Under the pieces are notes generated by a model. The model was not told the DNA's origin and searched no databases. It worked only from the letters and a program-made list of their open reading frames with translations. From the NCBI RefSeq assembly GCF_009914755.1, contig NC_060943.1: a DNA stretch of 64,000 nt; one strand, given 5' to 3'. The stretch is from the human T2T-CHM13v2.0 reference genome, Homo sapiens. A program made the translations under genes and the position numbers. Shown piece by piece: positions 1 to 64,000 of the stretch (position 1 is the stretch's first letter; each line of letters begins with the position of its first letter).

Positions 1-726
<726 letters not shown>

Positions 727-899
727 TCACTGCCCTTTCGCAGCATCGCCACCCATGGACACTCAAACCTCGGCCTCGGCTTCCATCCGCTCGGCTCCCA
801 CGCACCTACACCCACTCGCCAGCCCCACTGCTCCTCGCTGTCCCCAAGTCCCACCCCCCACCGCTTTTCCCTAAAGCGAAGAGGCCCTGCCCGCCCCAG

Positions 900-1560
900 C
901 CCACCGCCTCCCCCGCCTCGGCTCCAATTCAGGACCGATCTCCACGCCCCTGCCCCTTGCCCCTTCAGGGACTCAGACCGCCAGCCTCGAGAGCGGGGGA
1001 CTGCCACGGGCTCAGGATGTCGCATCCCTCCAGACCCGGAGCGCACGCCCGGGTCTCCCCGCCAGCCCCCATCGGCCTCCCCTGGCCTCCCCGAGGGATG
1101 CCTGCACCTGCCGGGAGGCAGAGCGGCCCCGCTGCCCGCGAACGGGCTCCGGGAGACAAAGAGCCGCGTCCCGGGCCCGACCCCTCCCCCAGCCGGGCCT
1201 GGCCCGCGCCCAGCCTCTCCACCTGCTCGCGTCGCGCTCACCTCCGCCTCCGGCCTCCGGCCGCTCCTCACAGAGTCGCCTGGGGTGGGGCCCGGGCCGG
1301 AGCGACGCGGTGGCCGCCAGCGGCGAGGAGGCGAGGGGAGGGGGCTGCGGGCTGCGGCGCCGGGGGAGCCGAGCCGGTCCCGCCCCTCGGCCGCGGGCGG
1401 GAGAGCCGGGGGCGCGCGCTCGATCCGGACCCGGGAGCGCGGCCGGCGGAAGCGCGCCGAGGGGGATGGGGGAGAAGCGCGCTTTGGAGAGAAGGGTGGC
1501 TTCTCTGCGGTCCGGGGGAAGCCTGTTTCCCCAGCTGCGCCTGAGGAACCCAGATAGTCA
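900..1560 (-). promoter_or_regulatory. PRR36: PRR36 CpG-island promoter and non-coding exon 1 (donor GAG|GTGAGC, exon ends at 1242)
   Basis: Dense CpG/GC-rich segment with a strong minus-strand donor at 1241. Exact TSS cannot be determined from sequence. Confidence 0.7.
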
Positions 1561-2153
1561 ACGGTTGGGACTGGGGGAGCAAATCCCTGGGGTCCTCCAC
1601 TGTCCTTCCCAACACATACACCTGCCCCGACCCCCACCACAACCACCTGGCACCAAGGACCGCCTGGACGCGGATAGGCTGGGCCCTGGCAACCAGGAGG
1701 CGGGACCACCGCGCCTCTGGCCCACACACCAATCCGGCCGCTCGGTGGCCCTGGCACTATCCAGTCCTTCGCGTCTGCGAAAGCTAGGCCGCCCAGGGTC
1801 TCTGGGGGGCAGCCGCCCTCCGCCCCACACCCGAAGGTGTTCCCCAGACGCCAGGAAACCCCTTATCTGGTTGGGGGGTCGAGGGACTGCTAAGAGAATG
1901 CTGCCCTGGGAATTTCAGGATGCAAGGTAGACCCCAGATTTTGGGGAAGATAAAGAAAGGAATAGGAGGGAGAGCGACAGGAGACACAGTATATTCTGTG
2001 AGAGGTGACCCAGCCGTCTGCAGGGTAGAGCACGCCCACCCTCCACACCCTCCCAGCTAACGGGATGTCAAGTCAGCCCAGACTTCCTGGCAGAGCTGGG
2101 CTTCCGGGGGACAAGGTTCTGTCGACCTAGCAGGTGTCAAAACAAGTGCATAA

Positions 2154-2495
<342 letters not shown>

Positions 2496-2667
2496 TTACA
2501 AGGGTCCCAGCCCAGCCGGAGCGAGTGGGAGGTGTCCTGTTGCTGACTTCAGCCAGGGCAGGGGCCTCGGTGGAGAGCGGTGCTCCAGGACTGTGGCATG
2601 AAGAGGGTGGGAGCCTGAGGGTGGAAATGGCCATTCCTCAGCTCCCTCTCCTTATAAGAAGAGTCTG

Positions 2668-2978
2668 GGCCGGGCATGGTGGCTCAGGCCTGTAATCCCA
2701 GTACTTTGGGAGGCCGAGGTGGGCGGATCACAAAGTCAGGAGATCGAGACCATCCTGGCTAACACGGTGAAACCTTGTCTCTACTAAAAATACAAAAAAT
2801 TAAACGGGCGTGGTGGTGGGCGCCTGTAGTCCCAGCTACTCGGGAGGCTGAGTATGGCCTGAGTATGGCTGAGAATGGCGTGAACCCAGGAGGCAGAGCT
2901 TGCAGTGAGCCGAAATCGTGCCACTGTATTCCAGCCTGGGCGACAGTGCAAGACTCTGTCACACATGCACAAAAAAAG
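2668..2978 (+). mobile_element. AluY-like SINE with a small internal duplication (ctgagtatggc)
   Basis: GAGATCGAGACCATCCTGGCTAACACGG and GGCGTGAACCC, both AluY-type diagnostic strings. Confidence 0.9.
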
Positions 2979-3479
2979 AGTCTGGCCTTGTCACCTCTGT
3001 CGGCCAAGTCCCCTCCTCATATGGCCTCCATGAGCTTTCCGCCTGGATGTCGCATCCCTCCAGACTTACAGCCACTTTTTACCCCATTCCAGGAAACCAG
3101 CGCCCTGTGCCCCACTGCTAACCCCATCGCAAGCTCATATGCACAGTTCACTCCCTCCTGGAAATCAGGGGGCCTCCATGCACAGGAAACAGATAATGCA
3201 ACTTGGCATCGGGTGAACTGGGGTTGGGGGGTAGGGACGTTGCGCCCATTTGAGGTTGCAGAAATGGAAGGCAGAGAAAAATGACAGAGCTGAATGCCAT
3301 GCTTTGACCTCCAGATTGGATCATCCTAGGCCTTATCTTCTCCCTCAGTCTAGCAATGATCACCCGTGTGAACCCCTTGTGGCATGACACCAGCCTGGTT
3401 CCCTGTCTACCCACCCACACCCAGTGCCTCCTTCCAAATCACATCCACCAACACAGATCCCTGCCCTCCTATTTATTTA

Positions 3480-4330
<851 letters not shown>

Positions 4331-4429
4331 ACCTGCCTTCTGACTATGATGCAAGGGTTCCTCCAGGGTACACAAAACCCACCCTGTAATTAATTGGGAT
4401 CTGGACTCTGCCCTCTTATAAAAACACTC

Positions 4430-4685
4430 CCAAAACCTCCATCAACAAGAGGGATGAGTAACATGAATCAAAGTGTCCCCTACAATGGAATGAAACTTGG
4501 CAACAGAAAGGAACAGACTATGCTACTCTCAAAACAGGGACTAATCTCAAAAGCACACCGAACAAAAGAAGCTACAAAAAACACGCACTGTATGATTCCA
4601 TTTATAGAACATTCCAGAAAATGCGACTAATCTGTAGTTACAGACAGCACATCAGTGGTTGCTTGGAACAGGTGGGGGAGGGACA
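4430..4685 (+). mobile_element. Ancient L1M 3'-end fragment
   Basis: tacaatggaat...tgtatgattccatttata...atcagtggttgc, typical of the L1M 3'UTR consensus. Confidence 0.7.
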
Positions 4686-4866
4686 TTGAATGAACTGCCC
4701 AGCGTAGCCACTCTTAGGCATGTGACTCTCAGGTGAGGGCCAGGCGACTGTAGTCCCAGCTACTGGGGAGGCTAAGACAGGAGGATCCCCTTGAGGCCGG
4801 GAGTTTGAGGCCAGCTAGGGAAATATAAGGAGACCCCGTCTCTAAAAGAAAAATAAATAAATCACA

Positions 4867-5180
4867 AATATATATGTATATGTGTGTGTGTATATATATA
4901 CATATATACATATATATACATATATACATATATACGTATATACGCATATATACATATATACATATATACGTATATACGCATATATACATATATACATATA
5001 TACGTATATACGCATATATACATATATACATATATACGTATATACGCATATATACATATATACATATATACGTGTATACGCATATATACATATATACATA
5101 TATACGTGTATACGCATATATACATATATACGTGTATACGCATATATACATATATATACATATATACATATATATATATA
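4867..5180. repeat. Alternating purine-pyrimidine minisatellite, about 34-bp unit (CATATATACGTATATACGCATATATACATATATA)
   Basis: Visible periodicity; the translated frames repeat every 34 aa (3 units). Confidence 0.9.
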
Positions 5181-5256
5181 TTTTTTTTTTGAGACAGAGT
5201 CTCACTCTGTCACCCAGGCTGGAGTGCAATGGCGTGATCTTGGCCCTAATTTTTAA

Positions 5257-7190
<1,934 letters not shown>

Positions 7191-7191
7191 C

Positions 7192-7635
7192 CATATATAT
7201 ATATGTATATATAAATATATTATATATATAAATATAAAAAAATATATAAATATATTATATATAAATATAAAATATACATATAAATATATTATCTATAAAT
7301 ATAATATATATAAATATATTATCTATAAATATAAAATATATATAAATATATTATCTATAAATATAAAATATATATAAATATATTTATATATATATAATAT
7401 ATTATATATATATAATATATTATATATATATAAATATATTATATATATAAATATAAAATATATATAAATATATTATATATATAAATATAAAATATATATA
7501 AATATATTATATATAAATATAAAATATATATAAATATATTATATATAAATATAAAATATATATAAATATATTATATATAAATATAAAATATATATAAATA
7601 TATATAAATATAAAATATATATAAATATACATATA
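7192..7635. repeat. Nearly pure AT minisatellite, about 32-bp unit (AATATATTATATATAAATATAAAATATATATA)
   Basis: About 440 bp with almost no G/C; periodic. Confidence 0.9.
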
Positions 7636-8477
<842 letters not shown>

Positions 8478-8504
8478 TAACTCACATTCCAAAATCTTAG
8501 AAGC

Positions 8505-9470
<966 letters not shown>

Positions 9471-10224
9471 TCAAGACCCCGTCTCTACAAAAAAAAAAAA
9501 AAAATCTAAAAAATAGCTGGGTGCGGTGGCACACACCTGTAGTCCCAGCTACTTGGGAGGCTGAAGTGGGGAGGATCACCTGAGCCCAAGGGTTCGAGGC
9601 TACAGTGAGCTATGATGAAACCATTGCACACCAGTCTGGGTGACAGAGCAAGACCTCATCTCCAAAATTAAAAAAAAATTAAACTGGCCAATTTTATATT
9701 ATATTGGACCAAAATTTAAATTTTTTTCTTTTTTCCTTTTAATTTCAGGAGAAACCTTAAAAGCCAATTGAAAAAATATGTCTTCTTTCTTAGAGACGAT
9801 GCCTCACTCTGTTGCTCAGGAAGGAGTACAATGGTGCAATAGTAGCTCACTGTAGCCTCAACTTCCTGGGCTTAAGCATTTCTCCCACCTCAGTCTCCCA
9901 AATAGCTGGAACCACAGGCATGCGCCACTGTGCCCGGCTACTTTTTTTTTTTTTTTTTTTTTTGTAGAGACGGGGTCTCAGGTCTCACTGTTGCCCAGGC
10001 TGGTCTCAAACCCCTGGGCTCAAGCGATCCTCCTGCCTCAGCCTCCCAAAGTGCTGGGATTACACGCATGAGCCACCGTGACTGACCCATATTTTTTTTA
10101 AGCTAGATATTATCATGTGGAAAGACTCACACAGTAGCAATGGGAATGTAAAGTGGGCAGCCTTTCTGATAAATAATTGGAAAGGATTGAGTATTGGTGT
10201 GCTATGACTCAGCCATCCCACTCA

Positions 10225-10308
10225 GCATCTATACCTGCAGCAGGTGCATCTATACCTGCGGCAGGTGCATCTATACCTGCGGCAGGTGCATCTATATCTA
10301 CAGCAGGT
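10225..10308. repeat. 4 x 21-bp tandem repeat GCATCTATACCTGCGGCAGGT
   Basis: Units start at 10225, 10246, 10267 and 10288. Confidence 0.92.
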
Positions 10309-10543
10309 ACCATACCACCCTGTCTATATCCCTGAGCACTCACAGTCCCTGTGGGCAGGGAACTCAGAAGTGCCAGAGAGTTAACACCTCTCCACCTCCC
10401 TTCTCTGGAGCAACCCTTAGGCAGGGACAGACAGGAGCTGGTGGAGAAATACTTCAATTTCCTCGACCCTGTAATCCCAGCTACTCAGGAGGCTGAGGCA
10501 GGAGAATGGCTTGAACCCGGGAGGCGGAGGTTGCAGTGAGCTA

Positions 10544-10786
<243 letters not shown>

Positions 10787-11098
10787 TCAGCAGGCTGGGA
10801 GACTCACTTGAACCCAGTGAGGTTGCAGTGAGCTGAGATTGCACCACTGCACTTCAGCCTGGGAGACAGAGTGAGACTCCATCTCTCAAAAAAAAAAAAA
10901 AAAAGCTTATTTCAGCATGTGGTTGCAAACATCCCCAGGGCACAGATCCCAAGAAACCTCTCAGAAGACAGGAAGTAGGCCAGGCATGGTGCCTCATGCC
11001 TGTAACCCCAGCACTTTGGGAGGCCAAGACGGTAGGATCTGCTTGGGCCCAGGAGTTTCAGACCAGCCTGGGCAACATAGTAAGACTCTGTCTCTATA

Positions 11099-11130
<32 letters not shown>

Positions 11131-11264
11131 CAGCAGATGTGGTGGTGCATGCCTGTGGACCTAGCTACTTGGGAGGGAGGGTGAGGCAGGAGGATCACCT
11201 GAGCCCAGGAGTTCAAGGCTGCAGTGAGCTAGGATCATGCCACTGCATGCCAGCCTGGGCAACA

Positions 11265-11712
11265 GAGGGAGAAAAAAAAGAAGAATGAAGAAGGAGGAGG
11301 AGGAAAGGAGAAGGAGAAGAAGGAGGAGGAGAACAGAAAGTGGAGGAGGAGAAGGAGGGGAAAGAGGGAGGAGGAGGAGGGGCAAAGAAAAAGGAAAGGA
11401 AAGAAAGAAAAGAAAGGAAGGAAGGAAGGAGAGAGGAGGGGGAGGAGGAGGGGGAGGAGAAGGAAGGCAAGGAGGAGGAGAGGGAGGAGGAGGGGGAGGG
11501 GGAGGAGGGGGAGGAGGAAGATGGGAGGGGGAGGGGGAGGAGAGGGAGGAGGAAGATGGGGAGGGGGAGGGGAGGAGGGGGGAGGAGAGGGAGGAGGAAG
11601 ATGGGGAGGGGGAGAGGAGGAGGGGGGAGGAGAGGGAGGAGGAAGATGGGGAGGGGGAGGGGAGGAGGGGGAGGGGGAGGGGGAGGAGGAGGAGGAGAAG
11701 GCGAAGGCGAAG
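11265..11712 (+). repeat. Polypurine (GA-rich) tract with about 45-bp internal repeats, expanded from an Alu tail
   Basis: About 450 bp almost entirely G/A; unit gaggaggaagatggggagggggaggggaggagggggggaggagagg. Confidence 0.9.
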
Positions 11713-11742
11713 GCCTAGTGCAGTGACTCACACCTGTAATCA

Positions 11743-12051
<309 letters not shown>

Positions 12052-12272
12052 TCACCTGAGGTCGGGAGTTCGAGACCAGCCTGACCAACGTGGAGAAACT
12101 CCATCTCTACCAAAAATACAAAATTAGCCGAGTGGTGGCGCATGCCTGTAATCCCAGCTACTCGGGAGGCTGAGGCTGGGAATTGCTTGAACCCCGGAGG
12201 CGGAGGTTGCGGTGAGCAGCGATCACGCCATTGCACTCCGGCCTGGGCAACAACAGCAAAACTCCATGAAAC

Positions 12273-12340
12273 AAAGAAGGAAAGAAAGAAGAAAGGAAGG
12301 AAGGAAAGAAGGAAGGAAGGAAGGAAGGAAGACAGGAAGA
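12273..12340 (+). repeat. GGAA/GAAA microsatellite in an Alu tail
   Basis: (GGAA)5 at 12311-12330 within a purine tract. Confidence 0.85.
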
Positions 12341-12512
12341 GTCACTCCAAAGTAGAGACAACCTTTCTCACAGGTCCCTTCCTCAAAGCGGTCTTCAAGG
12401 AACCCCTTGTCCCTTGCTACCGCTTCACCTTGCTTTGTTATATATACAACATTTGTCACAAACTGGCATTACCTTGTTCTTCCGTTTGTCTTTTGTTTTG
12501 TTTTGTTTTTAA

Positions 12513-12829
<317 letters not shown>

Positions 12830-13202
12830 TGACTAATTCTTCTATCATTTTTATTTATTTTTTGTAGAGATGGGATCTCACTATGTTGCTCAGGCTGATC
12901 TCAGACTCCTGGGCTCAAGCGATCCACCCACCTTGGTCAGCCTCCTAAACTGCTGGGATTTAAGGCGTGAGCCACCCCACCTGGTCTCCTTTATTAGTTT
13001 ACTTAGTGTATCTCTCCCACCCACTAGGACAGAAGCTCTCAGAGAGTAGAGAGCCTTGCTGGTCTTGTCCTGCAAGGAAGCTGCAGATGCCGACAGACAA
13101 CAGGTGCTCTTAAAGCTCTACTAAATCCAAAAGGAAGTTTTGTCTTTGGACTCCCTGTGGCGGTGCCCAGAAGGTCCCTGACTTACAAGTTTCCAACCCT
13201 AG

Positions 13203-13789
<587 letters not shown>

Positions 13790-13925
13790 TAATTTTTGTA
13801 TTTTTAGTAGAGACAGGGTTTCACCATGTTGGCCAGGCTGGTCTCAAACGCCTGACCTCAGGTGATCCACCCTCCTCAGCCTCCGAAAGTGCTAGATTAC
13901 AGGTGTAAGCCACTGTGACCAGCCC

Positions 13926-14387
<462 letters not shown>

Positions 14388-15339
14388 TCCAAGGTTTTTC
14401 AGACGGAGAACAGATCAAGGTCCACCTCCACAGATTTGCTCATCTAAGACCCAGCTCAGGCCTCCCAAGTGGGGCGGCCAGGGTGGGGGTGGGGAGGCAG
14501 AGAAGCTGGGCCCCCCAGGACTTCGGAGCTGCTTGTGCCCCACTCCCCACCTGGAGGGCAGACCACAGTGTTGGGCAGGGACAGACAGGAGGGCATCCCC
14601 ACTCTACTCAACTTCCGTTGGTTCAGCCCAGTTCCCGCCCATGGCCAGAGCTTGAAGGGAGAAGCCGTCCCCTCCCCGTCCTCTCCTCCCGCAACTCCAC
14701 TCCCAGCACCTGAAAACTGCAGTCACCTGTGCCTTGGCTGGGCTTTAAGGCCAGGTGACTGGGCCTTGCGGGGTTAGAAGGAGCCCTTCCGCACTTCCTC
14801 TTTTTCTTTTTTTTCTTTTGGAGACAGGGTCCTTCTTGGTGGCCCAGGCTGGAGTGCAGTGGCATGATCGTAGCTCGCTGCAGCCTCTCAACTTCCCAGA
14901 TTCAGGTGATCCTTCCACCTCGGCCTCCAGAGTAGCTGGGACTACAGGCACACACCACCACACCTGGCTAATTTTTAAAATTTTGTTTTTGTAGGTTTTA
15001 AAATTTTTTGTAGAGATGTGGTCCCACTATATTGCTCAGGCTGGTTTCAAACTCCTAGGCCCAAGGTATCCTCCTGCCTCGGCCTCCCAAAGTGTTGGAT
15101 TACAGGCGTGAGTCACAGAGCCCGGCCTCCACATTTTCTCGACAGGGTCCGTAAGACCTGGTTCCCAGAAAGGTGGCCGTAGAATGGCTTTGGGAGTTCA
15201 GCGTCCCCAGCTCCCTCAGTTTCCCCAGCTGCCAGGGTCCAGCCAGACTGCAAAGTTGCAAAGTTCTAAGACCCCTGCATCTCCCGCCAGCCCCGAGCCC
15301 ACCAGGGCAAAGCAGCCTAAGACGGCTGTCTTCCCCCAA

Positions 15340-15780
15340 CCCTGCTGATCGCGCGGCGCCTGGAGTAGGGTCGACCTGGGCGCGCCTGCGGCGAGGCGGG
15401 GCCGAGTCGTCCGGGGGCGGGGCGGGGCGGCTCCGGGTCTCCTGTCCCCGCCTGCCCTGACTCACCCTCGCGGCCCGCCCGGGAACTCTGCGGGAGTCGC
15501 GGCAGCTCCGCTCCCAGAGACCCAGGAGTTGGGCCCAGCGTCCCTCCCGGAACGGTGAGTAGGTGGCTCTTTGCCTCTGGACACCCCACGAGGTGGCAGG
15601 GTGGGGGTCGGGCTGGGAGTCCCCGGGTCTGGACAAGGGGCAGAGCCGCTCCAGGTGCGCCGGCCCTGTGGCCGGGGCAGGCCGTCCCGACACACCAGGA
15701 GCTGGGGTGGGGGTGCCGGCCGGTGCAAAGGGAAACCTGGCCCACGAGGTGCCCGTCCTGGGAGCCAGGCAGACGCGGCC
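15340..15780 (+). promoter_or_regulatory. LRRC8E: LRRC8E CpG-island promoter and non-coding exon 1 (ends 15554, donor GTGAGT)
   Basis: Tandem GC boxes at 15413-15431, AP-1 TGACTCA at 15458-15464, donor ACG|GTGAGT at 15555. Confidence 0.8.
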
Positions 15781-16059
15781 AAGTCTCAGAGTGAAGATAA
15801 ACAGGCTGAAGATAAACTTGACTTTGGGGGTCTCAACCACTTTCCCCTCCCCTTGGCATCTGGGAAGACATTGACAACTCATCCCCGGGAGACTCTCAGA
15901 GCTCCAGAACCTACCACTTGGGGTGGGTTCAACCAAGCCTGACCTCTGGTGCTCTTGAACTTACACATGTCCCAGATCTTCAAGTCTGCTGGCAGAGGCG
16001 GCTTGGAAAACCACTCGGCTGGGAATCCGCAGGCCTGGGGCCTGACCCAGGACGGGCTA

Positions 16060-21480
<5,421 letters not shown>

Positions 21481-22557
21481 CCAGTTACAGATTATCTATC
21501 TGGACAAGGACAGGAGGCTCCCAGGAGTGGGGGAACTTGGATGTTGGCAGAAGTGGGCTGGTCTAAGGTTCCCCACCTTCCTTGTTCCACCTCCAGCCTC
21601 TGGGGAAGTAGGTACCTGCCTGGGAGAGTGACATCTCAGCTCATGCCCCACGCCCCAGTGTGATTTGTGGCTGGCCTGTCTGTATCTGTAATAGTGATAG
21701 CTTGGTCTAAAAGGAGACCCTGGGAACAGACAGAGTGGGCCGGCCAGGAGCCTGACAGCACAGCCCTAGCCTGGTCGCAGATGTCACCTGACAACTTTCC
21801 ATTTGCAAATCCTCCTTCCTCCTCGGACATCCGGACACCCCATTGCCCCCTCTCAGAGCCCAGGTCTCTGGTTTCTGCCTGTGATTCTGGGCTGTAGCCC
21901 CTTTAGAAACTCAGGTGTCCTGGTCACCTCCTACCCCCAGGGCTGACTAGCCTTCAGCTTGGCAGTCCCTGCCCCTGGGGCCCTAGTAACCAGAGCCAGG
22001 CTCCAGCCGGCTTTTCCGGTTAGAGGTTGGAGGTGGTGCCCAGAGTGCCCCTGGAGGGGGTGGAGGGGCCTACGCCCCGGAAGTCCTGAGCCTTGGAACG
22101 CTTTCAGGCCTGGTGGCGGTGGGAGCCGGGGCTGGCCCAGACGCTGAGTGTCTGCAGTCAGGGAGCATCGAGGCAGATGTTTTCAGGCCTTGGTGTCAGG
22201 GGTGGGAGAGGGATGCCTCGTTTTGGGGAGGGGGCCACCCGAGGAGGCTGGAGGGCGGCGGCCCTGTGGACTATCCCTCATGTGCTCTTCGAGGTCAGAC
22301 AAGTCAGATCAGGTGCAGGGGTGCCCAGAGGGGAACAGTGGCCGCTTGGTTCTGGGCAGGTGGTGACGTCTGCATGGAGGGTGACTAAGGCCAGGCTAAG
22401 AGGGAAGTGGGGGCACACACTTTGGTGGTTTGGACAAGTTTGGGCAGGGAGGGTCACAGGCCTGCCTGTGTCCGGCTCCTCGGAGGACCCCCTGCAGAGC
22501 CTCCCATCCTGAGGGTCTCTCTCTACACCCCCCGTCTCGTCCCGTCCCACAGGCAGC

Positions 22558-22695
22558 ATGATCCCAGTGGCCGAGTTCAAGCAGTTCACGGAACAGCAGC
22601 CTGCGTTCAAGGTGCTCAAACCCTGGTGGGACGTGCTGGCCGAGTACCTCACCGTGGCCATGCTCATGATTGGGGTCTTTGGCTGCACCCTCCAG
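22558..22695 (+). CDS. LRRC8E: LRRC8E coding exon 1 (exon 2), VRAC subunit N-terminus and TM1
   Basis: cccacag|GCAGCATG; [46 protein letters not shown]|gtgagg; 138 nt; LRRC8 signature KPWWD. Confidence 0.96.
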
Positions 22696-22894
22696 GTGAG
22701 GCCCTCCCCTGGCAAGGGGGTGTGACCAGAGGGGCGGGGCAGGTGTCTGGGGAAGTCGGGAAGCCTTCTCATCACCCAAGAAAGAGAGGAAACTGAAGAC
22801 AGAGCCCCACTCAAAGGCCAATCCAGACCCCTTATCTTCCTTACCTCCATAGCCAGGAGCACCGGAGTCCCCACATTGCTATGCCATTCCATAT

Positions 22895-25590
<2,696 letters not shown>

Positions 25591-25614
25591 CCCTCATTCT
25601 CTTTTGCTCCTCAG

Positions 25615-27867
25615 GTGACACAGGACAAGATCATCTGTCTACCCAATCATGAGCTCCAGGAGAACTTATCAGAGGCCCCGTGCCAGCAATTGCTGCCTCG
25701 GGGGATCCCTGAGCAGATTGGGGCCCTGCAGGAGGTTAAAGGCCTTAAGAACAATTTGGACCTGCAGCAATACAGCTTTATTAACCAGCTGTGTTATGAG
25801 ACGGCCCTGCACTGGTATGCCAAGTACTTCCCTTACCTCGTGGTCATTCACACACTCATCTTCATGGTCTGCACCAGTTTCTGGTTCAAGTTCCCTGGCA
25901 CCAGCTCCAAGATTGAACACTTCATCTCCATCCTGGGCAAGTGTTTCGACTCTCCATGGACCACCAGGGCCCTATCCGAGGTCTCCGGGGAGAACCAGAA
26001 GGGCCCAGCAGCCACCGAACGGGCTGCGGCCACCATAGTGGCCATGGCAGGGACCGGGCCGGGGAAGGCAGGGGAGGGTGAGAAGGAGAAAGTGCTGGCG
26101 GAACCGGAGAAGGTGGTGACCGAGCCTCCAGTTGTCACCCTGTTGGACAAGAAGGAGGGTGAGCAAGCCAAAGCCCTGTTTGAGAAGGTGAAGAAGTTCC
26201 GCATGCACGTGGAAGAGGGCGACATCCTGTACACCATGTACATCCGACAGACGGTGCTGAAAGTGTGTAAGTTCCTGGCCATCCTGGTCTACAACCTGGT
26301 CTATGTGGAGAAGATCAGTTTCCTGGTGGCCTGTAGGGTGGAGACGTCAGAGGTCACGGGCTACGCCAGCTTCTGCTGCAACCACACCAAGGCCCACCTC
26401 TTCTCCAAGCTGGCCTTCTGTTACATCTCCTTTGTGTGCATCTACGGACTTACCTGCATCTACACGCTCTACTGGCTCTTCCACCGGCCCCTCAAGGAGT
26501 ACTCCTTCCGTTCCGTGCGGGAGGAGACTGGCATGGGGGACATTCCTGACGTCAAGAATGACTTCGCCTTCATGCTGCACCTCATCGATCAGTACGACTC
26601 CCTCTACTCCAAGCGCTTCGCCGTCTTCCTGTCCGAGGTCAGCGAAAGCCGTCTAAAGCAGCTCAATCTCAACCACGAGTGGACGCCCGAGAAGCTTCGA
26701 CAGAAGCTGCAGCGCAATGCCGCGGGCCGGCTGGAGCTGGCCCTCTGCATGCTGCCGGGTCTGCCCGACACCGTCTTTGAGCTCAGTGAGGTGGAGTCAC
26801 TCAGGCTGGAGGCCATCTGCGATATCACCTTCCCCCCGGGGCTGTCACAGCTGGTGCACTTGCAGGAGCTCAGCTTGCTCCACTCGCCCGCCAGGCTACC
26901 CTTCTCCTTGCAGGTCTTCCTGCGGGACCACCTGAAGGTGATGCGCGTCAAATGCGAGGAGCTCCGCGAGGTGCCGCTTTGGGTGTTTGGGCTGCGGGGC
27001 TTGGAGGAGCTGCACCTGGAGGGGCTTTTCCCCCAGGAGCTAGCTCGGGCAGCCACCCTGGAGAGCCTCCGGGAGCTGAAGCAGCTCAAGGTGTTGTCCC
27101 TCCGGAGCAACGCCGGGAAGGTGCCAGCCAGTGTGACCGACGTTGCTGGCCACCTGCAGAGGCTCAGCCTGCACAACGATGGGGCCCGTCTGGTTGCCCT
27201 GAACAGCCTCAAGAAGCTGGCGGCATTGCGGGAGCTGGAGCTGGTGGCCTGCGGGCTGGAGCGCATCCCCCATGCAGTGTTCAGCCTGGGTGCGCTGCAG
27301 GAACTTGACCTCAAGGACAACCACCTGCGCTCCATCGAGGAAATCCTCAGCTTCCAGCACTGCCGGAAGCTGGTCACGCTCAGGCTGTGGCACAACCAGA
27401 TCGCCTACGTCCCTGAGCACGTGCGGAAGCTCAGGAGCCTGGAGCAGCTCTACCTCAGCTACAACAAGCTGGAGACCCTGCCCTCCCAGCTCGGCCTGTG
27501 CTCAGGCCTCCGTCTGCTGGATGTGTCCCACAATGGGCTACACTCCCTGCCACCCGAGGTGGGCCTCCTGCAGAACCTACAGCACCTGGCCCTCTCCTAC
27601 AATGCCCTGGAGGCCCTGCCCGAAGAGCTCTTCTTCTGCCGCAAGCTGCGGACGTTGCTTCTGGGCGACAACCAGCTGAGCCAGCTCTCGCCCCACGTGG
27701 GTGCCCTCAGAGCCCTCAGCCGCCTGGAGCTCAAAGGCAACCGCTTAGAGGCGCTGCCAGAAGAACTTGGCAACTGTGGGGGGCTCAAGAAGGCGGGGCT
27801 CCTGGTGGAAGACACGCTTTACCAGGGTCTGCCGGCAGAAGTGCGGGACAAGATGGAGGAGGAATGA
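25615..27867 (+). CDS. LRRC8E: LRRC8E last exon: pannexin-like TM domain plus leucine-rich repeats
   Basis: ctcctcag|GTGACA; [19 protein letters not shown], LxxLxLxxN repeats. 46+750 = 796 aa. Confidence 0.97.
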
Positions 27868-28344
27868 AGCTGGGGTGGGGCCGTTTTAGGTAGAGCCTTA
27901 AAAATGCTTCTGCCCTGGAATCTCAACCATTGTCTTCCAAGATAGGAAGCCAAGTGGGTCCAGGACAGGAGATGGGGGGGGCGGGGGCAGCTGTGTCATC
28001 TTTCTGGGGCCCAGGAGGATCTGGGCTGGTTTGTCTGGGGAGACAGACAGGATGTTGTGGAGCTGGGGTGGAACCTGGTATGGAGGGATTAACTCAGTCA
28101 TGGCATTCTCCGACCAAAACCACACCTGTGTCTCTGGCAGGCTGGCTGGCCTTGCTCCCATCCCTAGAACTGCTGCCTCTCCCTGGATATTCCAGCTCAA
28201 TTAGTGCCACATATGGGGGAAACGACACATCCCAGTGGGATTTCCAACACTCCCCCTCCCCATGCAACAAAGCAACTTACTTCTGGAGTTCTCTCCCAAG
28301 GAGAGGACACAGACACAGTTGTTTGCTGTGTTATATGTTAGCTC

Positions 28345-28885
28345 CGAACAATGGTTCTCATTTGGCTAAGCATCAAAATCACCTAGGGAGTCGGTGCAAA
28401 ACAAAATATCCCAGTCCCCTCCCCTGAAACACTGACTCAGGAGGTTTGGTTGGGGGCCAGGAGTCTGTTCCTAAATATTCCAGGTAGTTCTGGTGCAGGT
28501 AAGTGGCCCTGAGACAGTATGTTGGGAAATGCTGACGTAAAGGTATCAGGGCCGGGCGCTGTGGCTCATGACTATAATCCCAGCTGTTTGAGAGGCCAAT
28601 GCAGGAGGATGGTTGAGCTCAGGAGTTCGAGATCAGCCTGGGTAACATAGCGAGACCCCACCTCTGCCAAAAAAAAAAAAAAATAGGGTATCCAAATATC
28701 TAGATTCTGATCCCTTTTGAGGTCCTAGACCCTTTGAGAAACTGATGAAGCCAGGCACCTCCTTCCTCAGGAAAATGCTGGTGTACAAATACACACAAAG
28801 CTCTTCAGGCAGCTGATAGATTTCCCCCAGAGAGCTATTCAAGGACTTCCTAAGGTGGGTGGACTGCAGGGTTAGGACACCTGCT
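28345..28885. mobile_element. hAT-type DNA transposon remnants (MER5A-like) and an Alu monomer in the LRRC8E 3'UTR
   Basis: caatggttctc...gcatcaaaatcacctaggg...ccaggtagttctggtgcagg; Alu monomer at 28549-28683. Confidence 0.6.
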
Positions 28886-28948
28886 ATAGAGGTGACATTT
28901 TTCCAAGGACAAGCAGGGACTTTGGTCTTGACTGTTCTCTGGGTGCTT

Positions 28949-28954
28949 AATAAA
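28949..28954 (+). terminator. LRRC8E: LRRC8E poly(A) signal AATAAA
   Basis: AATAAA followed by a U/GU-rich downstream element. Confidence 0.8.
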
Positions 28955-30399
28955 TAATACTAATTATGCAAGTTCTAGTTTTGATCTCTTATGTGCACTC
29001 CTGTCATTGTCTAACACCGTCCATTAGGGCCAGACATAGTGGCTCATGCTTGTAATCCCAGCGCTTTGGGAGGCTCAGGTGGGAGGATCGCTTGAGCTCA
29101 AGAGCTTGAGACCAAACTGGGCAACATAGTGAGATCTCATCTCTACAAAAACATACAAAAAAAAGTTGGCCAGGTGTGCTGATGTGTGCCTGAGGTCCCA
29201 GCTACTAGGCAAGCAGAGGCAGGAGGATTGCTTGAGCCCAGGACCCAGGAGGTTGAGGCTGCAGTGAGCTGTGATCACACCACTCCACTCCAGCCTGAGC
29301 AACAGAACAAGACCCTGTTTTTCTTTCTTTTTTTTTTTTTTGAGACGGAGTCTGGCTCTGTCACCCAGGCTGGAGTGCAGTGGCGCAATCTTGGCTCACT
29401 GCAACCTCCGCCTCCTGGGTTCAAGCAATTCTCTGCCTCAGCCTCCCAAGTAGCTGGAATTACAGGCGCCTGCCACCATGCCCGGCTAATTTTCGTATTT
29501 CTAGTAGACACGGGGTTTCACCATCTTGGCCAGGCTGGTCCTCTCCTGACTTCGTGATCCATCCGCCTCGGCCTCCCAAAGTGCTGGGATTACAGGCGTG
29601 AACCACCATGCCCGTAACCTTTTATTTCATGTGACCAAGTAACACCCGTGTGCCAGAATCAAGGATGAGTCTCATGTTCTCAGAGCAGAGGCACAGAAGG
29701 CTGCCTGGAAGACGGAAAGGTAAAGACCTCAGCTATAACTCTACACTTGTGTGTGCTCCACCCACAAATCGTCACCAGAGGAGTTCCGACAAGCCGGTAA
29801 CTCTCATCCCAAAGTGTTCCCTCGTTGGACCAGAAGCTGGAAGGGCACTTGGCAGAGTCTGCCTGGCCCTGGCCACCTCCCGGGTGTCCGCAAAATCAGA
29901 ACTTCCTTCTCGCATCTAAGAGCAGAGGGAAGCCGCTCTTGGGGGGATCCCTGGGTTCCAGATGGGACATTTCCCCAGCACCCGTCGGACCACTTAAAGG
30001 AGTGGTTTAGGCTGCCGGGGGCCCAAGCACTGGCACCTAACCCCAGCGCCCCTCCTCAGATAGGAATTCTCCACGTCCAGGCGCTGGGCTCACGTTCCGG
30101 GTGCGAGAGAGATAAGGGGGGTGTCTTGAGGTTCTATGTGGGTCTGGCCAACAACTCTGGCCTTGACCTTGGCCCCGTCGCCGAGGGCAGGGGTCACACC
30201 GCTGGGTTCCCATGGCCGTCCCCTCCCCCCTGGCTTCAGCCAACTCTGAGCCTGCTGGGGCTGGCAAGAAGGGAAAGGGCTCTCGACGGAGCCTAATTAC
30301 GGTGAGGAGGCGGCACCCCGCTGCCAGCAGGAGGCTAGGAGGTAATTAAGCACAAGAGGAATCCTAATAAAGCACCATCAGTGAGGAAGGCATTCCGAA

Positions 30400-30907
30400 G
30401 GGACGCCCAAGCCGACCGTGAAAAGCGAGGAGGCTGAGGCTGCACCGCCGTGGAGACCAGGGATCGACTGCCGCTTTGGGAACGAGGTTCCAGGAATGCG
30501 CATGCGCAAAAGCCACGCGGGCGAACACGGCTTCGCCTCGCTAAGCATGCGCGCCGTTTTCCCCGCCCACCGTCCTCAGAAGAATGGTGTTTCCTCGCAG
30601 CGCCTCTCTCAGGAGCGATCGGGAATTGGCGCATGCGCACTACGGTGGTGGTGGCGACGAAGGCGGGGGTTGCACGTTGCCTGCCTCGAGCTCTAGGTGG
30701 CGTCATCCTTCGGGCTGAGCCGAAGCACGCACGCGCGGAGGTTCGCACGCGGAGAAGGGCGGGTGCGCGCCGCGGGCATGCGCGGTGCGGGGCGAGACGG
30801 CGGCTCGACGGGGTCATCCGGGCGCAGGCGCAGTGCGGTGTTTGTCTGCCGGACTGACGGGCGGCCGGGCGGTGCGCGGCGGCGGTGGCGGCGGGGAAGA
30901 TGGCGGC
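30400..30907 (+). promoter_or_regulatory. MAP2K7: MAP2K7 CpG-island promoter with NRF1 and YY1 motifs
   Basis: TGCGCATGCGCA at 30497-30508, GCGCATGCGCA at 30629-30639, AAGATGGCGGC (YY1) at 30897-30907 overlapping the ATG. Confidence 0.85.
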
Positions 30908-31023
30908 GTCCTCCCTGGAACAGAAGCTGTCCCGCCTGGAAGCAAAGCTGAAGCAGGAGAACCGGGAGGCCCGGCGGAGGATCGACCTCAACCTGGATAT
31001 CAGCCCCCAGCGGCCCAGGCCCA
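30900..31023 (+). CDS. MAP2K7: MAP2K7 (MKK7) exon 1
   Basis: MAASSLEQKLSRLEAKLKQENREARRRIDLNLDISPQRPRP|gtaagc; 124 nt. Confidence 0.97.
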
Positions 31024-32762
31024 GTAAGCACGGCGGCGTGGGGGAGGGGGCGGGCGGGCGGGGCGGGGCGCGCGCCGCGGGAGGCCCCGCCCCCACCACA
31101 AGGCCCCGCCCCCGCTTCCGGGGCGCTCGCTCTCCTCTCCGCCCCCCCCGCTGCGGGCTCGCGGGGCGAGGGTCACGGTGACCCGGGGGGCGTGGAGCCG
31201 GCGAGCTCCGGGGGGTTCGCACCCTCAGGGCTTGGGAGCCCAGTTCCCGGACCCAGGCGAGGCCCCCAGCTGATGACCCGCCCCCATCGCCGTGATCCTC
31301 TGGGTCGGGCTTCCCCGACTCCACGCGACAGTGACCACATCCAGGTCGCCCCGAAAACACAGACACGTCCCTGTTGACCTGATGCTACCACTCTCGTCAT
31401 CTCAGGGACTGTCTGGCGCCCCCCTCCCCCGGCCTGGGGGCTTGTCAGCCCCGTGCAGCGACGATCTACGCACACGCGCACGCCTGGCTCGGGGACACCT
31501 GAGGTTACTTGACCACATAGAGCCCCTCCCCATCTCTTCTGACCCGAGGATTCTCCCTCTCGCTCTCCCTGTGACCGTGTCTGAGGTGGGGGGACGGGAG
31601 GGGGTCCCTTCTCCCCCTCTTGGCGACAGTGACCATGGCATTGGGCTCAGCAGACCCCCTCCCACATACACCAGGCCCCGCAAATCCCTGTGACCAGTTT
31701 CACTGCCACCATCTTGGTGAGCGTGTGGTGTCTGACCTCCAGAAATGCACATCGACCCCCAGCCAGCCCGGTGACTTTGTCACCTGTGTTCAAGTGATGG
31801 CTCCCCTTCCCTTCACACCCACACCCACCTGACCTGGGGACACCTGGGGCCAGTGTGACTCTAGGCCTGCTCCCGCCGCGCCCCAGCATACATCCACCTG
31901 CTTTCTGATCAGTCCCACCACCTCGGTACCTACCTCCCTGACACCTTGTCATCCTAGATCAGTACCTCTCGCTTCACACACACCTGGCCTGGGAACACTG
32001 ACCATATCTAGTCTCCCGGCTTTTTCCCCAAGATCCTGGTCTCTAAATCCTCTGGGCTGGAGGAAATTAGATTTTCAAACCCTGTGAACACCACCCCTGA
32101 CCCATGATCCTTTTTGTGTCTTTCTTGACCCAGTAAAATTCTCTCTTGTCTCCTCTGATGTGACCTTCGTAGTTTATTTAGTTCTCTCTATGGAGTCATT
32201 ATGGCAGGCGAGAAAGGTACCCCCGTATCTGGGCACCCCACCCATTCCCTGGTCACCCAGCCTGACCTTCACAGCCTGACACCCTCCTGTCCCTCCCTCT
32301 CCTGACCTGAGTCAGCGTGGGTTCCTCCTTGGGGAGTCTCTTGGGGGTCCAGAGAAATCATGGAGGTGGGGATTCTGGTGCAGGACACTGCCTGAGACAA
32401 GAAGCCCAGCCAAGACACGGGTCCCTGCTAGCCCCTGGGGGCCGCCCTCCCTGGCCCCTGAGTGGATGAGACAGGGTTGAGTCCAGGATCCCGGGTGCCT
32501 TCAGGGGTGGCCGTTCCCATGCAGAGCTAGGAGGCCGGTGGCAGGCAGGCCCCCGAGGAGTCCCCTCCAGGCGTCTCTGTCTGTGTCAACTCCATCCCAT
32601 CCTCCCCGCCCTCCCCATCTCTGTCGGTTCCTAGCCATCTCTGCAGTTCGGTGCCTCCCCCTCCTCCTCGTTTATGATTTGATTTCTTTTCTTTTGGACG
32701 AATCAGTCGTTTCTGTTGTGATTTATCGTGGTGTTGTTTTTTTCTTCCTTTTCCCCATCCAG

Positions 32763-32810
32763 TTATTGTGATCACTCTAAGCCCTGCTCCTGCCCCGTCC
32801 CAACGAGCAG
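32763..32810 (+). CDS. MAP2K7: MAP2K7 alternative 48-nt cassette exon 2 (gamma isoform)
   Basis: ccccatccag|TTATT...GCAG|gtacca; IIVITLSPAPAPSQRA; frame-preserving. Confidence 0.9.
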
Positions 32811-33429
32811 GTACCAGCCTTTTTATCATCGCTGCTTGGACATCTGCACCATTGACCTAACCGCTGCCCCGGCCGCAGAATGGCGTCCCCCAGCCCCCAT
32901 GCTCTGTGTGTGTCCCCATGTCCCTTCCCCTCACTCTCACTTTCTCTCTCACTCCACTCAAGCAGCGGTCAGCCCAGCCCAGCCTCCTCTGCGTCCTCCC
33001 TCCTCCTCCCCCTCCCTTACTCCCAGCTCCACTTTGGACTCCCTGGAGGAGGAGGTGGGCTCCCCCACTGAATGGGAGTCTGTGGCCTCCGGGGGTGGGG
33101 GGGGTGCACGCCTGTGTGTGTGTAACTGAGAGAACGAGAAAGTTGGGCCTGGTGGGTGGGTGGCCTGTGCCTATGGATCTCTCTCAACAACTAGGTGAAC
33201 ACATAGCACCCCCCGGGTTCCATACCAGCCCTGGGCGCCAGGGACACAGCAGTGAATAGAACAGATGGAGCCCCTCTCCTCTGTAGCGGGGGGCTGCAAT
33301 AGGGGGGCCCACTGGACAAGGAGCACATTCCCACCAGAGAGAACATTCTAGCTGGGTGAGCGGCCCTGCAGGGGGCCAGCCTGGGGGAACCTCTGGAGAC
33401 GGTGGGAATTGAACAAAGCCTCTGGGGAG

Positions 33430-34112
<683 letters not shown>

Positions 34113-35013
34113 TTAAAAAGCGTCTTGAAGGAGTTGGGGGGGGAGAGAAGACAGGGCCGCCAGGGCTCTGAGCGCAGCGCCAGCCTGTGTGGGGCATGCA
34201 GGCTGTGCCCCACGCCTGTGTTGGGAGAGAGAGTAGATGGGGTGCCTGGCCCTGTGAGTGGTTGTGAGTATGTGTGTCCGAGGGCAAGGGGGACTCTGTC
34301 CCGGCTGCATGGGTGTTAGGTCCACGGCATGCCCCGGGTGTGTGTTGTGCGTGCGTGCACTTGCACGGCATGTGCGTGCATGTTGACATGGCAGCCGGTG
34401 CACCTGTGGCTCCTGTCGGCAGACACGTGCCCTCCAGCCTCTCGCTCTCTCTCATCCGTTCTCTTTCTCATCCTCACCCTCTTGCTCTCACTCCACCCTC
34501 CTGAGCTGCCATGTGGCCATCACCACCTCTGTGGCCTCTGTTCTCAGGGCCTTTGTGTACCTCCTTCCCCCAGTGCCTACCTGAACCCTCCCTTCCATCC
34601 CCCCATGCTCCAGTCTGTGGTCCGGCAGCCTCCTCCCCAGGCTCCGGGGCCACCCTCGGAAGGCCTGGTGGGCTCTGTCAGGGAAGGGGCCCACAGGACT
34701 CCTCGAGGGCTGTGGTCGTCAACCGCTGAGTGCAGGGTGTGAGCGGGACTCGGATACTCTCTGAGGGCGGGAACTAGGCAGTGTCTCAAGAGATGCCAGG
34801 TGCACAGGGGTTGGGGGCTGGGTTGGGGGGAGCACAGGCCCTCGGGAGCCAGAAGGGGACTGGGGCTGTGGCTCAGGCCATGGACAGAGCAGAGGCGCAG
34901 GGACCTGAAGAAGCAGAGGGAGAAGCCTGGCCAACATAGCGAGACCCCATCTCTACTCAAAAGACAAAAATTAGCTGGGTGTGGTGGCGTGTACCTATAA
35001 TCCCAGCTACTCA

Positions 35014-35112
<99 letters not shown>

Positions 35113-36709
35113 CTATCTCAAAAAAAAAAAAAAACAGTGGGAGGTGACGTGGTGCTGCAGAGGCGGCAGTGGCCAGGACAGCGGGAGGGGCACGGGAGGT
35201 GAGGCCTCTAGGCCAGTCATGAACGCTGGGCCTGGCTGTGTCCCAAGGTCCCCAGAGCCCTTCCCCTGCTCCTGCCTGGTCCTCCAGGAGGGGAGCTAGG
35301 GGGCACAGCTCCTGCAGGGGCTGGCAGGACCAGATAGGGGCAATGCTGGGCCTCCTGCATTGGGACTGAGGCGTCTTCCTGCCCCTCCTACTGGCTGAGA
35401 TCAGGGTCCTGGGCACACGGGAGGGACGGGGTTTAGCTGCCAGCATGGAGCGGGTTTGTCTGTTCATATTAGTCCCTGGGCACCAGTCACCAGGAGCCTG
35501 CAGAACTGTGGGGAGAAAAGGTGGACGAGGCAGGAGGAAAAGAGGGGAGAGGGGCTTGTTGGCTGAGGGCTTTGGAGAGCGGCAGGCCCCAGCTCCTGTG
35601 GGAGGGGCACCTTGGTAGGTGTGTGTAGCCGTTGTCAGGGCCTCTAGGATGTGACGTGTCAGGATTGGCTCCTCTGGAGGCCACGTTAGCATCCCGGCCT
35701 CTGTTCCTGCACCCTGTTGCCAGCCCAGCCAGGGAGACCCTAGCTCCTCCGGGAAGCTGCCCTCCTGTCCCAGGCCCCTCTCTGGCCTGTCTCTGCAGCG
35801 CCTCCTCTGGGCACCTGGGCCCTAGTCTTGGTTCCTGTCTGTCTGTCTGTCTCCTGCCCTCCCACCCCTAATGCCGCCTGCCCACCCCAGGGTGCCTGCT
35901 GCCTGCCCGCCGCCTGCCCACCCGCTGTAGCATGCCCGAGCTGCCCGCATGCAGGCTGCTGGATGAGCCAACCCCCGCCTGGCCCAGCATTGGCCCCACC
36001 TGGTCCCGCCAGCCCCTGCAGGAGCTGTGCCCCCGAGCTCTCCTCCCAGAGGATGCAGGCCCCCTGAGGTCCTGTCCTGCCCCCATGGGCCCCAGCTCTG
36101 CAGGCCAGGCCAGGAGGCCCTCATGTCAGCCCACTGGCCCGAGGGGGGCCCTCCCTGACCCCGGAACAGAAGATAGGGCAAGGCAGCCTGAAGCCTGGGT
36201 CTCGTGCCCGCTGCCTCCCCAGCGTGGCCCTGCTCGCTCTTGTCTGGGAGCCAACTTCAGTGCTACCAGCAGAGCCACAGCCTGGGCCAGCCCTGGCAGG
36301 CACTCCGCCCTGGCCTATCCATCCTGTGGGTGCTGTGGCCCTGGGCCTGCTTCCTGGGCAGAAGTGGGAGGAAGTGCACACACCTGTCAGGGAGGCCCCC
36401 TGGCCGAGGGACACCTCAGGTCCCCATCTCGTTTCTCCGTCAGCGTAGACTTGGGGCTCCCTCTCCCCTGCTAGCCTCCTCCATCTCTTTCCAGGTCAGG
36501 GGATGAGACAAGGGACCCTGAGAACAGTCTGGGGTGGGAGGGAGACCCCAGCTCCTCCAGCCCAGCAGGGCAGGGGGCTGTGCCAGCCTAGCTCGGGAAA
36601 CCCAGGAGGGGAAGGTGAGGGTCCCGACCCCTCCCTGGAGTGCCAGATGTGGAGCTGACACCAGCTGGGCGCTGACCCCCCTCCCTGCCACTGGTTCTCA
36701 CCCCCCTAG

Positions 36710-36851
36710 CCCTGCAGCTCCCGCTGGCCAACGATGGGGGCAGCCGCTCGCCATCCTCAGAGAGCTCCCCGCAGCACCCCACGCCCCCCGCCCGGCCCCG
36801 CCACATGCTGGGGCTCCCGTCAACCCTGTTCACACCCCGCAGCATGGAGAG
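36710..36851 (+). CDS. MAP2K7: MAP2K7 exon 3
   Basis: cctag|CCCTGCAG; TLQLPLANDGG...RPRHMLGLPSTLFTPRSME; 142 nt. Confidence 0.95.
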
Positions 36852-37017
36852 GTGAGCCAGGGGCCCAGCAGGGTTGGGTGGGAAGCAGCATTGAGGGGCC
36901 ACCGTGCCAGCCCTGGGAGGAGGGTGGTTAAACCGGTGGGAACCCCGGTATGGGGGACTGGGGTGGCCAACCTAAGGTCAGGACCCACCTCCACCGGCAC
37001 CTGCTCCATGTCCCCAG

Positions 37018-37084
37018 CATTGAGATTGACCAGAAGCTGCAGGAGATCATGAAGCAGACGGGCTACCTGACCATCGGGGGCCAG
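37018..37084 (+). CDS. MAP2K7: MAP2K7 exon 4
   Basis: IEIDQKLQEIMKQTGYLTIGGQ; 67 nt. Confidence 0.95.
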
Positions 37085-37214
37085 GTACCACCTTCACTGT
37101 GGCGGGGAGAGGGAGGAGGCCCAGCCAGGCTGGACCCATCCTGGGAGCGCCAGTGGGGGGCAGGGGGCGGTGGCAGAGGCCCCAGGGACCCTCCAACCCT
37201 CCCTCTCCTCCCAG

Positions 37215-37328
37215 CGCTACCAGGCAGAAATCAACGACCTGGAGAACTTGGGCGAGATGGGCAGCGGCACCTGCGGCCAGGTGTGGAAGATGCGCTTCCG
37301 GAAGACCGGCCACGTCATTGCCGTTAAG
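37215..37328 (+). CDS. MAP2K7: MAP2K7 exon 5 (Gly loop, IAVK)
   Basis: RYQAEINDLENLGEMGSGTCGQVWKMRFRKTGHVIAVK. Confidence 0.96.
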
Positions 37329-37407
37329 GTGAGCCTTGGCGGCTACCCCGGCTGCGCCCCACACCCCAGGCCGGTGCTGAGGCTCCCTCCTGTCCCTGCC
37401 TGTGCAG

Positions 37408-37527
37408 CAAATGCGGCGCTCCGGGAACAAGGAGGAGAACAAGCGCATCCTCATGGACCTGGATGTGGTGCTGAAGAGCCACGACTGCCCCTACATCGTG
37501 CAGTGCTTTGGGACGTTCATCACCAAC
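37408..37527 (+). CDS. MAP2K7: MAP2K7 exon 6
   Basis: QMRRSGNKEENKRILMDLDVVLKSHDCPYIVQCFGTFITN. Confidence 0.96.
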
Positions 37528-37650
37528 GTGAGTACCTGGCCGCGCCCTGCAGCGTCTCCTCCTCCCTCACCCCTGCCCCTTCCTAGGGAGCAGAGCCTCT
37601 GGGGGGTGGGCCGGAAGACACAGCTCCCCCGGGTGCCCCTCTCCCTGCAG

Positions 37651-37758
37651 ACGGACGTCTTCATCGCCATGGAGCTCATGGGCACCTGCGCTGAGAAGCT
37701 CAAGAAGCGGATGCAGGGCCCCATCCCCGAGCGCATTCTGGGCAAGATGACAGTGGCG
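37651..37758 (+). CDS. MAP2K7: MAP2K7 exon 7
   Basis: TDVFIAMELMGTCAEKLKKRMQGPIPERILGKMTVA|gtgagt. Confidence 0.95.
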
Positions 37759-37880
37759 GTGAGTGACCAGGCGGGGCTTGCACTGGGCAGGATGACAGAG
37801 GCGGTGAGTGACCAGGCGGGGCGTGCACTGGGCAAGATGACAGTGGCGGTGAGTGGCCAGGTGGGGCGTGCACCGGGCAG
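37738..37880 (+). repeat. 3 x 45-bp tandem repeat spanning the exon 7 donor
   Basis: Units start at 37738, 37783 and 37828; each contains GCG|GTGAGT. Confidence 0.95.
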
Positions 37881-37934
37881 GTGGCCTTGGGTCTGTGCCC
37901 CCTGCCACATGCACCCCCCTCTGCGTGCCTGCAG

Positions 37935-38114
37935 ATTGTGAAGGCGCTGTACTACCTGAAGGAGAAGCACGGTGTCATCCACCGCGACGTCAAGCCCTCC
38001 AACATCCTGCTGGACGAGCGGGGCCAGATCAAGCTCTGCGACTTCGGCATCAGCGGCCGCCTGGTGGACTCCAAAGCCAAGACGCGGAGCGCCGGCTGTG
38101 CCGCCTACATGGCA
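37935..38114 (+). CDS. MAP2K7: MAP2K7 exon 8 (HRD, DFG, SKAKT activation loop)
   Basis: [26 protein letters not shown]...[26 protein letters not shown]. Confidence 0.97.
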
Positions 38115-38204
38115 GTGAGTGGGGGCCCCCCAGCGGGGGAGGGGGTGGGGGCTGGGAGGCCGGCCCCAGCCTTGGAGATACGTCTCCTCCTCCCCCCCCT
38201 GCAG

Positions 38205-38285
38205 CCCGAGCGCATTGACCCCCCAGACCCCACCAAGCCGGACTATGACATCCGGGCCGACGTATGGAGCCTGGGCATCTCGTTG
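38205..38285 (+). CDS. MAP2K7: MAP2K7 exon 9
   Basis: [27 protein letters not shown]. Confidence 0.96.
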
Positions 38286-38390
38286 GTGAGTTGGGGCCCT
38301 CCCCTGTTCTCCAGCCAGGAGTGAGGGCTTCTGGGGGACTCGGAGGGAGGAGAACATAAACCTGTCCAGCCCTGCCCGTCTCCCTCCCAG

Positions 38391-38533
38391 GTGGAGCTGG
38401 CAACAGGACAGTTTCCCTACAAGAACTGCAAGACGGACTTTGAGGTCCTCACCAAAGTCCTACAGGAAGAGCCCCCGCTTCTGCCCGGACACATGGGCTT
38501 CTCGGGGGACTTCCAGTCCTTCGTCAAAGACTG
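38391..38533 (+). CDS. MAP2K7: MAP2K7 exon 10
   Basis: VELATGQFPYKNCKTDFEVLTKVLQEEPPLLPGHMGFSGDFQSFVKD. Confidence 0.95.
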
Positions 38534-39103
38534 GTGAGAACCTCCCTCCACTTGGGAGGTCAGGGACAGCCCGCTGCTCTGGGCAGCTGGGGAGGCAATG
38601 GCAGGAGGGGAATGGAGGCCGCACCCTGGGATGGGCGGATGCGACTGTGGGCGGGCTCCTGGCTGGCGGCTGCCACAGGAGCTGGAGCTGGTGCCCGGGG
38701 AGCCATGAGCTGGGTTTGGACCTAGCCTGAGGGGACAGCCAGCCCTGTGGCATTTGGCGGGGTGGCTGTTGGAGATTGTGAGCACGCTTCTGCAACAAGC
38801 ACAGCTACAAGTTCAGGAGGGCCATGTTCGATTCTCTCAGGGGAGCCCCACCCACCTTTCTGGGGGACCTCAGCCAGCTCTGGCCCCCCAAGCCAGGCCC
38901 TTGCCACCTGGCCCTAGGCCAGGAGGCTCCGGGACTCACAGTTGCTCCCCGCTGTCAGCCGGGGTCCTGAGGACATCCACAGCTCCTTCCCCCACACACA
39001 TCTTGGGGACCCCTGGCCCCTTGGGGAGGGCCTGAGCACAGGGGTGGGGCCGGCATCCCCTCCTCCCTCGTTCTCACATCTGTCTTCCCTTCTCTTGCTC
39101 TAG

Positions 39104-39149
39104 CCTTACTAAAGATCACAGGAAGAGACCAAAGTATAATAAGCTACTT
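39104..39149 (+). CDS. MAP2K7: MAP2K7 exon 11
   Basis: (C)LTKDHRKRPKYNKLL; 46 nt. Confidence 0.94.
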
Positions 39150-39251
39150 GTGAGTACCTGAGCCCTCCCAGTCCCCGTCCTGTCCCTGCGGAGGCGCGAG
39201 GCCAGGAGGGAAGACCGTCTCCTCCTAAGCCCCACCCCCTCGGGCCCACAG

Positions 39252-39386
39252 GAACACAGCTTCATCAAGCGCTACGAGACGCTGGAGGTGGACGTGGCGT
39301 CCTGGTTCAAGGATGTCATGGCGAAGACTGAGTCACCGCGGACTAGCGGCGTCCTGAGCCAGCCCCACCTGCCCTTCTTCAGGTAG
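39252..39386 (+). CDS. MAP2K7: MAP2K7 exon 12 coding part
   Basis: EHSFIKRYETLEVDVASWFKDVMAKTESPRTSGVLSQPHLPFFR*; total 1260 nt = 419 aa without exon 2. Confidence 0.96.
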   Translation, partial: EHSFIKRYETLEVDVASWFKDVMAKTESPRTSGVLSQPHLPFFR

Positions 39387-39995
39387 CTGCTTGGCGGCGG
39401 CCAGCCCCACAGGGGGCCAGGGGCATGGCCACAGGCCCCCCTCCCCACTTGGCCACCCAGCTGCCTGCCAGGGGAGACCTGGGACCTGGACGGCCACCTA
39501 GGACTGAGGACAGAGAGTGGGGGGTGCCCACCCACCCCCCCCGCCCCGGGCCTACCAAGCCCCCGCCCTTCCCACCCCGGGGTCAGCCGGCCGTGTGCGT
39601 CCCCCGACAGACACTGTGAACGGAAGACAGCAGGCCGCGATCAGAGTCGCTGTTCATTCAGCCGCAGCCTCTGGGCCGGGGCGGCCCCCAGGGGCCAGGA
39701 GAGAGCCCTGGAGTCCCGCAGCCACCATGCACGCTCCCAGCGTGCTGTGTCCTTCGCCACTCCCACGCGCCCGTTCCTCTTCCGTCGCCCTCTGTCCCCT
39801 GCTCTACCTCTCTGTCCTTGTCTGGCTCTCCCGTCACCCTCCCTGCCTCTGTCTCTCTTCTGGCCTGAGCCTGGGCCCAGCCACCTCCTGACGGGTCCCC
39901 TGGGTCTGCATAGGTCTCCCATGGCGCAATGAGTCAGTGGCCCCCAGCCAGGCAGTGTGGGCATTGCCACTGCGGCTGGACGGGGCTGCGCGCTC

Positions 39996-40024
39996 GCGCT
40001 CTCTCTCTCTCTCTCTCTCTCTCT
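39996..40024. repeat. (CT)n microsatellite in the MAP2K7 3'UTR
   Basis: About 13 CT units following a CG-alternating stretch. Confidence 0.9.
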
Positions 40025-41409
40025 TTGATCTCAGGGGGTCCTTTTTGGAGTTTATTGTATTTTATTGTACTTGGTGGGGTGTTTGGGGTGGGGGCGGAGG
40101 AGAGCTTGTTCTCGTGGGGTTGTCGGTACCTTCAGAAACTTTTACCAAAGTCACGATTAGCTGCTTGTGGTGGGGCCCCAACCGCCCTCGGGCACTGGGG
40201 AGCTGGGCTGGGGCTGCTGCTCTGGGGTCTCCGGGGGCCACAGCTTGGGGTGAGTTGAAGACCTCAGGGGATGTGGAGGGGTCTGCGGGGCCCTGGCCGC
40301 ACAGGATGGCCTTCAGGGAAGGTGGTCTTGGGGCATGGTGCAGAGCAGGTGACCGGAGGGAATCGGTGACGGAGCGGGGCCAAGGGAGGGGTCCGGAGGG
40401 AGTCAGGGATGGAGGGCAGAGGGAGTGGATGTGGGGGTTTGAGGACGTGTGACAAGCTCCAGCAGGGGTGGGGGCCGGGCTGAGGGTGGGGGTGCGAGGT
40501 GGTCACTCCCATCGTGCCCCTGGCCGTCCCTCCACTCACCCACACCTGGCCCAGTCCACGTTGAGGTCCAGGACTGGGAAGGACCGGGTGAGTGCACCGG
40601 GGACCCAGGCCAGGTGCCCCCCGGAGCCTGCTGGGGTGGCCAGAGCAGGAGGGGGTGTGTTTCCTTTTTGTGGGTGTTGCATGCAAATCAAGTGGACAAG
40701 AAAAAATAACAAAACAAAAAACAAGAAAAAAAAAACACAAAACCCCGTAAAATCACAAAGAAAATCCAACACCAAAGGCGCAGAAGCCGGCTGGCCGTGG
40801 TGGGGGCAGCGTAGGCGTAGCATCCCTCTCCTCTCACTTAGCCTGTTGACTCTTGTTATTATCATGATATTCACAAAACGCCGCATGTTTAAAAAGTCAT
40901 AGATGTCATCTTCTCTCTGCCCCCAGGGAGGAAAGCCACCTTCTCTTGCCCCTTGGCCCCTTTGTCAGGGGCCAGGGGTCTGCCGGGTGGGGGTGCCAAC
41001 AGGCCTGGCCCTTTCCTCCCCTGCATCCAGCCATGGGGGCCTCTGCGATTGCCGGAAGGTTGCATGGCTGGTCCCAGGGCCAGCACAGGCCCGAGGCCGG
41101 GCTGCCTGGTTTTATTTTTATTTAACTTTATTTTCTGTTTTATGAGTGTGTGTCCGCCCACCCCCACCCCCTTCAGTGTTAAGTGGGGAGCCCTGGGGGA
41201 GTCTCTCCTGCCTCCCAGCCTCTCCCAAGACCTCCCCCCTCGTCACCAGCCATCCCTCTGGACCAGGCAGAGGGCGGACCGGGTGGGCAGGGGCCTGAGG
41301 GTGGCTCGGGCCAGCCCACCAGCCAATGGACCCCTCCTCAGGCCGCCAGTGTCGCCCTGCCCCTTTTTAAAACAAAATGCCCTCGTTTGTAAACCCTTAG
41401 ACGCTTGAG

Positions 41410-41415
41410 AATAAA
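41410..41415 (+). terminator. MAP2K7: MAP2K7 poly(A) signal
   Basis: AATAAA followed by a GU-rich element (gtctgtggtgtgt). Confidence 0.85.
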
Positions 41416-41811
41416 CCCCTTCCTTTTCTTCCACCGAGTCTGTGGTGTGTCATGGGCCTGGCAGGGCGAGGTGGGAAGGGGGTGGTTGCGGGGGGAGGTT
41501 TCTGCATTGAGGGGAGACTGAGGCAGGTTTGGGAGCTAGACGGGAGGTGTTTGTAGTGACTTGCCGATGGGTATCAAGCAGCTGGTGTAAGGGACCCCCT
41601 GCCCCCAGTGGCCACAGGTCGGGCAGCAGAGGATCCCTTAATCCCCTCAGGCCTTGGGCATTGGCTCTGGTGTCAGCCCCTCAGTCTGCCACCCCCGCTC
41701 CCTGCCTCCCTCCTTGCCAAGGACAGGGCCGCCTGCCCACGTGCGGGACCTGGGTGCAGCCCAGCTGGTGTCTGCTCTGGCCCCAAACACTCCGACCTCA
41801 GCTGGTCCAGC

Positions 41812-41878
41812 ATGCTGGGCACCGTGCTGCTGCTGGCCCTGCTCCCAGGGATCACCACCTTACCCAGCGGGCCACCTG
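41812..41878 (+). CDS. TGFBR3L: TGFBR3L exon 1 (signal peptide)
   Basis: AGCATGC start; [22 protein letters not shown] + G|gtatgt; phase 1 joins the acceptor at 43362. Confidence 0.85.
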
Positions 41879-41900
41879 GTATGTATGGGCAGGGAGGTGA

Positions 41901-42053
<153 letters not shown>

Positions 42054-42247
42054 TGAGTAGCTGGGACTACAGGCACGCACCACCACGCCTGGCTAATTGT
42101 TGTATTTTTAGTAGAGACAGCGTTTCCCCATGTTGGCCAGGCTGGTCTCGAACTCCTGACCTCAGGCGATCCGCCCGCCTCGAACTTTTCAAAGTGCTGG
42201 GATTACAGGTGTGAGCCACCGCGCCCCACCGATGTCACTCTCTTTCA

Positions 42248-42739
<492 letters not shown>

Positions 42740-42964
42740 TTAGCCGTTTTACCAGGACCCCGCTCAGCACCTGAAGGCAGACATCAGCGTGTGTTTAGGG
42801 GCACGAAGAGGGGAGGGGTCCCATGGCTGCCTCAGCCTGGACAAGTGGAAGCGTCTCAGATCTTGGTGGCCTGGCTGGGCTTTGGCTGTGCCCAGGAGAG
42901 CCTCTTGGGAGGGTATCCTCTTCACTTCCCTTCCTCGTTGGTGACAGCACCTATCTCCCCTTAG

Positions 42965-44134
<1,170 letters not shown>

Positions 44135-44181
44135 TAAGGGGACACATTTCTGGGAACCTGGTGCTGGGCCTCACATGCTAG

Positions 44182-44913
<732 letters not shown>

Positions 44914-44962
44914 TAGGCCTGCCTCCGCGATGCCCGCAGCAGCCCCCAGGGGCCGCCCTTAG

Positions 44963-45079
<117 letters not shown>

Positions 45080-45134
45080 GGAAGGTAGGTATGGAGGTGG
45101 AGGGAGCTGGGTGAGGTAGGAGATCTGACAGTGA

Positions 45135-45670
<536 letters not shown>

Positions 45671-45871
45671 ACCCGCGGCAGGCGCGGGCTTTGGGTCGAG
45701 CCAGGGGCATTAGGTGAGGAGAGGCACTAGGCGAGGAGAACTCAGCATTCGGACCCGGCTCCCACTCTCACCCCGGCATGCAGACCGATGGAAGAGGCTA
45801 GTGGTCTGCTGGGAAGGGAGGTGGCCCGCGTAGCGTCCCCTCCCTCGCTGAGCCTCAGCCACCCCTCCCAG

Positions 45872-46050
45872 GGATGGTGCGCCCCCAACATGGTCCGGAG
45901 ATACACCCAGCTACCAATTCGGGACCAGGACCAACAGGACCGGACCCGCCTCCCTGGACCTCGGACCTGATGAGGCCACGACCCCTGCGCTTCTCTCCTC
46001 CCCCTGTCCCTCCCACCTGTGCTCAAAATAAACCTCTGGACTGACCGGCT
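45872..46050 (+). other. TGFBR3L: TGFBR3L non-coding terminal exon with AATAAA at 46027-46032
   Basis: Acceptor cccctcccag at 45871; poly(A) hexamer. Confidence 0.7.
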
Positions 46051-46067
46051 AAGTTCTGGTGCAGTCA

Positions 46068-46784
<717 letters not shown>

Positions 46785-47139
46785 TTAGATTGTCAGTCTA
46801 GTCTAGAGCTCCTTAAATCCCTCCTGCCCGAGCTCCACTCTACCTTACACAGACAAGAGTGGGACTATCAGCCCCAGTCTACAGAGGAGGAAACTGAGGC
46901 TCGGCAAGGCTAAATCACTTGCCCAAAGTCCCCAGGCCTGTCTGACCCCAGAGCCCAGGCTCTTGACCGACTGGATCTTCGGACTTGACCTTTCGGCCAG
47001 AACCCACCCCTCTGCGAGAAGCAAAGCACACAGTAGTAGCTTCATGAGTTAGTCCAGCAACAGAGGGAGGGCATGGGATCCAAGGTGTCGTCTCCACTTC
47101 ATGAATGAGATAAAGTGCAGGCTGAGGGTCTCCTTCGCC

Positions 47140-47321
47140 CCGCCCCAGTTCCGGTGCCGATCTCCCCTTCACTTCCATTGGGGCGGTTCCCCGGGCCTCC
47201 AAACGCGAAGCCACGCCCCCACGCGCGTCCGCCTCCGCGCGGTTCTTTCTGACCTCGGCGGCCCCCGTAGCTCCGCCCATCGGAGAAGCGACCTTACAGC
47301 GCCTGCCTCTTTCTGAGCGGC
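47140..47321 (+). promoter_or_regulatory. SNAPC2: SNAPC2 CpG-island promoter
   Basis: GC boxes, TTCCGG ETS core, CpG-dense. Confidence 0.7.
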
Positions 47322-47504
47322 ATGAAGCCACCTCCCAGGCGGCGAGCGGCCCCGGCGCGCTATCTGGGCGAGGTGACCGGTCCCGCGACCTGGAGCGCTC
47401 GCGAGAAGCGGCAGCTAGTGCGACTCCTGCAGGCGCGGCAGGGCCAGCCGGAGCCGGACGCCACCGAGCTGGCCCGGGAGCTGCGGGGCCGGAGCGAGGC
47501 TGAG
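47322..47504 (+). CDS. SNAPC2: SNAPC2 exon 1 (SNAP45, snRNA-activating complex subunit 2)
   Basis: [37 protein letters not shown]...RSEAE|gtgaga; 183 nt. Confidence 0.95.
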
Positions 47505-48377
47505 GTGAGATGCGGTTCTCGGGACCGGAGCCAGGCTGGAGGCGGGGCTGGGGTGGGGCGGAGAGTGGGCGGGGCTGCGGCAGGAGCCAGCGGGGCGGGG
47601 CCAGGAATGTAAGCGAGCGGGGGCGTGGCGTGGGGCTGAGTGGCGGGGCGTTAGTGGGTGAGCCTGGGCGGGGTGAGGGGCGGGGCGTGGACGGGAAGAG
47701 AAGACCTAGGGGCGGGGCGAGCTTGGGAGCTAGACGTGGGCGGGGCATAAGTGAAGCGGAGGGGCGGGGCGATGCCGGGGGCGGGGCGTGCGTGCCGCTG
47801 AGGTTTGGAGAGTGGGTGGGTGAGTTTGAGGGGCAGGACGAGCCTGGGGGCGGGGCGTGGGCGGGTTAATAGCAAGACTTAAGGGCGGGGCCGTTTTGGG
47901 AGTAAGGCGTGGGAGGGGCGTGGGCGGGATGAGGGCAAGCTTTAAAGGCGGGGCGAGCCTCGGGGTAATGCGTGGGTGAGGCGAGGGCTAAACGGGCGGA
48001 ATGAACTGGGAGTAAGATGCTGCCGAGTCCGGGCGAAAAGCAACGCATGCTGTTGGACAGGATACGAGCTTGAAGTGAGAGGGAATAGAGAAGAGGGGAC
48101 GAAGAAGGGAGTTGAACGGGGTAGTAGTCAGCATAGGGTTGGGCCCTGGCTGCGTGAAGGAGCCGGAACTGGCCTGGGCCTTACAACTTCCTTAGGTAGC
48201 TGGTCACGCTCTGGGTGGGGTAGGGGCCTTGGCAGTCACTGGGACTCCTAACACCGGGCCAGCAGGAGACTAAGGCGCAGTAGCGGGGCCCAGAGCATAC
48301 AAGGGATTGGGCTTTGGCTTCTCTGCTGCAGCCCTGAGCTCATAGAAGCCTCATTCCGCCGCCTCTTTCCTTTCTAG

Positions 48378-48497
48378 ATCCGGGTCTTCCTCCAGCAGCT
48401 CAAGGGCCGCGTAGCCCGGGAGGCCATTCAGAAAGTGCATCCGGGTGGCCTTCAGGGACCAAGGCGCCGGGAGGCACAGCCCCCAGCCCCCATAGAG
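48378..48497 (+). CDS. SNAPC2: SNAPC2 exon 2
   Basis: [22 protein letters not shown]...PPAPIE. Confidence 0.93.
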
Positions 48498-48659
48498 GTG
48501 AGGCAGATGAACAGGGTGAGGCTGTCCAGGGCAGGTCCCTGGTGGGTAGGTGGGAGTTGCGGGGGATAACCTGATTAGGGGATCCCCAGGAGGAGCAGGG
48601 CTTGGGGGGCCATTGCAGGCTGATCCCTGGGCTGACCCTGTACCTCTGGCTTCACTCAG

Positions 48660-48728
48660 GTCTGGACGGATCTGGCTGAGAAGATAACAGGGCCACTGGA
48701 AGAAGCCGTGGCAGTGGCTTTCTCGCAG
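48660..48728 (+). CDS. SNAPC2: SNAPC2 exon 3
   Basis: VWTDLAEKITGPLEEAVAVAFSQ. Confidence 0.93.
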
Positions 48729-48989
48729 GTACCGCCATTCCCCCAGGCAGGTCAGGGTGTCCCAGAGGACAGGGTCACATGGGCCAAATCATGTGAACCT
48801 GGGTCCTGGGCCCTTTTGCCAGCTCTGTGGACTCCGTCAGTCACTGGACACCTCGAGCCTCAGTGTCCCTGGCTCTGAGGCCATCTCTTGTCTGAGGAGC
48901 ATCTTAGGGTGGCAGGGAGGATGGGGGAATGTGTAGACGGTGAGAAGACTTCCCAGCTCCTCTTCCTCCCTGATTGTTCTGCCTGCCAG

Positions 48990-49302
48990 GTGCTCACCAT
49001 CGCGGCCACGGAACCGGTCACCCTCCTGCACTCCAAGCCCCCCAAGCCCACGCAGGCCCGTGGAAAGCCTTTGCTCCTGAGCGCCCCTGGAGGACAGGAA
49101 GACCCCGCCCCTGAAATACCTAGCTCTGCCCCTGCTGCACCTAGCTCCGCACCCAGGACTCCTGACCCTGCCCCTGAGAAACCTTCTGAGTCGTCGGCTG
49201 GTCCCTCCACTGAAGAAGACTTTGCTGTGGACTTTGAGAAGATCTACAAGTACTTGTCCTCTGTCTCCCGAAGTGGCCGCAGCCCCGAGCTCTCAGCAGC
49301 TG
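48990..49302 (+). CDS. SNAPC2: SNAPC2 exon 4
   Basis: [15 protein letters not shown]...[14 protein letters not shown]...LSAA. Confidence 0.94.
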
Positions 49303-49399
49303 GTGAGAAGGGTGAGGGAGGGGGCAGGAGCAGAGGGATCAAGGGTCCCTGGCAGCAGGCAGGGGTGTCCCCTTACCCCTCTCCTCCATCCATCACTAG

Positions 49400-49719
49400 A
49401 GTCCGCTGTGGTCCTCGACCTGCTCATGTCACTTCCAGAGGAGCTGCCACTCCTGCCCTGCACAGCCCTGGTTGAGCATATGACGGAGACGTACCTACGC
49501 CTGACAGCCCCCCAGCCCATTCCCGCTGGAGGGAGCCTGGGGCCTGCAGCAGAAGGGGATGGGGCTGGCTCCAAGGCACCAGAGGAGACCCCCCCAGCCA
49601 CCGAGAAGGCCGAGCACAGCGAACTGAAATCGCCTTGGCAAGCAGCTGGGATCTGTCCCCTGAACCCGTTCCTGGTGCCCCTGGAGCTTCTGGGTCGGGC
49701 AGCCACCCCTGCCAGGTGA
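49400..49719 (+). CDS. SNAPC2: SNAPC2 exon 5 coding part
   Basis: [16 protein letters not shown]...[23 protein letters not shown]; total 1005 nt = 334 aa. Confidence 0.94.
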
Positions 49720-50176
49720 GGGGCATGGCGGGCAGGAGGCCACACCAGGCCCCCCGCCCTGCCCCTCGGTTCTGCTCGGCTGGCCCTGGCTCTTTCTGAG
49801 GATCCCGTCATGGGGGAAGGTCCTTGAGATGATGCTCAGCTGTGGGGCGGGCCTCTAAGATGCCCCATACTTTGGGGGTCTCAGAAATGGAACCCCCGTT
49901 GTACAGGGGTTGGGTGGGGGTTGCAGGACTCCACTCACAAGCCTCCTGATGTCAAGGACAGGCGGACAGGGCTGGCCTCCCCCAGTCCCCAAGCCCCACT
50001 GTGCCTTGTTGTCTGCTGGGGGGCCATAGCTGGCACTGCCCACCGTAAAGGCCCTCGCACATTTTCCCCCTTCCTGTACACCTCGGGGCCAGCATCCTCA
50101 CCTTCTTCAACTGACCAGTCGTGGTTACTCCCTGCTGCCAGGTCCTTCCCCTTCCCGGGGGTATTCTGTGACCATG

Positions 50177-50182
50177 AATAAA
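50177..50182 (+). terminator. SNAPC2: SNAPC2 poly(A) signal
   Basis: AATAAA with U-rich downstream sequence. Confidence 0.8.
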
Positions 50183-51249
50183 GTTATCATTCTCTTTCTC
50201 TTTCACCTGTGACTTAAAGATGGAAGTGGGGGCCCTGAAGTGTCAGAGCTTGGGGGTCACAGGGCTGGGGGTGTGTGCCAGGGAGGAGAGCTGCCACCTG
50301 ACTGGTGTGATGAGGCCTGGGGTGAGGAGCCCCTTGGTGACTGTGAAGCTGACAAGTGTGGATGGGGAGAGCCGGCAGGGCACCTTGGGGACAGGCGTCA
50401 GGGATGGGTTTCAGAGTAGGGCAAAATCACATCGCACAGGTGGAGGGGAGAAGGCAGCAGAGAGTGGGGGTGACCCGGTGGAAGGAGTTGAGCCCCAGGC
50501 TGGGCGGTTAGAGGAAGATAGATAGGGGTGGGCTGCCCCGAGTGGCAGGAGGCTAGTGGGAGTGGAGTGTCCCCTGGGGTGGCTTTGGGACCTCAAGGAT
50601 CCCTAGAAGGCGGGGAGGGAGGGGTACTGGAGTCAGGGCTGACCCCAAACCCCTGGGGGTGCTGGGACCCCGCTTGAGGCCCCCTCCATCAGCTTCACCT
50701 GCCCTGTGGGTGTGGACCGAGGGTCGGGTCCTAGAGAGGGAAGCAGATGTCCTCCCACGGCACCGCGTCCCACGCCCAGCTAGTAATCCAAGTCGGTAAA
50801 TTCTCCGTTCTCGGAGCCTGTGCATTCACCCAGCCTGCCTTTTATAGAAACGCTCATTCCTCCCCCCACACACTGCACACGGCTCCCCTGGGGTGCACAT
50901 CTCTTGGGAGGGCCTTGGAGCACAGCCAGCCCACTCCGTCCGTGGTCACCGCCCCACCGCACCAGACCCACAAACGCTGCCAATGGTGGTGGGCAGGGGG
51001 AGGAGGCTTAGGCTGCAGGTACGGTCGGTCGTCGGAGCCTCCCTCCAGGGCTGGCAGAGGGTGCGCCTCCCAGTTCCCCACAGGGCTGAGTCTCTCTCAC
51101 CACCCCCGGCGCCTCCCCAGATCAACAGAATTGTGTGTGGAGGGGAGGCAGCTGGGGGTTACACATCAGCCCCCCCCCCAAAGCCGGTGAAAGGTGCTTG
51201 TGATCTTGGTGTCTTTGCAGCCCTGGGAAGCTTTAAAAACATGCAAAAG

Positions 51250-51478
51250 CCAGACCTGGGTTCCACTTCCAGCCCTACCAGACTCTAGCCATGTGACTGT
51301 GGGCAAGTCAGTCACTGGAGCTGCCTGGCCCTCGGTCTCCTGGCCTGTAGAATAGGGATGCTAACAGGGCCTGGCTCATTCTCACGATCCCGAAGAGGAG
51401 ACAGGCTATAAACAGGAGGTGCCAACTCAGCACGCTACTTGGCATGCAGTAAGCGCTCAATAATAGCTTTTATTATCA
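51250..51478 (+). mobile_element. MIR SINE overlapping the CTXN1 3' end
   Basis: agacctgggttc...tgtgactgtgggcaagtca...tgtagaatagggatg...ggcatgcagtaagcgctcaataa...tattat. Confidence 0.75.
51469..51474 (-). terminator. CTXN1: CTXN1 poly(A) signal
   Basis: tttatt on plus = AATAAA on minus; the first one I found downstream of the CDS. Confidence 0.75.
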
Positions 51479-52243
51479 TGTTCGGCTCAGAGGCAGGGAG
51501 GAGTGGAACGGCATGGGAGGGCTGCGGGAGGCACGGCAGGGGGGTCAGGGGCAAGTGGCAGGAGGGCGGATGGGGGGCAGCGGTGGGCACCGGGGCAGGG
51601 CGCGCTGACCTGTCCTGGGGCCCGGGTTGGGGGCAGAAATGAGCCTGCCCACGCTGTCCCGCCACGGCAGGCGCCACGCATCCTCGACACAGCCGCCATG
51701 GCAGGCCTTCGGGCTCCGTCTCCGGGACAGGCGGTGCAGGGCAAATTGGTATGCAGCGTCCGCCCCGTGGGCCCGGGAGAGCCTGCCCCGCAGGGACCAG
51801 AGCCCAAGGACGGGCTCAACACTCAGTCAAGGTGGGGTTGACGACGGCCAGACAACAGGGGAGGGAGGAGGGACAAGGGGGTCCCCACTTCCAGGGACGC
51901 ACAATAGCAGAGCCACTTACACGCTGGGGAGGGGGCGGTGCGGGGGTCCTCCTCCCGCCCGGGATTCAGAGTCGGGGGTGGGGGCCAGCCGGGCGGGTGA
52001 GATGCGCAGAGAGGAAGGGACAGGGCGGATAAAGGCACGAGGTGGGGCTCCGGCCAGGCCAGGAAGGGACATGGGAGGGGTCTCGAGGGGGAGGGGCTGG
52101 GCTTCTCCCAACTCCCTCCCCCTCTCCCCCGGGCTGGGGGCTCCGGGGCGGGATCCTGAGCGCAGTCCTGGCCCCGCGGCGCCCCCCGCCGGGCCGGCCC
52201 TCGGAGACCCCGGCGCAGGGCCGGCTAGGGGGCGCCGCGCCCC

Positions 52244-52492
52244 TCACACCAACGCGTAGTCGAACTGCCCGCGCTCGAGCGCCTCCTTGTGGTCGGTCCA
52301 GGACGAGGCGGGCATGCGGCTGTAGGGGTCGAGCAGGATGCGCACGCAGCGCACCATCAACAGCACCAGCACCACGAGCAGGCAGAGCACGAAGGCGAAC
52401 ACCGTGCGCTGCTCCGCGTCCAGGCCCGCGCCCACCGGGGGCCCCGTCGACGGCGGCAGGGGCTCCGGCGACAGCGTCCACGTCGCGCTCAT
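52244..52492 (-). CDS. CTXN1: Cortexin-1, 82-aa single-pass membrane protein
   Basis: [12 protein letters not shown]...[35 protein letters not shown]...QFDYALV; cortexin signature. Confidence 0.96.
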
Positions 52493-52511
52493 GGCTCACA
52501 TCGCCGCGCGC

Positions 52512-53300
52512 CCTGCGGAGGAGGGGACCCGCCCCGGGCGCCGGGGATGAGGCTGCGCCCTCCCTCCCGCGCCTCCTCCGCTTCGCCCCCTCCTGCCGCC
52601 GCCGCCGCCGCCTCCCTTAACGTGCCCGACCCCATCCCCCGCCCGCGCCTCGGTCCCCGGGCTACGCCCATGCCCGGCCCGCCGGATCGCCGCCACCACC
52701 ACGCGGGGACCCAACTCTGGCCGTGCGCGCAGGTGGGGGCGCTGAGAGCCGGGAAACGGAGCCGCGCCCGGCCTGGGCCGCACACAACAGGTGCGAAAGC
52801 GCGGCCGCGGCCCGGGCGCGCGGCGTGGGGACGGTCCCCGCGGCCCCTGCCCCCGCTCCCTTTGTTCTCGGCGGCCTGGGACCCCCTCCCCCACCGCCCC
52901 CGCCCCGGCGCGCCCCTCACCCTGGCTTCGACCCGGACGGGGACCGACCGCCCGGCGGCCGCGCTCTCTCAGGGACCCGCGCCGGCTGCGCGTTCGGCCT
53001 CTCCCCGGCGGCGGCGGCGGCGGCCCGGGCTCCGGCTCAGCCCACCCCACCCGCCCCTGGAGCGGCGGAGACCGAGGCAGGCAAGCAGCGCGCGAGCCGG
53101 GCCGCCGCGGCTGTTCCTATGGCGACGGGGGCGGGGCCGCCGCGGGGGGCGGGGCTGCAGGGGGCGGAGGCTGCGCAGGGAGCGGCGCGCGAGCCAGCGA
53201 CCCCGCCCGGGCCTGCGGGAGGACGGAACCCCAGCCCCGAGGACCCGCGAGCACCCACGACCTCGCCGGGGAGTGGGCAGCTGCCACTCCCACCTCCCCT
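52512..53300 (-). promoter_or_regulatory. CTXN1: CTXN1 CpG island: promoter, non-coding exon 1 (ends 52921), intron 52920-52513
   Basis: Donor AGG|GTGAGG and acceptor ctccgcag on minus. Confidence 0.75.
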
Positions 53301-53692
53301 GGCACTTCGGGCCCCCCAGCCTGCCCTGTACCTGCATTCTCCTCCGCGATAGACCCCACTCGAGACTCCCTGTTTGTGGGGGGACCTCAGTGGCCCTAAA
53401 ACACTCATATGGGCACTCAAGCTCCCCCGGCCCTGGGGACCTCAATTCTCAGAGAGCTCAGGCAGGTCACTGGGATGAGTAAGTCCCCCTAGTTTTGTCT
53501 GTCACTGGCCTCGTCTTCCAACTCAGGGTCCAGCCCTGGGCAAGGCGTCCACCCACTGCGGCTGCAGTTCCTCACTCGACCTTGACCGCCTCCCACAGCA
53601 GCCGCCTGCTCCCACCCCCACCATCGCCTCGGCCACTCCCGCGCCAGAGAAGACACTTCAGACTCCGTAGCTGCTCTTCTGCAATTCGGTGT

Positions 53693-53698
53693 TTTATT
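53693..53698 (-). terminator. TIMM44: TIMM44 poly(A) signal
   Basis: AATAAA on minus, about 440 nt after the stop codon. Confidence 0.8.
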
Positions 53699-54140
53699 CT
53701 TTCCAAATCTCAGGCTTATGCACAAGATGGAAGAGCACTGTTAAAATAAAAAAATGGACCTAAAGTGGCTTGGCTGACGTGGCTAGCGGGCCACTGAGCC
53801 GCGGGTCCCGGGTCCCACCCTGCTGTGGGGGGAGTCCCTGGGCCCTGGGGCCTCTTGGCACTGTGTGACCTGTGTGCACCCCAGGTGACCAGGCGCCGGG
53901 ACCCCTGCAGGGCAGAGCAACAGGGCAGGGGTTGGCCCTGCGGGGGAGTGTCTCCAGCTGCCGCGCACCCGCAACAGCCCGTTGTCCCCTCCCGGGCCAG
54001 CTGGTCTTGCAGCCGTCCTGGCAGAGCTGGGGGCAGAGCCCGCAGTCTTGTTCCCAGAGGTCTGGAGTTGCCGCAGGTGGTGTTGCGGTGCCTCTGTGCC
54101 TGATGACCCAGGCCGGGGCTACCTGGCTCCGGCACCACAC

Positions 54141-54260
54141 TCAGAGAATCTGCTCGGTGCTGGAGGCCGAGATGTCCAGGAGCCGCCAGGCCGCGTAGGG
54201 GTTGAGCTCGTCCTGGTCTCGGCAGAGCGCCCACACGTACAGCATCCGCAGCACCTTGTC
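54141..54260 (-). CDS. TIMM44: TIMM44 last coding exon (13)
   Basis: DKVLRMLYVWALCRDQDELNPYAAWRLLDISASSTEQIL*. Confidence 0.96.
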   Translation of the reverse strand, partial: DKVLRMLYVWALCRDQDELNPYAAWRLLDISASSTEQIL

Positions 54261-54610
54261 CTGCAGGGTGGGGTGGGAAGGGCACTGTTGAGAGGGTTGA
54301 GGTGACCCAGGCAGCTCTGGGGGGGGGCCAGGCTCTGTGGGGCAGGAGCCACCGGCAACTTCCCCAGGGGCTGGGAGCAGAGGCCAGCACAATTGCCTAG
54401 ACTCAGGAACCACTCAGCCTTGGTAAAAACAGACAGGTCTGCTGGTCTCCGACCTCCCTCAACCCCAAACTCTGGCCCAGAGGTTTCTCCACATCCCCAC
54501 CCAGTCCCAGAGCTTCAGGGCTCTGAGCTGGGGTCTCTGCCAGGTGGCCACACACAGATCTTGGGGACAGGCGGTGTCATGTGCCTGCCCCATCCCACTC
54601 CCTCACTCAC

Positions 54611-54721
54611 CGGGTCACCCTCCACCACCTCGCCTTTGGGGTTCCTGACCACCATCACCAGCTGTGCCTGGAAGGTGATGATCAGCACCGGCCCCTGCTC
54701 CATCATCTTGCCCATGGCCAG
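54611..54721 (-). CDS. TIMM44: TIMM44 exon 12
   Basis: LAMGKMMEQGPVLIITFQAQLVMVVRNPKGEVVEGDP. Confidence 0.96.
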
Positions 54722-55030
54722 CTGCAGAGGGGCCGAGAGGGGGGATGTGCCTCAGAGGACAGCCCGGCTGCTCCCCTGGAGGTGAAACCCCTGCGCCTAG
54801 GCCCTGCTAGGAGAAGGCTCCAGCACCAGGCCCAGCACCGGTCCCTCCCCGTGGGCCTTGCCTCTCAGGCCAGGACCAGGCCTCCCTCGAGACCCTCCCC
54901 TTGGACAAGCCCAAGACCTCTTGGATCAGCCCATGGCCCCCAGCCCCTGGCAAGGCCACCTCCTGGGCCTTGTCTGGGCCATAGTTCCCACCCCCGATGG
55001 TGGCCCGGGCCCCCACTGCGAGGTGCTTAC

Positions 55031-55120
55031 GTCGACGTTGTCAATGTCTAGGATGCGAGAATGGAACTGGAGACCCAGTGCCTTGGCCTGCTGGATGGGG
55101 TGGGCCAGCTGGCTGTAAGT
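55031..55120 (-). CDS. TIMM44: TIMM44 exon 11
   Basis: TYSQLAHPIQQAKALGLQFHSRILDIDNVD. Confidence 0.95.
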
Positions 55121-56811
55121 CTGCAATGAGAGGCCGACACGCCTGCGTGATGCCACCCAGGGTGGGCACCACGCCACACAGAGCTGCTGCCCACACACCC
55201 TGGCGCCCAGGTGCCCTGCCGCCAGCCAGCAATGGCAGAGGCCAAGAACCCAGGTCCAAGTGGGGAGGCAGGTGCCACCCACTTACTGGCCCAGATCACA
55301 CGCTTCCCACTCCTGGGAACAACACTCTATCCAGATGACCCAATGAAAACAGGATTAATCAGCAAAGTGGGTGATTCTCTTGGAACAAAATCCCAAATCT
55401 ACTCCCAGGGCTAAGCTGGCGGCCCCTTGGCTGATCTTTAATACTTCCATATTCGCCGCACTCTGAATCTTGGCCTGAGATCAAACGCCTCTTCTAGGAT
55501 CTGTCCTCAGCCTGAGGCTGCCTCTGTCACTGACCAGCCCCCAGTGTCACCCTCAACCCCCTGCGCCTGTGCCAGGCACAGGAAGCAGCCCCCGAGACAC
55601 GTTTTCGCTGGAGGTTTCTCTGGGCTTGGCATGAAACCATGAGAGAAAAGATGTTCTGATAGCATCTACTTTTTATGGAAATGACTGATCCGCGGAGGGG
55701 AGAGAAAAAAAAAACAGAGCCAATCCTACTTGTTCGGTTTCTTAAAGGTGACATTTTAAAAACACTTCTGTGGACGTGGCTGGAACTTCAGCTGTGTTTC
55801 CAGGGCACCAGCAGCTCCCTGGCAAAGCGAGTCAGCTGTGGCGTAATGGTCCCAAGGTAAAAACAAAACAAAAAACCAAAAAAAAAAAAAAAAAAAAAAA
55901 AATCCACATCGAAACTCATAAATGCCTGCTGGATTAGTCACCATGCAGGGGAGTATTTAAAAAGAAAATCTGACATCTTCTCCTCTGCTTTTTCCAAGTT
56001 GTTTATGAGCTGGGTGCAGAATAGAATTAGCCAAGAACGATTCTGGATCGCTTAATACGAAGAAGCCAGGGGAAAGAAACACACAGGTCGGGGAGCGAAT
56101 AGGGTGAGATGAGGTGGCCTGAGGAGATGAGAGCTGGGAGCCCCACAGGGATGGACTCGGGCAGGGACAGGGAGGCTGCCAGGGATGGGGCAGACAGCTA
56201 GACCAGACCCCAGGTACGCGGTGCTGCTGGTGGCCCCCGAACCCCAAGCTTTGACTCTGAGAAGCAGCTGAGGCCTCATCAGGACACAGCTCCTTCCTGG
56301 TGTGGGAAGACTATCGATGTTTTGTTTGGATCTATGTTTCAGGATCATGTCGTGAGGACAGCTAGAGGCTCCCAGGGCCTGGGGAGGGGCACCCACTGCC
56401 GCAACCCCATCCGTGCCCCATAGGTGGCGGCCCCGGGTCACCGATGAAAGCTCCCCCAACTCTTCCAGGGGCTGTTTGGTTACCAGGGTTACCTCTGTGG
56501 GTTCCCTCTGGCCCGGGGCCAGCACTGCCCTGGTTTCTGTGATCACACTTCATTCTCACGACCCGTGGGAGGTGAGCACAGGGACTCTGCTCTGGCCTGG
56601 GAAGTGGGATGGGTGACACCTTCAAACCCCACTTGACTCCCAGCCCCCCCCCAGTCATGTGGGAGACCCACACTGTCCCTGACCCCCGGCCCCAGCCTGC
56701 ACCCCAGGCCACTGCAGCCACCTGAAATAGGGCAGTCGGCCCCCAGACACCTCATTTTACTTCATGGCTGCAACCACCTCTCCTGGGACTCTCCTTCCCT
56801 AAATTATTATT

Positions 56812-57695
<884 letters not shown>

Positions 57696-58091
57696 AACCA
57701 AAATTATTTTAAGATTGGAGGGAAAAAAAAGGCCCAGTAAAATTGGCAGCTTTGTGATCTCTCACAGGCCCAGGGGACACCCCCAACCAGCCATCTCTTA
57801 GACACCAGCCCAGAGAAGGATTCTCCCTAACAAAGTTTACAGTCTGGGAGCAAAGGACTGGCGGGTGACCCGGTGTCCAGCCTGAGAGCCCAGATGTGTC
57901 ACATGCTGAGGAATGGAAAGGGGCAGGGGGGGATGTCAGGCTCTCGGAGGGTGAGACGTGAGGATTCCCCCACCGGGAGCCCAGGTCCTGCCTGTTGGGA
58001 GCTACCCCAACGGAGCCACCGAAGTGGAACTTCTCCATGGTGATTTTTTAGGCCTTAAAAAAAAAAAAAGAAAAAGAAAGGAAGTACTCAC

Positions 58092-58142
58092 AGCTTCATA
58101 GCACCAGTCTTTGAGAATGTCAAGCTCTCCAGAAATCATGGC
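58092..58142 (-). CDS. TIMM44: TIMM44 exon 10
   Basis: AMISGELDILKDWCYEA; 51 nt. Confidence 0.94.
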
Positions 58143-59580
58143 CTAAAAAGGAAGGGAAAATAAGCACCAGAACGAGAGTGGGCTTTTCAGGCAGCAGGCG
58201 AGGTCCTGGGAACATTCTCCAGTGGTGCGGGGTGGGGAGTTTCCTCAGACACCCCCGGCTGCCACCTGTGGGGCGCGGGTGGAGCTGTGGCACTGGGTGT
58301 CCCCCCCAGGCCCGTCCCTGCTGGTGTCAGTGCCTGGCTCTGGCCTAGGCACAGGCGGAGGGCGGCCTGCGGGCGACCACCCAGGAGGCACCCCACAGGG
58401 GGACCCCCCTGGAACCTGGTGGAGGAAGAGAAAGGTGGCTGGGGACCCAGCTTTCAGCCTGGTCAGGAATCCAAGCCAGGGAGATGAGGACCCAACTCCG
58501 GCTCCCGCAGTGAGCCCATGTCCTCTGTCCCCCCAGGGGACCACATTTCGGACTGCAAGGCCCACCATGGGACCGGCTGCCTCCTAACTGCTGGGGGCAG
58601 CGAGAGGGAGGGGTGGGCTGCAGGGGGCGTGCCTGGGCTGGGAGCTGCTTCCACAGGATCCTGGAGCCTGGGCCGGATCCGATGAGGGGGAGGGAGGTGC
58701 CTGGAGCGGGGAGAAGAGCGGGAAGGAGCCGGATGCTGGTGGTGAAAGCTGTGAGCGGCAGGGGGCGGGTGGCCAGAACACTTGGCACCCATCACCCATC
58801 CCGGAAGGCACTGCGGTGCTCAGGCTGCTGTTTTGGGGCATGGCGCCCATCCGCACCACCTCCCAGCCCTGCCCGAAGTGGCGGGAAGGATACGGGAAAC
58901 TGGAGGAGGAAGAGGACGTTGGGCGGAGGCCGGCGGGGCCAAGGATGGAGAGTCCCATGAAGGGCCTTCCAGAGGCCTGGCCCGACTGGGCCGAAGGTGT
59001 CCAGGCTCCTCCTGCATCCTGGGGGCTGCAGAGAGGCAGAGGCAGCAGGGAAGACAAGAGGCCACCAACCTCAGGGAGAGGCTTATAGGGGGCAGGCTGC
59101 AGCATGACCTTGAGCAAGATACCCTCATCTATAAGCCCAACAAGGGTCTGGTTGCCAGGGACAGCACCGTGAGGGAACCTCACGGCTGCAGCTCTGGGTC
59201 AGACGTGGCCTGGGGCCAGCTCTGATGTCTGAAGACAGACGCCCACTTCTCCCAAGGGGTGAGGGGCTCCAGGCACCTGAGACAATCCCTAGCCTCCAGC
59301 AGCTGCTCCCAGCAACCTCAAAGGAACAACAGCCTCAGGCAGGAGGAGTGAGGGAAACAGACCTGGAGGTACCGGAGGTGCCGGTAAGGCCCAGGAAGGG
59401 CTTCGGGCACAGCTCATGGGGCAGCTGCAGCCGGGCAGGAGCCCGTGTGCAACCAGCCTCCTCAGAAAACAGCCTCGGCAGCAGAGTTCCCTGGCAGCAC
59501 CCAGGGTGCCGGCTGCGGCGGGGGAGGTGGTGGAGCCAGGACCTGCCGCCTGGGAGGGGTCCTGGGGGTGTGGCACCCAC

Positions 59581-59705
59581 CTCCAGGACATTGGGGATGA
59601 TGTCGTTCTCGCACTGTTTCAGAAACCGGTCCTTGTCAAAGGCCGGGTCCACCCGGAGGATCTCCGTGAGCACCTCCGACATCTCTGTCTTGGAGAACAG
59701 GCCCC
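59581..59705 (-). CDS. TIMM44: TIMM44 exon 9
   Basis: GLFSKTEMSEVLTEILRVDPAFDKDRFLKQCENDIIPNVLE. Confidence 0.96.
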
Positions 59706-59793
59706 CTGCAGGGAGCAGAGCCGGGAGTTCGGGGGGAAGGCCGGAGACCCCGCCCCACCACCAGCCTGCGAGGTCCAGGGATGACTCACTCAC

Positions 59794-59886
59794 CCAGCAA
59801 GTCGGTGACCTTGTCCGTAAGGGCCCGGGATGCCCGGATGAACGCGTTGTCGCTTTCGTCATACTTCATCTTCATCTCGAAGAACC
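59794..59886 (-). CDS. TIMM44: TIMM44 exon 8
   Basis: FFEMKMKYDESDNAFIRASRALTDKVTDLL. Confidence 0.95.
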
Positions 59887-60438
59887 CTGTGGAAGATGGG
59901 GTAGGTGCTGGAGAAGGGGCCCCTTCCAGAAACACAACCCTCCCTCACAGCTTCTAGAGGCTCCCTGTGACCCCTGCGGGATCCACCCTGACACGGGTGG
60001 GGTCAGGGAGGGGACGGCTGTGGACCTGCATCCTCATCTGTGCTTGGGGACCGCTGCCTGCCCACCTACCTGGCCAGGCGCAGAGGCCCCTCAGCTGCGG
60101 CCCTAATGGGGCTGTGTAAGTTATGGGCCGCCACCCCACTGGCTGTTGCTTTCACTACAAAGGAAACACAGGCCTCTAGCAGTCCTCACAGGACAAGGGA
60201 CAGGGGCCTGCGGCTCGTTTCGGGGCCCTGACTGTGCTTATGAGGGAGCACCTGGCTTCTGGCGGCAGAATCTACAGCCCCACCATCATGTGACCGCAAA
60301 GAAGTGACCGGCCCACTCTGACCCCGATCTCCTCCTCTGCAAAACGGGGCTGTCTTGTGCCCAATGCAGGGGGATCACCTTGCGGTCCACCAACTGCCCG
60401 GGACACAGTCACCTGCCCTCCAAGACACCTTCACTCAC

Positions 60439-60524
60439 GGTTAAACACCACGTTGTTCTCCTTGAAGTCCTTCCACTGCTGGTACCACTTGGAGTCCTTG
60501 TGCAGCACGACCCCCAGGGCCTCC
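60439..60524 (-). CDS. TIMM44: TIMM44 exon 7
   Basis: EALGVVLHKDSKWYQQWKDFKENNVVFN. Confidence 0.95.
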
Positions 60525-60817
60525 CTGGGGAAGAGGGTGGGCCCTGGGGTGAGCGGCGGCGCCAGGGCCACCCTGTGCCCTCCTGCGGCTGCAGGCAGGG
60601 GGCAGTACAGGACAGCAGGCAGCTGAGACCTCAAACCTAGGGGCTCTGAGGACCCCGCCCTCACCTCTCACCCTCAAATTCGAGGGAGCCGGGAACCTTG
60701 GGCAGAAGGCAAACTCAAGAAACGGACTCAGGAGGGAACCATTGGTGGGCTCCCGAAATGGACAGCAGTGAAAGCTGCCCAAAATGGGGGCAGCGAGGGC
60801 CACGGGCTGGTACCTAC

Positions 60818-60957
60818 TCGTTTGGCTCAAACACTTTCTCCTCCTTGAACTTATCTCCCGCAAACTCCGTTCTCTTCCGGAGTCGCTGGGGCCTCCGGTA
60901 GGGCCCGGTCTGTCCCAGGACGCTGTCGTCAATTTCCTTCTTCACGGACTCCACCCC
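60818..60957 (-). CDS. TIMM44: TIMM44 exon 6
   Basis: GVESVKKEIDDSVLGQTGPYRRPQRLRKRTEFAGDKFKEEKVFEPN. Confidence 0.95.
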
Positions 60958-61042
60958 CTGCGAGGGAGGCACAGCGGGGCTGGGGTGGGTGTCTGGGTTC
61001 GGCCGCCCCAGGCTGCATGCCCTAGCCCAGGACTGGGCTCAC

Positions 61043-61192
61043 CTGGGAGAGGGCTCTGAAGGCCGCTGTCCTGCCCAGCTTCTCCCCGCCTTTGGATACC
61101 GACTCGGCCGACTGCTTGGCCGTCTTGGCTGCTTCCTCCACGCCCTCCTTGATTTTCCGGCCGAGATCACTTTTACTGACTTCGTGAAGGCT
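61043..61192 (-). CDS. TIMM44: TIMM44 exon 5
   Basis: SLHEVSKSDLGRKIKEGVEEAAKTAKQSAESVSKGGEKLGRTAAFRALSQ; acceptor ctcagtag. Confidence 0.94.
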
Positions 61193-61335
61193 CTACTGAG
61201 ACAGACACAGAGAGGGGGCGTTGGCACCGGCCCTGGCGGCCGGGGGGCGGGGCAGGAGGAATGAATTCCTGCCGGAGAGAAGGGCGGATCTGGTTCCCCG
61301 AGGCCGGCAGAGGCCTTCTGTGCTCCTGTGGTACG

Positions 61336-61471
61336 CGGCACCCCCAGAGCCATGAGCACAACGGCACCCCCAGAGCCACGAGCACACCGCCACCCCCAGA
61401 GCCACGAGCACACCGGCACCCCCAGAGCCATGAGCACACCGGCACCCCCAGAGCCATGAGCACACCGCCAC
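61336..61471. repeat. 5 x 26-bp GC-rich minisatellite (CGGCACCCCCAGAGCCATGAGCACAC)
   Basis: Units start at 61336, 61362, 61388, 61414 and 61440. Confidence 0.93.
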
Positions 61472-62018
61472 GGCTTCCGGGATGCTGGCCCTGGGCTCTG
61501 GGTGAGACGCTGGGTCTGCTGGCCCCTTTCCAAAATGGGCAGGAGTCCTCTGGAGACCCGGGAACTGCCTGGCAGCAAGGATTCCCAAGGAGGGGACCCC
61601 GGGGAAAGAACGGCGGTGAGGGCGCCCCATGCTGCGCAAAGCTGGACAGAACAGACAACCGAGGAGAGCCGCAGCACCCCAGGAATCCTGCCTCCCGCCT
61701 CTACCCTCGGGAGGGGGTGGAAGCGGCCCCTCTCCTCCTATTTTTAGGCAGGAAAAACATTTTCATGTTCTCCTCGAGTCCTGGCTAGCAGCACTTACTG
61801 CTGCCGACTCCCTGGGTCAACGGTCATGCAAGGTTGCCAGTCTGACCTCACCCTGCATGTGCCGGGAACTCCTGAAACCTTCCCGAGGGTGGCAGCACGC
61901 CCCATGCCACCCACTGCTGCCAAGCCACCCCCACCCAGGAGCCGACTCTTCCTCCAGCCTCCAGCGGCCAGGGGACTTTGATGGCCCCAGCGGCTCCAGG
62001 CGGGCGTGGAACTGTTAC

Positions 62019-64000
<1,982 letters not shown>

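What the first reader, a model, noticed from the sequence alone, without database searches (positions are those of the whole stretch)
37738..37934. MAP2K7 exon-7 5' splice site is triplicated in frame by a 45-bp tandem repeat
Seen: three 45-bp units each carry the identical donor 9-mer GCG|GTGAGT (GT at 37759, 37804, 37849). The spacing is a multiple of 3 with no stops. Donor 2 would add VSDQAGLALGRMTEA. Donor 3 would add a further [15 protein letters not shown], restoring LGKMTVA directly before IVKAL. Remaining introns would be 176, 131 or 86 nt, all spliceable. Known: this is the start of kinase helix alphaE, and the alphaD-alphaE region hosts kinase inserts in other kinases. Inference: MKK7 isoforms of +15/+30 aa, or a mechanism that silences two perfect competing donors. 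Copy-number variation would make this a splicing VNTR.
Basis: partly seen in the sequence, partly recalled or inferred. Interest (0 to 1): 0.8.

Follow-up and report, generated by a model that had tools for sequence, protein, structure and literature searches.

The report
Triplicated splice donor in MAP2K7 intron 7
A short 45-base tandem repeat straddling the end of MAP2K7 exon 7 really does place two extra in-frame copies of the splice donor inside the intron, the same layout already described for F7, LMNB2, IFI6 and CBS, and nothing found here shows that the extra donors are used.

Summary
A 45-bp, 3.2-copy tandem repeat (37738-37879, 91% match, no indels) has its first unit across the exon 7/intron 7 border. 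GCG|GTGAGT therefore recurs with GT at 37759, 37804 and 37849. All three are in frame and stop-free, leaving introns of 176, 131 and 86 nt.

Three details need correcting:
- The donor is of ordinary strength, at the 60th percentile of 386 chr19 donors, not "perfect".
- The junction lies in the middle of helix alphaE, not at its start.
- A fourth in-frame GT exists at 37861.

All 4 RefSeq transcripts use donor 1. None of the 128 public MKK7 protein records in which the junction could be read carries an insert there. No paper found mentions the repeat.

The layout is a published class: minisatellites whose first unit spans an exon-intron boundary. In F7 IVS7 and LMNB2 only the upstream donor is used; in IFI6 and CBS the next two are used as well.

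The most likely reading is latent pseudo-donors that are spliced out with the intron. Five unit-private substitutions argue that the triplication is old and real. Low-level +15/+30-aa isoforms and copy-number variation could not be tested here. This is a new member of a known kind, of modest interest.

The parts
37651..37758 (+). MAP2K7 exon 7 as annotated, ending ...CTGGGCAAGATGACAGTGGCG (LGKMTVA)
   Evidence: All 4 RefSeq transcripts end the exon at 37758. The translation matches 12 PDB MKK7 sequences over residues 1-37 only.
37738..37782 (+). Repeat unit 1: the last 21 nt of exon 7 plus the first 24 nt of intron 7. It holds the authentic donor (GT at 37759).
37783..37827 (+). Repeat unit 2, wholly intronic in the annotation. 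It holds pseudo-donor 2 (GT at 37804) and has 2 private changes (37790 A>G, 37799 T>A).
37828..37872 (+). Repeat unit 3, wholly intronic in the annotation. It holds pseudo-donor 3 (GT at 37849) and has 2 private changes (37856 A>G, 37862 C>T).
37873..37881 (+). Partial fourth unit, CCGGGCAGG. It is a short direct repeat of the unit start CTGGGCAAG, and so a likely microhomology for the slippage that made the duplication (inference).
   Evidence: TRF counts 3.2 copies. Beyond this stretch the sequence matches the units at chance level, 15-16 of 45 positions.
37858..37866 (+). Fourth in-frame candidate donor, CAG|GTGGGG (GT at 37861), created by the C>T change in unit 3
   Evidence: PWM 9.02 bits, 56th percentile of 386 donors, frame offset 0
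37773..37891 (+). Set of G runs: GGGG at 37773, 37818 and 37863; GGG at 37785, 37830, 37875 and 37889. One GGGG lies 14 nt downstream of each donor.
   Evidence: The role as an intronic enhancer of the upstream donor is inferred from PMC1919487 (passages).
37907..37913 (+). The only adenines (37907, 37909, 37913) in the last 55 nt of the intron apart from the AG, so the likely branch-point area. By subtraction they lie 58-64 nt downstream of donor 3.
   Evidence: positions of A; assignment as branch point is inference
37933..38114 (+). Acceptor AG (37933-37934) and exon 8 (37935-38114, starts IVKAL)

Best explanation
A 45-bp segment spanning the exon 7/intron 7 border of MAP2K7 was duplicated twice in tandem. 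The likely mechanism is slippage between the short direct repeats CYGGGCARG that flanked it. The array starts inside exon 7 and extends downstream, so the original exon end and donor stay in place as unit 1, and units 2 and 3 lie inside intron 7.

The spliceosome uses the first, most upstream donor (GT 37759). The two copies (GT 37804, 37849) are latent pseudo-donors that are removed with the intron. This is the behaviour shown experimentally for the F7 IVS7 minisatellite and reported for LMNB2.

Two things probably favour the upstream site. One is position: exon definition, or 5'-to-3' selection of the first adequate donor after exon 7. The other is context: the sequence right after donor 1 is G-run-rich and intron-like.

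What is shown: the anatomy, the donor identity and strength, the annotation, and the age signal. What is inferred: the silence of donors 2 and 3 in cells, and the reason for it.

One corollary is also inferred. A variant that destroys donor 1 would probably shift splicing to donor 2 and give an in-frame +15-aa protein rather than exon skipping.
For: - Anatomy.
- Annotation: all 4 of 4 RefSeq MAP2K7 transcripts, including the MANE select NM_145185.4 and a Gnomon model, end exon 7 at 37758.
- Solved structures: all 12 of 12 distinct PDB MKK7 sequences match only the canonical 37 residues of the extended exon.
- Protein records: 128 of 146 stored public MKK7 records run ...LGK[MV]TVA straight into IVKAL. 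The other 18 lack one of the two motifs. None contains VSDQ or SDQAG.
[quoted passage not shown] It lists LMNB2 and PDGF as the same case.
- Controls in this genome: I recovered the F7 array (37 bp x 6.1), the IFI6 array (12 bp x 24.8) and the LMNB2 reiterated donor (8 more copies at about 105-nt steps, with RefSeq select using the first).
- Context: a 5-mer exon/intron log-odds score puts the donor1-donor2 segment at -0.26. That is the 5th percentile of 362 exon tails and the 61st of 303 intron heads. The exon 7 tail scores +0.39.
- G-rich elements between competing 5' splice sites favour the upstream one in PLP/DM20 (PMC1919487, passages).
- Real and old, not an assembly artefact: 5 unit-private substitutions in 114 unconstrained sites, with P = 0.0007 for 5 or more at 0.6% divergence.
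- No coding constraint on the would-be insert: all 3 differences inside it change the amino acid.
Against: - No transcript data could be consulted, and RefSeq does not list minor isoforms exhaustively.
- The three 9-mers are identical and above median strength (59.6th percentile).
- Use of donors 2 or 3 is sterically possible. The introns would be 131 and 86 nt, and the candidate branch adenines lie 58-64 nt from donor 3. Short human introns peak near 85 nt, according to the abstract of PMC4463651 as seen in the listing.
- The extensions are in frame, so nonsense-mediated decay would not remove such mRNAs.
- In 2 of the 5 precedents listed in PMC1557585 (IFI6 and CBS), the two next pseudo-sites are used constitutively.
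- Among the comparators I scored, the one with used pseudo-sites has the strongest donor (IFI6 85.5th percentile; F7 14.5th; LMNB2 32.9th). MAP2K7 lies in between.
- The donor2-donor3 segment is ambiguous in the 5-mer score (+0.07).
- No RNA structure singles out donor 1: fold z-scores are +1.45 and +1.22.
- The protein search listed only 120 of 556 hits, and its 90% clustering hides isoforms.
Confidence: 0.6

Rival explanations
1. Donors 2 and/or 3 are used at a reproducible level alongside donor 1, as in IFI6 and CBS. This would give MKK7 isoforms with 15 or 30 extra residues.

With donor 3, the duplicated ALGKMTVA would rebuild the N-terminal half of alphaE. The original copy would then loop out as an insert between alphaD and alphaE.
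For: - Identical, above-median donors, in frame and without stops.
- Feasible intron lengths.
- IFI6 and CBS precedents (PMC1557585 Introduction).
- The 10 residues before the junction would be [10 protein letters not shown] with donor 3, against ERILGKMTVA normally. That is 8 of 10 identical by my count.
Against: - 0 of 4 RefSeq transcripts use these donors.
- 0 of 146 stored protein records carry the insert.
- A search aimed at the insert found nothing among named proteins of 81-257 aa.
- 0 papers contain the peptides.
- The MAP2K7 splicing papers I opened concern exon 2 or the 5' end.
- The donor1-donor2 segment is intron-like.
- All 3 differences inside the insert are non-synonymous, so there is no sign of coding constraint.
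- The insertion point lies inside a core helix.
Confidence: 0.25
2. The array is a copy-number-variable minisatellite. The three-copy state of this reference would be only one allele, so donor multiplicity differs between genomes. This could hold together with either reading above.
For: - The class it belongs to is polymorphic in F7 (5-9 repeats), CBS and LMNB2, according to PMC1557585.
- The units are 91% alike and head-to-tail, with no indels.
Against: - There are only 3 full copies.
- Each unit carries private substitutions (1, 2 and 2). The pattern is star-like, as expected of an old array that has not been homogenised by frequent unequal exchange.
- No paper links MAP2K7 with VNTR or minisatellite: 3 irrelevant papers and 0 papers respectively.
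Confidence: 0.12
3. The extra donors are kept because U1 snRNP bound at them helps splicing of this short GC-rich intron. They would act as an intronic enhancer rather than neutral debris.
For: Only indirect. All three 9-mers have stayed intact, while 5 changes accumulated elsewhere in the units. That enhancement by neighbouring U1 sites has been reported is recalled from memory, not from a call.
Against: - Three 9-mers make up 27 of 135 positions, so escaping 5 hits by chance is likely.
- In F7 no autonomous regulating element was found in the neighbouring intron, judging by the section title seen in the outline and by the Discussion.
- MKK7 records of other vertebrates show the same exon junction. 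I could not see their introns, so no conservation test was possible.
Confidence: 0.03

Closest known systems
F7 intron 7 37-bp minisatellite (PMC1557585)
   Same: - The first repeat unit spans the exon 7/intron 7 boundary.
- The authentic donor is followed by identical pseudo-donors.
- Only the upstream one is annotated or used.
- The array sits in the same kind of GC- and G-run-rich short-unit setting. I recovered it in this genome (37 bp x 6.1 copies, 96% match, 6 copies of TGG|GTGGGT).
   Different: - The F7 unit is 37 bp, not a multiple of 3, so most pseudo-sites would shift the frame. The MAP2K7 unit is 45 bp and in frame.
- The F7 donor is weak (14.5th percentile) while the MAP2K7 donor is at the 59.6th.
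- F7 has 5-9 copies and is polymorphic. MAP2K7 has 3 copies of unknown variability.
- Silence of the pseudo-sites was shown by experiment in F7. Here it rests on annotation only.
LMNB2 intronic minisatellite
   Same: The donor is reiterated in frame at about 105-nt steps, with 8 further identical 9-mers. RefSeq select uses the first. PMC1557585 reports that only the authentic site is used.
   Different: LMNB2 has a longer unit (about 105 bp), many more copies, a long intron (1302 nt) and a weaker donor (32.9th percentile).
IFI6 (6-16) intron 2 and CBS intron 13 minisatellites
   Same: Both are boundary-spanning repeats with reiterated donors. The IFI6 unit is in frame (12 bp) like the MAP2K7 unit.
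   Different: In both genes the two next pseudo-sites are used constitutively (PMC1557585 Introduction). No such transcripts are annotated for MAP2K7. The IFI6 donor is stronger (85.5th percentile) and its spacing is only 12 nt.
PLP1 PLP/DM20 competing 5' splice sites with a G-rich enhancer between them (PMC1919487)
   Same: G runs located downstream of the upstream donor, between two competing donors, favour the upstream donor (passages). Each MAP2K7 donor has a GGGG 14 nt downstream.
   Different: The PLP1 sites are not repeat-derived, differ in sequence and are both used in a regulated way. The role of the MAP2K7 G runs is untested.
Known MAP2K7 alternative splicing (exon 2 skipping; 21-nt alternative acceptor of exon 10)
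   Same: Same gene, and both are in-frame events (PMC13285186 passages).
   Different: Those events are annotated and studied. They are at 32763-32810 and at 38370/38391, not at exon 7.

Membership tests
Minisatellite whose first unit spans an exon-intron boundary (F7 IVS7 class) | Head-to-tail tandem array of a unit of ten or more bases | tested here: met
   Period 45, 3.2 copies, 91% matches, no indels, score 242
Minisatellite whose first unit spans an exon-intron boundary (F7 IVS7 class) | First unit contains the annotated exon end and the authentic donor | tested here: met
   Unit 1 is 37738-37782 and exon 7 ends at 37758 in 4 of 4 transcripts
Minisatellite whose first unit spans an exon-intron boundary (F7 IVS7 class) | Following units carry donor sequences identical to the authentic one | tested here: met
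   GCGGTGAGT at 37756, 37801 and 37846
Minisatellite whose first unit spans an exon-intron boundary (F7 IVS7 class) | Downstream pseudo-donors unused while the authentic donor is intact | tested here: inconclusive
   Consistent with the annotation and with protein records, but no RNA data were available
Minisatellite whose first unit spans an exon-intron boundary (F7 IVS7 class) | Pseudo-donors become active when the authentic donor is destroyed | not testable with these tools
   Needs a minigene or a natural donor-1 variant with RNA
VNTR (variable number tandem repeat) | Copy number differs between genomes | not testable with these tools
   Only one human assembly was at hand. Private substitutions in each unit suggest an old array.
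Tandem alternative 5' splice sites giving protein isoforms (IFI6 type) | In-frame spacing without stop codons | tested here: met
   Spacing is 45 nt, and 37651-37848 translates without a stop
Tandem alternative 5' splice sites giving protein isoforms (IFI6 type) | Transcripts or proteins that use the downstream donors exist | tested here: not met
   0 of 4 RefSeq transcripts; 0 of 146 stored protein records; 0 hits for the insert among named proteins of 81-257 aa. The reach was limited: 436 of 556 hits were not listed, and there were no RNA data.
Kinase insert between helices alphaD and alphaE | Extra residues lie in the loop between the two helices | tested here: not met
   The junction falls after residue 224, inside the modelled helix 215-236. 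With donor 3, the duplicated LGKMTVA might rebuild the helix and turn the event into a loop insert.

The most novel reading that the evidence does not exclude
The two in-frame pseudo-donors may be more than debris, in either of two ways.

(a) They are used at a low level, or in particular tissues or stress states. This would give a primate MKK7 variant with a 30-aa loop between alphaD and a rebuilt alphaE, not far from the cysteine in MELMGTCAEKL. That this cysteine is the target of covalent inhibitors is recalled from memory.

(b) They act as a built-in backup. Loss of donor 1 would then yield an in-frame +15-aa kinase instead of a null allele, which would change how splice-site variants at this exon should be read.
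Probability: 0.2. Interest if true: 0.55.

Novelty: new member of a known kind. Interest (0 to 1): 0.3.

Why it matters
MAP2K7 would be a compact natural test case for how the spliceosome chooses among identical donors. It has three copies, 45 nt apart, all in frame, so nonsense-mediated decay cannot hide use of the wrong one.

It also matters for variant interpretation. A change at the exon 7 donor may be rescued by the next copy as an in-frame insertion in helix alphaE rather than causing exon skipping. In addition, short reads from donor 3 share 21 exonic nt with donor 1 and could be misassigned.

If the extra donors are silent, as I think, the feature is a neutral relic of an old duplication and an ordinary member of a class described since the 1990s.

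Tried and rejected
RNA structure that hides donors 2 and 3. Rejected: the fold of 37651-37960 has z = +1.45 and intron 7 alone has z = +1.22, so neither is more stable than shuffled sequence.

Repeat family or dispersed element. Rejected: the 161-nt stretch matches only itself in the whole assembly. It is not in the masked-repeat list, which holds only stretches of 100 bases or more.

Antisense gene or RNA. The 288-aa ORF on the minus strand (37494-38357) has no Pfam family. No Rfam match overlaps the repeat.

Protein evidence for the insert, three searches:
- Insert-focused search, candidate proteins of 81-257 aa: 17 candidates, none at E <= 0.001, 102 unnamed candidates left out.
- 186-aa read-through query: 44 hits among 74 candidates, 471 left out.
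- Stored 297-aa lizard record P0035, region 108-180: 556 hits among 577 candidates, 120 listed, 422 left out.

None of the 146 stored proteins carries the insert. The 436 unlisted hits, where an interrupted match would rank, were not seen.

Literature:
- MAP2K7+VNTR: 3 papers, irrelevant by title and abstract.
- MAP2K7+tandem repeat+splice: 16 papers, 15 listed, none on this by title and abstract.
- MAP2K7+minisatellite: 0 papers.
- Predicted peptides: 0 papers.
- MAP2K7+A5SS: 15 papers. I opened passages of four. PMC13285186 concerns exon 2. PMC13550377 reports exon skipping. PMC7108129 does not state the event in its text. In PMC6498542 the forward primer maps to 30798 at the gene's 5' end, and one reverse primer has no match in the window, as expected of a junction primer.
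- VNTR+exon-intron boundary+splice donor: 3 papers, only the F7 paper relevant.
- Supplementary tables of genome-wide repeat or splicing-QTL surveys were closed and may list this locus.

McCullough and Berget 1997 (PMC232310) is not held. It is cited only through PMC1919487 and from recall.

Comparison with other primates or with mouse was not possible: no non-human vertebrate genome is reachable with these tools.

The +15 and +30 isoforms were not modelled, because a joined sequence may not be typed.

Full report
WHAT IS THERE

Tandem Repeats Finder reports one array at 37738-37879 with period 45, 3.2 copies, 91% matches, no indels and score 242. The units are 37738-37782, 37783-37827 and 37828-37872. 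Each consists of 21 nt identical or nearly identical to the end of exon 7, followed by 24 nt like the start of intron 7.

RefSeq ends exon 7 at 37758 in all 4 of its 4 MAP2K7 transcripts: NM_145185.4 (select), NM_001297555.2, NM_001297556.2 and XM_054321466.1. Unit 1 therefore holds the authentic donor, and units 2 and 3 lie in the intron.

The 9-mer GCG|GTGAGT occurs at 37756, 37801 and 37846. The window holds 4 copies in all against 0.35 expected, and 0 of 100 shuffles reached 4.

Reading from exon 7 through to 37848 gives no stop. It adds VSDQAGLALGRMTEA and then [15 protein letters not shown]. Exon 8 starts with IVKAL. The alternative introns would be 176, 131 and 86 nt.

The stretch is unique in the assembly. 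Among 376 MANE-select donors in 264 kb of chr19, only this one has its 9-mer again within 200 nt downstream in its own intron.

CORRECTIONS AND ADDITIONS

I built a position weight matrix from 386 annotated GT donors on chr19, taken from the window plus 20 gene-dense 10-kb stretches. On it the 9-mer scores 9.22 bits, the 59.6th percentile (median 8.70, maximum 12.86). It is a good ordinary donor, not a perfect one.

The C>T difference in unit 3 creates a fourth in-frame candidate, CAG|GTGGGG, with GT at 37861 (9.02 bits, 56th percentile). By subtraction from the coordinates it would leave a 74-nt intron.

To place the junction in the protein I modelled a stored macaque MKK7 (P0062, 419 aa) with a 33-sequence alignment. 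Mean pLDDT is only 64, but blocks 201-230 reach 77-87. The model has helices at 202-209 and 215-236. The second is [22 protein letters not shown], and the exon 7/8 junction falls after residue 224. The junction is therefore 10 residues into a 22-residue helix. By recall of kinase nomenclature this helix is alphaE, which ends just before the HRD motif at residue 240. The junction is in its middle, not at its start.

With donor 3, the ten residues before the junction would read [10 protein letters not shown] instead of ERILGKMTVA. The helix could therefore be rebuilt, and the first copy would loop out. This is inference; I could not model it.

ORIGIN AND AGE

After unit 3 the similarity stops, except for CCGGGCAGG at 37873, which echoes the unit start CTGGGCAAG. 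The remainder matches the units at 15-16 of 45 positions, which is chance level. A 45-bp segment flanked by a short direct repeat is the usual substrate for slippage, so I infer that this is how the duplication arose.

The units differ at five positions, each private to one unit:
- Unit 1: position 41.
- Unit 2: positions 8 and 17.
- Unit 3: positions 29 and 35.

This is a star-like pattern. Five changes in 114 sites free to vary is 4.4% (95% interval 1.4-10.2%). At 0.6% divergence, the probability of five or more changes is 0.0007. The 0.6% is my recalled figure for the human lineage since the split from chimpanzee.

The triplication is therefore real rather than an assembly artefact, which would give identical copies. 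It is probably much older than that split. The region is CpG-rich, so the clock is rough.

All five changes fall on the second codon position of the exon 7 frame and change the amino acid. Three of them lie inside the would-be insert. There is thus no sign of coding constraint on the insert, although five sites cannot prove anything.

IS THE INSERT KNOWN ANYWHERE?

RefSeq has no transcript that uses donor 2 or 3. The 12 distinct MKK7 sequences in the PDB match only residues 1-37 of the 66-residue extended exon.

I ran three protein searches:
- One aimed at the insert itself, over named proteins of 81-257 aa. It scored nothing: 17 candidates, with 102 unnamed ones left out.
- One with a 186-aa read-through query. 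It gave 44 partial MKK7 records.
- One with a stored 297-aa lizard record, region 108-180. It gave 556 hits, of which the best 120 were listed.

Of the 146 proteins stored from these searches:
- 127 have LGK-M/I/L-T-V-A directly followed by IVKAL-type sequence.
- One more, P0135, has LGKVTVA|IVKAL.
- 18 lack one of the motifs, being fragments or distant invertebrate kinases.
- None contains VSDQ or SDQAG.

There are limits. An interrupted match would rank low, and 436 hits were not listed. The database is clustered at 90% identity, so an isoform can hide behind its cluster's representative. Proteins known only from samples were excluded.

In the literature I found nothing on this repeat. The searches were MAP2K7 with VNTR (3 papers, irrelevant), with tandem repeat and splice (16 papers, none on it), with minisatellite (0 papers), the predicted peptides (0 papers), and MAP2K7 with A5SS (15 papers). 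From the last set, the four papers I opened deal with exon 2, exon skipping or the 5' end. Supplementary tables were closed.

THE KNOWN CLASS

A search for tandem duplications at splice donors led to Borensztajn et al. 2006 (PMC1557585). I read the abstract, Introduction and Discussion.

In the human F7 gene, a 37-bp minisatellite has its first unit across the exon 7/IVS7 border, so the authentic donor is followed by identical pseudo-sites. [quoted passage not shown] Pseudo-sites strengthened up to a consensus value of 91 still did not compete; only a perfect consensus did. They could attribute the effect neither to RNA structure nor to neighbouring intronic elements.

[quoted passage not shown] It lists LMNB2 and PDGF, where only the authentic site is used, and IFI6 (6-16) and CBS, where the two next pseudo-sites are used as well.

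I checked that these arrays are visible in this same assembly with the same tools:
- F7: 37 bp x 6.1 copies, 96% match, with six TGG|GTGGGT.
- IFI6: 12 bp x 24.8 copies.
- LMNB2: the donor AAG|GTGACC of the annotated exon is repeated eight more times at about 105-nt steps in a 1302-nt intron, and RefSeq select uses the first.

The MAP2K7 array is a small, previously unremarked member of this class.

WHY DONOR 1 IS PROBABLY CHOSEN

Four lines of evidence bear on this.

First, the precedent of upstream-most selection in F7.

Second, sequence context. I computed a 5-mer log-odds score trained on exon tails against intron heads of 381 other donors:
- Exon 7 tail: +0.39.
- Donor1-donor2 segment: -0.26, the 5th percentile of 362 exon tails and the 61st of 303 intron heads.
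- Donor2-donor3 segment: +0.07, which is ambiguous (26th and 92nd percentiles).
- After donor 3: -0.32.

This score is crude. The training set is small, and the reference distributions were not held out.

Third, each donor is followed 14 nt downstream by GGGG, and there are further GGG runs. In PLP1, a G-rich element lying between two competing donors enhances the upstream one through hnRNP H/F (PMC1919487, passages). That paper cites the alpha-globin duplicated-donor experiments of McCullough and Berget 1997, which I could not open.

Fourth, RNA folding gives no reason to favour any donor: z = +1.45 and +1.22.

WHAT SPEAKS FOR USE OF THE DOWNSTREAM DONORS

- The donors are identical and of above-median strength.
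- The only adenines near the acceptor (37907, 37909, 37913) lie 58-64 nt from donor 3 by subtraction. An 86-nt intron sits at the peak of the short-intron distribution, according to the abstract of PMC4463651 seen in the listing.
- The products are in frame and would escape nonsense-mediated decay.
- Two of the five precedents use their pseudo-sites.
- Among my three scored comparators, the one with used pseudo-sites has the strongest donor (IFI6 85.5th percentile, LMNB2 32.9th, F7 14.5th), and MAP2K7 lies between them. With three points this is a hint only.

VERDICT

The isoform alternative has no support in annotation, protein records or papers, but it cannot be excluded without RNA data. 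Copy-number variation was not testable, and the private substitutions suggest a stable old array.

I put 0.6 on silent pseudo-donors and 0.25 on reproducible minor use. The rest goes to variability of the allele or an enhancer role.

The feature is a new member of a known kind. Its main uses would be as a clean in-frame model for donor choice, and as a caution when interpreting exon 7 donor variants and short-read junction counts.

Noticed in passing
window 37861 (9-mer 37858-37866): A fourth in-frame candidate donor, CAG|GTGGGG, arose from the C>T change in unit 3. It scores 9.02 bits, the 56th percentile of 386 donors. Using it would add VSGQ beyond donor 3 and leave a 74-nt intron.
   Followed up: partly
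window 37778, 37790, 37799, 37856, 37862: All five differences between the repeat units fall on the second codon position of the exon 7 reading frame, and all are non-synonymous. Five of five on one given codon position has a chance of about 0.4%. I have no explanation, and it may well be chance.
   Followed up: partly
window 37755-37819: TRF also reports a weak 15-bp sub-period (4.3 copies, 64% matches, 14% indels, score 49). The 45-bp unit may itself be three degenerate 15-mers, or this may be chance.
   Followed up: no
window 37381-37938 (+ strand): The exon 6/7 reading frame stays open for 186 codons through intron 6 (123 nt), exon 7 and all of intron 7. Retention of intron 6 alone would be in frame and stop-free. 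Retention of intron 7 (176 nt) shifts the frame in exon 8.
   Followed up: no
window 38115-38204 (MAP2K7 intron 8, 90 nt): Six weak miRNA-family matches all fall on this G/C-rich intron, at 20-22 bits against gathering scores of 70-99. Its fold is not better than shuffles (z = -0.75), so there is no good evidence for a mirtron.
   Followed up: yes
window 38370 / 38391: Exon 10 has two annotated acceptors 21 nt apart, a known in-frame +7-aa isoform (NM_001297556.2 and XM_054321466.1 against the select transcript).
   Followed up: no
window 30908-30950: A 21-bp, 2.0-copy tandem repeat (82% match) lies inside the coding part of MAP2K7 exon 1.
   Followed up: no
proteins P0014 (Corapipo altera, partial) and P0017 (Malurus melanocephalus, partial): Two bird MKK7 records carry repeated blocks around this same region. 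P0014 has the whole exon 7-8 block twice. P0017 has three IVKALLYLKDKH-like pieces in a row. They are probably assembly or prediction artefacts, but they could reflect tandem repeats at the neighbouring acceptor in birds.
   Followed up: partly
protein P0087 (Macaca mulatta, UniRef, 478 aa): This macaque record contains an extra stretch between ...TIGGQ and RYQAEIN that looks like a retained intron upstream of the kinase domain, plus a different C-terminus. It is unrelated to the exon 7 junction, which is canonical in this record.
   Followed up: no
G000 chr19:2409616 (LMNB2; loci L024-L026): The LMNB2 donor AAG|GTGACC recurs 8 times at offsets 105, 210, 315, 420, 525, 630, 840 and 944 in a 1302-nt intron. 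The spacing is mostly in frame. A genome-wide count of such donors would be easy with the full sequence.
   Followed up: partly
window 37494-38357 (- strand): A 288-aa ATG ORF runs antisense to exons 7-9. It has no Pfam family. It is most likely a by-product of the GC-rich coding sequence opposite.
   Followed up: yes
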